Positions 1 through 64,000 of a stretch of 64,000 nucleotides of DNA are shown here, in pieces. The position numbers and the translations under genes are program-made. The first letter of the stretch is position 1, and each line of letters starts with the position of its first letter. This stretch comes from an uncultured virus (IMG/VR IMGVR_UViG_3300009093_000038) (Duplodnaviria; Heunggongvirae; Uroviricota; Caudoviricetes): IMG/VR virus record IMGVR_UViG_3300009093_000038. One strand, 5' to 3'. A model generated the notes under the pieces. It saw only the letters and a list, made by a program, of their open reading frames with translations. It searched no databases and was not told the DNA's origin.

Positions 1-411
1 GACATCCTGTTCATTGGCGGCAAAGGGTCTCGGGAAAAGACTATCGACCGAATGGTGGCCGAGGCTGGCATGACGTACGGCTACGGCATCACGGGAGCGT
101 CTTACATCGACGCTCTGCGCCGGACCAAGATCGGATTCAACAAAAATCTCTCCTGGGACATCAACTACCGGACGTTTGAGACTATCGCGTGCGGAGCTTG
201 CCTCTTGACCGAGCGGGATTGGGACCTGGAAAAGCTCGGTTTCGTTGACGGAAAGAATTGTGTTCTTTACGAGAGCGACAGCGGGGCGGTCGAGCGGACC
301 AAAGACCTGCTTGGCAGTGGACAATGGCAAGGAATTGCTCGCGGCGGTTTGGAGCTGGCTAAGAGGCACAGCTACACGGAACGAATAAAATTACTGATCG
401 GTCATCTATGA
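1..411 (+). CDS. Glycosyltransferase (GT-B, CgeB/Glyco_trans_1_2-like), 5'-truncated by window
   Basis: Frame open from base 1; motifs KIGFN, NYRTFETIACGACLLT, HSYTERIK typical of this C-terminal domain. Confidence 0.75.
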   Translation, partial: DILFIGGKGSREKTIDRMVAEAGMTYGYGITGASYIDALRRTKIGFNKNLSWDINYRTFETIACGACLLTERDWDLEKLGFVDGKNCVLYESDSGAVERTKDLLGSGQWQGIARGGLELAKRHSYTERIKLLIGHL

Positions 412-1124
412 ATAAAACCTGTGTTATCAATTTTGCAAAGGGCGCGTGGTATCCTCGTGGCCAGGCGCGCCTGGGCCAGTCTCTGAAGGATGTTGGCTAC
501 GACGGAGACTATTACCCCTGGAACGATGAGCGGACGCTTTTGGTGCCTCCGCATGAGATGCAGCCGTATGCCTTCAAGATCGGTGCTTTCCAGGAGGCCA
601 AGCGCCTCGGTTATCGAAGGATTCTCTGGTGCGACGCCGCCGTCTTTGCCATCAAGTCCATTCAGCCGATCTTCGATCACATCGAGCGCGAGGGTCACCT
701 TTTTTTCCAGAGCGGATTCAACTGCGCCCAGTGGACGAGCGACGTGTGCCTGAACACCATGGGCGTCAGCCGGGACGAGGCGGAGAAGATGACCATGTAC
801 ATGGCGTGCTGCATGGGTCTCAATCTCGATCATCCACGGTCAGTCGAGTTCCTGGATCGTCTGACGCATTACTCCATGACCGGCGTCTGCCTGCCGGGCG
901 CTTGGCGCAACGAGAATCACGAAGTCTCGATGGACCCGCGCTGCCAGGGCCACCGTCATGACCAGAGCATCGGCAGCATTGTGGCCGCGCAGCTTGGCAT
1001 GGAGGTCATTGTGGCGCATCACAGCTATTTCGCCTATTACACGAAAGGCGTTTATCAATACGGACAACCAAACGATATGACGGACATCAAAGACAGTGTC
1101 GTCATGCTAACACAAGGAATGTAA
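408..1124 (+). CDS. Putative nucleotide-sugar transferase (GT-A-like)
   Basis: ILWCDAAV and HRHDQS motifs; ATGA overlap with upstream GT. Confidence 0.5.
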   Translation: MNKTCVINFAKGAWYPRGQARLGQSLKDVGYDGDYYPWNDERTLLVPPHEMQPYAFKIGAFQEAKRLGYRRILWCDAAVFAIKSIQPIFDHIEREGHLFFQSGFNCAQWTSDVCLNTMGVSRDEAEKMTMYMACCMGLNLDHPRSVEFLDRLTHYSMTGVCLPGAWRNENHEVSMDPRCQGHRHDQSIGSIVAAQLGMEVIVAHHSYFAYYTKGVYQYGQPNDMTDIKDSVVMLTQGM

Positions 1125-1130
1125 ACAATT

Positions 1131-1742
1131 ATGGGCGTCGTACCTCACAGTCTCAGAATGCTTCAGACCCACATCGGCAGTGTGGGCGGTTTTAACGGAT
1201 GCCGGATGCTCGAACTGGGTGATCAGCAGATGTACTGTCATCACAACATCCCGGAAGCCAGCGCCGCGAAGTCCTACTTCGAGCAGCTTGGAGTGAAGCA
1301 CACGTCCGTTGACCTCAACGGGGAACTGGGCGCATTGCCGCTCAATCTTTCCACGCGGATCGACAACATTGACGGTGAAAACCTCTTTGATGTGGTCACT
1401 GATTTCGGCACTAGCGAGCACGTCGGGCCGGAAGTGAAGCACTTGCACGCCTGCCGCGAGAACGTTCACCGGTTCTGCCGACCGGGTGGCCTGATGATTT
1501 TCATGAACCCGAAGATCGGCAACTGGCCGGGCCATGGGTATCACTATTTCACGCTCCAGCACTATGCCAGCCTGGCCGCCGCCATGGGTTACACCATACT
1601 GGAGATTTCAGAACACCCGACTCTTGGAAACTCGGTCGATGGGTGGCAGATTCATGCTGCCCTGCTGAAGAACGGCGACGCGCCCTTCGTCAGCCTGGAA
1701 CAGTTTGATCAGCTTTGTCAGGGGACGGTGTTTCGGAAATGA
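1131..1742 (+). CDS. SAM-dependent methyltransferase-like protein
   Basis: MLELGDQ, SVDLNG, FDVVTDFGTSEHV, RPGGLMI motifs. Confidence 0.7.
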   Translation: MGVVPHSLRMLQTHIGSVGGFNGCRMLELGDQQMYCHHNIPEASAAKSYFEQLGVKHTSVDLNGELGALPLNLSTRIDNIDGENLFDVVTDFGTSEHVGPEVKHLHACRENVHRFCRPGGLMIFMNPKIGNWPGHGYHYFTLQHYASLAAAMGYTILEISEHPTLGNSVDGWQIHAALLKNGDAPFVSLEQFDQLCQGTVFRK

Positions 1743-2265
1743 CCGGTGCGTCCACCACGCGGGATTTCACAAAGTAAATCTCCATCCAGCGGAAGACGTA
1801 GTCGATCACTGAGGATGCGTTCCTGATCTCGGGGTTTCCGGTGAAGCCAGAAGGTTCAAAGCGCTGATGAGAGAACTTCTTGGCCAGCGTCTCGATGCTG
1901 ACGCCGTATTGAAGGGACAGGCTGGTGAGTGTGCCGATGGTATCCATCAGTCCGCCGATAGTTGATCCCTCCTTGGCCATGGTGACAAACAGCTCACCGG
2001 GTGAACCGTCTTCGAACATCCCCACGGTCATGTAGCCCTCGTGACCGGCGATGCTGAACTTGTGAGTGACGGCGTGGCGGCTGTCCGGCAGACGACGGCG
2101 CACTGGCTGACCGATCTTGGCCTTGGCCTGTTCCAGTTCCTCTCCTGCCTTCGCCAGAGCTTCCCCGCCTTTGATCATGCAAAGAGCCAGGGAGTCTTTA
2201 GCTTCTTGAAGTTCTTTCGCGGCCTGCTCGTAGCTGGCCTTCCAATTCATGCGTCGTTTTGCCAT
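1690..2265 (-). CDS. Stand-alone TSCPD-type domain (C-terminal module of class II ribonucleotide reductase) with N-terminal coiled coil
   Basis: RRRLPDSRHAVTHKFSIAGHEGY..GELF..KEGST..RFEPSG..SVIDY resembles the NrdJ C-terminal domain. Confidence 0.8.
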   Translation of the reverse strand: MAKRRMNWKASYEQAAKELQEAKDSLALCMIKGGEALAKAGEELEQAKAKIGQPVRRRLPDSRHAVTHKFSIAGHEGYMTVGMFEDGSPGELFVTMAKEGSTIGGLMDTIGTLTSLSLQYGVSIETLAKKFSHQRFEPSGFTGNPEIRNASSVIDYVFRWMEIYFVKSRVVDAPVISETPSPDKADQTVPG

Positions 2266-2281
2266 GCCGAGAAGAACAAGA

Positions 2282-4624
2282 TTAGTCGATCTCGTTATTC
2301 AGGATCACGTCGCCAATACGAAGGAGTGTTGTCTCGATGGCGTTCACGACCGCAGACGTGTTGCCCGGAGTCTCCAAGGCAACACGATTGACAGCAGTCA
2401 CACCGGAGATGGACTGGATCACGGCGGTAATGTTCGAGGCTGAGCCGATGATGCCGGGAATCTTGGTGCCGTAGATCGAGCTGCCCACGGCCAGGCCGTT
2501 CCCCCAGGCTTCGATGGCTGAGCGAATCTCCCTCCGCTTGGATTGGGATGTGTCGCCAGAATAGCCGACATAAATGTTTACGAAATTATCTGAAGCGTAG
2601 CCCACGATGGGGATGAGCTTCATGCTGAGATCGCCGGGCGCGCCGATGATGTAAAGGTTGATCTGGCCGGTCAGCAGGTTCACGGTGGATGGATAGTTGT
2701 CCACGTCGGCACTGATGTTCGGACCGAGCACCTGCGCGGTGCCAGGCAGAATGCCGGGAACGACCGTGAGCTGGTTGATCCCGAGGAACAGGCTGAAGGA
2801 CCACGCCTGGATCGGAAATACTGGCATCTGGGCCGTGTAAAGGCTCACGTTCGCGTTGTCCACGGAGCTGAATGCCGGGTTGCCTGCGCCATTTTTCGTC
2901 AGAGCATAGGAGAAGTTCGAGTCAGGCGGCGTGAACAGTTCCAGTGAATTGGCGGGGAATAAGTCGCCTGTCGGAGTCGCAAGTATAAGGTTATCAACAC
3001 CATTCACGGTGGTTAATGCACTGAATAACTTGGAATAAATCACGGCTTGGCCAGGCAGCAGGAGGTCCACGAAGCTGAGTAGCGCGCTCTGCATCTGGAT
3101 GGTGGTGTCAGCCACGTCGATATTATCGAGCACTTTGAAGCGAAGGCTGATGGGCAACGGGACTGCTGTGCCATCGCCGATCTCGACTTGGTCGGTGCCC
3201 ACGGCCTTGGTCTGCATGAAGTCTTGCAGGGCCAGCTTTTGCAGCGGAGTGAGAGTGATGAGCGAGCCGTTGGGACCAGAGACCCACGGATAAATGAACA
3301 CGATGTTTCCTTCGAGGAAGGAGTTCTCGGTCCGCACCACGGCGCGGGCAAAGGCGATTCCAGGGAAGGACATCGCGATGGTCTGGTAGTCTTCCAGGGT
3401 CACGGCTCGGTCGTTGGCACGGCTGGCCGCAGGAATGTTGATGCGCGCCTGTTCCAGGGTTTCTGCATCCTGGCCGCCGCTGCCGACTCCGGTTTGGTTT
3501 GTGACCTGAATGGTGATCGGGCTGGTGGTGGAGGACAACAGCCCCGTGATCGAAGTGTTGATCGAGTTCAGGGAGATGTTGCCAGCGCTGCCGCCGCCTA
3601 CTCGATAGGTCACAGTGATGACGGAATTCGTAGGCACTGCCGCGCCGAACGTGCCGTCACCAAAGACCACGAGGGGCTGACCTGACGGTGTCGTCTTAAA
3701 AATGAAGTCGTTCGCGTCGGCTGCCGATTTCGCGAAGCTGTTCACCTGGTTCCAGACATCACCGTTCACGGTGACTTGGACGGACCCTTCGATGACCGGG
3801 GTTGTGCCAAGCATCACCACATACGACGGCGAGTTGTTCGCAGGCGAAGTGAAGTCATCCGTGACGGTTAATCCCTGCACGCACAGGATGCGCTGATCGT
3901 ACACCTGGCCGGTGACAGTCGCGGTCGAAGCGCCAGCGTAAGCTGTCGCGAGCACGAGCCGGTTGTTGCTGACTGCGCCAGGAGATGCCTGAATGTCCTG
4001 AATGATGTAGGTGGTAGTTTCGCCGGTGACCTGGAAAATTTGACCGGCCTGAACGTATTGTGTGAGGTCGATGGTGGTGTCCAACAGGTCGGCGTTCGAG
4101 GAACCGGGTGTCACCAGGATGAACGTGGACAGAACTTTAGGACCAGAAATCGTTGGCGAAATGGTGACGATCTGGGTGATGGGTGTTGTCTGTCCTGCCT
4201 GGATCACGTAGTCCTGGGCCACTTCGAAGGAGATGGAGGTCGTGTCGCCGGTACCGGTACTGCGGATCACGGTGCCTTTCGAGATGGTGACGGTCGCACT
4301 GGCTTGCGGTTGGCTGATGCTGGCTTCGCAAGAAACGGAGGCCGCCGTTGGGCCACGCAGTTGGTATCCGATCAGGCTGCCGAGGTTGACTGCCGATTCC
4401 CGTAACGTCATCGTGTTGATGAAGTTCTCGCCTGCCGCCCGGTTGACCAGAAAAGCGACCGTGGCAATCGACCAGGCCATGATGTCCACCAGGACGATGC
4501 CGAAGGAATTATTGAGGAAGTCGTTCCAAACCCGTGGGTAACGCGCACGAATGCGCTGGAGCAGAGCGTCCTTCTGCGCCTGAAAATCAACCTGGATGTA
4601 CCGTAACGTATTTGGCGTCGCCAT
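2282..4624 (-). CDS. Baseplate wedge protein (T4 gp6 / baseplate J-like)
   Basis: N-terminal DFQAQKDALL..WNDF..ENFINT..RES; FGDG; YRVGGG; GGQDAET..RAVTLEDY. Confidence 0.85.
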   Translation of the reverse strand: MATPNTLRYIQVDFQAQKDALLQRIRARYPRVWNDFLNNSFGIVLVDIMAWSIATVAFLVNRAAGENFINTMTLRESAVNLGSLIGYQLRGPTAASVSCEASISQPQASATVTISKGTVIRSTGTGDTTSISFEVAQDYVIQAGQTTPITQIVTISPTISGPKVLSTFILVTPGSSNADLLDTTIDLTQYVQAGQIFQVTGETTTYIIQDIQASPGAVSNNRLVLATAYAGASTATVTGQVYDQRILCVQGLTVTDDFTSPANNSPSYVVMLGTTPVIEGSVQVTVNGDVWNQVNSFAKSAADANDFIFKTTPSGQPLVVFGDGTFGAAVPTNSVITVTYRVGGGSAGNISLNSINTSITGLLSSTTSPITIQVTNQTGVGSGGQDAETLEQARINIPAASRANDRAVTLEDYQTIAMSFPGIAFARAVVRTENSFLEGNIVFIYPWVSGPNGSLITLTPLQKLALQDFMQTKAVGTDQVEIGDGTAVPLPISLRFKVLDNIDVADTTIQMQSALLSFVDLLLPGQAVIYSKLFSALTTVNGVDNLILATPTGDLFPANSLELFTPPDSNFSYALTKNGAGNPAFSSVDNANVSLYTAQMPVFPIQAWSFSLFLGINQLTVVPGILPGTAQVLGPNISADVDNYPSTVNLLTGQINLYIIGAPGDLSMKLIPIVGYASDNFVNIYVGYSGDTSQSKRREIRSAIEAWGNGLAVGSSIYGTKIPGIIGSASNITAVIQSISGVTAVNRVALETPGNTSAVVNAIETTLLRIGDVILNNEID

Positions 4625-4631
4625 GATCTAA

Positions 4632-4829
4632 CTACGGGACGAGGATGCGCTCCAGGTACTCCGAAACCTTCTCGTCATCTCCCTCCAAGAGTGCCCGTTG
4701 TGCCCGACACAGGTTAAGGAGAGTTCGTTGGGCGTCCTGCAAAGCCTCGTTGTTTTTGAGGATACGCATGGCGTTCAAAACTGCTACGCACTGTTTTTCC
4801 AAACTCGTTCTTTGATTGGTGACTGCCAT
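4632..4829 (-). CDS. Hypothetical protein (65 aa)
   Basis: Start re-called at ATG 4829, 6 nt after GTTCTT motif. Confidence 0.5.
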   Translation of the reverse strand: MAVTNQRTSLEKQCVAVLNAMRILKNNEALQDAQRTLLNLCRAQRALLEGDDEKVSEYLERILVP

Positions 4830-4845
4830 GCAGCTAAGAACCGAT

Positions 4846-5253
4846 TCACAGTTTGAAAATCCCGTTCGGTCCGGTATCCCAGTGAATGACCACGTCTCCG
4901 CCTTGAGGGTTCCAGGGCAAACCGTTGCCGGTGTCGAGGTAGCAGACGAGGGTTGACGTGCTCTCGTTGCCCGTGTCTTTGAAAACGATGAAAGCGCCAA
5001 TTAACGGGCCAGTGACTGCGTTGAGAGTGATGTTCGAGGCCAGGGCGACTCCGTTGTTGGCGGTTTTGCCGGTGAGAGCGCCGGAGATCGCGATGCGGGC
5101 TGATAGCGGCACGTCCGAGAGCGAGTGATGGACATCTTTCAGAAAAGTGTAGTTGGCCGTGTTTACCAGCAAAACCTTAAAGGTGTTGTTGATCCAATCA
5201 ATTTGTCCCGAGAGGAACTGCTGATTGGCGAATGTGTAGCGCTCGTTCGACAT
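4846..5253 (-). CDS. Putative virion structural protein
   Basis: IDW..TFKVLLV..LTGKT..WDTGPNGIFKL style of phage structural proteins; GTAGTTA motif upstream. Confidence 0.55.
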   Translation of the reverse strand: MSNERYTFANQQFLSGQIDWINNTFKVLLVNTANYTFLKDVHHSLSDVPLSARIAISGALTGKTANNGVALASNITLNAVTGPLIGAFIVFKDTGNESTSTLVCYLDTGNGLPWNPQGGDVVIHWDTGPNGIFKL

Positions 5254-5309
5254 GCCATAACTACCGAATTAAACTTGTTTACGAAATTTAGTTCTGTTGG
5301 AATCAAGAT

Positions 5310-6962
5310 ATGATTGCGGAGCAAAACACGGCAGGCATCATGAGGCACTTCGTCCTTAAAGAGCCTCGGATCAAGCAGATTACTGCGGTCCAGTACGTTG
5401 AGAAGAAGTACCAGGAGGGTTTTCGCGACATCGTGATCGCCGCGCCGACCGGCGTGGGCAAGTCCGCCATTGGGAGTTCGATCTGTTTCTGGTCTCAGGA
5501 CCTGGTCGTCGAGGGTTTCGAGCCGGGCGGCTATTACCTGGTGACGCAAAAGCTGCTCCAGGACCAGCTCCAGAACGATTTCAAGAATTACATCATCCCC
5601 AACCCGCTCTCGACCTGCCAGAATTTGAAGTCAGCGTCAGAATACCCGTGCCGAGCCTTTGGCACCTGCGGTATCGGCGGCAAGCACAATCCCCGGTGCG
5701 CTGCCATCAAGATGAACGCCTGCGGTTACAAGATTCAAAAGAATCGTTGGCAGAATGCGCTTTTGTCGGTGACCAACTACCCTTACATGTTCACTGAGCA
5801 CACCATGGCGGGCAACCTGCCGCCGCGCCGGGTGCTGGTGCTTGATGAGTGCCACACGCTGGAGCGCCAGATACTGGGTTTCATTGAGCTGTCGGTCACG
5901 GAGGAATCGCTGAGAAAATGGGCACCGTCCATCAAGCAGGTCCCCAAGTTTAGCGGCGTCGAGGAATTTGCCGACTTTGTCATTGATGAATACCTGCCGT
6001 TTATCGAACGCCGTCTTCAGACGCTGGCTGCCTGGGAGCCGACCGACGATTCCGCCGAGGACAGAAAGATCGCCCAGGAAAAGATGGAAATTGAGAACCA
6101 CTGGGGCAAGGTCTATCGCGGTTCCAACCTCATCAAAGAGGACCCTAAAAACTGGGTGCTGAACCAGGAGAATAACCGGCGCGGAGAGGCCGAAGCGGTG
6201 GCCAAGCCCTTGGATGCCTCCCCTTTCAGTCAAGACCTTCTCCTCGAAATGGGTCACGTTCGCGTTTACATGTCAGCCTTCCCAGGATCGAAACGGATAT
6301 TCTGTCGGAGCTTGGGTCTTGACGAGGAGAAGACGGCATGGCTGAACTTAAACAGCACCTTCCCGGTCGAGAATCGGCGCATCTACATGACCATGGTAGG
6401 GTCGATGAGCAAGCGCAACCGTGAAGGCACGATGCCCGGCTTTTTCGCTTTCACGAAGAAGATTCTGGAGTCCTACCGTGACACGAAGGGCATCATCCAC
6501 TGCAACAGCTATGAGCTTGGCAAGTCGATCTACGAGGGGTTAAGAGGGACACCGGATCATCGCCGCCTGCTTTTTCCAGAAACCTCGGATGCTCGTGATG
6601 AAATGTTCCTGCGGCACAAGAATTCCAAAGAGCCGACCGTCATTCTCAGCCCGTCCATGACCGAGGGTTTCGATTTTTCCTACGATCTTGCGCGCTGGCA
6701 GATCATAGCGAAGATTCCTTACCCTTATCTCGGCGACCAGCAGGTGGCCGCGAAGAAGGAATTGGATCAGGACTGGTACGACCTTCAGGCTGTCATGTCC
6801 ATTATCCAAGCCTGCGGTCGTATTGTACGATCGGACAGCGATGTCGGCGACACCTACATTCTCGATAGCGATTTCCTGGCGCTGTGGGAGAAACAGCAGC
6901 ACATGTTCCCCCGCTGGTGGACGGAAGCTGTGGTGTGGCCTCCACGTAAGCCCAGGCAGTAA
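5310..6962 (+). CDS. DinG/XPD-family SF2 helicase
   Basis: APTGVGKS Walker A, Cys cluster (Fe-S), DECH, TEGFDF, QACGRIVRS. Confidence 0.9.
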   Translation: MIAEQNTAGIMRHFVLKEPRIKQITAVQYVEKKYQEGFRDIVIAAPTGVGKSAIGSSICFWSQDLVVEGFEPGGYYLVTQKLLQDQLQNDFKNYIIPNPLSTCQNLKSASEYPCRAFGTCGIGGKHNPRCAAIKMNACGYKIQKNRWQNALLSVTNYPYMFTEHTMAGNLPPRRVLVLDECHTLERQILGFIELSVTEESLRKWAPSIKQVPKFSGVEEFADFVIDEYLPFIERRLQTLAAWEPTDDSAEDRKIAQEKMEIENHWGKVYRGSNLIKEDPKNWVLNQENNRRGEAEAVAKPLDASPFSQDLLLEMGHVRVYMSAFPGSKRIFCRSLGLDEEKTAWLNLNSTFPVENRRIYMTMVGSMSKRNREGTMPGFFAFTKKILESYRDTKGIIHCNSYELGKSIYEGLRGTPDHRRLLFPETSDARDEMFLRHKNSKEPTVILSPSMTEGFDFSYDLARWQIIAKIPYPYLGDQQVAAKKELDQDWYDLQAVMSIIQACGRIVRSDSDVGDTYILDSDFLALWEKQQHMFPRWWTEAVVWPPRKPRQ

Positions 6963-7014
6963 TTGTTTACATTTTTGCTGATCACCATGCGACGTAGTTA
7001 GGGCAACCGACTTT

Positions 7015-8268
7015 ATGTCTAAGAAAAAAGATTTGCTGAGCTACCTGTTTTTCGAATCGGCGGAAAGTGATTCGACAGAATCGGAGAAAGGTGAGCTGGA
7101 CATCGCTGAAAACCTTGACCAGTTGTTCGAGGCCGCTGCCGAGCTGGAAAAGGGCGAGTTGGAGTCCAAGAAGACCCCGTTGGCCAAGGCGCTCAGTGAG
7201 TTCGGCATCAGCGACGCTGACCTCCAGCTCGATCCCGAGGGCTTCGCCATTGTTACGGACAATCACCAGGCTTACACCGACATGGTCACCGTGCTGACCT
7301 CGGCGGATGCCATGCACAAGCTGGCCGAGATGGGTTGGGTGGTCACCAAGCCGGGCGACGTGGCGATGACCAACGAACCGGCCCAGTATCATCTCCGTTT
7401 CCTGGAGATCGTGACAGTCGATCAGAATGACCGCGAGCCGAAGCCGGGCTATGACGACAAGAATCGCGAGGAGGTCATCAAGAAGGCTCAGGAATTCGCG
7501 ACCGCGCCGATGGAGCGTGACGATGACGATTTGAATCCTGTCGAAAATGGCGATGGGAAGATGAGCAAGAAGAACGTGGGCCTCGGCAAAGCCAAGGACG
7601 GCGAGGAGCCGGAAAAGGCCATTCACGATGCTCTGAAGCAGGGTGACATCGACGCCGTGTTGGAAATGACCACCACCGGCAGCATGGGCACCGCGACGCC
7701 GCAAGGCCAGCCGTTTGTCGGCATGGTGAAAAAGCCCAAGCCCTACGGCAAAGGCACGCCCTTCAAAACACCCGGCCAGTGGACGGTGAAACAGCCGGTG
7801 GTGAAGGAGCAGGTGAAGCGCAAAGTTCGCAGTGAAGCCACTGAAGCTGACGAGCAGGCAGCAGAAGCATTTTTGAAGGAGGCGGGTCCTGGTGAGGAAG
7901 CTCGGGGTGATTTTCGTGAGCGTCACGCCGCAGGCGATCAGGACGCCATTAACCAGGGTGAACAGGATAACCCGATGGGCGACGAAGGCAGTGAGCAGGA
8001 AGCCTATCAGGATATGCAGGCCGATCTCGAAAGCGGCGAGTGCGTCGTCTTCAGTGACCGGCGCGCCAGCGGTCCGACTGAGGTCATGTTCGGACGCGAG
8101 CAGCTTGGAACCATTCCAGGAACTTTTGACGACATCGAGCAGGCGCTGGCCGCTGTGAATGCCAAAATGGAGGAGGAAGGTTTCTTCCCCAACATTTATC
8201 ACATTAACGACCACGGCAATGTTTCGCTGTGGGACCAGCACGGCAACACGATTCAAGGTTGGGTTTAA
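7015..8268 (+). CDS. Acidic putative head/internal virion protein
   Basis: Very acidic; multiple [LIVF]xE-[SAM] motifs; GTAGTTA upstream. Confidence 0.5.
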   Translation: MSKKKDLLSYLFFESAESDSTESEKGELDIAENLDQLFEAAAELEKGELESKKTPLAKALSEFGISDADLQLDPEGFAIVTDNHQAYTDMVTVLTSADAMHKLAEMGWVVTKPGDVAMTNEPAQYHLRFLEIVTVDQNDREPKPGYDDKNREEVIKKAQEFATAPMERDDDDLNPVENGDGKMSKKNVGLGKAKDGEEPEKAIHDALKQGDIDAVLEMTTTGSMGTATPQGQPFVGMVKKPKPYGKGTPFKTPGQWTVKQPVVKEQVKRKVRSEATEADEQAAEAFLKEAGPGEEARGDFRERHAAGDQDAINQGEQDNPMGDEGSEQEAYQDMQADLESGECVVFSDRRASGPTEVMFGREQLGTIPGTFDDIEQALAAVNAKMEEEGFFPNIYHINDHGNVSLWDQHGNTIQGWV

Positions 8269-8867
8269 TGAAGACCTTTCACGATTACGAAAGCATGGGA
8301 GCGGTGCAGGGCATCGAGAACGTTGAAGTTCCGGTGCTCGAAACGCTTTCCGGCAGCCAGGTTTCTTCCTGGTACACCATGATCGAGGACTTTCTCCAGC
8401 GGAAGCTCGACGATCAGGAAGCGGCGCGCAATCACGAGAACGCTGATCGGCTGCGCGCACTGCTGAACACGTGGCGTGAGAACGAACTGACTGGCTCTGT
8501 CAGCATTGACGATCTCAAGCCTCTCAAGGCGGCTGTCGAACAGGGCGCGGCTATCAAGTCGCCATTGCGCTCGATCTATACTTCTCTCCTGCGCAGCCTG
8601 CGCAAGCTGATCGCTGACGAGGAACAACTCCCGCGTGGCGTTGACACTGACGCTGTCAATCCGATGGCAGGTGGCCTCGGTCGTGGCGCGCCGCCCATGA
8701 GTCCTGACTTCGGCCCCGAGGAAAATCCTCCAGGTGATCTCGAACCTGGAGCGGAAGGTGAGCCAGGCGCTGAAGGCGGTCTCGAAATGCCTGGAGATGA
8801 TTTGGGTGCTGAAAAAGCTGTTACCGCTGCCGGGAACGAACCTCTCGGTGGCAAACCCCGTAGATAA
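8268..8867 (+). CDS. Hypothetical (putative virion) protein
   Basis: TAATG coupling; acidic Pro/Gly/Glu tail. Confidence 0.55.
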   Translation: MKTFHDYESMGAVQGIENVEVPVLETLSGSQVSSWYTMIEDFLQRKLDDQEAARNHENADRLRALLNTWRENELTGSVSIDDLKPLKAAVEQGAAIKSPLRSIYTSLLRSLRKLIADEEQLPRGVDTDAVNPMAGGLGRGAPPMSPDFGPEENPPGDLEPGAEGEPGAEGGLEMPGDDLGAEKAVTAAGNEPLGGKPRR

Positions 8868-8870
8868 GGT

Positions 8871-9497
8871 ATGACGAAAAACGAAATTGCAAAAGTGATC
8901 CTGGAGCGCCGCGCTCGCATGACGCATGTCGTGCTGCCAGGGGAAATCAATGCCGCCATCGGTGCGGACGGTGTTTCCGAAGCTCTGCGTGATCGCTGGC
9001 TGATCCCGGATACGGATTCGGGCTACCTCTGCGTCACCAACGAACCGTCCAAAATCCAGGAGATGGTGGAACTCGCTGGCTCCAAGCCCGAGGACGCGTT
9101 GAAGCCTGCTGCCATCGTGGTCACAGACAGCCATGATCTTTCGCTGGCGCACACCAAGCGCCGCAACGTCATCCAGGAGATCGCCGCCCCGATGACCGGC
9201 CAGCCGTCGCCAGGTCTTTCCTCTGTGTCGCAGCCGCAAGCACCCCAGGCCCCGGCGCAGCCTTCCACCGGCGCTCCTGGTCTCTCGGTCGGCTCCTCCG
9301 TCACAGTGGCGCGCCAGGGCGTGGCTGCCAACGGAGTGATCGAAAAGCTTTTGCCTGATGGCCGCTACTCGGTGGGCTACGGCGCTGACGTGAAGACGAA
9401 GCCGCCCGGCGACAATGTTTTCTCCAAGGACGAAATGACCATCGTTCCTGGAAGTCCGCAACGTCCCGCTGCTCCGGCTGCTGCGCCTGTCGCATGA
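8871..9497 (+). CDS. Hypothetical (putative virion) protein with C-terminal SH3-like domain
   Basis: LSVGSSVTV..GVIEKLLPDGRYSV pattern; N-terminal IAKVILE. Confidence 0.5.
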   Translation: MTKNEIAKVILERRARMTHVVLPGEINAAIGADGVSEALRDRWLIPDTDSGYLCVTNEPSKIQEMVELAGSKPEDALKPAAIVVTDSHDLSLAHTKRRNVIQEIAAPMTGQPSPGLSSVSQPQAPQAPAQPSTGAPGLSVGSSVTVARQGVAANGVIEKLLPDGRYSVGYGADVKTKPPGDNVFSKDEMTIVPGSPQRPAAPAAAPVA

Positions 9498-10015
9498 CTC
9501 AAGCCGATAAAATTGTAAAGGCCGTCCTGGAGGTCGAAGAAGGTGACGAAGAAAATCTGCAAGACCTCCTTGGGCACGACTACGCGCTCGCTGAACCCGT
9601 TCCCCAGGGGCTGCCTGCTGAAGTAGATGTTCACGACCGATGGAAGGACGTGAAGATCGGTGATGTTCATTTCTGCATCTCCTACCTGACTCCGGTCGCT
9701 GTTTACCGACCCGGCCTGTCGGTCTTTTTAACCGATAAGCAATGGTCCAGCTCGACCTCGAACCACATCAGAAAGTGGTACAATATGCTTCTGAGTCCGC
9801 CCACCGGCGAATACTCGTACAAGCAAATTCGAAAAGAATCCAGCACCATGCCGCAGAGCGAGCTGACTGAGCTGTTCCGCAAGCAGAGCCGCAAAGCTCT
9901 GTGGACCAAGAAACAGTCCAGGCAGATTGAACGATTGCCGAGCAACATGGAGCGGCCTCTCAAGAGTGGCCACGAAGAACGAGTTAGCGTCCAGCCGCAC
10001 GAGCCTGAAGAATAG
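9494..10015 (+). CDS. Hypothetical putative internal protein (ISYLTPVA..WS..T..HI domain)
   Basis: Paralogous to the N-terminal domain of the next gene. Confidence 0.6.
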   Translation: MTQADKIVKAVLEVEEGDEENLQDLLGHDYALAEPVPQGLPAEVDVHDRWKDVKIGDVHFCISYLTPVAVYRPGLSVFLTDKQWSSSTSNHIRKWYNMLLSPPTGEYSYKQIRKESSTMPQSELTELFRKQSRKALWTKKQSRQIERLPSNMERPLKSGHEERVSVQPHEPEE

Positions 10016-11877
10016 TGAATGCGCTTGCACAGATCATCAATTTCATTCTTGAAGCCGAAGATGAAGACTTCGACTTAAAGGACGTTGCTGAGCCAAATCA
10101 AGTCGTCGGCGGGCGCGCCACCGTAAAGCGGTACGGCAGGTTTAAGATTGTTGACACGCCCCGCTACACGTTCCTGATTTCCTACCTGACACCGGTCGCC
10201 TACTACGACAAGCAGACCGAGAATTATTACCAGACCAGCAAGCAGTGGTCTCCCACGACCAACACGCATATCGGCGACTGGAAGGGAATGATCTGGAAAA
10301 GCCCTGAGTGGCAGGCCAACCCCGACAATAAAGAGGAATCGGAATGGGGCGGGCAAAAACACATTTCTGTCCGCTATCCTCGTTTTCATCGCAAGCGCCA
10401 GGCATTCATCAGCAAATTGTTCCGGGAGATGATCCCGCAACTTCAGATGAAGCCCCACGAGAAGCGCCGGATGTACCACGTGCATCCGAAAATGCGTCAA
10501 GGCTCTGGTCTCAGCAAGACCTGGCTTTCTGGCCATCTGAAGCATCATGACAGCGGTGACGAAGGATTGCCGCGTCCAGACGATCCAGGCTATGAGGGAT
10601 TCTTCACTGACTTCGAGCCACACGAGCCGGAGATATTCGACTGGTCCAGCGGTTTGAAGAACATGGACCCGCACGAGACCGGTGAGGACCCGCTCGGTGA
10701 GGCCATGGAGGACGGGGAGAGCGGCAAAGACCTGCAAGGAATATCACCAGAGCTGTTGCAGAAGCAGCTCGATACGCTGCTGCCGTCCATCATCCAAGCC
10801 AAGGAGCGGGATTACGGCAGGAAACTTAAAAAGACGTACGATCACACGAATCCTCACGGTGAGCGTTTTCTTTTTGGTGAGTTCGGTCGTGATGGGTTGA
10901 TGATCACGCTTTTGTTTTTCGATCCTGAGTTCGGGTGGTCGCCGATTCCTTCGGCTGCAAACGAAAGCCTGCTTGATGAGCGTGCCAAGACCGGCATCTT
11001 CATGAAGCAGCTCGACAACGGGCGTCAGGTGTTCTCATCGAAGTGCGATTGCGGTGTGATGCACGGCGGCTATCGCAGCTATGAGGAAGCGAAGGCCAAC
11101 AAGAAGTGCCGTCGCTGCTATCGCGGTGAGATCGAGAAGACGCGCAAGGAAATCGAAAAAGTTGACGAACCGAAGAAGCAGAAAGACATTTTCCAAAACC
11201 GCATGAACAAGCCTGCGGTGATTGGTGAGGCGTACGAGGACGATGATCTCAAGGATGTGGCCGAGCCTCTGCCTGACAGACCGATGTACATTCTCAACAC
11301 TCCGGGCAGAGAGTTTTATTCGGTGACCCGTGACGGGTTCATCAGCCAGTTCCGTGGTAAGCCGAGCGGCCAGTGGCAGATGGTGGGCATGACCGTGCAG
11401 AAGTATGCGGACACCGTGCCTGTTTATCTTCCGTGGCAAAAGCTCGTCGTGCTGCTGAATCAAGGCGAAGCTCTCAGCGGCAAGGTGCGTGATCTGGACC
11501 ACGGCACGACGCGGGAGTGGGGCAACGAAGCCAGGATTTACAAAACAAGTGTAAACGAAAACTTTCCCGACGATGACTTTGGCGGTGACTGGAAAGAGGT
11601 CACCAACCCTGAGAAGGAGATTGGCGCGGTAACTAAAGATGTCTGCGTGAACGCACGCTACGGTCAGGAATTTTGGTTGCGGAACGAAAGAAGCGCAGAC
11701 GGAGTTGCACGACGTGTGCGAGTGAGCGGGAAATGCCAGACATGGAAGACGAGACCAGATGAATTCAAACTCCCAGTCAAGTACGGACTCTATCAGAGCT
11801 TTTATATCACCAATGCTAACGCGGGCGAGTTCTCGACCGTCGAGCCACCCCCAGTCAAGTCTCCGCGAAGACGTTGA
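10015..11877 (+). CDS. Multi-domain putative internal head protein
   Basis: Domains separated by repeated xxE-acidic-LKDV linkers; includes a CxC..CxxC module. Confidence 0.6.
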   Translation: MNALAQIINFILEAEDEDFDLKDVAEPNQVVGGRATVKRYGRFKIVDTPRYTFLISYLTPVAYYDKQTENYYQTSKQWSPTTNTHIGDWKGMIWKSPEWQANPDNKEESEWGGQKHISVRYPRFHRKRQAFISKLFREMIPQLQMKPHEKRRMYHVHPKMRQGSGLSKTWLSGHLKHHDSGDEGLPRPDDPGYEGFFTDFEPHEPEIFDWSSGLKNMDPHETGEDPLGEAMEDGESGKDLQGISPELLQKQLDTLLPSIIQAKERDYGRKLKKTYDHTNPHGERFLFGEFGRDGLMITLLFFDPEFGWSPIPSAANESLLDERAKTGIFMKQLDNGRQVFSSKCDCGVMHGGYRSYEEAKANKKCRRCYRGEIEKTRKEIEKVDEPKKQKDIFQNRMNKPAVIGEAYEDDDLKDVAEPLPDRPMYILNTPGREFYSVTRDGFISQFRGKPSGQWQMVGMTVQKYADTVPVYLPWQKLVVLLNQGEALSGKVRDLDHGTTREWGNEARIYKTSVNENFPDDDFGGDWKEVTNPEKEIGAVTKDVCVNARYGQEFWLRNERSADGVARRVRVSGKCQTWKTRPDEFKLPVKYGLYQSFYITNANAGEFSTVEPPPVKSPRRR

Positions 11878-12553
11878 TTATGACGGAGTCATTCGCGAGG
11901 CAACTGCGTTGTTGAAAGATGGTCCTTTGTCAGCCTCGCACGTGCTGCGTACCTGGGAGGGCATTATCTGGTCGAAGACGGATGACCAGCGTGTAGCAAC
12001 CGATGCTGAAGTGGCTCGCGACGGCAGCAACCGGATCAACCTTTATCCATCCCTGGTCGGCAAGCCCAGGAAGATGGCTGCCTGCATTCTGATCCGCGAG
12101 TTCGGTCATCTGCTGTACGGCAAAGCCAACGAGACGGCCAAGCGCCGGTGGAACAACAAGCTCGGTCTTCCTTCCAGCGCCCAGATCGACGCGGTGCAGG
12201 CGAAGCTGACTCCCAATTTCAAAAGCTACCGGGACTTGGTTGAATCCTTTACTACGGCCATGGATCGTTACGTGGCGCTGAACATCTGCAACGCGCTGAT
12301 CGCGAACGGCGTTCCCTATTCCCAGTCCCAGAACATCCAGCTCAAGCAGTGGGGACCTACGCAGGAGTACTGCAATCGCCGCCGTTATCACGTCTTAATT
12401 CCATTGGTGTCGGCATACTCCTCGAAGGAGGTTTTTGAAGACTTCGGCGCTGCGATGGCGGATTGGGTCTGTGCGATGAACGGCATCACTGAATCAACCG
12501 TTGCGGAAGCCACCCACGAGATCATCCGTGAAGTGGTGGAAGCGATGCGCTAA
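11813..12553 (+). CDS. Degenerate zincin-like protein (start uncertain)
   Basis: ILIREFGHLLY (HExxH with H replaced by R) and YSSKEVFEDF. Confidence 0.45.
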   Translation: MLTRASSRPSSHPQSSLREDVDYDGVIREATALLKDGPLSASHVLRTWEGIIWSKTDDQRVATDAEVARDGSNRINLYPSLVGKPRKMAACILIREFGHLLYGKANETAKRRWNNKLGLPSSAQIDAVQAKLTPNFKSYRDLVESFTTAMDRYVALNICNALIANGVPYSQSQNIQLKQWGPTQEYCNRRRYHVLIPLVSAYSSKEVFEDFGAAMADWVCAMNGITESTVAEATHEIIREVVEAMR

Positions 12554-13140
12554 AGGTTCAGCTTGAGGAATTTCTTTGCCTGGTAGTAGCTCATTTTGAA
12601 TTCCTCTCCGTAATCGCCCCATCCAAAATAGCTGGCCAGCTCGTCCATCTTTGCTTCAATCGGCATTTCCTGCCAGACCTCCTGGTCGATGCCGGTCGGG
12701 CACTCGTTTTCGTAACGACGCCAGTGACTGGGCAACTGGTCCATCGGGATGTGCCCCATCAGATAAAAGGGTCGTTTCATCTGATTGGTCATCAACTCAG
12801 CTTTGGCGATCTTGTAGTTGTCGATGATGCGGTCACGTTCGACGTTGTCCTGCCAATCTGGCTGTTCAGGTGGAAGCTTTGCCAGCATCTCGGGCGGAAC
12901 CTCCACGTCGTGATAGTCAACGTCGCCGCCTTCCTGGTCGATACCACCGAAATGCAAAAGCTGGCGCTTTGCAGGATTAAACCAGGTTCCTCCCCATATC
13001 CAGGGATTGGCATCGCCGCCGATCTGAATCCAATAGCCGTCTGGAGACGGCTCATCGAGCGCTTTTACGTCAATGTCATCATCGTCCATCTCCAGAAGGT
13101 CGCGGACGAGCTGCTGTGCGCCGATAGTGAACTGGCTCAT
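12550..13140 (-). CDS. Hypothetical acidic putative virion protein
   Basis: ATGA-coupled start MSQF; LLE-MDDDDIDVKAL tag. Confidence 0.55.
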   Translation of the reverse strand: MSQFTIGAQQLVRDLLEMDDDDIDVKALDEPSPDGYWIQIGGDANPWIWGGTWFNPAKRQLLHFGGIDQEGGDVDYHDVEVPPEMLAKLPPEQPDWQDNVERDRIIDNYKIAKAELMTNQMKRPFYLMGHIPMDQLPSHWRRYENECPTGIDQEVWQEMPIEAKMDELASYFGWGDYGEEFKMSYYQAKKFLKLNL

Positions 13141-14870
13141 GACAGGACTTCCTCCACGATCTGCGCGGCGCGCCACTGGATGTTCTCACCGAGATGACGC
13201 TTCTTCCCTTCGCGATCCCGGTGGTACTGGATATAATCGCCGACGATGAACGAAGGATCGAATTCCTTGCCCCATTCACGAATGGCTTTGATCGCTTGGG
13301 AGATGCTGCGCAGCAGTTTGTAGTAGGTCGGTCCGTCCAGGTTCCTTCGGAAATAATCCACCATCTGAGTGAATTTCATCTCTGATCCATCCGCCAAGCG
13401 CCAGCGGGTGGCCGGATAGGGTGGCTGCAAGTCCACCAGGTCGTCGATGAACGTGATCATCAGAATCTTGGTCAGCTCTTTCAGCATCCCAGGAAGTTTT
13501 ACGTGGAAAAAGATCGGGATGGCCTGAGACTCGGCAAACTCCGGGTAGTTGTGATTTTTGGAGGCGTAGCGATTCCAGGTGGACAGGGCCGCGCTGCTAC
13601 CGGCGTTGAGCTTATTGATCTGGTCTGGGTCAGAGATGTCCCAGTCAGGGTGGCCTGACTTGATACTGGCTGCCACGGTCAGCGGCACCACCACGTCAAT
13701 GTTCGCGTCGGAGTATAATTTCTCACCGCTGCCCACTCTGTTTTTAGGGCCAGCGTAGCGCACGTCATTCGAGACCTTTTCGCGCATCGGCAGCTCGTTG
13801 AGCTGTTTGCTCATATCGGTCACCGACTCGATGACCGGATACGCGCCTTTGTAAACGAGATTCCCTTCCTTATCGACCAGCACCTTGCCGATGTCCACGT
13901 TGAAAGCCAAAGGCTCGCGTAGCGGAAGTTGCTGGTCAGGCGGAAGGGTTTTATTTTTCTCTTTGACCCGCAGGTTGTAGTTCTCGATCTGGGCGTTGCG
14001 GCGCTCCACCACGGTTCGATTGCTGATGAACTGCTGAGCAGCCGTATAGACGCGCTCGTAGCGGTTTTCCTTCCCCGGCCAGGAACGGCTGAATCCAAAG
14101 TTGTTCCATTTCAAGGCGTCCTGGTCGCCGTAAAGGTACTCGTGCCGTCGCTTTGGCTCGATCTCAGTCTGCCACTCCTGCTCGGCCTGGTCTTGGGGCT
14201 GGCCGCGAATCAGCCGTCCCAGGATGAAAGTCGCGTGGACGCGGTCTCTGACCTTGGTCGCGAGCTGATCTTTGATCCAGTTTTTGAATTTGTAGGTGAG
14301 CAGATCGGAGGCAACACGATCTTCTTTGCCAGCGGCAACCTGGTTACTCTGGAGGATGCGAACGATGGCCTGGTACTTCTCGTGCCAATCCACTCCGTGG
14401 GTGGCTGCCGTGATGTCCGGTGCGAGCGCCATGAGCTGGTCGCTGTCGATGCCCAGGCCCTTCAACTGAAAGGCCACCTGTCGAACTTCTTCGGACCTCA
14501 CACTGGCGTTCGGAAACTCTTGAAAAAATGTGCTGAAGAAGTTGTCCGGCGTGCGTGGCGTGGAATCATCGCCCCATCGCTTGCGTGAGTTCTCGAACGC
14601 CCTCGCGCCGCCGCCCGCCTGATAGAGCATCCAGTCCAGATACTGCTTGGTGGGAGTGGTATCGAGTTCAGCGAACTTCTGGAAGGTCGTCTCATCCATC
14701 AGAGGTCCGATGCCCAGGGGTCTGCCGCCAGGACCTTCTGCGTTCAGCTTTACCGTGGCGTCGAGACGGTATTTTTGCTTGATCGCTTTGAGCTTACGGG
14801 CGGAAGGGTCCGCCTTCTTGCGAGGGGCGGCCTTCTTTTCAGGCTCTGGGTTTGGCGCGGCTTCCGGCAT
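13137..14870 (-). CDS. Hypothetical 577-aa phage protein
   Basis: Long ORF; DTTPTKQYLDW motif; GTATTTA upstream. Confidence 0.65.
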   Translation of the reverse strand: MPEAAPNPEPEKKAAPRKKADPSARKLKAIKQKYRLDATVKLNAEGPGGRPLGIGPLMDETTFQKFAELDTTPTKQYLDWMLYQAGGGARAFENSRKRWGDDSTPRTPDNFFSTFFQEFPNASVRSEEVRQVAFQLKGLGIDSDQLMALAPDITAATHGVDWHEKYQAIVRILQSNQVAAGKEDRVASDLLTYKFKNWIKDQLATKVRDRVHATFILGRLIRGQPQDQAEQEWQTEIEPKRRHEYLYGDQDALKWNNFGFSRSWPGKENRYERVYTAAQQFISNRTVVERRNAQIENYNLRVKEKNKTLPPDQQLPLREPLAFNVDIGKVLVDKEGNLVYKGAYPVIESVTDMSKQLNELPMREKVSNDVRYAGPKNRVGSGEKLYSDANIDVVVPLTVAASIKSGHPDWDISDPDQINKLNAGSSAALSTWNRYASKNHNYPEFAESQAIPIFFHVKLPGMLKELTKILMITFIDDLVDLQPPYPATRWRLADGSEMKFTQMVDYFRRNLDGPTYYKLLRSISQAIKAIREWGKEFDPSFIVGDYIQYHRDREGKKRHLGENIQWRAAQIVEEVLS

Positions 14871-14923
14871 ATCAACCGTAAATACGTTCTTCTGAGATAT
14901 AGAATGCGAAAGAAAATGTAAAC

Positions 14924-15487
14924 ATGGGTCTTGATCCAGCAGACGTTCTAAAAATGCAGGAGCGCCTGGAGCGCAACCGCCGCCCGCGCCCTATGGTGAC
15001 GGCTCCGGCTCCGGCCAGGACGCCTCCGCCGCCCGCGCCGCCACAGGTGGAATCGTCGTCTGCGCGGTCCATCGTTTTTGCCAATCTTGACGAGTTCGAC
15101 ATGCGCCAGTTCACGTACCGGGGTGCGCCAATGGGCAAGCCGCGCATGACACAGCGGGATAAGTTTGTCAAAAGGCCGAAGGTGCAGCGCTATTGGGCAT
15201 TCAAGGATGCCATCCGACTGGCGGCTGGCACGCTTCCGCCATTGCCCGAGCTGGTGCTGGTCTTTGCCCACGTGGCCATGCCGAAGTCTTGGAAGAAAGC
15301 CAAGATGGCTGAGTTGGCAGGCAAGCCCTGCCGTGGACGGCCTGATTGGGACAACATCGGTAAGGCCGTATGCGATTCTCTGTTCGATGAAGACTGCTGC
15401 ATCTGGCTCGGAATGACAATGAAGCACTGGTGCTACGCAGGCGAAGAACGTGTCGATGTGAAAGTTTTTTATGCTAAATCCAAATGA
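14924..15487 (+). CDS. rusA: RusA-family Holliday junction resolvase
   Basis: GKPRMT..MPKSW..RPDWDNIGKAVCDSL..ED. Confidence 0.85.
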   Translation: MGLDPADVLKMQERLERNRRPRPMVTAPAPARTPPPPAPPQVESSSARSIVFANLDEFDMRQFTYRGAPMGKPRMTQRDKFVKRPKVQRYWAFKDAIRLAAGTLPPLPELVLVFAHVAMPKSWKKAKMAELAGKPCRGRPDWDNIGKAVCDSLFDEDCCIWLGMTMKHWCYAGEERVDVKVFYAKSK

Positions 15488-15824
15488 AGTCAGTCCTCGG
15501 CACCTGCCACCGATGCAGGCCGCCATCCTGAAACATCGTTCGATCCTGGATGAGTATCAGGTCGCCAACCTCTATAAGACGGCCAGGGAAATCCTTTTCA
15601 CCGGCGCGCCGAAGGTAAACGATCCGAACATCCTGGTATCCAATATCGAGATCAGCAAGGGGGTCCGGGTGGTGACTTGTACGGACGCCAAGACGGGTCT
15701 ATTTGTCCAGCTCTCCGGCGCAGTCAAAGAGGGGCCGGATATGGCGGTTATGGCCTTCGGCCACAAGTATTGCCAGGAGGTCCGGGACGGGATGCGCCAG
15801 AATATCGCCACCAAAATCTGGTAG
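15471..15824 (+). CDS. Hypothetical protein
   Basis: ORF in operon context; TAG stop directly before a promoter. Confidence 0.55.
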   Translation: MLNPNEVSPRHLPPMQAAILKHRSILDEYQVANLYKTAREILFTGAPKVNDPNILVSNIEISKGVRVVTCTDAKTGLFVQLSGAVKEGPDMAVMAFGHKYCQEVRDGMRQNIATKIW

Positions 15825-15840
15825 GTCCTGCACAACGGAC

Positions 15841-15868
15841 TTGACTGGAATACAAAATTGTTTACATT
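15841..15868 (+). promoter_or_regulatory. Sigma70-like promoter with TGTTTACA box
   Basis: TTGACT-N16-TACATT, 11 nt before ATG 15880. Confidence 0.7.
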
Positions 15869-15879
15869 TTCTCATAAAG

Positions 15880-16182
15880 ATGAATACCCGACCGAGAAAA
15901 AAGCTCCAACTGAAACCTCGAAAGATCAGAGAACCCCGCACAGTGGTTGTCGCTTTTCGGTTGCGCAGGACGGAAGCCAAGGCGTTGAGCGCTGATCTGA
16001 AGCAAACTCCGGCTGCCGGAGTCAAGTCCCTGAAGCAGTTTGCGCGTAAGATCGTCATCGACTTCTCCAAGAGCCGTCTCCGCTATGTGAATCCAGCGGA
16101 TCGCACGATTGACTGCGACGCGGGAGAACGCCTGGTGGAGATGCGCGCCAAGATGCGCGAAACGTCCACTGCCATTTCATGA
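15880..16182 (+). CDS. Putative ribbon-helix-helix DNA-binding protein
   Basis: RTVVVAFRLRRTEAKAL..SLKQFARKIV pattern; basic. Confidence 0.5.
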   Translation: MNTRPRKKLQLKPRKIREPRTVVVAFRLRRTEAKALSADLKQTPAAGVKSLKQFARKIVIDFSKSRLRYVNPADRTIDCDAGERLVEMRAKMRETSTAIS

Positions 16183-16388
16183 AAGCCTACAACCTGGTAA
16201 AAGATAACGTCGAGGTTTCGTTTCGAATCTACGAAGATAGCGCTGAGATGACCCGCCGTGTGGACGGCAATGTCAGTACCAGTCGCCCTCAGATGACACC
16301 GCTGGAAGCCAACCGCGAAGTCAACGCCCTCCTGCGTGCCGGATTCCGCAATGCCGAGGCCGTGCGGAAAGCCGCCAAGAAAAAGTAA
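16179..16388 (+). CDS. Hypothetical protein
   Basis: ATGA coupling. Confidence 0.55.
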   Translation: MKAYNLVKDNVEVSFRIYEDSAEMTRRVDGNVSTSRPQMTPLEANREVNALLRAGFRNAEAVRKAAKKK

Positions 16389-16409
16389 GCGGTTTCAGTT
16401 CTACTGGGC

Positions 16410-17177
16410 ATGAACGTTAGTTACGTCATGCCTAAGTTTTTATTCTCGCTCACCGTGTTGGCGCTGTTTACCTCCTGCGCTGTCCAACCTGTCGATCGTA
16501 CGCCTGATTTTCTGTACCCAGGGAAACCGGCCAGAAAGCACGTTCGGGCCATGTCGCCCAAGCTGAAGGAGCGTTCGGTCGAGAAAAACAAGTCCATGCT
16601 CAAGGCAGCTCCGTCCTTCGTGGTGCAGCCTCCCGTCGATGTGAGCACGAATCTGTTGTTGTTCACCTGGCAGCACCCTTCGGACTACGTCCCTGGTTCA
16701 ACCGTCAGCTCTTACAATCTCTATTTTGGCGTGACTCCCGGCGTTTACGATGCCGCGATCAATTTTCCCAATTCGAACGATCTCACCAATTATACTCTCC
16801 AGATCGTGGACCAGACGATGAGCACCAATCCGCCCATCGACCTGATGATTTTCCCGAGTGGGGCAGCCTACACGAACACCTTTCGATTTTATTTCGCGCT
16901 CAGCGCTGTGGGATTGCAGGAAGGTGCGTTGTCAAAGGAGATCACCTGGCCTGATCTGCCGTGGAATACGCTTTTCTTGTCGTGGGATTCCGGTCGCGAC
17001 GCCATTATCCAGCAGACGCCAAGCTTGCGTAATCCCGTGTGGACCACGGTCACCAATGTCATCGGTACGAATATGATCTCTCTCCCGATCTCGGGAACGA
17101 ATCTGTTTTACCGGGCAGTCACCACCAATCCACCACCTGTGCAGTTGCACATCAACGGAGCGTACATAGCACCATGA
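16410..17177 (+). CDS. Putative lipoprotein with FN3-like domain
   Basis: Lipobox LFTSC; W..P..SYNLYFG..G.Y; C-terminal WTTVTN..LFYR module. Confidence 0.65.
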   Translation: MNVSYVMPKFLFSLTVLALFTSCAVQPVDRTPDFLYPGKPARKHVRAMSPKLKERSVEKNKSMLKAAPSFVVQPPVDVSTNLLLFTWQHPSDYVPGSTVSSYNLYFGVTPGVYDAAINFPNSNDLTNYTLQIVDQTMSTNPPIDLMIFPSGAAYTNTFRFYFALSAVGLQEGALSKEITWPDLPWNTLFLSWDSGRDAIIQQTPSLRNPVWTTVTNVIGTNMISLPISGTNLFYRAVTTNPPPVQLHINGAYIAP

Positions 17178-17614
17178 GCAAACAACTTGGATTTTTTGTA
17201 GTTAGCAAAAGAACTGGCTACATGCTGGAAGGGAGAGATCATGCAGCGAAGATTTTTGACACGAACGCAGAAGCCCGGAGAGCCTGCAAACCTCTCCAGG
17301 ATCAAATCCCAGTCCCTGTTCAGTATGCCGATGTCGCGAAGGCCCTGCTCAAGGGATCGGCATTCTGTTTCGACAATGAGATCGTTTACGACAAATTCAT
17401 CAAGGGCCTTCGTAACGATCTTCCCAACAAACCCTTTATCGCTTTCAGTAAGGACAGGAATTTCGTCCGCTGGCGGCACACACCTGATGCGAAAACTAAC
17501 CCTGCTCCCGACGTGGCTGCTGATGCGCGCCGTGAGACCGTTTCTGCGAGCGCAGCACCCGTTCAAACAACGCAATTTAACCCTGACCTCCTGGTCCGAG
17601 GGAGCAACGGCTAA
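17174..17614 (+). CDS. Hypothetical protein
   Basis: ATGA coupling. Confidence 0.55.
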   Translation: MSKQLGFFVVSKRTGYMLEGRDHAAKIFDTNAEARRACKPLQDQIPVPVQYADVAKALLKGSAFCFDNEIVYDKFIKGLRNDLPNKPFIAFSKDRNFVRWRHTPDAKTNPAPDVAADARRETVSASAAPVQTTQFNPDLLVRGSNG

Positions 17615-17664
17615 TTGCTTGATGTTTGGCGTCACCTTTTGGGTTGGCTCGTTCAACGCGCTTT

Positions 17665-18114
17665 ATGCCACGTACATTCTCTACACACGTATCTTTGCCG
17701 CCCATTGACTGGCTGAAGGAGGTCCAGGACCGCAAGCTGGAGATCAATGGCGTCAACGTGTGGAAGGCTCTGCACTTTCCATCCTTCGTGCAGGTCATCA
17801 GTCGCAAGAATGACGTGATGACGGAAGTGAAGGTCCTCAAGGACGTGGCTGAATTTCGTCTGACGCGGAGGGGTTCGGACTTTCTGGAGGAGTCTGAAGC
17901 GACCATTTTGATGTTCAAAAAGGCCGATCCACCGCCTAACATTCGGTACTGGCTCAGCGCTTTTCGTCGATTGGCCCGTAATTGCCCTGAAGGGCTTCAG
18001 TTGACGTATGCTGACGGTGAGTTAAGAGTCCTGGCCAAGGATACGAAGGGAAATACCAAAAACGATGACCTGCACCTGGTCGAATCCGTAAAGGTGCCCT
18101 GGCTGAGTATTTAA
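17665..18114 (+). CDS. Hypothetical protein
   Basis: ORF; start uncertain. Confidence 0.5.
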   Translation: MPRTFSTHVSLPPIDWLKEVQDRKLEINGVNVWKALHFPSFVQVISRKNDVMTEVKVLKDVAEFRLTRRGSDFLEESEATILMFKKADPPPNIRYWLSAFRRLARNCPEGLQLTYADGELRVLAKDTKGNTKNDDLHLVESVKVPWLSI

Positions 18115-18117
18115 CGT

Positions 18118-18861
18118 GTGAGTGAACTTGTAAGCGATATTGTTGCGATTGTGACTGAAAGCGATGTCCGAACGCGGAGAGAAAGGGCTGCTTTTGTTGC
18201 CAAGCTCCGTGATGAAATGGGGCTGACCTGGGGTCAAATTGGCAGCCAGCTCAACGTGTCGCTTCAGCGCGCCCAACAGCTCTACACGTTGAACAAGTTC
18301 TTTCAGCGCAGTGCTCGAAGCCCGTTCCGCGATCTCACTACCCGCGCTCGTAATCTTCTCAATAGCATTGCTTCCAGCCAGCGCTGGCCGAGGGACTGGG
18401 AGGACAAGCCGGAACTGGTAACGCAGATGCTCGCACTGCTGAAGGCCATGCCGGAGCGGGAGCTGAAGAAGTTTCGTCAGGCCGGGAAGCGCACGACCGG
18501 TGAGGTAAACGATTTCCTGACCCGGCAGGTGTCGGAAGCATTCGGTGGCGAAGTCGATCCAAAGGACTTTACCACGGCGGAAGACCCGCAGGCAGTGGTG
18601 CAGCTTGTGACCAAGTTTCTCAATGAAAATGGCTTCATGGGCGAGTTTACTGCATGGCCGCCCGAGACGGTCAAAGACCTCAATCCCGAATATGATTTCA
18701 TGGTGGTCATGACTCCTTTCATGGCCGACGCCCTGGAGGAGCGCTGGTCTGCATTCACCGAGCTGGACTCGGTGCTGCGTTCCATGGGTTACGAATACGA
18801 CGTGGCCGGAGAGCCGGGCGATCCGCAGCGCTCACTCAACTTCTTCAAAATAAAAGCCTGA
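18118..18861 (+). CDS. Sigma-region-4-like HTH fused to RNA polymerase alpha-CTD-like domain
   Basis: GLTWGQIGSQLNVSLQRAQQL then DLTTRARNLL..ERELKKFRQAGKRTTGEV. Confidence 0.65.
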   Translation: MSELVSDIVAIVTESDVRTRRERAAFVAKLRDEMGLTWGQIGSQLNVSLQRAQQLYTLNKFFQRSARSPFRDLTTRARNLLNSIASSQRWPRDWEDKPELVTQMLALLKAMPERELKKFRQAGKRTTGEVNDFLTRQVSEAFGGEVDPKDFTTAEDPQAVVQLVTKFLNENGFMGEFTAWPPETVKDLNPEYDFMVVMTPFMADALEERWSAFTELDSVLRSMGYEYDVAGEPGDPQRSLNFFKIKA

Positions 18862-18877
18862 TCCGGTTCTATCTGGC

Positions 18878-19132
18878 ATGAGCCAGATGACTACGGACGA
18901 GACCCTGGAACGCTTCCTGAAAATATGGAGAGACCGGGAACCTCTGTTCAGCCTCGACGATCCTAAAGTGAGGGAAAATTTGATGGTGCTCTTGAGTGCC
19001 AGCCTGAGCGTGCTGTCTCAGGCCCCGGAAGAAGTCGCCAATGATTTCATGGAACGCTGTGCAAATATCGCTAAAGAGATCGTGCCGGAGGATGTGCAGG
19101 ACAAAATCATCGGGCGACGAACTTCTACTTGA
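18878..19132 (+). CDS. Hypothetical protein
   Basis: GTTCTA-N6-ATG. Confidence 0.55.
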   Translation: MSQMTTDETLERFLKIWRDREPLFSLDDPKVRENLMVLLSASLSVLSQAPEEVANDFMERCANIAKEIVPEDVQDKIIGRRTST

Positions 19133-19163
19133 TTTTGTTTACAAAAACTTTCAAAGTGTCCAC

Positions 19164-19400
19164 ATGAGTCTTCCACTTCAAGACTGTCTGTTTTTTCGTG
19201 CGGCCAGGGGCGACGAGAAAGCGTTCGACAGTCTTGTGAAACGGCTGGCTTACAACATCGTTAAGGGTCATTTCACCATGTACCCTTGCAGTCACGAACC
19301 TCGTTGCGTGGAATGCACTGATGAGGAGCTGGAGGCGCTGACCAAGCGCCTTGAGCCTGCGCTTCAGGTGGAAAAGGAAAAAATCCAAAATCAGAAATGA
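19164..19400 (+). CDS. Hypothetical protein
   Basis: ORF downstream of TGTTTACA box. Confidence 0.4.
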   Translation: MSLPLQDCLFFRAARGDEKAFDSLVKRLAYNIVKGHFTMYPCSHEPRCVECTDEELEALTKRLEPALQVEKEKIQNQK

Positions 19401-19723
19401 ACATTCGAATCGTAGCGTTGCACGAAGGTCCGGCTGACGGAATGAAGACCATGGCCTCGCACAGCACTGCCGTCCACGACGGCCAGGCTTACGTGTGGGA
19501 CGGCGGAGAGGATCGGTCTCGTTTCGTCCATGCCATGACCCTGCTATCGCGGCAGCCTCGCGAGCTGGTTATCCAGGAGCAGGAGAAGATGCGAGATTTT
19601 ATCAATCACCCCGAGCGTAATTGGAACGTTGACCCTCGATCAGAAAAAGGACCGCTTCACGGCATACCAGAGTGGCGTCTCAATTTATGGATTGCCCTGT
19701 TTCAGTACGGGGAAGTCGCATAG
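19397..19723 (+). CDS. Hypothetical protein
   Basis: ATGA coupling. Confidence 0.55.
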   Translation: MNIRIVALHEGPADGMKTMASHSTAVHDGQAYVWDGGEDRSRFVHAMTLLSRQPRELVIQEQEKMRDFINHPERNWNVDPRSEKGPLHGIPEWRLNLWIALFQYGEVA

Positions 19724-19765
19724 CGGTGCCTGGCGCGTTTCATGTTCGCGCCAGGCACTGGCTAT
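19720..19765. terminator. Long hairpin between convergent genes
   Basis: CGGTGCCTGGCGCG-N9-CGCGCCAGGCACTG, extendable by ATAG/CTAT; no clear U-tract. Confidence 0.6.
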
Positions 19766-20100
19766 TAAGCCGGTGTGGATGAAGTCTGGTGGGCTTTCAG
19801 ATACTGTTCCTGCGCCCGCAGCTTCGAAGCCTTTCTCAGTTCCAGCATCTCGCGGGCTTCGTTTTGAAAACGCCAGATAGCGCCGTAGTCGAAGCCATAA
19901 GGTCCGGTGAAACGTTTGATGATCTCGGCGATCTTTTCGCGCTGAGACGCCCATTTGTCCCGACCTATCCCGCTGGCCGTGCTCCGGCGCACCAGCTTTA
20001 AGTCGTGGATGTGTTTGCTGATCTCGGCATAGCGGGTGCGCCACTCAGCGCGCCACGTGAGATATTGTTCCTTCGTTTCGAATGTCAGTGTTGTATTCAT
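19765..20100 (-). CDS. Hypothetical helical basic protein, translationally coupled to pth2
   Basis: ATGA overlap with the pth2 stop. Confidence 0.7.
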   Translation of the reverse strand: MNTTLTFETKEQYLTWRAEWRTRYAEISKHIHDLKLVRRSTASGIGRDKWASQREKIAEIIKRFTGPYGFDYGAIWRFQNEAREMLELRKASKLRAQEQYLKAHQTSSTPA

Positions 20101-20546
20101 GGTAGTAACTGGAACCGCCGTGTGATGGTTTGTATTTCGTGCTTCTTCGCTGGACCTATACCCAGGGCGGTAATGATGGGCTGGCCACCGAAGAAATTTT
20201 CACAGCCGGAATCCACGACCAGGAAGTGCGGGATGCCGAGGCGTTTGGCTTCGTCCACGGCCTGCATGATCCGATTGAGGTTGCCCTCAAGACAGACTTT
20301 GGTGCCGGGAGAATTGGGGTGCTCGACGGAATAGGCCGCAGCGAGCGAGGGATTTTGTTGAAGCGCCTGGATGTAAGCTCCCAGGTAAGCGTGACCCGCT
20401 TGAGAAGCGGATTTGCCTGGAGTCATGCCCAGGTCTTTGCGAACGATAGCGTAGAGACGGAGAGTTTCGTCCTACGTGAATGGAGAGGCACATGGGGCAC
20501 TTTCCCCAGTTGCCTTCGAAGTTTCTAAAACCTACAGTTCTGTCAT
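20097..20546 (-). CDS. pth2: Peptidyl-tRNA hydrolase (Pth2 family) with two in-frame TAG codons (codons 5 and 25)
   Basis: LYAIVRKDLGMTPGKSASQAGHA..TKVCL..VVDSG..TALGIGP..ITRRFQLL; the promoter-proximal ATG 20546 is in frame; TAGs at 20532-20534 and 20472-20474. Confidence 0.85.
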
Positions 20547-20555
20547 AGTGGCGAA

Positions 20556-20584
20556 AATGTAAACGCTTCCTTTTTCGCTGTCAA
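20556..20584 (-). promoter_or_regulatory. Sigma70-like promoter of pth2
   Basis: TTGACA-N17-TACATT, 9 nt before ATG 20546. Confidence 0.8.
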
Positions 20585-20639
20585 ACGAAAAGTTGCACGG
20601 GCTGAGTAGGTAGGGAGAATCACTGTGGTATGAAATGAA

Positions 20640-20714
20640 TGGCGCTTCCGGCAGGGTTCGAACCTGCGACGCACCGATTTAGAGTCGGTCGTTCTGCCGC
20701 TGAACTACGGAAGC
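20640..20714 (-). tRNA. Amber suppressor tRNA, anticodon CUA
   Basis: GCTTCCG TA GTTC AGCGGCA GAAC G ACCGA CT-CTA-AA TCGGT GCGTC GCAGG TTCGAAC CCTGC CGGAAGC G CCA; all four stems pair, CCA encoded, 75 nt. Confidence 0.95.
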
Positions 20715-20723
20715 ACGGACAAA

Positions 20724-20752
20724 AAACTAAAATGTTTACATTTATGAGTCAA
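20724..20752 (-). promoter_or_regulatory. tRNA promoter with palindrome in spacer
   Basis: TTGACT-N17-TAGTTT; spacer contains AAATGT-AA-ACATTT. Confidence 0.7.
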
Positions 20753-20782
20753 GCCGGGAATAGCGAATTGATCGGGTCGCCG

Positions 20783-21133
20783 ATGAGCAAAGAGCTGATC
20801 GACGAAAAGATCAAGCGGTGCTATCGCCAGCGCCGTGTTGATAAAGTGCTCACCTGCGTCTCTGCCGTGGTGACCACGACGATTTTTATCCTGATCTATC
20901 GCCACAACTACGTGATGCTGGCTTTCTTTCTCCTGGTGGGATGGCTGGTGAATCTGGCCGTGATGTTTTATTGCCAGAGAGTGTGGTCGCTGAGGATCAA
21001 CCGGTGGGAAGCCCTGTGGAAGTGGTGCGACCTTCTGGAGCACGTCACTTTATTAGGTGAGTCAGGACCTTTTCGAGCAGGATCGGAAGGCATAACAGCA
21101 GAAATCCTCCGACGACTGCCCACTTCGAGCTGA
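20783..21133 (+). CDS. Hypothetical two-TM membrane protein (start uncertain)
   Basis: Two hydrophobic stretches; the track start inside the tRNA is rejected. Confidence 0.5.
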   Translation: MSKELIDEKIKRCYRQRRVDKVLTCVSAVVTTTIFILIYRHNYVMLAFFLLVGWLVNLAVMFYCQRVWSLRINRWEALWKWCDLLEHVTLLGESGPFRAGSEGITAEILRRLPTSS

Positions 21134-21371
21134 CCATCGACTGCCAGTCTTGAAGCTCTTGCGTCCGCAGGTCTGTTTCAATCAGACTGCGGTTCAATTC
21201 CAGGACGGAATTGATTAGCCACTCCCTCTCACTTTCCATCTTCGAGAGCGCCATGATGATGTACTTCTGCTCATCAGACAACTTCGTGACTAGATGGTCG
21301 GGGATAGAGGATTTGAACTCAGGGCGTTTCAACTCCTGATACCTCGGAATGCGTTCTGATTTTTCGGCCAT
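21045..21371 (-). CDS. Coiled-coil protein with C-terminal TM helix (holin/XhlA-like architecture)
   Basis: Start re-called at MAEKS after GTATTTA; WAVVGGFLLLCLPILL. Confidence 0.55.
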   Translation of the reverse strand: MAEKSERIPRYQELKRPEFKSSIPDHLVTKLSDEQKYIIMALSKMESEREWLINSVLELNRSLIETDLRTQELQDWQSMVSSKWAVVGGFLLLCLPILLEKVLTHLIK

Positions 21372-21447
21372 TATGCCAATAAATACGCAGCCTAATTTCC
21401 AAGTGTGCGCGCCTGAAAAGTTTGACTTGAAACAATACACTACAGAA

Positions 21448-21476
21448 TTGACATCCAAATCGTAAATGTTTACAAG
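21448..21476 (+). promoter_or_regulatory. Sigma70-like promoter with TGTTTACA box
   Basis: TTGACA-N17-TACAAG, 6 nt before ATG 21483. Confidence 0.65.
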
Positions 21477-21482
21477 ATCGGC

Positions 21483-21779
21483 ATGGACCAAAGACGCCGC
21501 CAACTGCTCCTCGACACCGCTAACCATTTCTCCGAGGGTACTCCCGCCATCAATCACGAGTGGCTGGTTAAAAATGAAATCAACATTGACGAGATGGGCC
21601 AACTTTGTGAACAACTTGGCGGCATCATCCGGGGCTTTGCCAACGCGCCGAAAGAATTACGCACGCTGATACTCATTTGCAGTGCCGCAGATGACCCAGA
21701 TCAGGCCCAGATGATGGTGGCGCGACTGACGGAAAGCATGGCCCTGGAGACAGTGATCGAGCGTCTGAAAAAGATGTGA
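21483..21779 (+). CDS. Hypothetical protein
   Basis: ORF after promoter. Confidence 0.6.
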   Translation: MDQRRRQLLLDTANHFSEGTPAINHEWLVKNEINIDEMGQLCEQLGGIIRGFANAPKELRTLILICSAADDPDQAQMMVARLTESMALETVIERLKKM

Positions 21780-21857
21780 ATATCCTCTGGATAAGGGTGG
21801 AATAGGAAATAATAACATTCCGTTTACATTTAGGAGTTGAGATTTTACGGTAGGGGA

Positions 21858-22106
21858 ATGGGATTTGAATTGAGAGCTTCGCACTCCGGGCTAGGAAAAC
21901 AGAAGAATCAGTTGAGCGTGGCCGCCGCCCCGTATCACGTGAAACTGAAAGACGGCAAAGATAAATTTTGCGCGCACTTGAAAGAAGTTTACGGGGGATT
22001 CTCGCAGGCCGCCGTGGACTCGGTGTTCGACCGGCACGAGCGGGCTTTCCTGGACCTGGAAGCCCTGTGGACCAGGCATCGAAGGCGGTTTGTCACCCTG
22101 GCTTAG
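21858..22106 (+). CDS. Hypothetical protein
   Basis: ORF; start uncertain. Confidence 0.4.
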   Translation: MGFELRASHSGLGKQKNQLSVAAAPYHVKLKDGKDKFCAHLKEVYGGFSQAAVDSVFDRHERAFLDLEALWTRHRRRFVTLA

Positions 22107-22112
22107 TATTTG

Positions 22113-22152
22113 CACTTTGGCTATTGACAGGCGTTAGGTCTTCGTTTACATT
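22113..22152 (+). promoter_or_regulatory. Sigma70-like promoter with extended -35
   Basis: CACTTTGGCTA-TTGACA-N17-TACATT. Confidence 0.75.
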
Positions 22153-22180
22153 TTACATCGAAGATTAAAACTTAACGCTT

Positions 22181-22900
22181 ATGGCAACCAAAAAGACCAC
22201 CGAATCCAAGAAGAACATCCTGGCACCGCTCAAGATCAAGGCGCTCGAAAAGCCTTTGAAGACAGGCGATGTCGTCACCATCAACGTCGAGGGTGACTAC
22301 CCTTCGAAGTACAATGAAGCCTCCGCCATTGCCAAGGGCGCGGAGAAGATCATGAAGGATTACAAGCCCGCCATGCTCCCGCTGGCCGTGGACGAAATCT
22401 TTACTCAGAACACCACCAACCCGAACGAACCCATTGTCAGCGTTGCCTTTCGCGACGAGAAGGACAACGTGCTGCGCATCAGCATGACCAGCAAGTACGG
22501 CGACGTGACGGCTGAAGCGGTCCAGGAGCTGTTCAAGGGCCTCAAGAAGAAAGACAAAACGGAGGCCAACATCAATGATTACGTGGAGCGCACGGTGGAA
22601 GCACGTTTTGACAGCACGGTGTTTCGCGGTGCGGACGGCAAGTTTGACAGGGAGCGCTACGACAAGATCGTAGCCGCGCTCGATGGCGTGTCCAAGGAAC
22701 TGGGCATCGTCAATCCGTTGTCCACGCAGATCGTGGTGAAGCCGTTCGCCAATTTCAGCACCCGGCGCTGGCTGGATTTTGATAAAGCGACCAACGTGCA
22801 GATCAGCAAAGTCATCACAAATCAGATTACGTTCACTCCGTGCCCCAACGCGGTCACCGGTCTCATGGTCGGCGAGGAGCCGGAAAAGGAAAAAGAATAA
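22181..22900 (+). CDS. Hypothetical protein
   Basis: 239-aa ORF with strong codon bias after promoter. Confidence 0.7.
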   Translation: MATKKTTESKKNILAPLKIKALEKPLKTGDVVTINVEGDYPSKYNEASAIAKGAEKIMKDYKPAMLPLAVDEIFTQNTTNPNEPIVSVAFRDEKDNVLRISMTSKYGDVTAEAVQELFKGLKKKDKTEANINDYVERTVEARFDSTVFRGADGKFDRERYDKIVAALDGVSKELGIVNPLSTQIVVKPFANFSTRRWLDFDKATNVQISKVITNQITFTPCPNAVTGLMVGEEPEKEKE

Positions 22901-23253
22901 TGAGAACTCGTGTCATTATTAACTGGGACGACAACGATCCGTTTCCGATGGGGAAACGGATCGAGGAAGCGTTTAATCGTGTCATCAGCTTTTGCACGGA
23001 GCTGATGGCCGAGTCGGATCACCCGTCTCAGCGTCCACCCGAGCAGGTAGCCTGGCGCAAAGTAATAGGCGGTGAGTTTGAGAATACCGATCTCCACCTT
23101 TTGGTGAAATACGCACGCACTATCGTTCAGCGGGTCAACGAAAAATATAAGACACCCGAAAGTCCGGTCGCAGAGAGCGTCATTCAAGCGGTGGATAATC
23201 TCTATACCGTGCTTTCTGAAACGTGTGAATACGTGTTCAAAAACAAATCATGA
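22900..23253 (+). CDS. Hypothetical protein
   Basis: TAATG coupling. Confidence 0.55.
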   Translation: MRTRVIINWDDNDPFPMGKRIEEAFNRVISFCTELMAESDHPSQRPPEQVAWRKVIGGEFENTDLHLLVKYARTIVQRVNEKYKTPESPVAESVIQAVDNLYTVLSETCEYVFKNKS

Positions 23254-23753
23254 CTCTGATCGTTCATTTCATGCAGTACGGCCAGACGGCTTGCCAGATG
23301 GCAGGCGTTCCCAAGGACTGGGCCGCTGGCCATAGGTGGAGCAGCGCCTGGAAAGATGTGACGTGCCAGGATTGCCTGCGCGGCAAGGATTTTATCGACA
23401 CGTTTACGATCTCAGAGAAACGCGATTCGATTACGTGCAAGCGCTGTAACCGCACCAGTTACAATAGCAATGATGTGCAGTACCACTATTGCGCTTACTG
23501 CGATGTGTTCCATGATGACATCTGGCCGCCCGCTCGTCGTTGGTGGATCGAGAACCCGGAGCGTGACCTAGCCCTGGTCTCGTGTGCCTGCGGGTACCGC
23601 ATCGGGTTCCGTTGGAAACAGTTGATCAGCTTGGAGCCTAACCTGGAGGTTGCAGGCGTCTTCCGCTGTCCTCAGTGCAAGGCGAACCTTTTTGACCAGA
23701 TTTCAAAACTCAGTAAGCATTACCATGAAGCGCATCAAGCACATCAGCCCTAA
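23250..23753 (+). CDS. Cys-rich putative zinc-binding protein
   Basis: Several CxxC pairs. Confidence 0.6.
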   Translation: MTLIVHFMQYGQTACQMAGVPKDWAAGHRWSSAWKDVTCQDCLRGKDFIDTFTISEKRDSITCKRCNRTSYNSNDVQYHYCAYCDVFHDDIWPPARRWWIENPERDLALVSCACGYRIGFRWKQLISLEPNLEVAGVFRCPQCKANLFDQISKLSKHYHEAHQAHQP

Positions 23754-24351
23754 AGTCCAGGTCCAGGTGGTCGAGGACTACAAAGCCAAGAACCCGGACG
23801 GGACGTACAAGCTCACTCTCAAGCAGATCGCCGAGAAGCACGAGATCAGTCTCAGCACGGTCAACAATCTGGCGCGCATCTCCAAGGTGCAGGGCAGGCC
23901 GAAGATCGGGAAGAAGCTGATCGTGCCGGACGCTCGTACCATGAAGCTGCTGCGCGATGCGACCGAATTGAACATCACCCTGGAGGAAGTGGGCCGACTC
24001 AACAAGCGCTGGACCACGGACCCGGCGACGGGCCGCCGTGTGCTCAAGCCGCTCACCAAACAGCGTGTGTCTCAGATCATCAACTTTTGGAAAAAGCGCG
24101 GCAATCCTGGACTGCGCACGAAAGGATTCAAGCCTGGCGATGTGATCAAGTGGGCCGACCAGCTCTTTACCGTGGTCCGCTACGATTCGGCGCGCAAGGG
24201 CGCTGTGCGTGACGCCGAGGGCGACGTTATTGATCCCTTCCACTGGGTGCATCTAGGTGCCCGCTCCAAGCTGGTGACTCCAGCTCCGGCACCCCCGGCT
24301 GAAGCTGTCCCTTCTGATGCGTCGTCCAATGGCGAAGTATCTAAAGCGTGA
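23725..24351 (+). CDS. Putative DNA-binding protein with two HTH-like motifs
   Basis: LTLKQIAEKHEISLSTVNNL; ITLEEVG..LTKQRVSQI. Confidence 0.65.
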   Translation: MKRIKHISPKVQVQVVEDYKAKNPDGTYKLTLKQIAEKHEISLSTVNNLARISKVQGRPKIGKKLIVPDARTMKLLRDATELNITLEEVGRLNKRWTTDPATGRRVLKPLTKQRVSQIINFWKKRGNPGLRTKGFKPGDVIKWADQLFTVVRYDSARKGAVRDAEGDVIDPFHWVHLGARSKLVTPAPAPPAEAVPSDASSNGEVSKA

Positions 24352-24719
24352 CATCGAAACAAATTCTCGACGAGATCATCGAGCGCCAGATCAGTGATGC
24401 GACCATGCTCAAACGCGTGGTGGCACTCTTTCAGCGGGAGTTGGGTGCGATCTTCGGGAATGCCTCGGTGAAGCGACGTAATCATCGCTACGAGATCGAC
24501 GTGGCTGTTTACGAAAAACCTATCGCTGGCGGGGAGTCCTACAGGATGCCCACGCGCCAGGTCCAGGAATGGGTCCGTCAGGCCGCCGCCAAAGCCCATC
24601 CTCGCCTCTATAAACGGCTGCAAGTCAACGTCCAGCCGTGGAAGCACGGTCACGCCTCCAAAAAGTTATTCGCACCCCTGCACATCACTGTGGATGCCCG
24701 TCAAAGTCCTGCCCAATAG
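24348..24719 (+). CDS. Hypothetical protein
   Basis: GTGA coupling. Confidence 0.55.
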   Translation: MTSKQILDEIIERQISDATMLKRVVALFQRELGAIFGNASVKRRNHRYEIDVAVYEKPIAGGESYRMPTRQVQEWVRQAAAKAHPRLYKRLQVNVQPWKHGHASKKLFAPLHITVDARQSPAQ

Positions 24720-24777
24720 GGATTTGTTCAAACATTGACTTGACGAAGCAAAAATTGTTTACGATTATTCACACGTT

Positions 24778-25089
24778 ATGCGCAGTCTTATTAACAAAGG
24801 TGAAAGTGGTATCAACCTCGAAGCTCCTGGCCGAATGGACGTTGTCGAGCAAGTCTTACGTGCGGAGCCGTTCTTTAAGCCGAAGATGCGTGGTCCTGTA
24901 CGTTGTCGCCGCACCAACCGGCGCGGAATTCGAAAACAGTACAGCGGGCTGACCGTGGAACTGGTCGGAAGGCTGGCTCGCGCTGGACTTGACGCTGTAA
25001 CGATGCGCCGCGACGAATTGATTGCGGCAGCGTATCAGCTCTGCCAGCCAGTATCTGACGGCCAGGAAACGTTGTCAGTGAATGCCTGA
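24778..25089 (+). CDS. Hypothetical protein
   Basis: Downstream of TTGAC..TGTTTACG element. Confidence 0.5.
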   Translation: MRSLINKGESGINLEAPGRMDVVEQVLRAEPFFKPKMRGPVRCRRTNRRGIRKQYSGLTVELVGRLARAGLDAVTMRRDELIAAAYQLCQPVSDGQETLSVNA

Positions 25090-25603
25090 GCAGGATGCCA
25101 AAGACCCAATCCAGGAAGAATTAGAGCGCCAGATTCTTGAGGGCGCGCCGGAAATCTGTATCTGGATGATTGTCTTTGGGTGCCTGACCACCATGGCGGA
25201 AATCCGCGAGGAATACGCTCTCAGTAGAATTGACCACTCCACTTTCTATCCTGCATTCAACAACGCGTTCGCCGAACTGATCAAGACGGCGGAGGCCGTG
25301 GACCGCTTTGGCGTTATTCTCGCGGTCGTGACCGAGAGCAACTACCGCAGGAGGATCAAGAAAGACCCCTACTACGTCATCGACGCCAAATTTTCCTCCT
25401 TTTTCTGGCGCTGGTACAACTGGTGGGCCGATCATCTTTTCGAACTGGACGATGTAGCTAGGCAAAGGCTCTTTCGGCTTGGCCACGAGAGATCGTCCAC
25501 GCTGGCAGAGTATAAGCCTCCGGGCGACTGGATGCACTATCGGCGCACCATGCCAAAAGTGCTCAATTTTTCAGTCCCGCTAGGCGTGGCAAAAGCCGAA
25601 TAG
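25082..25603 (+). CDS. Hypothetical protein
   Basis: ORF in operon context. Confidence 0.55.
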   Translation: MPEQDAKDPIQEELERQILEGAPEICIWMIVFGCLTTMAEIREEYALSRIDHSTFYPAFNNAFAELIKTAEAVDRFGVILAVVTESNYRRRIKKDPYYVIDAKFSSFFWRWYNWWADHLFELDDVARQRLFRLGHERSSTLAEYKPPGDWMHYRRTMPKVLNFSVPLGVAKAE

Positions 25604-25684
25604 TGGGACCCTCACTTCCCTCCTTGGCGCGGCGTTTGTTATCGCTTCAGCGGGACTGTTCTATTATGGGTTGGTAGTTATCAC

Positions 25685-28600
25685 GTGAACGAGCTGATCG
25701 AGCAAGAAGTCCTGGATGCCAAAGAGGTTTCCACGAATGAATCAGGACGCGTAGTGGTTGAATCCGACATCGACCTCCGCGACTCTCTCAGCCCATCGTT
25801 CCATGACGAAGTGGCGCAGCTCCTTTCCAACCTGGGCGTCATCGTTGAATCCCAGTGGCGGCCAGCCGGGCTGGCGACAGAGAAAAGATTTTACACGGGG
25901 CCGGTGCTCGTCATCAAAGCTGTTACCGGCAACCAGGATGTCACCGGCCCGAAGCTTGCCGAAGCGGTACGATCGCTGATCCCTGATGCGCTGCGCGCCC
26001 AGACCCGAGTCTGGTGCCCCTTCCTTCACAAGGACGTGTGCAATGAGACACTGGTCTTCGATGTGGCGGTGGCGGGCGCACCGGCAGTCCTCTTTGAATT
26101 TGCGGATGAGGACGAGATGAAAACCATCTCGGAGCCAACCGACCCGAAGGAGCGCATCATGACTGTGCTCAATGGCCATGGTTTGCACATCGAGAGCTTT
26201 GTCACGACTCCATCCGATCCCGGTTGGGGCGATCTCGGTAATCCAGTCTTTGTCATCAAGACCAATCTTCAACCCACTGAAGCTCCCTGGACCTACGATC
26301 CAGTGGCACAGTCCGGTCTAGTGGAATTCTGTGCGCGGGTAAAGCGCGACCTGGAGGAGATCACACACCAGGATGTGACGTTCGCCTCCAAGTTCGCCAT
26401 GGAGAAGGGGGCGTGGAACATTACCTGGCTGACGGATGAGCACGGTAAAATGGAATCGACTGGCGATGCTGATCTCGACGCTGAGTTGGCTAAAGAGCTG
26501 ACGAGTGACAAAGTGGATCGCGCTCTGATTGAGGATATTCTTTCCCGTTACGGTGTTCGTCTTTTGCCTGGCGACCGTCAAGGTACTGGCTTCGACATAC
26601 CCAATCAGCCCGACATCATTCCGAACACCTACCACATGTTCCGTGGGCAATGGAAACCCAAGGTCTTGTGGCACGAAGGGTCATCGCAGCTCGGTACCGA
26701 TCTTCGTAACGACATCAGCGCGCAGTGTGGGGTGGCACCGAAGGACATTTTCTTCTACATCGACTTCGCGAGCGGTGAAGTCGAAGTGGCTGTGCCGCGC
26801 AAGAATCTCCAGACGGAATCAGAGCTGGACTCCGAAGCCGAAGACGCCAAAGAGGTTGGTGAAATTCCTGCCGACCGCGACGTGATGCCGTCTGGCGTTG
26901 AGGGATGGCAGAGCCGTCTTCAAAATGCTTACGACAGCTTTGAGGAGTTTGCTTCGTACTCGGACATCTACGGGTTGGCCGAACGCCTGGGATTCGAGAC
27001 CGCTCAGGAAGCCTGGGAAGCCAATCCGATCATTCGTGGTTCCGTGAATCCTGGTGATTACGGTGTGGTTGAGAGTGCTGGTGATAAGCCACCGTGGTAT
27101 GACCCCAACGCCGGTGCGCAGAAAGTCGCCCATGACGTGGAAGGCGCGCCAGTGAAGATCGGCCAAATAGTCCGCGTGACCTCGGTTGATGAAGCAGAGG
27201 AAGGAACTGACTGGGCTAAATTGGTGGGCCAGGAGGGCAAAGTAGTCCACCTGGAGTATTCGTGCGGATGCGGGCAGTCTTATCCAGAGGACCCGATGAT
27301 CGGTGTGGAGTTTTCCGATGGCACCGTTCACGAGTTCTGGGCTGAGGAGCTTGGCACCGAGACCAATGAAGCCATCCGGGCCTACCACGCGTCGCCGAAT
27401 AAGTTCAAGAAGTTCGATCTCAGTAAAGAGGGCGCGCACTTCGGGTCTCGCGAGCAGGCGTCCAACGTCAGGAAGCATGGGCTGAAAGAGCCGGTCGCTT
27501 ACGATCTGGAGGTCAAGAATCCTTTGCGCCTGCATGACATCGGCGTCTGGAATAATTTCAACAACCTGCACTCTGTGCTCAGCGTGGGTGATCACATCAC
27601 GCCCGAGCAGGCTGACGCGGCCTGGGCCGCCTGGTTGCGGTCGGATCAGGAAGGGTGGGAGGCGCTGAAGGCCGCACTCGAACAGAATGGCTACGACAGC
27701 ATCGTCTATCAGAACGAGCAGGAAGGCCCCGGCGACTCCTACCTGGTATTCCGCGACGGCCAGATCAAACGGATCAAGGAGAACGACGAAGGTGACTTCA
27801 AAGACCTATGGGTGGACTCGCCTAGTTTATCGCACACTTTCACGTTTGTCTTTGATTTCGGTGCCGGAGAAGGCACTCAAGAGTGGGTCTGGACCGTTCC
27901 CATCGAGATGATGCCGCCTGTCGGCCCGGATGGAGATTTAGAGCCTGTCTTGGATTTTGTTAGAGAGTATGCCCGCAAGCACATGCCAGATACTCCGCCA
28001 GACGACTGGGATTTTCTTGTTGATATTAAACCAGCCAATCCTGAGAACTTGGCCGAGCTGTTGCGTGAGGACCTGAACGATGACGTGGTAGCGGCTGCGA
28101 AAGAGGCATGTAAAGAGCCAAGCGACGAACAGAAGGAAGCTGGCAATTACCAAAAGGGTCACATTGTGATCCATGGTCTTGACATCTCCATCGAGAATTG
28201 CAAAGGGTCCATGCGCCGGGGCAAGGACAAGGGCGGCAAGGAGTGGGAGGTTAAATTACCCGCGCACTACGGCTACATCAAAGGCACCGAAGGCAAGGAT
28301 AAGGATCACATCGACGTGTTCATCGGCGAGAAGCCGGAGAGCGAGAAGGTGTTCGTGGTCAATCAGAACAAGCTCGATGGTGGTTTTGATGAGCACAAAG
28401 TCCTGCTTGGATTTGAGGAGCGCGCCGACGCCATCCAGCATTACGACGACGCCTACACAGGCGGCCTGGGTCCCAAGCTGCGCGACTCGGTCGTGTCCAC
28501 CACGATGGAAAAATTCAAAGCGTGGCTCCAGGATGGCGAGCACAAGAAGCCGTTCGAGGAAGTCGAGCTGAAGGAATCCCTCCAGGAGCGGGTCAACATC

Positions 28601-29836
28601 AGCGACGTATTCGCCTACCTGGAATCCATTCGATCCAAACTCGATGAAGCCCGCGACGCGGCGGCTGCTCGTGAACAGGACGAGGACAAGAAGCGGGACA
28701 TTCTCAAGGGTCACGGCATCTACAAGGGAAGTTGCGGCCACCGCATCCAGGGCTGCCGGTGCCCGCAGGTCTGCGCCGTGATCGAGGTCCAGGCTCCGTG
28801 CCGCGAGTGTGCAAGTAAAGCCCCCATCCACGAATTCGTAAACAAGTGGCGGTCTCAACGCATTCAGGAGGCAACCGATCCTGAACACATGTTCCAGTCT
28901 CGTGAATATGACTGTGGTCCAACGTGCATCAAAATGGTGGCCAACGCTCTCGGGGTTGGCCGACAGCTCACTCTCGACGACATCATCCAGGTCTGCGGCA
29001 GCGACCCAACGACCGGGACCGACGATAAGAAGATGGAGAAGGGCTTGGCCGCCGCAGGCGTACCGTTCCAGGTAGGCGGGGCGCGCACTGCCGAAGACCT
29101 GGCGACCTCGCTCAATGCGGGCAACCTGATCATCCTGCGAACGCTAACGCGTGGCATCAAGCATTGGATCGTGCTCTACCGTTTCGACGGACAACGCTTT
29201 CTCGCACAAGACCCTTGGCTTGGTCCACTCAGCTACACGCCCGAGGAAGTCGTCAACATCTGGAAGCCTCGCGACTATTTCTACTTTGAGGTTCCGCGCA
29301 CGATGGAGCAGCGCGTGGACAGCTATCAGATTGCGACCTACGCCATGCTGAAAGCCCTGGGCGAGTCCCAGGAGGGCGGCAACCTGCTGTTCGTGAACGC
29401 GACGGGCGAAGTCATGCCTGCCCTGGAGAAAGCCATCGTGGATGTTTTCCCACGCTATGCCGATTGGGTGGTGGGCTACGCGAAGTCCGCGATGGACCCG
29501 CAGCTCTCAGTCGTGGTGCTCGATGGCCACGAGGTCGTCGGATTTTATCTCATCGGTCGGCGTGATGTGATTGACGGCACCGCTGGCATGGAGCTGATGG
29601 AAGACCTGACGCCGTACGCTCAGAAGCGTGGCGTTGAAGGCGTCGCTCTCGGGGTCGTGGGCAGCGCACGTGGACGCGGCATCGGCAACCGGCTCAAGGA
29701 TTATCCCAAGCACCTGGGCGTGGAATACGTCTGGGGACTTCAGATGAGGAAGCTCGGCAACTTGAAGGACTGGCTCAAGCGCCGACGCCTGGTTGCGCAG
29801 AGCGCTGAGTGCTTCGCCACGCTCGAAGATTTGTAA
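25685..29836 (+). CDS. Polyvalent protein: CarS-like SH3, ADP-ribosyltransferase-like, inorganic pyrophosphatase-like, Cys-rich, C39-like peptidase and GNAT-like domains
   Basis: HDVEGAPVKIG..YPEDP; AYHAS..GAHFG..GYDSIVY.N..E; EAGNYQKGH..HYGYIKGT..DEHKV; QSREYDCG..HWIVL..DP; RGRGIG. Confidence 0.8.
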   Translation: MNELIEQEVLDAKEVSTNESGRVVVESDIDLRDSLSPSFHDEVAQLLSNLGVIVESQWRPAGLATEKRFYTGPVLVIKAVTGNQDVTGPKLAEAVRSLIPDALRAQTRVWCPFLHKDVCNETLVFDVAVAGAPAVLFEFADEDEMKTISEPTDPKERIMTVLNGHGLHIESFVTTPSDPGWGDLGNPVFVIKTNLQPTEAPWTYDPVAQSGLVEFCARVKRDLEEITHQDVTFASKFAMEKGAWNITWLTDEHGKMESTGDADLDAELAKELTSDKVDRALIEDILSRYGVRLLPGDRQGTGFDIPNQPDIIPNTYHMFRGQWKPKVLWHEGSSQLGTDLRNDISAQCGVAPKDIFFYIDFASGEVEVAVPRKNLQTESELDSEAEDAKEVGEIPADRDVMPSGVEGWQSRLQNAYDSFEEFASYSDIYGLAERLGFETAQEAWEANPIIRGSVNPGDYGVVESAGDKPPWYDPNAGAQKVAHDVEGAPVKIGQIVRVTSVDEAEEGTDWAKLVGQEGKVVHLEYSCGCGQSYPEDPMIGVEFSDGTVHEFWAEELGTETNEAIRAYHASPNKFKKFDLSKEGAHFGSREQASNVRKHGLKEPVAYDLEVKNPLRLHDIGVWNNFNNLHSVLSVGDHITPEQADAAWAAWLRSDQEGWEALKAALEQNGYDSIVYQNEQEGPGDSYLVFRDGQIKRIKENDEGDFKDLWVDSPSLSHTFTFVFDFGAGEGTQEWVWTVPIEMMPPVGPDGDLEPVLDFVREYARKHMPDTPPDDWDFLVDIKPANPENLAELLREDLNDDVVAAAKEACKEPSDEQKEAGNYQKGHIVIHGLDISIENCKGSMRRGKDKGGKEWEVKLPAHYGYIKGTEGKDKDHIDVFIGEKPESEKVFVVNQNKLDGGFDEHKVLLGFEERADAIQHYDDAYTGGLGPKLRDSVVSTTMEKFKAWLQDGEHKKPFEEVELKESLQERVNISDVFAYLESIRSKLDEARDAAAAREQDEDKKRDILKGHGIYKGSCGHRIQGCRCPQVCAVIEVQAPCRECASKAPIHEFVNKWRSQRIQEATDPEHMFQSREYDCGPTCIKMVANALGVGRQLTLDDIIQVCGSDPTTGTDDKKMEKGLAAAGVPFQVGGARTAEDLATSLNAGNLIILRTLTRGIKHWIVLYRFDGQRFLAQDPWLGPLSYTPEEVVNIWKPRDYFYFEVPRTMEQRVDSYQIATYAMLKALGESQEGGNLLFVNATGEVMPALEKAIVDVFPRYADWVVGYAKSAMDPQLSVVVLDGHEVVGFYLIGRRDVIDGTAGMELMEDLTPYAQKRGVEGVALGVVGSARGRGIGNRLKDYPKHLGVEYVWGLQMRKLGNLKDWLKRRRLVAQSAECFATLEDL

Positions 29837-29871
29837 ACAGTTCCACGTGGAACTTTACCGTTCTATCCGTC

Positions 29872-30186
29872 ATGTTGAGAATTAAGGAACTCATTCAGGC
29901 GCTGCAACAACTTGATCCAAGTGTTCACGATCTGCCGGTGTGCGCTGTCTTCAAAGCCCGTGAAGTCATGTCGGGGCCGATGGAAGGAGCGATCCTGCTT
30001 TTTAACAAGCCAGCCATCGGAGCCGCGATGACACCTGAAGGACTTTATCTTTTCACGGAGGAGGATAGTGAGCTGCGCGAGAACCACATGTTCGGGATGA
30101 TGCCGCCTGGTTTCAAAACAGGAAACCCCGACATCGACGTTCGCAACGCTGAAGACGATGCCGGGGAGGGATGGAAAAAAGAGTGA
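29872..30186 (+). CDS. Hypothetical protein
   Basis: GTTCTA-N6-ATG. Confidence 0.55.
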   Translation: MLRIKELIQALQQLDPSVHDLPVCAVFKAREVMSGPMEGAILLFNKPAIGAAMTPEGLYLFTEEDSELRENHMFGMMPPGFKTGNPDIDVRNAEDDAGEGWKKE

Positions 30187-30202
30187 TTCGGTGATTGGGT
30201 GT

Positions 30203-31105
30203 TTACTTTCCCTGTTTCCACATCTCGAAGGATTTTTCCAGCCACGCCACTGCTTTGTTTCGCGCCGTGTGTGAGGTTGGTCCCTGTTTGATTTTCGGTA
30301 TCTCCGTCCTGAGTAGCCGGGCGTGAATCTCGCGCTTGTCTTCCAAAAATTTCTTCAGCTCCAATGCCGGACGGCGGCAGCCTTGTTCGAGGAGGTAGGC
30401 GCAGAATGCCGAAGAAGGTAGAGAAAAACCATCATTTTCGGCTTCGTTCTCGGTCTGCTCAAGTTTTTCTTCGCCGGTTTTCTTTTTCATCAGCGCCGAA
30501 AAACGCCGCTGTAGCTCGCTGGATTCGGTGACACCTTGGATGGCGAGGATGCGTTTCTGCTGCTCCTTCTCATCGCGGTCCATGTCAAGGATCAAGCGCT
30601 GGATGAGCGTACATTCAGTGATCCCGGTTGTGATCGCCGTATTTGCACGTTCGCGAAATTCGTCGATGTTTTCGTTCAGCACGCGCTTTTGAAAATCAGC
30701 AAACGACCGCTTTCTTTTTGAGCCAGAGCCTTTTTCCAGATAGCCTTCCTCTTTGTCAAGGATGTAACGGAGCGCGCCGATGATGGAAAAGGAGTTGATA
30801 AACCCTCGGGCTTGGAACCAAGCATAGGCTTCTTTTCCTGTTTTGGCCCACTTTTCTTCGGGTTGAGGTCTGCGCCGTGCCAGGAATGAGGTCGTCGCGA
30901 GAGTTTTAGTTGGTTCGGCTTCCATGGTATCCACCAGCGTAGCTGTGGATTTGTTTGATGTTGTCGGTGGAGTGCCGACTTCCATTGTGTGCAGGCGTCG
31001 CTCGTGACTTTCCTGCTTGGCTTTCATGTTCTTGACCGTCTGTTCGAGTTTTGAGACGGTCAGCGTGAGTTCTTCCAGTGATATTTTAGTAGGTTGAGCT
31101 GACAT
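30203..31105 (-). CDS. Hypothetical coiled-coil protein
   Basis: Long ORF opposite to its neighbours; start re-called at MSAQP. Confidence 0.6.
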   Translation of the reverse strand: MSAQPTKISLEELTLTVSKLEQTVKNMKAKQESHERRLHTMEVGTPPTTSNKSTATLVDTMEAEPTKTLATTSFLARRRPQPEEKWAKTGKEAYAWFQARGFINSFSIIGALRYILDKEEGYLEKGSGSKRKRSFADFQKRVLNENIDEFRERANTAITTGITECTLIQRLILDMDRDEKEQQKRILAIQGVTESSELQRRFSALMKKKTGEEKLEQTENEAENDGFSLPSSAFCAYLLEQGCRRPALELKKFLEDKREIHARLLRTEIPKIKQGPTSHTARNKAVAWLEKSFEMWKQGK

Positions 31106-31139
31106 ACAGGCAGAAGAACAAAAATCCGTTCTAAGCATT

Positions 31140-31433
31140 ATGGCAAAGACGATGACTAGCACTCAGCGGCACGCCGCTTACCGGAAAGCCATCAGGGCCT
31201 TTGGCCGCAAAATGTTTTTTGAGCTGAAGCTCAATGACCCAAAGAAGGGAAACTTTCTTGATTGGGAGCCGACCGGGTCTCACGGCATGAACGAGCTGAA
31301 CCACCACGTGGCAAAGCTTCGTGACGCCGTCATGGACGGGAACATCACCAAAATCAGTGAGTACTGTGCCGACATCGGCAACATCGTTATGGCCATCGAG
31401 AAAAGTCCACGCATTATCCAAAGGAACTCCTAA
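31140..31433 (+). CDS. Small all-alpha NTP pyrophosphohydrolase-like (MazG-like) protein
   Basis: EL..HVAKL..EYCADIGN. Confidence 0.4.
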   Translation: MAKTMTSTQRHAAYRKAIRAFGRKMFFELKLNDPKKGNFLDWEPTGSHGMNELNHHVAKLRDAVMDGNITKISEYCADIGNIVMAIEKSPRIIQRNS

Positions 31434-31822
31434 TGTCCACACTTCAATCCCCAGTTAAGTCAATAGGCGAGTTGAGAATCCACCGTCTTCCGGCTGGCAG
31501 AAAAGTCGCCGTCACCCACGCCATTCGTTATGACGGCCAGACGTTTATCGTAGGTCTTGACGGAAAGGTTTATTCCAATCGCGCCATGGACCACGCCTTC
31601 TACCAGCTCAGTGACTATGGGTGGGCGACCGCCATGGTCCGAGCGCTGGCCAAGATCGGAATGATCAAAGGCAAAGACGCGGAGGCCCATATCGAGGCTG
31701 CCCGGCGCGCAGATAAGGCTCGCGAAAATCGGTCGGTGGCGGCCTCGTTTGAAGTGGACGCCAAGAATCTTGGCGTCAAACTGACGGCGAAACAGCGGCG
31801 CTTAATCAACAAGTGGAAATGA
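31433..31822 (+). CDS. Hypothetical protein
   Basis: TAATG coupling. Confidence 0.6.
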   Translation: MSTLQSPVKSIGELRIHRLPAGRKVAVTHAIRYDGQTFIVGLDGKVYSNRAMDHAFYQLSDYGWATAMVRALAKIGMIKGKDAEAHIEAARRADKARENRSVAASFEVDAKNLGVKLTAKQRRLINKWK

Positions 31823-32157
31823 ACCCGGTGCCAATCTCCTGGGACCCGAAGGTCAATACGCACGAAGGCATGGAGGCTGATGCTCAAGGGATGCTCTTTC
31901 GCAAAGACGTGGCACCCGGTGCCGCCTGGTGGGGCAAAGGCCGTAGCGGAGATACGACGGTAGAAAACGCTGTGCTGCGCTTTGCCTGCCCGTGCGGATG
32001 CGGTACGATCGGAGCCATACCGATAGTCCACTGGGACCCGAAGGGTTGGACCTGGGATGGTAATAAAGAACTTCCAACAACCAAACCGAGTGTGCTGATG
32101 CTTTCAGTTTGCCAGTGGCATGGCTACCTTACTGCGGGCGTCTGGACTCCCTGTTAA
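31819..32157 (+). CDS. DUF6527-like metal-binding protein
   Basis: CPCGCG..WTWDG..PT..PSV..CQWHGYL..GVW. Confidence 0.6.
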   Translation: MNPVPISWDPKVNTHEGMEADAQGMLFRKDVAPGAAWWGKGRSGDTTVENAVLRFACPCGCGTIGAIPIVHWDPKGWTWDGNKELPTTKPSVLMLSVCQWHGYLTAGVWTPC

Positions 32158-32158
32158 A

Positions 32159-32491
32159 ATGATCGGCACCATACGCCTCGGGAACAAACGAAAGGTCTCG
32201 GACTACAAGCCTGAGCTGGACGAGATCGTGATCCACATTGATCGTCCCAACCTGCTGTGCAATCCCTTTCCAGTGAATGAGCGGACCTGCCGGGCGACTT
32301 CGCTGCTGGCCTTTCACACGGACTTCGGACTGGAGATGGAGCGTCGCAAGGGACCGCGCTACCAGGAAGTATGCCGGATCGTTGGGTTGTTGCTCGAAGG
32401 TAAAGACGTGATCCTGATGTGCTGGTGTCACCCGCTTCCATGCCACGGCCAGACCATCAAGCAGTGGGTGGAGAAATTTCTGAAGCCGTGA
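32159..32491 (+). CDS. DUF4326-like protein
   Basis: IDRPNLLCNPF..LMCWCHPLPCHG. Confidence 0.75.
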   Translation: MIGTIRLGNKRKVSDYKPELDEIVIHIDRPNLLCNPFPVNERTCRATSLLAFHTDFGLEMERRKGPRYQEVCRIVGLLLEGKDVILMCWCHPLPCHGQTIKQWVEKFLKP

Positions 32492-32703
32492 GAACCAAGA
32501 TCATCTTCAACGACCAGGAATGGGAGGACTACAAGGCCACGTTCTCGGTCGGCAGGATGATGCACGTTCCCAAGATCGCGCCGTCGTTCCCTGTGCTCGT
32601 GGTGACGGTGATCACACCGAATCCACACCATCAGTACAGTAACCAGGCGGAGCATTCTTTTGTCGAAGCCGCTGAGCTGAAGCGGATGTTGGGAATCAAG
32701 TAG
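32488..32703 (+). CDS. Hypothetical protein
   Basis: GTGA coupling. Confidence 0.5.
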   Translation: MRTKIIFNDQEWEDYKATFSVGRMMHVPKIAPSFPVLVVTVITPNPHHQYSNQAEHSFVEAAELKRMLGIK

Positions 32704-32751
32704 AACTTCCGATACTTCCTTCTCGCGCAGGCACAAAGTGAGTATTGGGTG

Positions 32752-32781
32752 TTGACTTTATTACTTCCAAATGTAAACATT
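32752..32781 (+). promoter_or_regulatory. Promoter with TGTAAACA box
   Basis: TTGACT followed by AATGTAAACATT at -10 distance. Confidence 0.65.
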
Positions 32782-32831
32782 CTCTCAGAGGCCCACCGAG
32801 GCCCATAACAATCAAATGAAAGACTACTGTT

Positions 32832-33128
32832 ATGGGCCAAAAGAAAAAGATCACGGAAGCTGACAAGATCGCTTTCCGCACACACCTGGTAAACTTCCTG
32901 AACATGCAGGAGGACACGCGCCAGGCATCCATCGCGGCGGATACGGCTGAACGTCGAAAGCAAGAGGTGTACACCCTGGAGCGCAAGCAGCACGAGGCAG
33001 TTATCGAGCTGTGGGAGAAACTGCGCGAGCACGAGTGGATGACGTTCGAGCATTTCAAGCTGCCGGATGGTCGTCTGGTTAAGGTAGAAAAAGGCAACAT
33101 TCACGTGTGTCCGGCGACGCAGCTTTGA
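32832..33128 (+). CDS. Hypothetical protein
   Basis: ORF after promoter. Confidence 0.6.
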   Translation: MGQKKKITEADKIAFRTHLVNFLNMQEDTRQASIAADTAERRKQEVYTLERKQHEAVIELWEKLREHEWMTFEHFKLPDGRLVKVEKGNIHVCPATQL

Positions 33129-33169
33129 CGATTGTTTGCAAGTGGTTGAAGGGCAGTAGATAGAATATA

Positions 33170-33208
33170 CACTCTGACTATTGACAAATGGTCAAATAAT
33201 TGTAAACT
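33170..33208 (+). promoter_or_regulatory. Sigma70-like promoter
   Basis: CACTCTGACTA-TTGACA-N16-TAAACT, 9 nt before ATG 33218. Confidence 0.7.
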
Positions 33209-33217
33209 ATTTCCACT

Positions 33218-33505
33218 ATGAGAAATGAATTACCCAAGACCAGCCCGGTCAGCGAATACCTCGCTGAAGTTGAACGCACCATTGCCACCTACGGTCACCG
33301 TGATGTGCAAGGTTTTATGGATGCTGCCCACACGGCCCACCAGGGCTTGAACTACAGCATCGAGCTGCCCGGATATGCAGTCAGGGTGCGTGATTTTCTA
33401 CTGAAAGGCCAATCCGTCTTCGTTCCCGACTACAAGTATTTCGACGCGCATGTCGCCGTGGAATACGCCGCCCTGGTCGCCAAGTTCAACTCGCTCAACC
33501 TCTAA
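33218..33505 (+). CDS. Hypothetical protein
   Basis: ORF after promoter. Confidence 0.6.
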   Translation: MRNELPKTSPVSEYLAEVERTIATYGHRDVQGFMDAAHTAHQGLNYSIELPGYAVRVRDFLLKGQSVFVPDYKYFDAHVAVEYAALVAKFNSLNL

Positions 33506-33509
33506 TCCT

Positions 33510-33884
33510 ATGGACAAGAAACAATACACCTACCGCTATCGCGGATTCCTCATCAAACCCAAACGCGATTTCGGCAATGGTTATCTCAGCAATGGCCGGG
33601 TCATCAAGCGCGGCTGGAACGTCGTGAAGGACGGCTGCAACATCATGCCGGGTGCTACCTGGTTCGAGACGCCCAAGAAGGCCAAGCGCGCCATCAATGT
33701 CCTGCTGCGCGTGAAGGGCGATGCCCAGAAGTTCTGGGAGATCATGCAGCCCTTCGAGTTCAAGCGCGTCGGCCAGAAAACCACTGAGCGCGACTGCACC
33801 ATTCGCAAGGGCCGCTTCTTCGTCAAGATCGAGAATGGCCGCGTGGTGGAGTATCGCGATGACATGAATCCCAACGGCCTATGA
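33510..33884 (+). CDS. Hypothetical protein
   Basis: Operon ORF. Confidence 0.6.
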   Translation: MDKKQYTYRYRGFLIKPKRDFGNGYLSNGRVIKRGWNVVKDGCNIMPGATWFETPKKAKRAINVLLRVKGDAQKFWEIMQPFEFKRVGQKTTERDCTIRKGRFFVKIENGRVVEYRDDMNPNGL

Positions 33885-34123
33885 TCGCTCCTCCCATCAC
33901 CCAGTTGGAGTTCGCGCCGGAGGACTTTGAGATCGCCGAGCAGGTGGCGCGCAGGCTCGGCTACACTCAGACGGCTTACACGTCCACGAGCGCGCTCTGG
34001 GGCCTCTTTTGTCTGCCGGATAATGCCAGCCATCGCTGCGGCTGCATCATCAAGACCAAGGAGTTCGGCCTGATGTTCGTGGCCGACCTGGAGGACATGC
34101 ACATGGAGGATTTGAAGAAGTGA
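33881..34123 (+). CDS. Hypothetical protein
   Basis: ATGA coupling. Confidence 0.55.
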   Translation: MIAPPITQLEFAPEDFEIAEQVARRLGYTQTAYTSTSALWGLFCLPDNASHRCGCIIKTKEFGLMFVADLEDMHMEDLKK

Positions 34124-34914
34124 ATACCAGTGCCGAAAGCGATTCCGTTCTTACCAGTATGACGACCAAAGAAAAGCGGATACTTCTTGCACTCGCAGAA
34201 GGATTTGTTGCCAAGAAATCAGCCTGGGACTACATGGGCGAATCTGGCATCAATACCCATTACACGCTCTGGGACAACAAAGGCAATGTGCTGCACAGTG
34301 GCCTGCGTGATTACTTTGGCAATCTCAACGATATTCGGGCGGCGCGAAAGAACCTTCTCAAGACCGAAGAACAACAGACCGCGTTCATTAGTCATCTGCG
34401 CGAGTTCGACTTAGACGCCTATCGCGGCGTGGAGGAATGCGTGTACGAGCTGGTGGACATGGATGCGCGCCGCCAGGCTGAGGCGCTTGGCTGGACGCTC
34501 GGCTTGTGGGAGATGGATAATTTGAAACTGTACGAGCTGGACTACTCGGTTCGCATCGTGCTGCCCTGTGGGATCATTCAGCTCGTGACCTCAGACCAGA
34601 TCAGGGACTCTTACGCTCGGCGGTGGTGCCGTCTCCATAACGCGAATCCCGAAGGCCGCTTTGCCATGGACATGCAGAATCGAATGCCGTCCACGCTGAA
34701 GCTCTGGCTCGAATACTACGTGACCGAAGCAATGTTCCCAGGCTCCGTGCTGCTGGTCCAGGAGACTGATCCGCTGGAGTACGAGAAGAACGGTGGCTGC
34801 CCGGTCTGTCGCCGGGAGGACGAACACATGCACCCGATGGCCAAATGCGTCGCCTGCGGTTTCTACGGTGATCCGGCCACTGCCCTGAAACACGATTGCA
34901 AATGTCAACGATAA
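34120..34914 (+). CDS. Hypothetical protein with C-terminal Zn-finger-like motifs
   Basis: CPVC..CVAC. Confidence 0.55.
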   Translation: MNTSAESDSVLTSMTTKEKRILLALAEGFVAKKSAWDYMGESGINTHYTLWDNKGNVLHSGLRDYFGNLNDIRAARKNLLKTEEQQTAFISHLREFDLDAYRGVEECVYELVDMDARRQAEALGWTLGLWEMDNLKLYELDYSVRIVLPCGIIQLVTSDQIRDSYARRWCRLHNANPEGRFAMDMQNRMPSTLKLWLEYYVTEAMFPGSVLLVQETDPLEYEKNGGCPVCRREDEHMHPMAKCVACGFYGDPATALKHDCKCQR

Positions 34915-35237
34915 CCAAACGCGGTCTCGTATTCAAAGAGCAGGATGGCTCGATCTCGCTCATTCGCCTGGATGAGGAAATGGTCGTCCACGGCCTGACC
35001 ATCGGTGATGAGGATGAGCTTTACGACAACTGGCCGGAGCATCATGCCGACCTGGTGGACGTGGATACCATCGGCGACGACATGAACCTGGTTAATCTGA
35101 CCTCGCTTCAAACCTTGACGTTCAGTCGTGATGGTAAAGAATGTCCTGCGCGAGAAGCAATTAACCATGGCTTAAACACGGAGCCGCAAAAGATTTATCA
35201 GCTTTTGACCTATGGCGCGAACCAAGCTCAGTCCTGA
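34902..35237 (+). CDS. Hypothetical protein
   Basis: Operon ORF. Confidence 0.5.
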   Translation: MSTITKRGLVFKEQDGSISLIRLDEEMVVHGLTIGDEDELYDNWPEHHADLVDVDTIGDDMNLVNLTSLQTLTFSRDGKECPAREAINHGLNTEPQKIYQLLTYGANQAQS

Positions 35238-35505
35238 ATCGCTGTGGCTGCTGTGCTACCTGAACGAGCAGCACCCGATTGGCGTCGCGTCCACGGTGGC
35301 ACTGCCGGTACCGTCGTATCTGAAGCGCGAAGTAAAGCTGTGCCAGGTTCGAGGCTTGATCCGTCGTGGGTGGGCCGAGGAGAAGCACCGGGGCATCTTC
35401 TACATCACGCAGCGTGGCAAGGAGGCCATCACCCGCATGTTGACCAGCTACCGTGGAAACGAGATTTGGCGGCAACGGCGCACATTAGGAACTGTCCATG
35501 GCTAA
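35212..35505 (+). CDS. Putative winged-helix protein
   Basis: LIRRGWAE..FYITQRGKEA. Confidence 0.5.
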   Translation: MARTKLSPESLWLLCYLNEQHPIGVASTVALPVPSYLKREVKLCQVRGLIRRGWAEEKHRGIFYITQRGKEAITRMLTSYRGNEIWRQRRTLGTVHG

Positions 35506-35767
35506 GGCTGCCAAATCACTCGCGAAGACGAAGCTTAAGTGGACTGGTGCCCTGGTGAGCTGCTATGTCCGTGACATGAAGAATAGACGGCTCGGTCCGG
35601 TCCTGGGGATCGTCCGAGGCGTGTCCACCAACCAGGCCGCCGTGGAGGATGAGGGCGGGGACGAATACAGCGCCACCGGCCTGCTGGTGGAAATTCCCGA
35701 TCTCGGTCGCAACGTCACGTATGGCGAGTGGCCGGTGAGATTCGAAGATGCAAAGATTGAACGTTGA
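35498..35767 (+). CDS. Hypothetical protein
   Basis: Operon ORF. Confidence 0.5.
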   Translation: MAKAAKSLAKTKLKWTGALVSCYVRDMKNRRLGPVLGIVRGVSTNQAAVEDEGGDEYSATGLLVEIPDLGRNVTYGEWPVRFEDAKIER

Positions 35768-35769
35768 TT

Positions 35770-36117
35770 ATGCTGCTTAAGCTCTCAGGACCGTTTGTAC
35801 GAACACTGCTGCTGATCCCAGTGGGAGGTAATGACGTGATCGAATACTCTCCCACCGCAATACCATGGAATCTGGCAGGTCGCTTTGCTGTTCGTATGGA
35901 TACACTCAACGAGCCACCGCAGCACCCTGACCATGCCCGACTGGAGGAGGTCGAGTTGCCCGAAGTCCGCGAACCGGATTGGAATCTTGAGCAGTGTGTG
36001 GAGCAGTGGCGTTCCTGGCGTCGTCAAGTCTGGTTGCATCGTTACCTTACGGCCAGGAATGAAAACAGCCGTAGTGAAGCTAAAGCGATCGTACAGGCCA
36101 TCGACCAAATAAAATGA
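35770..36117 (+). CDS. Hypothetical protein
   Basis: Operon ORF. Confidence 0.5.
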   Translation: MLLKLSGPFVRTLLLIPVGGNDVIEYSPTAIPWNLAGRFAVRMDTLNEPPQHPDHARLEEVELPEVREPDWNLEQCVEQWRSWRRQVWLHRYLTARNENSRSEAKAIVQAIDQIK

Positions 36118-36350
36118 GGCGCGCACCTAACATCGACCCAAGTCCACACTCCCGGCCAGGAATCGGTGACGACCAGGCCATCACCCGGTATCCCGACGAG
36201 CCACACCCAGACAACGAGCACGCCTGGAAAGCCTGGTGGGTGAAGAAATGCTTCGATCTCCAGAAGCCGCTCACTGAAGGTGCCATCGTCTGGATTCACC
36301 AGTGCTGGACGGAAACAAAAGCGCGCTGGACTGTAAAACAGATTTCATAA
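36114..36350 (+). CDS. Hypothetical protein
   Basis: ATGA coupling. Confidence 0.5.
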   Translation: MRRAPNIDPSPHSRPGIGDDQAITRYPDEPHPDNEHAWKAWWVKKCFDLQKPLTEGAIVWIHQCWTETKARWTVKQIS

Positions 36351-36374
36351 CACTCGAACATTGACTATTGACCT

Positions 36375-36872
36375 ATGCCTAAACTACTCCCCGACACCGA
36401 ATTCCTGGAGATGGTGGACAAGATGCCCCTCGTCTCCATCGACCTTATTATCATCGACTCCAAAGGCCGCATCCTGCTCGGCCTGCGCGCCAATGAGCCA
36501 GCCAAGGGCACCTGGTATTTCCCAGGCGGGCGCATCTTCAAGGGCGAGATGATCCAGTCAGCAGGCAGCCGGATCGCCTTCGAGGAAGTTGGTCTGGGTG
36601 CGAAGAAGGACGCCAGGTTCGTGGGCGTCAATGAGTGGTTCTTCGACACCAACTTCTACGGCGCGGAGAATATCGGCACGCACTACGTCGCCCTGGCCTT
36701 CATGGTGCGTGCTGAGCCGGAGGAGATCACTATCTCTGTGACCGACAAGCAGCACCGTGCCAGAGCCTGGATGACTATCGAGGAGATCAAGAAGAATCCC
36801 GAGGTCAGCCCGGATGTCGTCCACGCCATCAACGAACTGGAGGCCAAGAAATACCTCCCCCAACCCGTATGA
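36375..36872 (+). CDS. Nudix hydrolase, GDP-mannose mannosyl hydrolase (Gmm/WcaH)-like
   Basis: PLVSIDLII..LGLR.NEPAKG.WYFPGGRI.K.E..EEVG..THYV. Confidence 0.85.
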   Translation: MPKLLPDTEFLEMVDKMPLVSIDLIIIDSKGRILLGLRANEPAKGTWYFPGGRIFKGEMIQSAGSRIAFEEVGLGAKKDARFVGVNEWFFDTNFYGAENIGTHYVALAFMVRAEPEEITISVTDKQHRARAWMTIEEIKKNPEVSPDVVHAINELEAKKYLPQPV

Positions 36873-37186
36873 TCGTCATCACTCAACGCCAGATGATCGA
36901 AAGCGTCGTGCAGCGGTGGAAAGACACGTACGGCGCGGATAGCAATGTCGGCAGACGCCTGGAGACATTCCGGGCGCTCCAAAAGCTCGATCTCAAGACC
37001 GCGACTGCCGAGGAAGTGGACAAGATCATCGGCAATAATCACTGGACCACCTGCCTCTGCCACGAATGCCGTCAACACGTCACGGACTTCATCCGCGTGG
37101 GCACGACCGGGATCGAGTTCGATGATGGCTCAACCTTCAACATCTGCCACGAATGCCTCCACAAGGCGTTCGCCCTCGTCCAATGA
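36869..37186 (+). CDS. Hypothetical zinc-binding protein
   Basis: CHEC..CHEC. Confidence 0.55.
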   Translation: MIVITQRQMIESVVQRWKDTYGADSNVGRRLETFRALQKLDLKTATAEEVDKIIGNNHWTTCLCHECRQHVTDFIRVGTTGIEFDDGSTFNICHECLHKAFALVQ

Positions 37187-37578
37187 CACGCGAAGACTGG
37201 CTGGCCCGTTTCAATCAGCACAAGGAAGTCCTTACGAGCTTCGTAGCAGGCTGGCACCCACGCTCCATCCTCTATGGCAAGCAGGAGAACGTCGAGCTGC
37301 CCATCACCGCTCCCAACGCGGAAATAGCCTGCGAGGAAGCGCGCAGCCAGATTGGCCCAGTCGATGTGTTCAAGAAGTGGAGCAAGGCCGTCCAGGAACA
37401 AGATGCCGATACTCTCAGCCAGATGCTCAGCTCCGCCTGGTTCGGTGTCCCCGAAAGCACGAGCTGCTGGCAGATCACCGGCTTCAAGGAGGCCGTGGAC
37501 CTGTTGGACGACCCGATTGAATACGACGAGCCGCCTGAAGACATGGAGACACCGCCAGCGGGCCAGTTGGAAGGGTGA
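37183..37578 (+). CDS. Hypothetical protein
   Basis: ATGA coupling. Confidence 0.6.
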   Translation: MTREDWLARFNQHKEVLTSFVAGWHPRSILYGKQENVELPITAPNAEIACEEARSQIGPVDVFKKWSKAVQEQDADTLSQMLSSAWFGVPESTSCWQITGFKEAVDLLDDPIEYDEPPEDMETPPAGQLEG

Positions 37579-37665
37579 GCGCCAGGTGTTTAATGAGAGC
37601 AAAGAATCTTTAGACTCTGTCCACGGTTCTCCCGTAGCACTATTCCCGACGCCAGTAGTTAGAAC

Positions 37666-37944
37666 GTGATTCCAACGAAGCTGTGCCAGAACCTGGATGA
37701 AGTCAAAGCCCTCGGCGACTACTTCATTGACCGCCGCAACCCCGCCAGACCCGCCATCTTCATCTTTCTGCCTCACGACACCGTTCCCTCCTACTTGAGG
37801 CTCTACCAGGTGAATCGTGAAGGCGGAGACAACTCCTGGTGGCAGCTCAGCGGTCCAGACGAAAGACCCACACTGCACCCGAGCATCAACGCGCCCGGAC
37901 TGTGGCACGGTTATCTTCGTGATGGACAACTCGTCGAGTGTTAG
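37666..37944 (+). CDS. DUF6527-like protein (second copy, lacks the CPCGC motif)
   Basis: WQLSG..PTLHPSI..WHGYLRDG; GTAGTTA-N4-GTG. Confidence 0.55.
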   Translation: MIPTKLCQNLDEVKALGDYFIDRRNPARPAIFIFLPHDTVPSYLRLYQVNREGGDNSWWQLSGPDERPTLHPSINAPGLWHGYLRDGQLVEC

Positions 37945-37957
37945 GTTCTATAAAAGC

Positions 37958-38179
37958 ATGTATGCGGTCATGCCAGTGGGAATGGATCGAATAGGGAACA
38001 CGTTCTGGCCGGATGGCATTCCCAAAGGCAGCTCCAAGCCCGCTCACTACGACCGCTACGTGGACAGCCACGGAGTCGAATTCTCCATCTGCTACACCCA
38101 GGCCCAGATTGAAGCCCAGGTGAAACGCCAGTGCTGCTTCGCTCCCTATTTCCCACTCACCATCTGCGGCGACATTTAA
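37958..38179 (+). CDS. Hypothetical protein
   Basis: GTTCTA-N7-ATG. Confidence 0.5.
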   Translation: MYAVMPVGMDRIGNTFWPDGIPKGSSKPAHYDRYVDSHGVEFSICYTQAQIEAQVKRQCCFAPYFPLTICGDI

Positions 38180-38191
38180 GTTCTCTCAGTG

Positions 38192-38524
38192 GTGAGTGAA
38201 CCCGCACCCAAGCGCAAATGGTACGATCGTGACCCGGCAGAGCTGAAAGCCCTCCAGGGAGATTCCGCCTACGAGACACCCGCCCAGAAGATCATCCGTC
38301 AGGAGGCCCGCATCAAAGAGCTGGAAGCCCTGGTGCTCGCCATGCAGGAGGACGCCGAGGATTACATCCAGCAGATAAAGACCCTCAAGGAGAATCACCG
38401 CAGCTACCTGTCACAGAAGCAAATTGCGGACGACCTGAAGGACGAGCTGTTCGAAGTAAAGCTTAAGCTGAAGCGCTTGGAGTGGGCGGAGACACTGAGG
38501 AACAAGCAGAGCCATCAGGAGTGA
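38192..38524 (+). CDS. Hypothetical coiled-coil protein
   Basis: Heptad pattern. Confidence 0.55.
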   Translation: MSEPAPKRKWYDRDPAELKALQGDSAYETPAQKIIRQEARIKELEALVLAMQEDAEDYIQQIKTLKENHRSYLSQKQIADDLKDELFEVKLKLKRLEWAETLRNKQSHQE

Positions 38525-38925
38525 AACCTGTCATCCAGACCATCTTTGGGGACCGGGTGGGAAACTGCTTCACCGCCTGTCTGGCGTCGCTATTGGAAGT
38601 CCCGCTCGAAAGCCTGGCCATCGACCCAGACGAGTTCAAGTGGCTCGATGACACGCAACGAGCACTGAAGCCCCACGGACTGTTCTACCTGGAAATCCGG
38701 TTAGATGTGGCCGTCAATTATCCTACCTACGCCATGAAGGAGCGGCTGTGCATTATGACCGGTAAAAGCCCACGGGGAGACTTCCTGCACGCGGTGGTGG
38801 GGAAGATCGGCCACAACGATGCGGACAACACCGTCATCTACGAACTGGTGCATGATCCACACCCATCAGGCCGGGGCATTGAGGGCAATCCAAAGGCCAT
38901 CGGATTCCTCGTGAAAGATTTGTGA
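38521..38925 (+). CDS. Putative papain-fold (C39-like) protein
   Basis: Q..GNCFTACLASLL..HAVV..HDP. Confidence 0.5.
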   Translation: MKPVIQTIFGDRVGNCFTACLASLLEVPLESLAIDPDEFKWLDDTQRALKPHGLFYLEIRLDVAVNYPTYAMKERLCIMTGKSPRGDFLHAVVGKIGHNDADNTVIYELVHDPHPSGRGIEGNPKAIGFLVKDL

Positions 38926-38940
38926 GTATTCGGAGCAGCG

Positions 38941-38998
38941 CTATTGACGGCGAGTCAATAGGAAACGTTTGACAAACGAACGGAAAATTGTAAACATT
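38941..38998 (+). promoter_or_regulatory. Inverted repeat plus promoter
   Basis: CTATTGAC-N5-GTCAATAG then TTGACA-N16-TAAACATT. Confidence 0.6.
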
Positions 38999-39109
38999 CT
39001 GATGTGCGAGAAAATGATACTGTCGTAAACATTATGTGCGAGAGGATGGTGGCGTCCAAATAACCTTCTTGGTGATCTGCGTCCCCGACCTCGCACGCGT
39101 AAACAATCT

Positions 39110-39340
39110 ATGAAAAGAGTCTGTGCTCCCCTGTTCGTGACCCTGGTGCTTGGCATCATCATCTACATGATCGGCCTCATCATTCACTCGCTCTACACCG
39201 GCAGCTTCCCGCGAATTCCTGGTCCACCCATCTACCGCGCAAGCAGCCCAGGCTGGTTCTGGTTTGACATCCTGCTCTCCGCCGCAGTTGCTGTGTACGG
39301 CGTCATGATCCTTTACTTCGACTGGAAGAAACTCAAATGA
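39110..39340 (+). CDS. Two-TM membrane protein
   Basis: Two hydrophobic helices. Confidence 0.6.
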   Translation: MKRVCAPLFVTLVLGIIIYMIGLIIHSLYTGSFPRIPGPPIYRASSPGWFWFDILLSAAVAVYGVMILYFDWKKLK

Positions 39341-39699
39341 TCACTGAAGTCACCACCATCACTCCTCCGCGCATGACGAATAAGTTTCGCATCTCGCGCT
39401 ACATCACGGCTGCCGCTGTCCTGCTCACTGACGACATGGAGGAAATCAACGAGGCGGTCCTTTCGCGCACGGCGTACCTCATCGAGCAGATATGGCGATT
39501 TCAATTTATCGAGTTCACGCACAAGTACCAGGTCACCGACTTTTGGAAGCGGGTGGCTGTTCAGGCAGGCAAGAGTCCTGACATCGGCGCGCTGAAGATT
39601 TCGTGGACGGGCGACAACAGCTCTTGCAAAGTGCAAATTCTGGTGAAGACAGAGACCGGAAAAGTCTTTCATCAGATTGACATTGAAGCCCGGCGCTGA
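39337..39699 (+). CDS. Hypothetical protein
   Basis: ATGA coupling. Confidence 0.55.
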   Translation: MITEVTTITPPRMTNKFRISRYITAAAVLLTDDMEEINEAVLSRTAYLIEQIWRFQFIEFTHKYQVTDFWKRVAVQAGKSPDIGALKISWTGDNSSCKVQILVKTETGKVFHQIDIEARR

Positions 39700-39702
39700 A
39701 TT

Positions 39703-39864
39703 ATGGCACTGACGAAGAAACGTAAACAAAAGATGGAGGATCGGGCCGCTATCAGGTACGTAGGCTACCACGAGTGGGTGTGCGGCAATCAGAATGGATA
39801 CGCTTACGGGAAGGGCTACATGGCTGGCTTCCGGGCTGGCCGCCGCGTAGCGAGAAAGAAGTGA
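39703..39864 (+). CDS. Hypothetical protein (53 aa, not in track)
   Basis: MALTKKRKQK..AYGKGYMAGFRAG fills the gap exactly. Confidence 0.55.
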   Translation: MALTKKRKQKMEDRAAIRYVGYHEWVCGNQNGYAYGKGYMAGFRAGRRVARKK

Positions 39865-39867
39865 TTT

Positions 39868-40257
39868 ATGGCAATGACGAAAAAAGAGAAGGCCGCGCAT
39901 GACGCGGAGATTGACAGACTGACCACTCGTTTGGCATTATGCTGGACTCCCGAAATCAAGCCAGACGTGCCTCACCCCACAAGCGACAGCACGTTTAGGA
40001 GTGGCCAGCGGATGACCGTTGGCTGGCAGCCGTTCTTCGACCGTGTTGAGCCAGGCTGCTCCACTTCCTGCAACCATGGCCGCTTTCAGACCACGCGAGT
40101 TGATAGCCAGCAGCCGGTTGATCTGTACAGCACACGGCTATTGGCGTTGCGCGCTCTCCGTCATCAACTGGAGCTGCGCTTTGCAAACGAACTGAAGCGG
40201 ATCGACGAACAGATTCAGCGAGAGACGGATAACCCAACCCCACTGCCCGCGAAATGA
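39868..40257 (+). CDS. Hypothetical protein
   Basis: Operon ORF. Confidence 0.6.
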   Translation: MAMTKKEKAAHDAEIDRLTTRLALCWTPEIKPDVPHPTSDSTFRSGQRMTVGWQPFFDRVEPGCSTSCNHGRFQTTRVDSQQPVDLYSTRLLALRALRHQLELRFANELKRIDEQIQRETDNPTPLPAK

Positions 40258-40523
40258 GCGAAAGAGTTGAGCGTTTCGAGGACATGAGTCCCAGGGGTCG
40301 CCTGGTGCTCCACCGCCAGGACGACGGCGACATCATTGTGTCCGTCATGCCCGATGACAAGCAGTGTGACGGAAAGCGCCTGCTATCACCGTTCGGTGTG
40401 TCGGCAGAGTTCTGCACGGTCGGCAGCGGTGGTGGCCAATCTCCTCATACTCGCAGGGCGCTGACGGCTCTGTGGGAAGCCATCGAGCTGGATAACAAAG
40501 AGAATCCTCAACACCGTGAATGA
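40254..40523 (+). CDS. Hypothetical protein
   Basis: ATGA coupling. Confidence 0.6.
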   Translation: MSERVERFEDMSPRGRLVLHRQDDGDIIVSVMPDDKQCDGKRLLSPFGVSAEFCTVGSGGGQSPHTRRALTALWEAIELDNKENPQHRE

Positions 40524-40526
40524 GAT

Positions 40527-40787
40527 ATGAGCAATGAAAATGATAAACCCGCCCCACTGCCCCGTGAGATGATGGACCGGTGGGCGGCCAGGCTTCCTGA
40601 TCGTACCACCATCCTGGACTTCTGGGACTGGTTGACCAAGAAGCACGCCGGAGTGAAGCTCGGCCTGTACCTCGATGAGATCGACATCGAGAAAGAGCTG
40701 AACGAATATCACGAGATCGACAAAAGGAAACTGGACGATGAGCGCCGAGCTGCCCTCGAACGACAACGCCAATTCTCTGAGTCGTGA
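40527..40787 (+). CDS. Hypothetical protein
   Basis: Operon ORF. Confidence 0.55.
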   Translation: MSNENDKPAPLPREMMDRWAARLPDRTTILDFWDWLTKKHAGVKLGLYLDEIDIEKELNEYHEIDKRKLDDERRAALERQRQFSES

Positions 40788-40971
40788 GGCGTTCATCGCC
40801 GAGCTGGATCGCTTGATCGCCGTCGCGCCTAACCTCGGTGCCAAAGGCGTGCTGATGACGCTTAGGGCTGCTATACACGAGGAGCGTGAGTGGGTGCTCC
40901 TGGAGCACTGCCAGGAATTTGCGCGCCAGTCCCTCGAACAACTTCAGCAGATGAAGAATACCAAGAATTAG
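40738..40971 (+). CDS. Hypothetical protein (start uncertain)
   Basis: ELDRLIA..VLMTLRA resembles ELERLIA..ILLTLSA in 50602-51021. Confidence 0.45.
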   Translation: MSAELPSNDNANSLSREAFIAELDRLIAVAPNLGAKGVLMTLRAAIHEEREWVLLEHCQEFARQSLEQLQQMKNTKN

Positions 40972-40972
40972 T

Positions 40973-41125
40973 ATGAAGAAACAAAGAATCCCTCGTAAAC
41001 AATCTCTCCGCTGGTGCCAGGCCCGACTGCGCCGATTACGTTCTAAAAAGAAGGACGAGCTGAGTGTGCGCCAGTTCGTTCGCATCCGTGAACTGGAGCG
41101 CGCCATCGCTGCTTGTCGTCAATGA
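40973..41125 (+). CDS. Hypothetical basic protein (50 aa, not in track)
   Basis: Fills gap, ATGA-coupled to the next gene. Confidence 0.5.
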   Translation: MKKQRIPRKQSLRWCQARLRRLRSKKKDELSVRQFVRIRELERAIAACRQ

Positions 41126-41484
41126 TGGAAGGATTGCCATGGTGGAAAGTGATGCTGATCGTGCTCGCGATCTGCATTCCGCTTATCATCGTAAATGAGA
41201 TCATCCTGCGTGTGCGAAAGTACCGCGCCAAGGTGACCAAAGGTCTGTTCGATCTCGATAAGCGCGCCCAGGAGTGCCCGGACTCGGAGGTCGAACAGTT
41301 GTGGTCGGACGTGTGCTGGTTCGAGGTCGAGACCTACAAAAACCATTTCCAGCACCTGAAGATGATCTCCATCATGGCTTACGTCCAGGGCCGCCGTGCC
41401 CACATCAAACGTGACACCGCTGCTGCAAAAATTACTGGAGGCCAAACGCCATCAGCGCCTCCATCTGATCAATCTGCCGATTGA
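41122..41484 (+). CDS. Membrane-anchored hypothetical protein
   Basis: N-terminal TM helix. Confidence 0.55.
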   Translation: MMEGLPWWKVMLIVLAICIPLIIVNEIILRVRKYRAKVTKGLFDLDKRAQECPDSEVEQLWSDVCWFEVETYKNHFQHLKMISIMAYVQGRRAHIKRDTAAAKITGGQTPSAPPSDQSAD

Positions 41485-41500
41485 GGAAAAGCTCACCATC

Positions 41501-41902
41501 ATGGAGAGGCTGCGTGACCAGGCCATTCTCCTGCGTAATACCCGCCGACGCATGATCTCTCCCCGCATCCAGGCCCTGGCCGACAAATATAAAGTTCCGG
41601 TCAACCGCTTTCCCACTGACGTTGAGCGCAACCATGGTGCCAGCGCCGGTGACGACATCATGCTCGGAGAGTTTGACGATCCTGACATCGAGCTGGTCGC
41701 CTTCTTCCATGAGCTTGGCCACGTGCTGATGAATCGCCGCGTCCACCGTGGCTGTTCGATGTGTACTCTTTCACGCGAGGGCATGGCCTGGGAGATGGGT
41801 CTCGACGCCGCCTGGGCTGAGGGCTACACGTGGGAATACCAGAGCAAGGAGATGGCCTGGGCGCGTGCTCAGTTAAAAACTTACGCTGACGCGCACAAAT
41901 AG
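41501..41902 (+). CDS. Putative zinc metallopeptidase-like protein (start uncertain)
   Basis: FFHELGHV..E..AW. Confidence 0.55.
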   Translation: MERLRDQAILLRNTRRRMISPRIQALADKYKVPVNRFPTDVERNHGASAGDDIMLGEFDDPDIELVAFFHELGHVLMNRRVHRGCSMCTLSREGMAWEMGLDAAWAEGYTWEYQSKEMAWARAQLKTYADAHK

Positions 41903-41903
41903 C

Positions 41904-41931
41904 TTGCACGGAACTAAAAATTGTTTACAAA
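41904..41931 (+). promoter_or_regulatory. Promoter with TGTTTACA box
   Basis: TTGCAC-N16-TACAAA, 7 nt before ATG 41939. Confidence 0.55.
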
Positions 41932-41938
41932 GTTTGGC

Positions 41939-42403
41939 ATGGCAGAAAAACCTGTGCTTTCGACCGAACACGCTGAACACGTCCGTCACCTGATTGGCAA
42001 TCCGATCTTCGCTATCGAGACTGTCCTTCCAAGTCTCACCCGCTCCATCGAGAAGGGTGAGACTGCCGAGGCGAATCGAATCATCACCGCCATCCAGCGC
42101 TGCATCGAGACTGCCAAGCAGCGGCTGCATGATCTCGACGTGGCACCCGACACCGAGGTCAAGTTCGAGGAGTTCAAACCGGATGAGGAAGGCGGCATCG
42201 GCCTCATGCCCATGGCGGAGTTCATCAACAGCGTGAAAGCTAATGCGATCACGGATGACGATGGCACGGGCTTCTTCGTCACGACCACGCTCGATAACAA
42301 TAGCCGGACCATGGAGAGCAACAAGCGCGTCGTTCCCAGTGAGATCGCACGCGGCACTCCCATTCCACCCTGGGCCACCCACGTTGCCTGGTACTCCAAG
42401 TGA
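41939..42403 (+). CDS. Hypothetical protein; N-terminus resembles a HisKA-like helical hairpin
   Basis: HVRHLIGNPIFAI..; C-terminal TDDDGTG..WATHVAWYSK. Confidence 0.5.
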   Translation: MAEKPVLSTEHAEHVRHLIGNPIFAIETVLPSLTRSIEKGETAEANRIITAIQRCIETAKQRLHDLDVAPDTEVKFEEFKPDEEGGIGLMPMAEFINSVKANAITDDDGTGFFVTTTLDNNSRTMESNKRVVPSEIARGTPIPPWATHVAWYSK

Positions 42404-42717
42404 GCGCTCATCAAACACCAGAACATGTAGCGAACTGTCTTGCTTCGAAGGCGGCCCGTGCGGTGCCACCCGACGTGCTCGAACATCCCATGCCATTCCC
42501 GGTTCGCCTGGACTACGCGGCCAAGCGGATCAGGAGCGCCACTCATCTGCAACTGTACGAGGAAGTGCGCCAGGCGGCAGAAGCGCTCAAGCTCGGTCTC
42601 TGGTCCTGCTGTCAGGATGGCGAGCATAGCCCCATGCGGTCCTACTGCATCCCAGGTCGGCAGCTTCAGCACGCGCTGGACAGACTCGATGCGATGCTCA
42701 AACTCGATCAAATATGA
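42400..42717 (+). CDS. Hypothetical protein
   Basis: GTGA coupling. Confidence 0.5.
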   Translation: MSAHQTPEHVANCLASKAARAVPPDVLEHPMPFPVRLDYAAKRIRSATHLQLYEEVRQAAEALKLGLWSCCQDGEHSPMRSYCIPGRQLQHALDRLDAMLKLDQI

Positions 42718-43040
42718 CTGACCACAATCGCTTCATGACCGGCTACAAAATCATCGTCACCGAGTATTCCGGCAAGGTGACCGGTGACGACGTGATCTAC
42801 ACGAACAAGGAGGCGGCTGATTATCTGTTTGCTCAACAGAATCAGAGCGTTCGCACTGAGACTTCACCAGAGGTCAAACTGGAGAAGGTCACCTACACTC
42901 CTCGCCCCAATTCCAATGAAGGCGTGATCGGTCGGATGCTGCACACTTTGAACAACTGCACGCGTCGCGACTGTGTGCGCGAGACAGCGCTGAGTAAACT
43001 TACGCAGGAAGAAATCAACGCCATCCAGGACCTACAATGA
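42714..43040 (+). CDS. Hypothetical protein
   Basis: ATGA coupling. Confidence 0.55.
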   Translation: MTDHNRFMTGYKIIVTEYSGKVTGDDVIYTNKEAADYLFAQQNQSVRTETSPEVKLEKVTYTPRPNSNEGVIGRMLHTLNNCTRRDCVRETALSKLTQEEINAIQDLQ

Positions 43041-43294
43041 AAAAGCCCATTACTTTTGAACAGGCCGTCACTCACATGGAGGAAATCCACGCTCTCGCCC
43101 ACCAGGTGATGAAGCGCGATTATCCCGTGGACGCCATCATCACGTACAAGATCGGCACCGCACTGCACGTGGTGGCGACCGTCATCGACCACGGCATCGG
43201 ACTGCGACTGAAGGTGCGCGGCCAGAACTCCGGGAAGGAATACTGGGTGGATGCGCGCCGGGTGACTTCCGTTCTATCTCAGTCAGTGAGATAG
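43037..43294 (+). CDS. Hypothetical protein
   Basis: ATGA coupling; a hairpin CTATCTCA-N5-TGAGATAG covers the stop. Confidence 0.55.
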   Translation: MKKPITFEQAVTHMEEIHALAHQVMKRDYPVDAIITYKIGTALHVVATVIDHGIGLRLKVRGQNSGKEYWVDARRVTSVLSQSVR

Positions 43295-43308
43295 CGGAGA
43301 ACCAAACA

Positions 43309-43938
43309 ATGAAAATCTTATTTTGCGGCAAATGCTATGGGATGCGGTCGTTTGAGATGGACGACACCGGCGATGGCCATCATCCCTGGACGTACTGCGA
43401 TTGTAAACAAATGGCGGCTCGGTGGGAGAATCCTGATCTCGGTACGGTCCAGGTCCTGTCGATGGTGCCCGAGCGCGCCTTCATCATCGGGATGAACAAT
43501 AACTTTCTGCGCGATGCCGTCCACCGCAGTCCGATGTCCAACGAGGATTGGCAGAAGTCGCACGCGATGGCCACGTTGGCACCTGACCACGTGTTCGATG
43601 CTCATCGCCGGGCGTGTTGGGCCTGCGTGCTTCAGGTGGGCACCACTACCGACATCAGTTGGCATCCGGCCCAGGAGAAGATCAAGATGGGGATGACTAT
43701 CGAGGAAGCACTGTTCGAACCGTGCTCCGTCAAGGTAAACAGCACCGCTAAGCAGGTGGATAAGCTGTTTCTCAACTATGACGACATTGTCGCGCTCGCG
43801 GGTCACGATCCGATGAAGGGCGTGCTTTACTCGATCACCTATCACGGCAAGACCAGCGAAGGTAGCATCTGGCCTGGCAAAATCCTGAAGGTGGAAGCGG
43901 ACATGTACATCTCCTGCGTGTTCACTGGCAACGCGTGA
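43309..43938 (+). CDS. Protein with C-terminal multi-ubiquitin-like (beta-grasp) domain
   Basis: VKVNS..LNYDDIVALAG..YSITYHG..GSIWPGKILKVEADM..TGNA. Confidence 0.6.
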   Translation: MKILFCGKCYGMRSFEMDDTGDGHHPWTYCDCKQMAARWENPDLGTVQVLSMVPERAFIIGMNNNFLRDAVHRSPMSNEDWQKSHAMATLAPDHVFDAHRRACWACVLQVGTTTDISWHPAQEKIKMGMTIEEALFEPCSVKVNSTAKQVDKLFLNYDDIVALAGHDPMKGVLYSITYHGKTSEGSIWPGKILKVEADMYISCVFTGNA

Positions 43939-44075
43939 AGACGATCTCGATCAAAGCGCGCTATCCCTGGTGGCACAGCCGGAGGATTCATTTCCGCCGA
44001 CGCTGGCCGTTCATCACCATCTGCTGCGGTGGCACGTGCATGTGCGACATCAATGACATTCTCGATCAAATATGA
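43935..44075 (+). CDS. Hypothetical protein (46 aa, not in track)
   Basis: Coupled at both ends (GTGA, ATGA). Confidence 0.5.
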   Translation: MKTISIKARYPWWHSRRIHFRRRWPFITICCGGTCMCDINDILDQI

Positions 44076-44521
44076 ACATTCTCAAAGTAAAACGCATCCA
44101 TCCTGAAGCCAAACTCCCCACGGTCGCTCACCCTGGCGAGGACTTGGCCTATGACCTGTATGCACTCGAATCTGCCAAGGCGGCGGCACACACTGTTTGC
44201 AAGCTGCGAACCGGGATCGCGGCCAACGCATTCAAGACTGATAAAGATTTCGGTCTGCCTGTAGTGAGACTCGGCCTCTTGCTTAAGACTCGTTCTGGCA
44301 TGGCCAGTTTTGGTTTCACAGTTGAGGGTGGCGTGATCGACCCGAGATACACTGGTGAGATCATTGTTCTTCTCTCTTGCAAGTACGACTTCACCATCAA
44401 CCCAGGGGATAAGATCGCCCAGGCGGTGCCAGTCGAAGTCCTCACCGGCGAGGTCATCGAGGTTGAGGAGCTGGAGGCAGGCGCACGCGGTGAAAAAGGA
44501 TTTGGAAGCACAGGACGTTAA
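44072..44521 (+). CDS. dut: dUTPase (trimeric)
   Basis: AYDLY, TGIA, RSG, GVIDPRYTGEI, GDKIAQ, RGEKGFGSTG. Confidence 0.95.
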   Translation: MNILKVKRIHPEAKLPTVAHPGEDLAYDLYALESAKAAAHTVCKLRTGIAANAFKTDKDFGLPVVRLGLLLKTRSGMASFGFTVEGGVIDPRYTGEIIVLLSCKYDFTINPGDKIAQAVPVEVLTGEVIEVEELEAGARGEKGFGSTGR

Positions 44522-44522
44522 T

Positions 44523-45020
44523 ATGAGTGACATTAAGATTCGTAGGATGGAGCCGCGTGATATTTCACCGGTCCTGTCAATGATCAAACAGAATTGGGAC
44601 GAGGAGTCTGAGACCCTGGCTGCGAAGGAAATCATTTCCGCGTTCGCCGGTGCCACTCCACAACCGATTTACTTCGTTGCTGTCCTGGACACGGCCATCA
44701 TCGGTGCCATCGGCATCTGTGACTCGCACATGGACACGCGCATCTACGAAATCTTCTGGGTGAACGTTCATCCCACCTGGCAGGATTCAGGCGTGGGCAG
44801 GTTGCTTGTTACCCATGCCTTGGAGTTTGCCGATTGCGAGGATGCGGCACTGGTGATCCTGACCACCAAGCCCAAGACGCTGCCGTTCTACCAGAAACTG
44901 GGATTTCACATATTGGCACCCAGTTACCCTGAGAAGCTGTTGGAATCGGACTTCCTCATGCAGGCCAAGCCCAGGGAAGCAGTTGCTTTTATTGCCATGA
45001 GAGAAAGGACTGTCGAATGA
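44523..45020 (+). CDS. GNAT acetyltransferase
   Basis: VNVHPTWQDSGVGRLL..FYQKLGF. Confidence 0.85.
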   Translation: MSDIKIRRMEPRDISPVLSMIKQNWDEESETLAAKEIISAFAGATPQPIYFVAVLDTAIIGAIGICDSHMDTRIYEIFWVNVHPTWQDSGVGRLLVTHALEFADCEDAALVILTTKPKTLPFYQKLGFHILAPSYPEKLLESDFLMQAKPREAVAFIAMRERTVE

Positions 45021-45238
45021 CTGTAGGTGAACTCAAAGCCCGGCTGGCCGGTTTCAAAGACGACGTGCCGGTACTGATGGAAGACTTCACCATGCGTGAG
45101 ATTCACGAAGTGCAGTCTGTATCTGAGGACCGCATGTGCGAGTGGATCGCACAGCAAATGCGCGAGGTCTGTGTGCTCTCGATTAACAAGAATCGCAATG
45201 CCACCACGGCCAGGAGGGTCCGGGAGGAGAAGCGATGA
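45017..45238 (+). CDS. Hypothetical protein
   Basis: MTVGELKARL; ATGA coupling. Confidence 0.55.
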   Translation: MTVGELKARLAGFKDDVPVLMEDFTMREIHEVQSVSEDRMCEWIAQQMREVCVLSINKNRNATTARRVREEKR

Positions 45239-45612
45239 GCGAGGCCACCGAGGCGCAGAAGTCGTGGACGCCGCTCGATAGCCAGATCGACTACGTGTGC
45301 GGACTGCTGGAAGCCGTGTGCTGGCTGTGGCGTGATGAGGATGAACAAACGGTCTTGCTTATCATCACAAGAAAGTTTACAAAAACTTGGCCGTTCATTT
45401 GGCGCATGTTCCCGGCACCCCACCAGGAGCTTTGCGCCAAGTTATTTTGGGATACCGTCGTGCAGCGCTATAACCGGCGCTGCATTCGTCTTGTCGAGGT
45501 CGTGTTCGGCGAGCAGGTGAATCCCAAGCGTGACGGCAGTGTGGCGCTGATTCGTGTGCAACCGGCGCACTGTGCTGAGTGGATTGAACTGAAGATCAAA
45601 GTCGATGAGTGA
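45235..45612 (+). CDS. Hypothetical protein
   Basis: ATGA coupling. Confidence 0.5.
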   Translation: MSEATEAQKSWTPLDSQIDYVCGLLEAVCWLWRDEDEQTVLLIITRKFTKTWPFIWRMFPAPHQELCAKLFWDTVVQRYNRRCIRLVEVVFGEQVNPKRDGSVALIRVQPAHCAEWIELKIKVDE

Positions 45613-45961
45613 GAAGACCTGGAAGCTGAAGCGGACGGTGCAGTGTGCCAAGTGCCCCTGGCGCGTGGATACCAATCCGCATGACATCCCCAACGGCTAC
45701 GATGTCGAGAAGCACAAGAACCTGCGGCGTACGATCGCAACGCCCGGCGATCTTCGCACTATTTTCGCCCGCGAGGCCCGCGTCATGGCCTGCCACGAGG
45801 ATCACGAGGCACACTGTATCGGCTGGCTAATGAACCAGATCGGCCCAGGGAATAATCTCGGCCTGCGCATCAGGCTGACGACGTGTGAGAATGCCCGCGA
45901 CATCAAATTGATTGGAGAGCAGCATGAGACTTTCGAAGATACGCTTCCACAGGATGTTTGA
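45605..45961 (+). CDS. DUF6283-like Cys-rich protein
   Basis: CAKCPWR..MACHE..CIGWL. Confidence 0.6.
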   Translation: MSEKTWKLKRTVQCAKCPWRVDTNPHDIPNGYDVEKHKNLRRTIATPGDLRTIFAREARVMACHEDHEAHCIGWLMNQIGPGNNLGLRIRLTTCENARDIKLIGEQHETFEDTLPQDV

Positions 45962-46217
45962 TGTGGACAACGTGGCCAAGCTGATCGCGCTGCTGGTCAT
46001 CATCGCGCTCGTGTGCTGGATCATTTTCTGTATTAAATTCTGGAGCGGCTTTCGCCGGGAGCGGGCTGAGCTGAGTCGGTCGATTGCCAGGATGACGCCC
46101 ATCGAGCAGCAGAAGCTTTCCTACGATTTGATGGCGGCCATGTTCAATGCGGCGCAGACCAACTGGACCATGACCGTCACCATCACACCCCGAACGAACC
46201 TGATTGAAAAGCCATGA
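45954..46217 (+). CDS. Membrane protein
   Basis: N-terminal TM helix. Confidence 0.55.
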   Translation: MFDVDNVAKLIALLVIIALVCWIIFCIKFWSGFRRERAELSRSIARMTPIEQQKLSYDLMAAMFNAAQTNWTMTVTITPRTNLIEKP

Positions 46218-46558
46218 ACATCACCACCGTTGCCAAGCGGGCCGCTCTCCGCATCGCCACTCAGCACTTCCCGCAAGCGCGCATCACTGAGAGCCTGCTG
46301 CTTGAGATCGCGTACGAAATCCAGTATGCCATGGATCAGCGCGAGACCGAGAGCCACTATTTCATCATGCAGGAGGACGTGAAGTTCGAGGAGCAGTTCT
46401 GGGACGGCGAGAAGTGGACGGCAGGCGACAAAAGAAAAGTTTACACTAACTTCGATGAGGCGACGGTCGCCTACCGCAAAGCATTCCTCGCGTGCAAAGG
46501 CAAGGTCACTGTGGCCCACGTGTCACCGGGCGGCATAGTCAAGTATCAGCCGCTATGA
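46214..46558 (+). CDS. Hypothetical protein
   Basis: ATGA coupling. Confidence 0.55.
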   Translation: MNITTVAKRAALRIATQHFPQARITESLLLEIAYEIQYAMDQRETESHYFIMQEDVKFEEQFWDGEKWTAGDKRKVYTNFDEATVAYRKAFLACKGKVTVAHVSPGGIVKYQPL

Positions 46559-47040
46559 CTCGCGATGTTTATTGTCCGCGCTGCGACTGCTGTTTCCTGG
46601 TGGCAAAAGATGAGGGCGATACTGCCGCCTGTCCGCAGTGCTGCTATGAGTTTGACGTAGAGTGGTTCTACGATCAAGACGGTGAGAGCGTGCGCCCGGT
46701 CGCTCAGAACCTCGCATTGTTTCAGACACGGCCCTCAAAAGACAGAGTCGATGCGGTGATTTACGCTGCGCAATGCGCCATGGAAAGTCAGATGGGCGTG
46801 CCACGTGAGTTTTTCGCCGAGGCTTCCACCAATTTCATCAGGCAATCCCAGATCGCGGTCAGGTACACCACAATGCTGGAGAGCGCTAAACGCCAGCTTT
46901 CCATCCGTGCCCAGGCTGAATGGATGGGGATGCGCCTGGAGAATAACCGCAAACGAATGCGCAAGCGCGTGCGCCAACGCCTTCGCCGGTGGAGCATCCT
47001 GGACGAGCATTGGACCAACAACCCGAATGGAGACTGGTGA
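46555..47040 (+). CDS. Zn-ribbon-containing hypothetical protein
   Basis: CPRC..CPQC. Confidence 0.55.
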   Translation: MTRDVYCPRCDCCFLVAKDEGDTAACPQCCYEFDVEWFYDQDGESVRPVAQNLALFQTRPSKDRVDAVIYAAQCAMESQMGVPREFFAEASTNFIRQSQIAVRYTTMLESAKRQLSIRAQAEWMGMRLENNRKRMRKRVRQRLRRWSILDEHWTNNPNGDW

Positions 47041-47041
47041 T

Positions 47042-47224
47042 ATGAAAACTAAACGAGTGGTGCGCTTCAAACGGATCAAGATGCTGAGCGGCGGATACGT
47101 CAGGTTCGACACGGTACCGACCCAGGGATCACCGGTGAGCAATGGTGTCTATATCAACGCGGCAGCGTGGCCCGGCATCGCCAATGCCAAAGAGGTAAAA
47201 GTCACTTTTGAAGTGGTTAAGTGA
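47042..47224 (+). CDS. Hypothetical protein
   Basis: MKTKRVV start after the previous stop. Confidence 0.5.
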   Translation: MKTKRVVRFKRIKMLSGGYVRFDTVPTQGSPVSNGVYINAAAWPGIANAKEVKVTFEVVK

Positions 47225-47250
47225 CTTATATTCATGGTGTAAAGAAAATA

Positions 47251-47289
47251 CACTTTGGGTATTGACAAAGGCACAGATTTGTTTACATT
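47251..47289 (+). promoter_or_regulatory. Promoter with extended -35 and TGTTTACA box
   Basis: CACTTTGGGTA-TTGACA-N16-TACATT, 7 nt before ATG 47297. Confidence 0.8.
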
Positions 47290-47296
47290 TGTGCGT

Positions 47297-47728
47297 ATGA
47301 ATAACGAAGTCTCCTTCATCATGCCAGCCTGGCAACAGAACCAGCATCTCAACTTCGGTGAAATCCGTCAGGTCGCCCAGGCCGCTGCCAACGCTGCCGG
47401 TGACAAAGCCCAGGAGGTCACCAGGGCCAAATTCGCTGCCCTGGCGCGCAAGCCCAAGATCGACTTCAACAACGTCCGCCTTCAGGCCATCACCTGCGGC
47501 GTCATTGATGCTCGCTACGGTGAATGCCTTTACGGCACTCATCACGCGGTGGTCAACGGGCGTACGCTCTGCGGTCAGAGCGCCCGTGAGCGCGAGGGTC
47601 GGACGACGATGTGGTTTAGCCTCGAATCTCTCCACAGCCAGGACCAGGCCGATGAGTTCATCACCTGCAACCGCTGCCGCAAATCCATGGGTTTCAAACC
47701 TGTCCGTGATTCACAAATACTTTTATGA
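47297..47728 (+). CDS. Hypothetical protein
   Basis: H..LCG..CNRC metal-binding pattern. Confidence 0.6.
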   Translation: MNNEVSFIMPAWQQNQHLNFGEIRQVAQAAANAAGDKAQEVTRAKFAALARKPKIDFNNVRLQAITCGVIDARYGECLYGTHHAVVNGRTLCGQSAREREGRTTMWFSLESLHSQDQADEFITCNRCRKSMGFKPVRDSQILL

Positions 47729-48417
47729 GCCAACTCGCACTCAAACCCACGAGCGGGATGAAGTCCATCGCCTACTTCCGCGATGGCACTGGCCGCTGCT
47801 GCGACCGCTGCGGCACCTTCATAAAGAACGTCGCCCTGATCACTTTCAAGGATGGCTCCTATCAGTCGTACGGCTCCGAGTGCATCGAGAAGGTCCTGGC
47901 TGGTGACCTCAGCCTGCTCAAGCTGTGGAAGACCAACTACAAGCTGCTCCAGAAGTGGCAGCGCTATCTCGAAATCCTCAGCCGTCCCGTGGACAAGATT
48001 CCGTTCGACACGCGTGGCTATTACGACCGTGGTGTGTTCTTCGTGTCTGATGACGAAGGCAAGGGCATCTGCTGCGGAATGCGCTACAATCTCCCGAGTT
48101 CTGGCCGCTTGATCATCCACAGCGGCTGCAACATTTTTCATCCCACTCACGTCACCGAACCCGCGCTGGCAGGCATGACCGGCGCGCAGACCTTCGACAT
48201 GCGCGGTGCGGCGGGTGGGAGCGCCTGGGAGCCGTACACTCGTGAGAACTGGGAGAAGAAGTGCCGTGCTGATCTCGAAGCGCACAAGGCGTGGCTCGCG
48301 TTTGAGATCGACCGCATCAGCAAGTTTCTGGCCCGCATCCTGGAGAAGGGCCTCATCACTCAACAGCAGGCACAGGCAGCACAAAATGAACAAGGAACTC
48401 AAGAAGCTCAGGCGTGA
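47725..48417 (+). CDS. Hypothetical protein
   Basis: CDRCG..GSEC. Confidence 0.6.
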   Translation: MSQLALKPTSGMKSIAYFRDGTGRCCDRCGTFIKNVALITFKDGSYQSYGSECIEKVLAGDLSLLKLWKTNYKLLQKWQRYLEILSRPVDKIPFDTRGYYDRGVFFVSDDEGKGICCGMRYNLPSSGRLIIHSGCNIFHPTHVTEPALAGMTGAQTFDMRGAAGGSAWEPYTRENWEKKCRADLEAHKAWLAFEIDRISKFLARILEKGLITQQQAQAAQNEQGTQEAQA

Positions 48418-48580
48418 GATCACCACGGCCAAGCGCACGCTAAATCGACCACAGTCGTACGGTGCCCAGGTCATCGGTTACACGCTGAAGATGATCGACG
48501 AGAAGTTCGGCAAGGCCGAGGCGAACAAAGCCATCGTTGAACTGGGCCTGGAGCGCTGCGGCTGGAAGCAGGAGAAATGA
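48386..48580 (+). CDS. Hypothetical protein
   Basis: Operon ORF. Confidence 0.5.
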   Translation: MNKELKKLRREITTAKRTLNRPQSYGAQVIGYTLKMIDEKFGKAEANKAIVELGLERCGWKQEK

Positions 48581-48768
48581 AAACTGCTTCTCTAGTTGCC
48601 GACACGGTCTGCGTCCTCTGCCCAGAGTGCAAGGAAGCGATCCCGAACAAGGCGAACGGCTCTCTACTGTGGACGCGTGAAGACTTCACTGACCAGCCCC
48701 AGGAGTGCGAGTGCATATCCTGCGGAGCCAAGGTGCGTGTGGTTCGGCGCGAACGCGTTCCTTTCTGA
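48577..48768 (+). CDS. Zn-ribbon protein
   Basis: CPEC..CISC. Confidence 0.55.
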   Translation: MKTASLVADTVCVLCPECKEAIPNKANGSLLWTREDFTDQPQECECISCGAKVRVVRRERVPF

Positions 48769-48771
48769 TTT

Positions 48772-48954
48772 ATGGCACGAGGCGACATCAAACGATTCCG
48801 GGAGTATCTGAACTCACTGGATGACGGTGAATCGAAGCACCAGCATGGGCGCTATCACCAGCTCAAGCGCAAGTATGGCGATTACCTTTACTCCCAGGAT
48901 CGTGAGAAGTTCATGGTCGATATGGAGGAGTGGTTAAAATCAAATCCCCAATGA
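48772..48954 (+). CDS. Hypothetical protein
   Basis: Operon ORF. Confidence 0.55.
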   Translation: MARGDIKRFREYLNSLDDGESKHQHGRYHQLKRKYGDYLYSQDREKFMVDMEEWLKSNPQ

Positions 48955-49130
48955 GCAAATCCAAACCAGTATTCGAAGCGATCCACCTGGCGGCTCTGGC
49001 CATAGACGAGGTTCAGGCTCGCGGCACCAAGCGGCACGCGAGGGCGCTGAAAGTCCTGGAGGAAGGCCGTAAGCTCTGGCGCGCCAGGTCGGAACGGAAG
49101 TGCCCCAAGTGCGGCCATAAGCTTCCATGA
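48951..49130 (+). CDS. Hypothetical protein
   Basis: ATGA coupling; CPKCG. Confidence 0.5.
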   Translation: MSKSKPVFEAIHLAALAIDEVQARGTKRHARALKVLEEGRKLWRARSERKCPKCGHKLP

Positions 49131-49137
49131 CAAACTG

Positions 49138-49176
49138 CACTTTGGGTATTGACACCAAACCATAATTGTTTACATT
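49138..49176 (+). promoter_or_regulatory. Promoter with extended -35 and TGTTTACA box
   Basis: CACTTTGGGTA-TTGACA-N16-TACATT, 8 nt before ATG 49185. Confidence 0.8.
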
Positions 49177-49184
49177 CCAATGCA

Positions 49185-49439
49185 ATGAATGACGAGTTCC
49201 CCAAGATGTCTGAGTTCGAGACCAAGGTTTTCACCCGTTTCGCTCGCGCCCACAAGCCTGGCTACGGCGATCACAGCATCCAGCTCGAAGGCGATGGCCG
49301 CATCGCGATCTGTGCTGCCGCGCACCGGCTGATGAAGAAGGGTGTCCTCATCAAGCACAGTGCGTGCAACTGGTATTTGACCGAGCTTGGCCGGAAGATG
49401 GCCGTCGAGTGGCAGAAGCTTAACCCCAAGAAGGCATGA
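49185..49439 (+). CDS. Putative winged-helix protein
   Basis: LMKKGVL..WYLTELGR. Confidence 0.5.
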   Translation: MNDEFPKMSEFETKVFTRFARAHKPGYGDHSIQLEGDGRIAICAAAHRLMKKGVLIKHSACNWYLTELGRKMAVEWQKLNPKKA

Positions 49440-49648
49440 AACAAAAGTCCTTTGAAGTCACCGGCACGGCCTTTGTCCCTGTGAAGGTGCGCGTCACTGT
49501 CCAGGCGGAAACCATCGACGAGGCGATGGATAAGGCCAATGCGCAGTTCAAGAAATCGTCCTGCCGTGAGCACGTCGTCACTGGGTCAGAGGACTACGGC
49601 GCGACCTTCGGCTTTGATGCGCTCGACGCTGCGGAGACCAAGCCATGA
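49436..49648 (+). CDS. Hypothetical protein
   Basis: ATGA coupling. Confidence 0.55.
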   Translation: MKQKSFEVTGTAFVPVKVRVTVQAETIDEAMDKANAQFKKSSCREHVVTGSEDYGATFGFDALDAAETKP

Positions 49649-49944
49649 ACCAACCGATTTACATCATCACGGAGGAAGCCATGCAGGCAGCTCTCGATAT
49701 GGCGCGCTGTGACTTTCCGCAGCGTGGTGAGCAGCCTGGCGCGGAGTGGGGCTATTTTAACTTCGCCGAAGTGAAGTCTCGGATGCGCGCCGCCAAGGAG
49801 CACTTCCCAGGCAAGTATGACTTGGCCAGCGTCGCCCAGAAGGTGCGCCAGATGGAGACCGATAAGATGGTCGCCACCGCCAACCGTGGACTGATCCGTC
49901 TGCTGCACCATCTGAAAACAAAACGTGAGGAGCTGAAGGCATGA
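49645..49944 (+). CDS. Hypothetical protein
   Basis: ATGA coupling. Confidence 0.55.
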   Translation: MNQPIYIITEEAMQAALDMARCDFPQRGEQPGAEWGYFNFAEVKSRMRAAKEHFPGKYDLASVAQKVRQMETDKMVATANRGLIRLLHHLKTKREELKA

Positions 49945-50297
49945 AACAACCCTGGACCCAGGAACCCTGGCCGGACACTGGAGATGTCGTCGCATACCGA
50001 GGCGACAGCAGCGGCACTGCGATCAATGACGACAACGAGGCCGAGGACTATCAGCGCGCCAGGGTGTGCGTCAACGCCTGCGCTGGCATCGCGGACCCGG
50101 CTGACTTTATCAAGCAGGCCCACCAGGGCGGCATGAAACTGTTCCGCATCAAGGCAGCGGGAAAGATTATTTCGAGCGGCGTGTTCGCGCCCAACCAGGC
50201 GGCAGCCAAGCGCCTGTTCAAGAAAGAATATCCTCGGTGGAAGTCCGCCAAGCTGACGGTAACCGAGATCACCAAACCCTGTGTTTTCAATTTATGA
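49941..50297 (+). CDS. Hypothetical phage protein
   Basis: RARVCVNACAGI motif. Confidence 0.6.
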   Translation: MKQPWTQEPWPDTGDVVAYRGDSSGTAINDDNEAEDYQRARVCVNACAGIADPADFIKQAHQGGMKLFRIKAAGKIISSGVFAPNQAAAKRLFKKEYPRWKSAKLTVTEITKPCVFNL

Positions 50298-50605
50298 GTG
50301 AGAAGAAACAAGAGACCGGCTGGTACGTGCGTCCCGACCACCCGCACCAGGTGATGGACGTGATCGGCAACCACGTGGCTGACACCTATGGCAAGTTCGG
50401 AGAGGACGCTGCCGAGCGCGCTGTGCTGATCGTCGAGACCGTCAACGAGCGCCCTCTCGTGGAGGACGTTGTCCACGCCGCCCAGATGATTGCGGAATAC
50501 GGGGCGAAGCAGCTTCACATGAAGAACCTTCGTGCTGCGGTCCTGGCGCTACAGAAACGTCGGACGGCGGTCAGCGCGCTGAAGGAAATGAGGAGCAAAT
50601 TATGA
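50294..50605 (+). CDS. Hypothetical protein
   Basis: ATGA coupling. Confidence 0.55.
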   Translation: MSEKKQETGWYVRPDHPHQVMDVIGNHVADTYGKFGEDAAERAVLIVETVNERPLVEDVVHAAQMIAEYGAKQLHMKNLRAAVLALQKRRTAVSALKEMRSKL

Positions 50606-51021
50606 GAACACCGTGGCAGCGCAAGACCGTGACGTTCCCTGGGATTGAGCCTTTCCCGGCGCTTGTGGACCCGTTCCAGGACAACTACGGCAAGCACCTG
50701 GTTGTGACTGAGAAGCACGGTCCAAAGATGTTGATGAAGGCTCACTCCAGCCAGCTTAGTGCGCCAATGGCGAAAGACTACGATGAGTTCACTCGGATCG
50801 AGGACCTTTACGTTGACCAGCTCAGCCGTGCTGAAATGAAAGTTGAGCTTGAGCGTTTGATCGCCAAGACTCGGAAGGATAATCCGGGTGTGGCGGCCAT
50901 TCTTCTTACCCTCAGCGCCTGCGTGGATTTAGGAACGGAACTTAAGATGGCGGCCCACGTTCGCCCGTTCAATGAGAAGAATATCGTCGCAATGGCGGCC
51001 ATGAGGGCCGCTGAAAATTAA
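50602..51021 (+). CDS. Hypothetical protein
   Basis: ATGA coupling. Confidence 0.55.
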   Translation: MRTPWQRKTVTFPGIEPFPALVDPFQDNYGKHLVVTEKHGPKMLMKAHSSQLSAPMAKDYDEFTRIEDLYVDQLSRAEMKVELERLIAKTRKDNPGVAAILLTLSACVDLGTELKMAAHVRPFNEKNIVAMAAMRAAEN

Positions 51022-51026
51022 AATTT

Positions 51027-51413
51027 ATGCCACCCGAACCTAAAAAGACGTTGCCGCCTCTGCCGCCGAAAGAACCCGATGCCCGGCCTTGGCGCTGGCT
51101 CCACGATAAACCCGAGGGCATGTGGTATCTCGTAAACGGGCCAGAGGGCAAGGAAAACTCAGTGATCCCGGCGCTGCACGCTTTCGAGGATTTTGGCGAA
51201 AGCGTCAATGCTCAGCTCATCCTGCGCGCCGTAAACCAGTATGACATTGTGCGTGAGCTGATCGTCGCGGTGACTCGCTATACACGGGTAGTCGAAGACC
51301 ATTATCACACTCTGACTGATGGTCAGTTTGGCCGGTTTAGCGATAATCCAGCCGGTAAAGAGCTGGCGGCTGTCATCGTGAAGCTGTTAGAAATTCACGA
51401 AAGTAAGGGTTGA
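51027..51413 (+). CDS. Hypothetical protein
   Basis: Operon ORF. Confidence 0.55.
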   Translation: MPPEPKKTLPPLPPKEPDARPWRWLHDKPEGMWYLVNGPEGKENSVIPALHAFEDFGESVNAQLILRAVNQYDIVRELIVAVTRYTRVVEDHYHTLTDGQFGRFSDNPAGKELAAVIVKLLEIHESKG

Positions 51414-51446
51414 CTCTTGACCACAAAATTGTAAACAATTTCCGTT

Positions 51447-51854
51447 ATGGGCGGCACTATTACACCACCATCCGACCGGCAGGTCATCAGCGATCTGCGC
51501 CAGGAGAACGCAGCGCTTCGCAGACTCCTGGAGAAGCTGGCACGCGCACGCACCGTGAAGGACTTGAAGGCGGCGCAGAAGGAAGCCCAGGAGGAGATCA
51601 ACGGCCCTGTCCGCCAGTCCAAGTCCATCTACTGGAATCGTTGGGACACGGGGTACGAACCTCCCCGCCTGCGTGAAGTGCGCGGCAAGATGCGGGTCGT
51701 TCCTCAGTATGGCGGCGACGGCCTTTACTTTTTAATGGAGGGCAGCAAAAAGGTCAACGAGTGCTCGATGACAGCCCAGGACGCCCGGCAGCGTAATGCC
51801 GACCGAACGAAGAATAACATCAAGGCGCTGTGGCACTGGTCAGGCAGGAAATAG
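51447..51854 (+). CDS. Hypothetical protein
   Basis: After TTGACT..TGTAAACA promoter (51410-51439). Confidence 0.6.
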   Translation: MGGTITPPSDRQVISDLRQENAALRRLLEKLARARTVKDLKAAQKEAQEEINGPVRQSKSIYWNRWDTGYEPPRLREVRGKMRVVPQYGGDGLYFLMEGSKKVNECSMTAQDARQRNADRTKNNIKALWHWSGRK

Positions 51855-51866
51855 TTCTCTCGGGAT

Positions 51867-52232
51867 ATGGCAAAATCATCTTTCAATATCTCGACCGGTG
51901 GCCTCATCGTAATCTTTGCAGTCGGCTACATGGGTTACCAGCTTCTCCACAAAGCTATTGGCAGCGACGACAGTGACAGCGAGGAGACCAAGCCGAAAGT
52001 CACCACCCGTGCCGCCGCTCCTGACGATGATGTCACCGTCACGAAGAAAGTGATGAGCGACAGCGAACATGACACGGTCGTTGTGCGCTCGAAGGGCAAC
52101 GAGTACGTCCGCATCGGCGAGATGGTTTTCTGCTGGCACAGCAACGTGCTCACCGGTGTCTTCACCAAGAATGGCCTCGTGCCCGGCTGGCAAACCATGA
52201 CCAATCAACCACCACCATCACATGCTCCGTAA
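51867..52232 (+). CDS. Membrane-anchored hypothetical protein
   Basis: N-terminal TM helix. Confidence 0.55.
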   Translation: MAKSSFNISTGGLIVIFAVGYMGYQLLHKAIGSDDSDSEETKPKVTTRAAAPDDDVTVTKKVMSDSEHDTVVVRSKGNEYVRIGEMVFCWHSNVLTGVFTKNGLVPGWQTMTNQPPPSHAP

Positions 52233-52416
52233 ACTTTTTGATTTCATTCGTAAGAACTTCTGGTCTCACCAGTGGCGCTACAGCAACCCCCACAACCGGC
52301 GTTGCGCAGTCTGTGGCCGACATGAGGTCGAGCACGGTAATGGCGAGATCGGGTTCGCGAGCATGTCGTGGTGGGAAGTGTTCGATGACGGCAAGGAGGA
52401 GAAGCATTATGTCTAA
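52222..52416 (+). CDS. Hypothetical protein
   Basis: H.W..RRCAVCG. Confidence 0.5.
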   Translation: MLRKLFDFIRKNFWSHQWRYSNPHNRRCAVCGRHEVEHGNGEIGFASMSWWEVFDDGKEEKHYV

Positions 52417-52726
52417 AGAATCGAAGTTCGAAAAGTTCGAGGTCAAAATGATTCTCTTAAAGCCGCACAAGCCCTGGCGCGGCAAGTCCGTCCTGATCCA
52501 CTGGCCAGGCTGGAAGCACCCACTCGCGATCCACATCTATCCGCACACGGAATACGATGTCAGCAATGGCGACGGTTTCGACAAGATTATCCGCTATGAA
52601 GTGAGTTGGTCCGTCCTTGGCTCTGTGCCCGTTCTCCAGGCGCGCCGGTATGCCCACGCGATCAACATGGCCGCGAGCGAGGCCAAGCTGCTGGAGGACA
52701 AATACGTCGGGAAGGATTACAAGTGA
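52409..52726 (+). CDS. Hypothetical protein
   Basis: Operon ORF. Confidence 0.55.
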   Translation: MSKESKFEKFEVKMILLKPHKPWRGKSVLIHWPGWKHPLAIHIYPHTEYDVSNGDGFDKIIRYEVSWSVLGSVPVLQARRYAHAINMAASEAKLLEDKYVGKDYK

Positions 52727-53106
52727 GCGTGGAAACCAAAAACGATTTCGAGGGCCTGGTCACCAGGTTGGGAGGCGACGCTCTCTTTGCCATGATCAGC
52801 GGTAAGAAGACCTGGCACGATCTCGTTCACGGGATCGCGTTCGGCACCGCTCGGTGGGCAGGTGAGACGATCACGGACCCGATTCGAAAGGAGCGCGACG
52901 CGGCACTCAGAGTCCTGGAAGCCGTGAAGACTCATCTGTCGCCAGCTTTCCTTCCGTCGAATGAGGCTGATGTCCACGTCTGCAAATACTGCGGCAAAGG
53001 AAAGCGCTTCACTCGCGGGGGTCTTGTTGAGTCTCTGGGCGAGGCGTGCGCTCCAGACTGTTTGTGGGAGAAAGTAAACAAAGCTCTGGAGGCCGCTAAA
53101 ACATGA
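52723..53106 (+). CDS. Hypothetical protein
   Basis: GTGA coupling. Confidence 0.55.
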   Translation: MSVETKNDFEGLVTRLGGDALFAMISGKKTWHDLVHGIAFGTARWAGETITDPIRKERDAALRVLEAVKTHLSPAFLPSNEADVHVCKYCGKGKRFTRGGLVESLGEACAPDCLWEKVNKALEAAKT

Positions 53107-53486
53107 GAGCCTATTACGCAGCCAACGTGAAAGAGCGGATGGACAAGCTAACCACCGCTCAGCGCCGGACCGTTATCCGCTACGCCAAGACCGAGGCCGA
53201 GCGCCTGGCCAGCTCGGGTGACATCCAGGCAGAGCTGTTCGCTGTTCTTCCACGCCACCTGGATGTGTGCGGATTCACCACGAAGCAGCGCAAGCAGTCA
53301 CCGCGCAAGCAGATGGAGGAAGCGTTCTTCAGCTTTTACCGGGATGGTATCACTGGCGACGCAGGCAAATATCTGTCGAACAAAGTGATTCGCAAGCTGA
53401 TGAAGATTCCCGGCAACGACTTTCATTTCGCTTACCGAACATTCGCGGCGGGCTGGTCATTGGGCAGGACGTTTGGGCTGCGCTGA
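53103..53486 (+). CDS. Hypothetical protein
   Basis: ATGA coupling. Confidence 0.55.
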   Translation: MRAYYAANVKERMDKLTTAQRRTVIRYAKTEAERLASSGDIQAELFAVLPRHLDVCGFTTKQRKQSPRKQMEEAFFSFYRDGITGDAGKYLSNKVIRKLMKIPGNDFHFAYRTFAAGWSLGRTFGLR

Positions 53487-54322
53487 TCTGTCATTCTCCA
53501 TTTCAGCAGGTCGATCAGTGACTGACGCACAACGGGTCGGAGCGCTTTCATCTTCTTGCGCCATTTGCGCTTCCACGGGGCTTTCTTTTTGTTCAGCTCG
53601 TCCCGGTGTTCCTCTCGGTATTTTTTAGCGGCAGTCTTGGCTTTGGTTAAGTTGCGCTCGCGCCAGCTCTTGTTCCTGGCGTTGGTGATCTCGGGGTGCT
53701 CGTCCCTGAATTTGTAAACGTGGAAGTATTGAGAGCACTTCGGGCTGCAAAACTTGCGCTTCTTCAGGTCGGCAAACCTCCAGAACAGCCTGCCACACCT
53801 GGAAAACTGGCACTTCACCAGAATTTTCCGGCGTGCTCGTTTCTTTTCTTTATAGCGCCTGGCGTTCAGCGTCGAGTACATGTGAGCTTCGCAGCAGAAG
53901 TTCACTTTGTTCGACTTGGCAAAGAATGGCTGTCGGCAGTGATCGGCCAGACAGGTGCGCAGGAAATATCCTTTCGGCGGCTTCAGGCGTTTTCTGGCTT
54001 CTCGCACGGTGTGCAGATGAAGCGACGGTTGCAGGTGCTCGCGTATTCGCTGCTTGATCACCAGCCACAGGGCATTGAGTTCTTTGGCCTCCTCCTGGTC
54101 ATCGGTCTGCTTCCGTGGATGAACTCGGATCGCGTGGCGTTTGTAAACTTTCTCAGCGTCGTAGAGGACGTATTCGAGCTGACCCTGCCAGTGTTCCCAG
54201 AAGTTTCGTACGCACCAGATGTGCCGGGGCAGACCGAGCTGCTTCAGCAGAATCTTAATCGAAAGACTGCGCAGACCGTAATAGCGTCCACGGTATTTTA
54301 CGAGTGCCCTGTTTCTCCTCAT
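53432..54322 (-). CDS. Basic Zn-finger-rich putative DNA-binding protein
   Basis: C..C.F..FC..[CH] modules twice; Lys/Arg-rich tail; ATGA-coupled to the LuxR gene. Confidence 0.55.
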   Translation of the reverse strand: MRRNRALVKYRGRYYGLRSLSIKILLKQLGLPRHIWCVRNFWEHWQGQLEYVLYDAEKVYKRHAIRVHPRKQTDDQEEAKELNALWLVIKQRIREHLQPSLHLHTVREARKRLKPPKGYFLRTCLADHCRQPFFAKSNKVNFCCEAHMYSTLNARRYKEKKRARRKILVKCQFSRCGRLFWRFADLKKRKFCSPKCSQYFHVYKFRDEHPEITNARNKSWRERNLTKAKTAAKKYREEHRDELNKKKAPWKRKWRKKMKALRPVVRQSLIDLLKWRMTDQRSPNVLPNDQPAANVR

Positions 54323-54654
54323 CGCATCGAGTAAGAACGGGAGGCGACCGGCAGGTGCAGGACGTTTTTCTTCGGCTCGTTGAGATTCTTCACCACGTTG
54401 TGATGCAGGGCGTAGTGGATCAGTTCCGGCAGGGTGGTGAGATTCAGCTTCTCGAAGATGCGTTCGCGATACGTGGCAATGGTCTTGACCGACAGGAACA
54501 GCTTCTTCCCGATCTCGGTGGACGGCACGCCCAGGGCCAGGAGTTTCATCACTTCCAATTCCCGCTTTGAAAGGCTGGCGACACCTTCTTTGACCGGCAC
54601 CCATCCCCGGCCATGAGTATAACGACAAAGCCTGACCTCACGCGTCGATTTCAT
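54319..54654 (-). CDS. Stand-alone LuxR/NarL-type HTH protein
   Basis: LSKRELEVMKLLALG..EIGKKLFLSVKTIATYRERIFEKL. Confidence 0.9.
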   Translation of the reverse strand: MKSTREVRLCRYTHGRGWVPVKEGVASLSKRELEVMKLLALGVPSTEIGKKLFLSVKTIATYRERIFEKLNLTTLPELIHYALHHNVVKNLNEPKKNVLHLPVASRSYSMR

Positions 54655-55025
54655 TTGGTTAGGTCGAAGAAGTTGGTGGCGTAGCGCATCTTCCCTTTGT
54701 CGTAGTAGGTCAGAATCTGTTGCTCCATGATCCGGCCCTTTGCGTCTATCGGGTTGATCATGGTTGTAACTTTTGCGGTTACATTGGGAGAAGCCGCGAA
54801 CACCTGGGCCTCCCAGGCTTGCTGTTGGAGAGCATTGTTTGTCTGGACGGCGACCTGCTGGAGCCGGAGCGAAGCGTTGAGCTTTTCGCGAAGCGGTCGG
54901 GCTTGGTCTCGGGAAAGAGTCTGCCGCTGAATCAGCTCAGCATTGACGGCTGGCGGTGCGGTCGGGGTCTGCGCGCAACCAGTAATTAAAAGCAATAGGC
55001 ATAGTAATCGGGTTGTCATATCCAT
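54651..55025 (-). CDS. Putative lipoprotein
   Basis: Lipobox LLITGC. Confidence 0.65.
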   Translation of the reverse strand: MDMTTRLLCLLLLITGCAQTPTAPPAVNAELIQRQTLSRDQARPLREKLNASLRLQQVAVQTNNALQQQAWEAQVFAASPNVTAKVTTMINPIDAKGRIMEQQILTYYDKGKMRYATNFFDLTK

Positions 55026-55085
55026 AAAAGAACGGATGCAGTGTCACTTGCATTTTAAGTCAAATAAGTGTAAACATTTTTCCGT

Positions 55086-56012
55086 ATGAAAAATATCTAC
55101 CTAACCATCACCCTCTTATTAACCCTCGTGCGCGCCAACGCGGACACTGTTCAATACATGAAACAGATGGTCACAGGCCGCAATGTTTACGCGCCTTGCG
55201 TTATCTACGACGCCCAGGCGAACAAGTATAAAATGTGGTACGGCGGCTGGCAGAACAGCAACAACGTGCCTAACGACGACATCTGGTACCGCGAGTCCAC
55301 GGACGGCACAAACTGGACCACCGCGCCGACCAAGGTCATCGACCACAACACGCTCGGGATGTATCACGTCAATGACCCCACGGTGATCAAAGCCTGGAAT
55401 GCCGTGCTCCACACCAACATGTATTGGATTTACTTCACCGCCATTGCCTGCGACCCGAATACCTGCGACATCACCAACCATCACATCTGGGCGGCCAGTG
55501 GTTTCGACGGCAAGACCTTTGGCGCTTACACGAAGGTCATCGACGGCTACAACGGCGCAGGCGTGTTCGCTCCGTCCGTGGTCAGCATCGACCCGACCAA
55601 TGGAGATTTCTGGCTTTACTATCAGATCACGGGCGTCGCTGATCGCATCATCCTGACCAAACTTACGGGCGGCACGACCGTCACAACCACGGAGGAAGTC
55701 TTCGTCTCGCCCCAGGATGGCGCGCACAACCCGGACGTGGCGATCCTGCCGGATGGAACCTGGTCGATGTGTTACAACCGCATTACGTCCAGCAACACCT
55801 TCAACATCTGGCGGCTGACCTCCACCAATGGGACTTCGTGGACTAACGATCACATGGTGCTTTACAGCGGATGCACGCCGTTCTGCGTGGCGCAGACGCC
55901 CAATCAGCGATGGGTGGACACGAATCACTATTGGCTCTATTACGGCCTGGATGAGACGATCACCAACCCATCAGCCGAAATCCACGGCTGGTACATGCAG
56001 GCCAATCCCTGA
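55086..56012 (+). CDS. Secreted five-bladed beta-propeller glycoside hydrolase-like protein
   Basis: Signal peptide; YAPCV, NDPTV, APSV, NPDV blade starts; SxDGxxW repeats. Confidence 0.7.
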   Translation: MKNIYLTITLLLTLVRANADTVQYMKQMVTGRNVYAPCVIYDAQANKYKMWYGGWQNSNNVPNDDIWYRESTDGTNWTTAPTKVIDHNTLGMYHVNDPTVIKAWNAVLHTNMYWIYFTAIACDPNTCDITNHHIWAASGFDGKTFGAYTKVIDGYNGAGVFAPSVVSIDPTNGDFWLYYQITGVADRIILTKLTGGTTVTTTEEVFVSPQDGAHNPDVAILPDGTWSMCYNRITSSNTFNIWRLTSTNGTSWTNDHMVLYSGCTPFCVAQTPNQRWVDTNHYWLYYGLDETITNPSAEIHGWYMQANP

Positions 56013-56936
56013 TCATTGGTATTGACCGCCGTTGTTCGTGGTCCCGGAAGAATTGCCGGGGAAATAGGTCGCGCTTCCGGTGAGGGTGTGAATCACACCG
56101 TTCAGGTTTAGATTGAAGCGTGAACCGGTGGTCGAGCCAGTGAAGGTTACGTTGAACATGGCCACCACACCGGCATCGTCTGCGGCAGCGAAAGCTGTGA
56201 AGGCAGGGGTGCCGGTGATGGTCACGGTGGGAGAGATCGTATCGTTGATGATCGAACCACGGGTGGCGTAGTAATGGTTCCCTGTACCGCCCGAGATCGT
56301 ATAATTTCCTGAGACGATGATGGCCGAGTTGTTGTTCGCAAACAGGTGAACTCCACCCGACTTGGCCGGTCCAAAGTTCATGCCGGTTCCCACCGTCAGC
56401 GACGCACCCTGCGACATGATCACCGAGTTGCCGTTGGTGGCCCAAATCTTGAAGTTCTGAATCGTCCAACCGCTGATCGCGCCTGAGCCGCTGATACCGT
56501 CCCCAGAGGCAGGAGCCAGGAGCACGTTGGCAGGGGTGCCTGAATTACCGTTGATGTAATAAGAACCATTGCCCGCCACAGGCGGCAGCAGCACGTTTTC
56601 ATTGTAGGTGCCGTCTGCGATCTGGATGACGTTGCTGCTACCAGGAGGAAACCAAGAGCCTGCAACCGTATAGACTGCCTTCTGGATCGTTTTGAAAGCA
56701 CCGCCTGCGGTGTTGTTGGTACCGGCGTTGGAATCACTGCCGTCAGTTCTGACGAAGTAAGTCAGAGATGAGGCCAGAGGCGCAAAATTCGTGCTTCCCG
56801 TGGCCAGAGACGCCACGCGAGCATCAACTTGTGCTACGGACTGAGTCGTGTAGGGGGTGTGCTGATATGGCGGCACCTGGGCGCTCACGTAGAACGCCAG
56901 CATTGCCACTAACCAGATAAGTATAAACAGTTTCAT
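56013..56936 (-). CDS. Secreted beta-helix / tail-fibre-like protein
   Basis: Signal peptide; YFVRTDGSDSN.G..AFKTIQKA..IQIADGTY.E. Confidence 0.65.
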   Translation of the reverse strand: MKLFILIWLVAMLAFYVSAQVPPYQHTPYTTQSVAQVDARVASLATGSTNFAPLASSLTYFVRTDGSDSNAGTNNTAGGAFKTIQKAVYTVAGSWFPPGSSNVIQIADGTYNENVLLPPVAGNGSYYINGNSGTPANVLLAPASGDGISGSGAISGWTIQNFKIWATNGNSVIMSQGASLTVGTGMNFGPAKSGGVHLFANNNSAIIVSGNYTISGGTGNHYYATRGSIINDTISPTVTITGTPAFTAFAAADDAGVVAMFNVTFTGSTTGSRFNLNLNGVIHTLTGSATYFPGNSSGTTNNGGQYQ

Positions 56937-56947
56937 GCTTTAATTAC

Positions 56948-58672
56948 TCAATAATAGGTGATCTGAATCAGGTCGTGGTCGAACCAGAGGCTCGGGCTGT
57001 TCGGGTTCAGAGTGAAGGTGACGCGGAAAACATTGTTGGTCGTGGCGTTGAGCGTGGTCCGATTGCCGAAGATTCCGCCTGCGAATGCCGTCGAGCCGAT
57101 GTTGCCGAATCCAACTGTGGGGAGAGTGCTCGATCCGTGCCACCAGGAACCCAAAAGGCTTTGAGCATTCAGCGACCCGCCTGCTTTGAGCGTGGCATTG
57201 AATTTATAGGGTCGGATGCCCGTGCCCTGGCCGAACTCAGTGGCATCCATCTGCTGATCGTAAATCACCGTGCTACCGAAATAAACGCGCACGCGGTTGG
57301 TCATCGTTGCCGCCGCGTTGTTCAGCATGAAGCCGGTCATGTCGAACTGATAGGCGTGGTTCCCGAACAGCGTGTTGGCCGGGATGGTGAAGTTGATCAT
57401 GTCCGTCTCAGTCACTGTGTTGGTCACGCCGCCGATGGTGGTGTTGTACAGCAGCGTTTGCGGGAACAGTGGTTGCGCGAGGTTGGCGCTTCGAGTGACG
57501 AACCGAATCTCAGCCGTGGCGGGCACGGTCAGGTTGTTTGTATTGGAGAAATAATAAGGGATGATGCAGTCGCCGGACTGGCCGTAGCCAATCGGTGAGC
57601 CGTAGCCGCCGTCACCCTGGCCGGTGCAGATCGTCGCCAGCCGTTCGACTTTGGCATACAGCCAGACGTTGGTCAGGTTATTGTAAGTGTCCCAGGCGGA
57701 AACATCACGGGCTTCGAGAACCGTGGTCTCACGGTCACCGGTGACCAGGACGACGCGGCGACCGCTTGCTGAACCGTAGGCGTACATCGTGCAGGGCATC
57801 CCCTGGCTCGTGTTGAAGCCGAACGACACCGGCCCGTCTGTCACCCACGAAGTTCCGTTGTTGGTCGAGTGAAGCTGGTAGAAAATCAGGCTGCGATTGG
57901 CGAACGCCTGGTCACGCCGGACCATACAGAGCACGTTGCTATTACCCAGGTAGGCAAAAGTTGGCTCACGGAATCCACTGCTTGGGGAAGTCACCATGAA
58001 GTTGGTCTGCCAGTTTGCGCCGTTGTCGTCCGAGGTCAGCGCATAGGTGACACTGGCGTCGAGGCTGTTACTGAAACCAGAATACCCCATGCAGAGGCGG
58101 TTATTAGCGAGTGTGATGATCGGGCCATTGGGAACGTTCGTATTGTCGTAACCGGTGAAGCTTTGAAAGGATGTGGCATTCACCCAGTTTGTGCCTCGGT
58201 TGTCAGAGAGTAGGATAACGGTATTCGTCACCACTCCAGCAGGTACGATCGTACCCGCGCTGGCTAGGATATAGCGACCGGACGCGGTGATCCCGAACGC
58301 AAACCCAGGTGCGGCCACGTCCACGGCACCGTTGGTGTAGATCATCAGCGGTGTGCTCCAGGAGTAGCCCTGGTTGGTTGAGCGGATCAGGTAAATCGAG
58401 CGATTGGTGGCCAGGTGTCGGTTGCCCGCTGCAAAGACAGCGACGAAATCACCGTTGGTGTCGAGTGCCGTAAACGGCCAGGAATTGTAAGTGCCCCCAA
58501 CGGCGGTGACGTTTGTCTGAAAGAAAAGCGGCACGGTCTGTTTGGCTACCGAAATCAGGTTGGGTGAGCTTTCTGCATTGGTAGTGGCTGAATTGTGCTG
58601 AAAGGGTGGCACCTGGGACAGCGCCGAAAATGTACAGAACAGTGCCGTTAAAAAGTAAACAATGGTTTTCAT
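56948..58672 (-). CDS. Secreted BNR/Asp-box sialidase-like protein
   Basis: Start MKTIVYF; Asp-boxes STNQGYSW, SDNRGTNW, SDDNGANW, STNNGTSW; EP..RR; GYG. Confidence 0.75.
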   Translation of the reverse strand: MKTIVYFLTALFCTFSALSQVPPFQHNSATTNAESSPNLISVAKQTVPLFFQTNVTAVGGTYNSWPFTALDTNGDFVAVFAAGNRHLATNRSIYLIRSTNQGYSWSTPLMIYTNGAVDVAAPGFAFGITASGRYILASAGTIVPAGVVTNTVILLSDNRGTNWVNATSFQSFTGYDNTNVPNGPIITLANNRLCMGYSGFSNSLDASVTYALTSDDNGANWQTNFMVTSPSSGFREPTFAYLGNSNVLCMVRRDQAFANRSLIFYQLHSTNNGTSWVTDGPVSFGFNTSQGMPCTMYAYGSASGRRVVLVTGDRETTVLEARDVSAWDTYNNLTNVWLYAKVERLATICTGQGDGGYGSPIGYGQSGDCIIPYYFSNTNNLTVPATAEIRFVTRSANLAQPLFPQTLLYNTTIGGVTNTVTETDMINFTIPANTLFGNHAYQFDMTGFMLNNAAATMTNRVRVYFGSTVIYDQQMDATEFGQGTGIRPYKFNATLKAGGSLNAQSLLGSWWHGSSTLPTVGFGNIGSTAFAGGIFGNRTTLNATTNNVFRVTFTLNPNSPSLWFDHDLIQITYY

Positions 58673-58674
58673 AG

Positions 58675-58890
58675 TTAGACAGAGGCCAGAAACCAGTCGG
58701 TGCTGCTGGTACCAGCCGTGGTTTTGTACCAGACCTTGCCTGCCTGAGCGCCGGTGCCGATGACAATTCCAGCTCCGGTGCAAGAGATGACGCCGGTCGG
58801 ATCGACCGAGGAAGGAAAGGTAGTGCTGGCTGCCGTGGTCACCCCCTGGCCATCTGCTGCGTTTGGGTTCGGTACGTATGTCGGATTCAT
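58675..58890 (-). CDS. Small putative structural protein (71 aa)
   Basis: GTATTTA-N4-ATG; DP.GVI..G..VWYKTT.G..W. Confidence 0.55.
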   Translation of the reverse strand: MNPTYVPNPNAADGQGVTTAASTTFPSSVDPTGVISCTGAGIVIGTGAQAGKVWYKTTAGTSSTDWFLASV

Positions 58891-58904
58891 GCTGTAAATA
58901 CAGT

Positions 58905-60737
58905 TCAGTCTCCGAACACTTCGCTTTTGAATAGGGTCACTGAATTCCCCGCTCCCGTGCTCGTGTTGGTGAAGACGAAAAAGCCTCCAGCCGGAACGTA
59001 GCCGATCAGTTGTCGAAAGTCGCCGCCCTGCGCTGGAATGGATGCGCTGGTGTTGAAACCGACTGAGTTGGTGATCACGTTTGGAATCCACATCTGCATG
59101 GCCACGTTGCCTGATACGGTGGTCGAGATGAGCTGGACGATACCTGCCACTTCCCAGGGAGCGCCGGTGTTGTTCGTGTAAAACTGACCGCTCACGAAGT
59201 TCGAGATGGCGATGAAGCCGTGGTTCATTGGGATATTGATCGTGAAGACGCCGTTGCTCAGTATCATCTTCGTGACATGGCCGACTTGAAATTGAAGCTG
59301 CGAGGCAGCGGCGGTTCCACCTTCGATTTGAGGAGCGTTGATCGTCAGGCTATTGGTGCCGTTACTGAGGAGGGCAAAGTTGGTGGCAAGCTGCACCGGA
59401 TCATTGAAGCTGCCAGGTCCGAGCCAAATGCCTGAAAAGTTCTGGAACGGTTGCAAATAAACGCCTGCATTGAAGACACCGGCTTTGTTGAAATCTTTAA
59501 TCGTCAGCAGGTAGTTGTTGTCCACGTCATTGGTTTGGAGCGGCTTCACCTGCATCCGATGGAAGGATCGAGAGTTGGCATTGAAGAACAGCACGTTGGT
59601 CGTAGTGCCACTCGGCACGGTGAACGTATCGGCTGCTCCCACGCCTGAGTCCACCGCAGCAAAATTGATGATGCCCCGCAGGACGGAGTTGGTGTCCCAG
59701 AAATCCGCCACGGTGTTGGCCCACGCTCCGCCTGCCGGAAGGACTGAGTGCTCGACGGCGTACATGTCCCAGTCCAGACGCTGAACGAATCCACCTGTGG
59801 GTCCACCGATGACGCCGATCGTACATCCGCTGGTGACCGTATGCCCCATGTGAATGCCGTGGGTGCCGCCAGGGAAGTACCAGCCTTTGTTACACATCCA
59901 GACACGAGCGTCGTCCACGTCCGAGTGCTCGTTCAGTTCGTAGCCCACGTCGAAGCCGCGCACGTCCACGTTGTGAATCTCGCTGATCACCCAGTTATTG
60001 ATGGTCGGCGTGATGATGCCTACTGAAGCGTGCGTAGGCTGACTCTGCTGGCCGCCTGGCTGGCCGGTGTCCACCACACAGTCGCGGATCGCGACCTGGC
60101 CGACATATTGAAGGTTGAGCGGCGTGGTTTGCGGGTTGTCGTAAGCTCGGAAGGTAAGACGTTCCAGTTTCAGATACACTGCGCTGAGATTGATGGAGCT
60201 GCCGCTTGGTCCGGCTGTTCCGATGATCGTGTAACTGGGGTCAATCGGGATGTTGGTGGAGATGATGATCGCACCATTGGTGTTAATCACCGGCAGCACT
60301 CCATTGTTCCAGACTGTGTTGAGTGTCGGATCAGTAACGCCTCGGATGGTGATCGGGCAGATGGTCTGATTGATCAGGCTGCGAACCGGCAGATGGAGCT
60401 GGCTGTGGTTGAGGCCCGAGATTGAACCCGCGCATTCTGTGAACGACCCGTTGATCAGGTAAAGCCCGTCTGGGACTATGATCGTGCCGCCGACACCGTT
60501 GTTGGTCAGAGAGTCGATGGCTGACTGGAAGGCCGCCGTATCATCAGTGACGCCATCGCCCTTGGCACCGAACGCCCGCACGTTCACTTCTCGCGGCCAG
60601 TAGCTGAAGATATTCAAGATGCTTTTGAAAGCGGCATCGAGGTTGGACCCAAGGAAGCCGTTGATGGGTGTGAGTGCGCCGATGCAGATGAGGCCGATGG
60701 CGATCAGGATGCCGAGAAATAGTTTTTTGATTTTCAT
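58905..60737 (-). CDS. Pectin-lyase-fold tailspike/depolymerase-like protein with N-terminal signal/TM
   Basis: VNVRAFGAKGDGVTDDTAAFQSAID..VPDGLYLI. Confidence 0.8.
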   Translation of the reverse strand: MKIKKLFLGILIAIGLICIGALTPINGFLGSNLDAAFKSILNIFSYWPREVNVRAFGAKGDGVTDDTAAFQSAIDSLTNNGVGGTIIVPDGLYLINGSFTECAGSISGLNHSQLHLPVRSLINQTICPITIRGVTDPTLNTVWNNGVLPVINTNGAIIISTNIPIDPSYTIIGTAGPSGSSINLSAVYLKLERLTFRAYDNPQTTPLNLQYVGQVAIRDCVVDTGQPGGQQSQPTHASVGIITPTINNWVISEIHNVDVRGFDVGYELNEHSDVDDARVWMCNKGWYFPGGTHGIHMGHTVTSGCTIGVIGGPTGGFVQRLDWDMYAVEHSVLPAGGAWANTVADFWDTNSVLRGIINFAAVDSGVGAADTFTVPSGTTTNVLFFNANSRSFHRMQVKPLQTNDVDNNYLLTIKDFNKAGVFNAGVYLQPFQNFSGIWLGPGSFNDPVQLATNFALLSNGTNSLTINAPQIEGGTAAASQLQFQVGHVTKMILSNGVFTINIPMNHGFIAISNFVSGQFYTNNTGAPWEVAGIVQLISTTVSGNVAMQMWIPNVITNSVGFNTSASIPAQGGDFRQLIGYVPAGGFFVFTNTSTGAGNSVTLFKSEVFGD

Positions 60738-61777
60738 TTGCGAATCATGAAGTGGAGTCGGTAATTGGCGCTGTCTGTCACACCGTTAAGTGAGGCAACG
60801 AATCCATCCGTGGTGGGCTGACCGACCCAGGTGGGCCAGAGGTTCAGGCTGTTGACATCCGGCATGGCGATGTTGCCTGTCACACAGGATGGAGTGAACG
60901 GTAGGTTGAGGCCACCAACGTAAACAAAATTGGTTCCGTTAGGGATGGCGATGTTCGTGCCGAAAGTGGTGCCCGCTGACAACAGGACCAGCGTGGACGC
61001 GACCGCGTTGGTACCGGCGATGGCGATTCCCAGGGCTTCGCGTGCGATGTTGGTTCCGTCGATGGCGATACTCAGCGCTTCCCGCGCCAGGTTGGTGCCC
61101 TGTATTGCAATGCTGAGAGCTTCGTTGGCGAGATTCGTCCCGGCCACCGCGATGATCGTGTTGCCGTTGACTCCTGAGATCGCGCTGTTAGCTGTAGCCT
61201 GGGCCGCAGCGGCGGCGTTTAAGGCATTGGTGCCAACGTTTGTTCCGATCTGAGCGAGAGCGTACGCGGCGTTAGCTCGATTGGTACCGGCGACCGAGAT
61301 CGTCATTACACCGTTCACGCCACTGATCGCGCTCTGAGCATCTGCTTCAGCCTGAGCAGCAGCGTTCAGTGCGTTGGTTCCAACGTTGGTGCCGATGGCG
61401 GCGAGATTGTAAGCTCCCGTGGCGCTCTGGCCCAGGGCCTGCATCGCGAGATTGATGGCGTTGGTGCCAACGTTTGTGCCGATGCACGCGAGGCTGTAGG
61501 CGGCGTTCGCAAGCGCGAGCGCTTGCGGGCCAACGTCCGGTGCGGGCGGCGTTGGCGGATCAGGCTTGAACAGAATGAGATCAGACCAGGACCCGCTGCC
61601 CTGCGGGACTGTGCCGTAATTCTGAATTAAAACGATGAAATTGCCGTTGCCGTAGGATGCAACGTCACGAGGCGGCACGTACGTTCCGGCTGGCATCCAC
61701 GTGCCTGTGAAGTTCAGGTCCGTGGAGCTGACGTAGGTCGTGTTGCCGTTTAGGTTCGCGTACGCGTAGATCGCCAC
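60734..61777 (-). CDS. Fibre-like protein with Ala-rich GTN repeats
   Basis: Repeated AY.LA.IGTNVGTNA and LAREALSIAI.GTN. Confidence 0.65.
   Translation of the reverse strand: MAIYAYANLNGNTTYVSSTDLNFTGTWMPAGTYVPPRDVASYGNGNFIVLIQNYGTVPQGSGSWSDLILFKPDPPTPPAPDVGPQALALANAAYSLACIGTNVGTNAINLAMQALGQSATGAYNLAAIGTNVGTNALNAAAQAEADAQSAISGVNGVMTISVAGTNRANAAYALAQIGTNVGTNALNAAAAAQATANSAISGVNGNTIIAVAGTNLANEALSIAIQGTNLAREALSIAIDGTNIAREALGIAIAGTNAVASTLVLLSAGTTFGTNIAIPNGTNFVYVGGLNLPFTPSCVTGNIAMPDVNSLNLWPTWVGQPTTDGFVASLNGVTDSANYRLHFMIRK
61006..61145 (-). repeat. Coding tandem repeat, about 42-bp unit x3
   Basis: NLANEALSIAIQGT / NLAREALSIAIDGT / NIAREALGIAIAGT. Confidence 0.7.
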
Positions 61778-61838
61778 GCCTTAAATACGGAAATAAAAAT
61801 TGTTTACAATTCACTTATAGAGCAATACTCTTAAGTCA

Positions 61839-62060
61839 ATGAATGCTTTGACCACCGGAATGTTCATTCGCGTGCGCGCTGACCATGAGAATACGGCACG
61901 CGCTGGCCTCGACGGAATGGTCATGGCCAACAGCCCAGAGGGCGAATCCATGGTCGGTCTGTTCTTCTGGTGTGACCGTCATAACAATTTTCAGCGCTGC
62001 TACTGCGTCGGCACCGAAGCCTGGGACAAAAGCGAACTGGACTTTGCGACGGTTGAATAA
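61839..62060 (+). CDS. Hypothetical SH3-like protein
   Basis: After TTTACA-N17-TACTCT element. Confidence 0.5.
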   Translation: MNALTTGMFIRVRADHENTARAGLDGMVMANSPEGESMVGLFFWCDRHNNFQRCYCVGTEAWDKSELDFATVE

Positions 62061-62075
62061 AAGTTTACAATTTCG

Positions 62076-62501
62076 ATGAAACCTATTCCTGATCACCTGA
62101 TCCATAATACTGCCGCGCTACTCGAACGAACCTTGTTCGCGGTCGAGGCTACGAGCTTTGAGCAATTTTGCCTGTGGGAACAGCACGCCAAAGGCAGCTT
62201 GCACCGGATTCACCGTGAGCTGCACTGGGAGCAGATGAGTCCTGGCTGGATGGAACAGGTCGGTAAAATCGGCAGGTGTCCCTGCATGATAGAACTCTCC
62301 TGGGCCGAGATCGACGGTCAGATTATTTTGTTCTGGCATCAGTGCAGTGCAGTGACCGATTCACGCCAGGCCGAAGCCTGGTTCGAAAAGAATTTTAAGA
62401 AGAAGTGGGATGGCGGCACACGTCGCGCCATGATCGACGCCCAGAACTTCGGCCACTGCCTGTCAGCGATCAAAGAAGCCAATTTAGCCACCCATGCCTG
62501 A
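62076..62501 (+). CDS. Hypothetical phage protein
   Basis: Operon ORF. Confidence 0.6.
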   Translation: MKPIPDHLIHNTAALLERTLFAVEATSFEQFCLWEQHAKGSLHRIHRELHWEQMSPGWMEQVGKIGRCPCMIELSWAEIDGQIILFWHQCSAVTDSRQAEAWFEKNFKKKWDGGTRRAMIDAQNFGHCLSAIKEANLATHA

Positions 62502-62712
62502 ATCCTCTGAAATCGTTCAATACGAATACGCGCTCGAAGTCAGAGACGCGCTCGGTCACTGGTGCCGCCTGCGCGATACCAAACCGTCTTTGAGGCTGAT
62601 GCAACTGCATCTGGAAGTGATCTGGGGCAAGAACATTCCGAAGGACGGCATTCGTATCATCGAGCTGAAATCTACCGAGCGCATCCTGCAACGTGAGCTG
62701 TGGACCGTCTAG
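62494..62712 (+). CDS. Hypothetical protein
   Basis: Operon ORF. Confidence 0.5.
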   Translation: MPESSEIVQYEYALEVRDALGHWCRLRDTKPSLRLMQLHLEVIWGKNIPKDGIRIIELKSTERILQRELWTV

Positions 62713-62713
62713 C

Positions 62714-62923
62714 ATGAGCACCGAGGCAAATCCATCTATTCCCATGCAGCTCGAAGCCGCCATGAAGCAGGCCGGGCTGAATCGGCTCGACATGGCGCTG
62801 GCGCTGAAGACGCATCCGTCTGCGGTTACGAAATGGCTGAAGCCCGAGTCCAACATGACCATCAGCACGCTGAAGCGGTTCTGCGACGTGCTCAGCCTGG
62901 ATGTAAAACTGATCAAACTATGA
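62714..62923 (+). CDS. XRE/Cro-type HTH regulator
   Basis: GLNRLDMALALKTHPSAVTKWL..NMTISTLKRF. Confidence 0.8.
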   Translation: MSTEANPSIPMQLEAAMKQAGLNRLDMALALKTHPSAVTKWLKPESNMTISTLKRFCDVLSLDVKLIKL

Positions 62924-63141
62924 GAAAATTTCTATTTGTGCTCAGCGCGACTGCTGTCAAACCAGGTGAGACGTTCGGACCCGTCAACACGAACATCACC
63001 AAGGAAATCCACGGCCTGCTCCCCAATGAAAAAGAGCTGTACCAGGTGCGCTACCAGTTCTTCGATTTCCTGTCCAAGAAGGGCTACTCGCTGCTCATGG
63101 ACCAGGTTATCATCCTGGGCTTTTACCAGATCGAGTCATGA
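62920..63141 (+). CDS. Hypothetical protein
   Basis: ATGA coupling. Confidence 0.5.
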   Translation: MRKFLFVLSATAVKPGETFGPVNTNITKEIHGLLPNEKELYQVRYQFFDFLSKKGYSLLMDQVIILGFYQIES

Positions 63142-63530
63142 TTTACACGCCCGAGCACATCACTCATCTCGAAGACAACGAAGTGTTTGTCTTTGGATCG
63201 AATCGAGCTGGCCGCCACGGCATGGGCGCGGCGCTCACGGCCAAGGAGCTGTTCGAAGCTGAGTATGGCGTCGGCGAAGGTCCTACGGGCCAGTGCTACG
63301 CGCTGCCGACGAAAGGCCGGTCGTTGCGCACGCTGACCCTCGCCGAGATCGACGGCTCTATCCAGAGATTTCTGGAACATGCCACGGCGCACCCGAAGAA
63401 GACATTCCTGGTGACCAAGATCGGTTGCGGTCTCGCTGGTTATGCGCCCGAGGTCATCGGTCGTCTGTTCTTCAAGTCCGGCGCGCTGCCTGCCAACGTT
63501 GTGCTACCAAAAGAATTCCATACGCAATGA
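63138..63530 (+). CDS. A1S_2505-family (macro-like) phage protein
   Basis: EVFVFGSN.AG.HG.GAA..G.GEG..GQCYALPT..TKIGCGLAGY. Confidence 0.8.
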   Translation: MIYTPEHITHLEDNEVFVFGSNRAGRHGMGAALTAKELFEAEYGVGEGPTGQCYALPTKGRSLRTLTLAEIDGSIQRFLEHATAHPKKTFLVTKIGCGLAGYAPEVIGRLFFKSGALPANVVLPKEFHTQ

Positions 63531-63754
63531 GCTTTGTGCTGCCAGACGTAATCTTTTATTTTCCGCCGGTACCTGTGCGCCGTGGGATGCGTGACTACGC
63601 CCACGATCAGACCGTAAACAGATGGGCATGGGATCGTGGCTGGCTACCCAAAGACGCGAAAGGCCAGATCGAAGTTTATCCTGGTCAGCGTGCTGAAGTA
63701 TGGGGCGGTATCGCCAGGAATTGCCAGCAATACCTGGCACTTAAGTTTGTATGA
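63527..63754 (+). CDS. Hypothetical protein
   Basis: ATGA coupling. Confidence 0.5.
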   Translation: MSFVLPDVIFYFPPVPVRRGMRDYAHDQTVNRWAWDRGWLPKDAKGQIEVYPGQRAEVWGGIARNCQQYLALKFV

Positions 63755-64000
63755 TCCAGCTTGATGGCAAAATTGATGAGAAGCGACTGCGGCAATTCGC
63801 CAGCCAGGTGAAGCATATTCCGCCGCACGCGTTGCACGTTATCCACGAGATGATGTGCAAGGATCAGAGTCCTGAGTTTTATCACGGCCAGATGGCGGCG
63901 CTCCAGTTTGCTCATCAGCTCATGGCAGGAACACAGAGTCAGAACACGGTGGGCGCGACGATGGCTGTGGTCGCCAAGCACATCGTGGACAACGGATGGT
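63751..64000 (+). CDS. Hypothetical protein, 3'-truncated by window
   Basis: ATGA coupling; frame open to the window end. Confidence 0.5.
   Translation, partial: MIQLDGKIDEKRLRQFASQVKHIPPHALHVIHEMMCKDQSPEFYHGQMAALQFAHQLMAGTQSQNTVGATMAVVAKHIVDNGW

Follow-up and report, generated by a model that had tools for sequence, protein, structure and literature searches.

The prfB gene for release factor RF2 carries an early in-frame stop that is passed by a +1 frameshift; its yield depends on termination, and the product acts on that signal. The bar minigenes of phage lambda are very short ORFs, a classic source of peptidyl-tRNA drop-off that is cleared by Pth, and they are toxic in pth-defective cells. 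In engineered amber switches an orthogonal tRNA is paired with a reporter that has a TAG close to its start; such a gene stays silent without an active cognate suppressor, and it responds more sharply with TAGs in series. According to the accessible portions of the published work, phage suppressor tRNAs permit translation of genes with in-frame stops and have been proposed as a timing device (Borges et al., 10.1101/2021.08.26.457843; PMC13037316). In two phage papers tRNAs and hydrolase are reported separately: the accessible portions of the Atu_ph07 paper only count UGA codons and name no target (PMC6102473), and those of the XacN1 paper describe a search only past C-terminal amber stops, with no target found (PMC5852040). 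No description of a tRNA-gated Pth2 was found in the literature searched. Here we analyzed one stretch of soil phage DNA of 64,000 nt (the window), and we consider it highly probable, from sequence comparison, that a cassette on its minus strand is a tRNA-keyed translational gate on the peptidyl-tRNA hydrolase Pth2. The cassette comprises the following features:

20640-20714, minus strand: amber suppressor tRNA (the "key"), anticodon CUA, discriminator G, CCA encoded (ARAGORN, Rfam)
20556-20584, minus strand: promoter-like TTGACA-N17-TACATT, ending 9 nt before the ATG (consensus scan)
20532-20546, minus strand: start ATG (20544-20546), codons for T, E and L, and first gate TAG (20532-20534)
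20472-20531, minus strand: start-less inter-stop leader of 19 codons and second gate TAG (20472-20474)
20097-20471, minus strand: Pth2 domain, 124 codons plus TGA (Pfam PTH2); strand 1, LRLYAIVR, precedes the Met at 20426
19765-20100, minus strand: coupled helical ORF of 111 aa, with an ATGA overlap with the pth2 stop
19726-19758, minus strand: 12-bp GC-rich hairpin, likely a terminator without a T run (RNA fold)

The order tRNA(CUA), pth2 with two TAGs, coupled ORF and hairpin, proposed in an earlier sequence-only reading, was confirmed in every detail. The tRNA gene has its anticodon CTA at gene position 33 (ARAGORN), scores 65.9 bits as a tRNA (Rfam; gathering score 29), and so has both the cloverleaf and the stop-complementary anticodon of a nonsense suppressor. 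Its closest match among 172 tRNAs compared is the pth2-linked CUA tRNA of locus L082 (0.82 identity), and a scan of viral contigs for its exact anticodon-arm pattern gave 0 matches. A second assembly (L089), 99.96% identical over 10,372 nt, contains both TAGs and the tRNA, which argues that the stops and the CUA anticodon are real and not sequencing errors. Among the assembled contigs of run X1 one was identical, X1 being a possible source of the window DNA itself, and run X2 yielded a 477-nt variant contig across both TAGs with 14 differences from the window; among the six differences listed, none is at a TAG, and neither contig is a clean independent check of the stops. The 111-aa ORF is coupled to pth2 by the ATGA overlap and belongs to a family sited downstream of pth2 in related loci (15-member alignment). 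The window member matched no Pfam or PHROG family, and no informative structural match was obtained for its helical Atlas model. The fold claimed for the cassette end is indeed strong (-33.3 kcal/mol, z = -5.58) and lies between the cassette and a convergent plus-strand gene; the terminator scan made no call at this hairpin.

The frame that opens at ATG 20546 runs MTEL-TAG-19 codons-TAG-DETLRLYAIVRKDLGM(41)... and ends with TGA at 20097-20099, so that the stops are codons 5 and 25. As had been noted, G follows both TAGs, and no ATG, GTG or TTG lies between the second TAG and Met41. Read after the second TAG, the frame matches Pfam PTH2 (PF01981) over residues 30-148 and profile positions 2-115 of 115 with 75.7 bits (cut-off 23), whereas the Met41 product covers only positions 13-115 with 59.4 bits. 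PDB Pth2 chains align to the window protein from their residue 2, an AlphaFold model (pLDDT 93) forms strand 1 from residues 4-11, and Foldseek matched this model to 2zv3 with TM 0.84-0.92 (0.81-0.92 across 2zv3, 1wn2, 1q7s and 1xty). Five residues (G19, K20, Q24, H27, A28) do not vary across 39 sequences, and conservation of D87 and T101 reaches at least 90%; they represent the GK..Q..HA motif and an Asp and a Thr further on, which have a catalytic role in Pth2. By profile and fold the window protein is thus a Pth2 with predicted hydrolase activity, and by the same measures strand 1, upstream of Met41, is needed for the domain. The earlier statement that the ORF-caller product from 20426 is truncated agrees with the profile start, the PDB alignment and the modeled strand.

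It could be argued that translation of the product nevertheless begins at Met41, or at one of the GTG or TTG codons of strand 1, and that the upstream frame is a remnant of a longer ancestral gene. Gene callers do pick such starts, using the internal Met in 48 of the best 120 database homologues and a position six residues earlier in 19, and strand 1 of many loci contains a GTG or TTG codon at which a shortened protein could in principle start. However, the upstream strand is protein-conserved and open in all loci at 38-63% identity, it forms strand 1 in the sheet of solved Pth2 structures as well as of the model, the Met belongs to the conserved core of the Pth2 family and is not a start, and Met41 has no preceding Shine-Dalgarno sequence. 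We consider this explanation very unlikely. Since gene callers start 48 of these 120 homologues at the internal Met, annotated N-termini across this Pth2 family appear to be systematically wrong.

The related loci counted here are distinct ones, drawn from phage records and from viral, metagenome and MAG contigs. Relatives in viral contigs were found by alignment-based scans, a single-protein scan of the viral contigs having returned none, and the profile scan of genome contigs used an 18-row alignment. Homologues retain the upstream in-frame stops in 46 of 47 distinct loci, a short leader ahead of Pth2 containing one or two of them, and 12 loci besides the window have a double-stop leader. 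Two nonsense codons under the standard code would be expected of a decaying pseudogene, the outcome that the sequence-only reading had itself named as a possible refutation, but the 124-codon domain is intact and the same architecture, with stops only in the leader, is conserved in 46 loci; on this evidence decay is barely credible. A canonical start (ATG, GTG or TTG) between the last stop and strand 1 is absent from 41 of the 46 gated loci and possible in L073, L166, L184, L185 and L195. Gate stops are followed by a purine in 16 of 19 cases in the first 18 loci, and the context of the second window stop, TTC ACG TAG, recurs with TAG in L186 and with TAA in L197. The leaders of phages Atu_ph07 and Phosso both keep F-x-EAS-[DN]-KLRIY despite synonymous changes (Ser TCC/AGC, Leu TTA/CTT, Arg AGA/CGC), which argues that they are translated. 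A tRNA gene is embedded within the leader ORF of L186 and L191. Ungated homologues also exist (P0031, P0019 and P0017, with Q-V at the position of TAG-V in gated genes), and the gate is therefore dispensable in some lineages.

The type of leader stop covaries with the anticodon of the linked tRNA. The 46 leaders carry TAG in 42 cases, TGA in three (Atu_ph07, L184, L185) and TAA in one (L197), and a cognate suppressor is present in the same DNA for 39 of them (TAG/CUA, TGA/UCA, TAA/UUA), so that the linked tRNAs foreseen in homologues are not CUA alone. No non-cognate suppressor tRNA was found among the 46 gated loci. The seven loci in which the cognate tRNA was not seen are all incomplete records; the L178 contig, 58% complete, has 25 tRNAs and 0 suppressors. 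At least three switches of stop type are tracked by the anticodon, TGA/UCA twice and TAA/UUA once, and in L197 the leader is homologous to that of the window (TTCACG-TAA versus TTCACG-TAG), with an adjacent similar tRNA bearing UUA. All 35 suppressor genes within fetched loci share the strand of pth2, at 68-4330 nt in the first locus set and within 5 kb in most loci. XacN1 has CUA suppressors and an ordinary pth2 start, and such tRNAs may therefore have other roles. Taken from these comparisons, leader-stop conservation and anticodon covariation strongly support the earlier proposal that full-length Pth2 would need amber read-through by the adjacent tRNA. We infer, with indirect support from the covariation and from the Gln that ungated homologues have at the TAG positions, that tRNA(CUA) is charged and decodes the leader stops; the residue inserted at TAG is likely to be Gln.

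Five copies in bacterial genomes (L167-L171) differ in having the mini-ORF out of frame, in a +1 arrangement with a stop followed by C. No stop suppressor was seen in these five copies, and the family would therefore include a tRNA-independent recoding mode. The Bosea and Sphingomonas copies have an odd tRNA with the loop GUAAUGA, whose AAUG complements the quadruplet CAUU of the shift site; a search of 401 genomes of Bosea's order for further +1-type copies returned only the query genome itself. This tRNA-independent mode would be in keeping with the mini-ORF being an ordinary uORF, Pth2 then being made by basal near-cognate read-through or non-canonical re-initiation with the tRNA as an incidental neighbor. 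The same could be said of the short ORFs with a good Shine-Dalgarno sequence before the stop in single-stop loci, of the seven loci without a visible suppressor, and of the GTG directly after TGA in L184 and L185. Such an explanation leaves unaccounted for the tracking of stop type by anticodon through three switches and the same-strand linkage in most loci; moreover, the stops share no common non-canonical start codon after them, and basal read-through of two serial stops would be vanishingly rare. We regard it as decidedly unlikely, and continue to favor a gate opened by the linked tRNA.

The start signals of the window are less distinct. The TTGACA-N17-TACATT element named in the sequence-only reading is present with 10 of 12 consensus matches, but shuffles yield 1.0 +/- 1.0 such matches per region, so that as a promoter it is, taken alone, no better than chance and the call is weak. 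A like element lies in the same place in all six other double-TAG loci that have upstream DNA. The second "promoter", seen by eye before the tRNA (TTGACT-N17-TAGTTT), fell below the threshold of the promoter scan. No Shine-Dalgarno sequence was found at ATG 20546, and a nearly leaderless pth2 mRNA is therefore predicted. The leader RNA at 20460-20550 folds no better than shuffles (z = -0.46). Two other routes past the stops were considered and rejected: a +1 frameshift from the out-of-frame ATG 20493, where there is no slippery site and the relatives are in frame, and translational hopping in L090-L095 from one to the other of two identical ACGTAGGTT sites, where the landing faces the second TAG again.

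A suppressor tRNA could also mean that TAG is read as sense throughout the phage (code-15-like, as in crAss-like and Lak phages), with two TAGs in pth2 by chance, and late-gene timing by recoding is known in phages from the accessible portions of earlier work (10.1101/2021.08.26.457843). Our results do not favor this. First, table 11 leaves the long window genes intact, and TAG terminates 17 of 96 greedy ORFs. Secondly, reading frames show no excess of continuation past TAG in the window (2/42), or past the cognate stop in Atu_ph07 (5/452) or Phosso (23/331 versus 26/573 for TGA). Finally, the stop always falls within the first codons of pth2 alone. When a gate signature was defined as a Shine-Dalgarno sequence, ATG, at most 8 codons, a stop and at least 90 open codons, at least 8 of them start-less, the pth2 leader was the only such site for any stop type in Atu_ph07 (490,380 nt), and pth2 accounted for 13 of 15 TAG hits in 374,763 nt of window and loci. 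Genome-wide stop reassignment (code 15 or code 4) was not found in the window (64 kb of a ~245-kb contig), the two complete phage genomes or the locus flanks. Phage-wide recoding, of which these sequences gave no sign, is accordingly highly improbable.

Under the gate hypothesis, ribosomes initiating at ATG 20546 would encounter a UAG twice, at codon 5 and then at codon 25. The phage tRNA(CUA), whose gene lies 94 nt upstream on the pth2 strand, would compete with release factor 1 to decode both. Double read-through would yield the Pth2 domain, followed by the coupled 111-aa ORF through the ATGA overlap, while termination at the gates would yield only a peptide of 4 or 24 residues. Since both stops need suppressor decoding, Pth2 output would follow suppressor activity, approximately as its square with two gates. 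Such a switch may be steep. Its likely purpose would be to couple Pth2 to the moment and degree of phage-weakened termination. The earlier idea of translation rescue receives some support from tmRNA genes near the cassette in six loci (L081, where it is adjacent, L067, L069, L184, L185 and L200), because of which we consider the cassette to be probably part of a phage ribosome-rescue or tRNA-recycling module; it may also act in counter-defense. The gate would tie phage control of termination to peptidyl-tRNA recycling and tmRNA, and points to phage-run ribosome rescue. More tentatively, the leader of this Pth2 clade could be a general termination-failure sensor keyed to dedicated recoding tRNAs (suppressors in phages, the +1 shift in bacteria), although at present we find this doubtful. 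If true, it would imply that orthogonal key-lock pairs of tRNA and codon occur in nature, each for about one gene and possibly with a quadruplet decoder among them, and where the tRNA lies inside the leader ORF tRNA processing and mRNA integrity would compete.

In comparison with known systems, prfB is alike in that an early in-frame stop ties the yield of a translation factor to termination at that stop. However, the window start, stops and Pth2 domain lie in a single frame without the prfB-type +1 feature; because a dedicated tRNA would provide in-frame read-through, the comparison drawn in the sequence-only reading holds as an analogy of logic and not of mechanism, and feedback by Pth2 would be at most hypothetical. 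It is the bacterial relatives that have the +1 arrangement with stop and C in common with prfB. The lambda bar minigenes share the very short ORF ending at a stop, but they are toxic decoys whereas the window mini-ORF is joined to a hydrolase gene in the same reading frame. Recoded phages, as described in the accessible portions of Borges et al., resemble the window in that a phage suppressor tRNA reads in-frame stops of phage genes; they differ in that many, mostly late, genes are affected and coding density under table 11 falls, whereas the rest of the window reads normally. The Pth2 gate has instead a single target, with the stop among the first codons of a leader that is dispensable, and occurs with all three stop types, each with the matching tRNA. 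Atu_ph07 and XacN1 are the same phages or kin, and the tRNA(UCA) of Atu_ph07 matches its pth2 leader. The orphan suppressor tRNAs of standard-code jumbo phages, previously without a known target, would thereby gain a first conserved single-gene target and a testable function. The design is shared with engineered amber switches, which are synthetic, whereas the window version is apparently natural and conserved; nature thus appears to use this synthetic-biology design, the two-codon sharpened version included.

The minus-strand pth2 cassette has the anatomy that a sequence-only reading had ascribed to it, with a tRNA(CUA), two in-frame TAG codons, a coupled ORF and a hairpin all present.

Features of the pth2 cassette
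20640-20714, minus strand: tRNA with anticodon CUA (ARAGORN; Rfam 65.9 bits; CCA encoded)
20584-20556, minus strand: promoter-like TTGACA-N17-TACATT (10/12 consensus matches)
20546, minus strand: ATG start of pth2, nine bases past the promoter-like element
Codons 5 and 25 of the pth2 frame, minus strand: TAG gate codons (sequence reading)
20097, minus strand: TGA ending the Pth2 domain (frame translation)
19765-20100, minus strand: 111-aa ORF, its ATG overlapping the pth2 TGA (ATGA)
19726-19758, minus strand: 12-bp hairpin (fold -33.3 kcal/mol, z = -5.6)

Genes on both sides lie on the opposite strand, and the cassette thus forms a compact three-gene island. The element proposed as the pth2 promoter is there, but taken alone it is no better than chance, as shuffled sequence gives one equally good match per region. 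It is common to the double-TAG loci, ending 9-11 nt before the start, and this position suggests that their mRNAs are nearly leaderless. A Shine-Dalgarno sequence is absent before the start in the double-TAG loci, the window included; single-stop loci have good ones. In the first 18 loci a purine directly follows 16 of 19 gate stops, a context favoring suppression. Divergent from the tRNA is a small ORF with two membrane-like helices (20786-21133, plus strand), and longer ORF calls crossing the tRNA (20639-21133, plus; 20705-21043, minus) look spurious. The window is phage DNA, and its PHROG hits include a baseplate wedge protein, tail spikes, a virion protein of 1383 aa, a helicase, RusA and dUTPase. 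Its GC content is 55.6%. In the protein database the contig that carries its Pth2 has a length of 245,196 nt, and metagenome runs from rhizosphere and soil contain the stretch.

The enzyme requires sequence upstream of the called start. Read from just past the second TAG, the frame matches Pfam PTH2 at profile positions 2-115 of 115 (75.7 bits), and the product called from the internal Met41 (20426) matches positions 13-115 only (59.4 bits). The window's LRLYAIVRKDLGM aligns with solved Pth2 chains from their residue 2, and an AlphaFold model (39 sequences, pLDDT 93) places the first beta-strand, strand 1, at residues 4-11 of a 124-residue domain that superposes on archaeal and human Pth2 with TM 0.81-0.92. 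The called product is accordingly truncated, as had been claimed, lacking the region of profile positions 2-12; no ATG, GTG or TTG was found between the second TAG and Met41, again as stated. In a set of 5.8 billion proteins, the internal Met is the called start of 48 of the best 120 homologues, and another 19 start six residues ahead of it. Such truncation is therefore widespread, and the gate, by which we mean the leader stop or stops, is probably widespread too.

Two named phages illustrate the pattern. By Pth2 the closest are Agrobacterium phage Atu_ph07 (44% identity) and Sinorhizobium phage Phosso (42%), and in both the annotated start lies downstream of the homology region. The Atu_ph07 leader reads SD-ATG-IGEHF-TGA, 32 start-less codons, LRIYSIV, and that of Phosso SD-ATG-KY-TAG, about 50 start-less codons, LRIYSII. 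Between the two, codons before strand 1 have changed synonymously at Ser (TCC/AGC), Leu (TTA/CTT) and Arg (AGA/CGC) and the encoded protein is kept, so this stretch is translated. Seven phage genes for Pth2 that belong to other subfamilies start at an ordinary ATG, which precedes strand 1 by two to ten codons.

Alignment-based scans of viral contigs (two), metagenome contigs (one) and species-representative genomes (one) gave 47 distinct clade loci, numbered with the prefix L, once duplicates had been removed (L072 = Atu_ph07, L074 = L073, L192 = L191, L202 = L182, L089 = the window at 99.96%, and five loci on contigs already in the set). In-frame leader stops occur in 46 of the 47, L069 having an ambiguous leader; 42 are TAG, three TGA and one TAA. 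A canonical start between the last stop and strand 1 is absent in 41 of the 46 and possible in L073, L166, L184, L185 and L195, and many loci have GTG or TTG codons within strand 1. Two-stop leaders recur in L090-L095, L165, L190, L191, L199 and L186 (TAG twice) and in L197 (TAA twice). In L186 (3897-3971) and L191 (3890-3965) a tRNA(CUA) gene lies inside the leader between both TAGs and is open in frame, such that excision from the transcript would separate the start from pth2. A protein with an HD motif (..YHDCGKPFCR..) is encoded 3' of pth2 in L073 (10363-10965), L079 (10363-10962) and L169 (5376-6000), and the Sphingomonas version is an in-frame fusion with pth2.

The core claim, that full-length Pth2 is reached by read-through supplied by the tRNA, is supported by this conservation and by the matching and same-strand linkage of stop and suppressor. 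Whole-record scans found one tRNA(UCA) and no CUA in Atu_ph07 (leader TGA), and two tRNA(CUA) and no UCA in Phosso (leader TAG), one of these lying 4.6 kb ahead of pth2 in the same orientation. A single tRNA(CUA) was seen in the complete 480-kb genome to which L080 (leader TAG) belongs. ARAGORN detected a cognate suppressor inside 33 fetched loci, and Rfam revealed one that ARAGORN missed in L081 (36.6 bits, loop UUCUAAA, 35 nt before the mini-ORF) as well as a truncated gene where L094 begins; that of L193 lies 25 kb off on the same contig. Altogether a cognate suppressor is present for 39 of the 46 gated loci and a non-cognate one for none. It was not found for L071, L093, L178, L182, L189, L190 and L194, all incomplete records; the L178 contig has 25 tRNAs and zero suppressors. 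The TGA loci L184 and L185 carry tRNA(UCA), and their TAG relatives L067 and L068 tRNA(CUA). In L197 a leader that is homologous to the one in the window (GTG-KFT-TAA ... DFT-TAA-IPDPVLRLY; stop context TTCACGTAA versus TTCACGTAG in the window) adjoins a tRNA similar to the window's with anticodon UUA. The TGA/UCA and TAA/UUA pairs thus amount to three independent compensatory switches. Every suppressor gene inside a locus is on the pth2 strand (35/35), and in a comparison of 172 tRNAs the CUA tRNAs mostly have each other as nearest relatives, a pattern predicted if the tRNA moves along with the gene.

Genome-wide stop recoding would be an alternative reason for a suppressor. We searched for a signature of Shine-Dalgarno, ATG, at most 8 codons, a stop and at least 90 open codons, the first 8 or more start-less. 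Across 374,763 nt (window and loci) the TAG form occurs 15 times, 13 of them at pth2, the TGA form four times, one being Atu_ph07 pth2, and the TAA form once. With any stop type it occurs once in the whole Atu_ph07 genome, at pth2; GC-rich Phosso gives a background of 14 matches over all three stops. Start-less in-frame continuations after long ORFs showed no excess of the cognate stop over other stops in Atu_ph07, Phosso or the window, and the large window genes are intact in table 11. Judged from the 64 kb of its contig covered, such recoding is unlikely in the window phage. A 173-aa ORF (25082-25603, plus) ends in TAG in frame with the 1383-aa virion protein (25685-29836, plus), which has a lytic-transglycosylase-like region, and with no stop between them read-through would fuse the two; the pair may be due to chance, about one being expected. 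Other ORFs linked in frame over a single TAG are 51447-51854/51867-52232 and 42243-42629/42714-43040 (both plus).

Database homologues P0031, P0019 and P0017 have unbroken leaders with Q-V in place of the gated TAG-V, P0031 at both gate positions. TAG and CAG hence interchange, which fits insertion, or at least tolerance, of Gln, and these sequences show that ungated alleles occur in nature. Since the suppressors do not all share one discriminator base and a long variable arm occurs in one of them, the inserted residue need not be uniform across loci, as expected if the gate codon sits in a leader tolerant of residue identity.

Copies in five bacterial isolate genomes (L167-L171; Bosea, Psychromonas, Sphingomonas, Mesorhizobium, Pararhizobium) have a distinct leader at about 4870-5000 of each locus: a Shine-Dalgarno sequence plus a 2-7-codon mini-ORF, from which a +1 shift is required to enter the start-less pth2 frame (5/5), its stop being followed by C (5/5). 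The Bosea and Sphingomonas leaders share UCG CAU UGA CC, and each genome has an odd tRNA called 'Ile aat' with the identical loop GUAAUGA (L174 1491-1565), whose AAUG complements the CAUU of the shift site. The arrangement could reflect prfB-like frameshifting or quadruplet decoding. The complementarity could also be fortuitous, because another phage locus pairs a tRNA of anticodon AAU, with a different loop, with an in-frame TAG leader. Some phage tRNAs carry A as their base 34 (aat, ata, aag, att), and ARAGORN assigns four-base anticodons (gcaa, cgct) to two others (L187 5365-5444, 5555-5636; L191 4640-4730; L200 1778-1863; L212 1177-1818; L168 4759-4836).

The data show the anatomy of the cassette, its conservation, the covariation of stop and anticodon, their linkage and the requirement for strand 1. 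For the mechanism, we infer that charged tRNA(CUA) competes with RF1 at both UAGs. Termination would spend only a 4- or 24-residue peptide, and read-through of both gates would yield Pth2 and, via the ATGA overlap, the 111-aa protein, so that Pth2 output should scale roughly with the square of suppression efficiency. Relatives of the 111-aa protein form a family downstream of pth2 throughout the clade; PHROG and structure-model searches gave no recognisable function for this helical protein. The family (15-member alignment) has a conserved motif F.TREEYL.WR..W...Y...S..IR.LK (window 19765-20100, minus), and longer paralogues in Atu_ph07, Phosso and others add a beta-rich C-terminal domain (FHFNKKHL...PMW..KAKG). 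In six loci phage tmRNA genes adjoin or lie near gated pth2:

L081 9410-9762, tmRNA
L067 1843-2235, tmRNA
L069 4747-5142, tmRNA
L184 1682-2191, tmRNA
L185 720-1223, tmRNA
L200 6286-6634, tmRNA

Some pth2-linked tmRNA genes are permuted, and distances range from adjoining to a few kb. RNA ligases are among the pth2 neighbors in Atu_ph07 and a mycobacterial prophage. The cassette may belong to a phage module for ribosome rescue and tRNA recycling, in which synthesis of the hydrolase would keep pace as the phage itself weakens termination; a timer, a feed-forward circuit or a feedback circuit would fit the data equally well.

In the Atu_ph07 paper the UCA tRNA and two putative hydrolases are described apart from each other, and many UGA codons are the only possible targets suggested (PMC6102473); that on phage XacN1 describes in-silico read-through at 18 C-terminal amber stops, with no target (PMC5852040); and that on phage AP-J-162 labels the CUA tRNA 'pyrrolysine' (PMC11242549). 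The available portions of Borges et al., who interpret genome-wide recoding as late-gene timing (preprint 10.1101/2021.08.26.457843), and of a 2026 jumbo-phage survey (PMC13037316) do not mention a hydrolase. Full-text searches outside subscription journals found no paper linking a suppressor tRNA to a pth2 leader. Phages are already known to open genes with in-frame stops by means of their own suppressor tRNAs; a conserved gate placed in the leader of a single gene, pth2, paired with cognate amber, opal or ochre suppressors and also occurring with two stops, appears to be undescribed.
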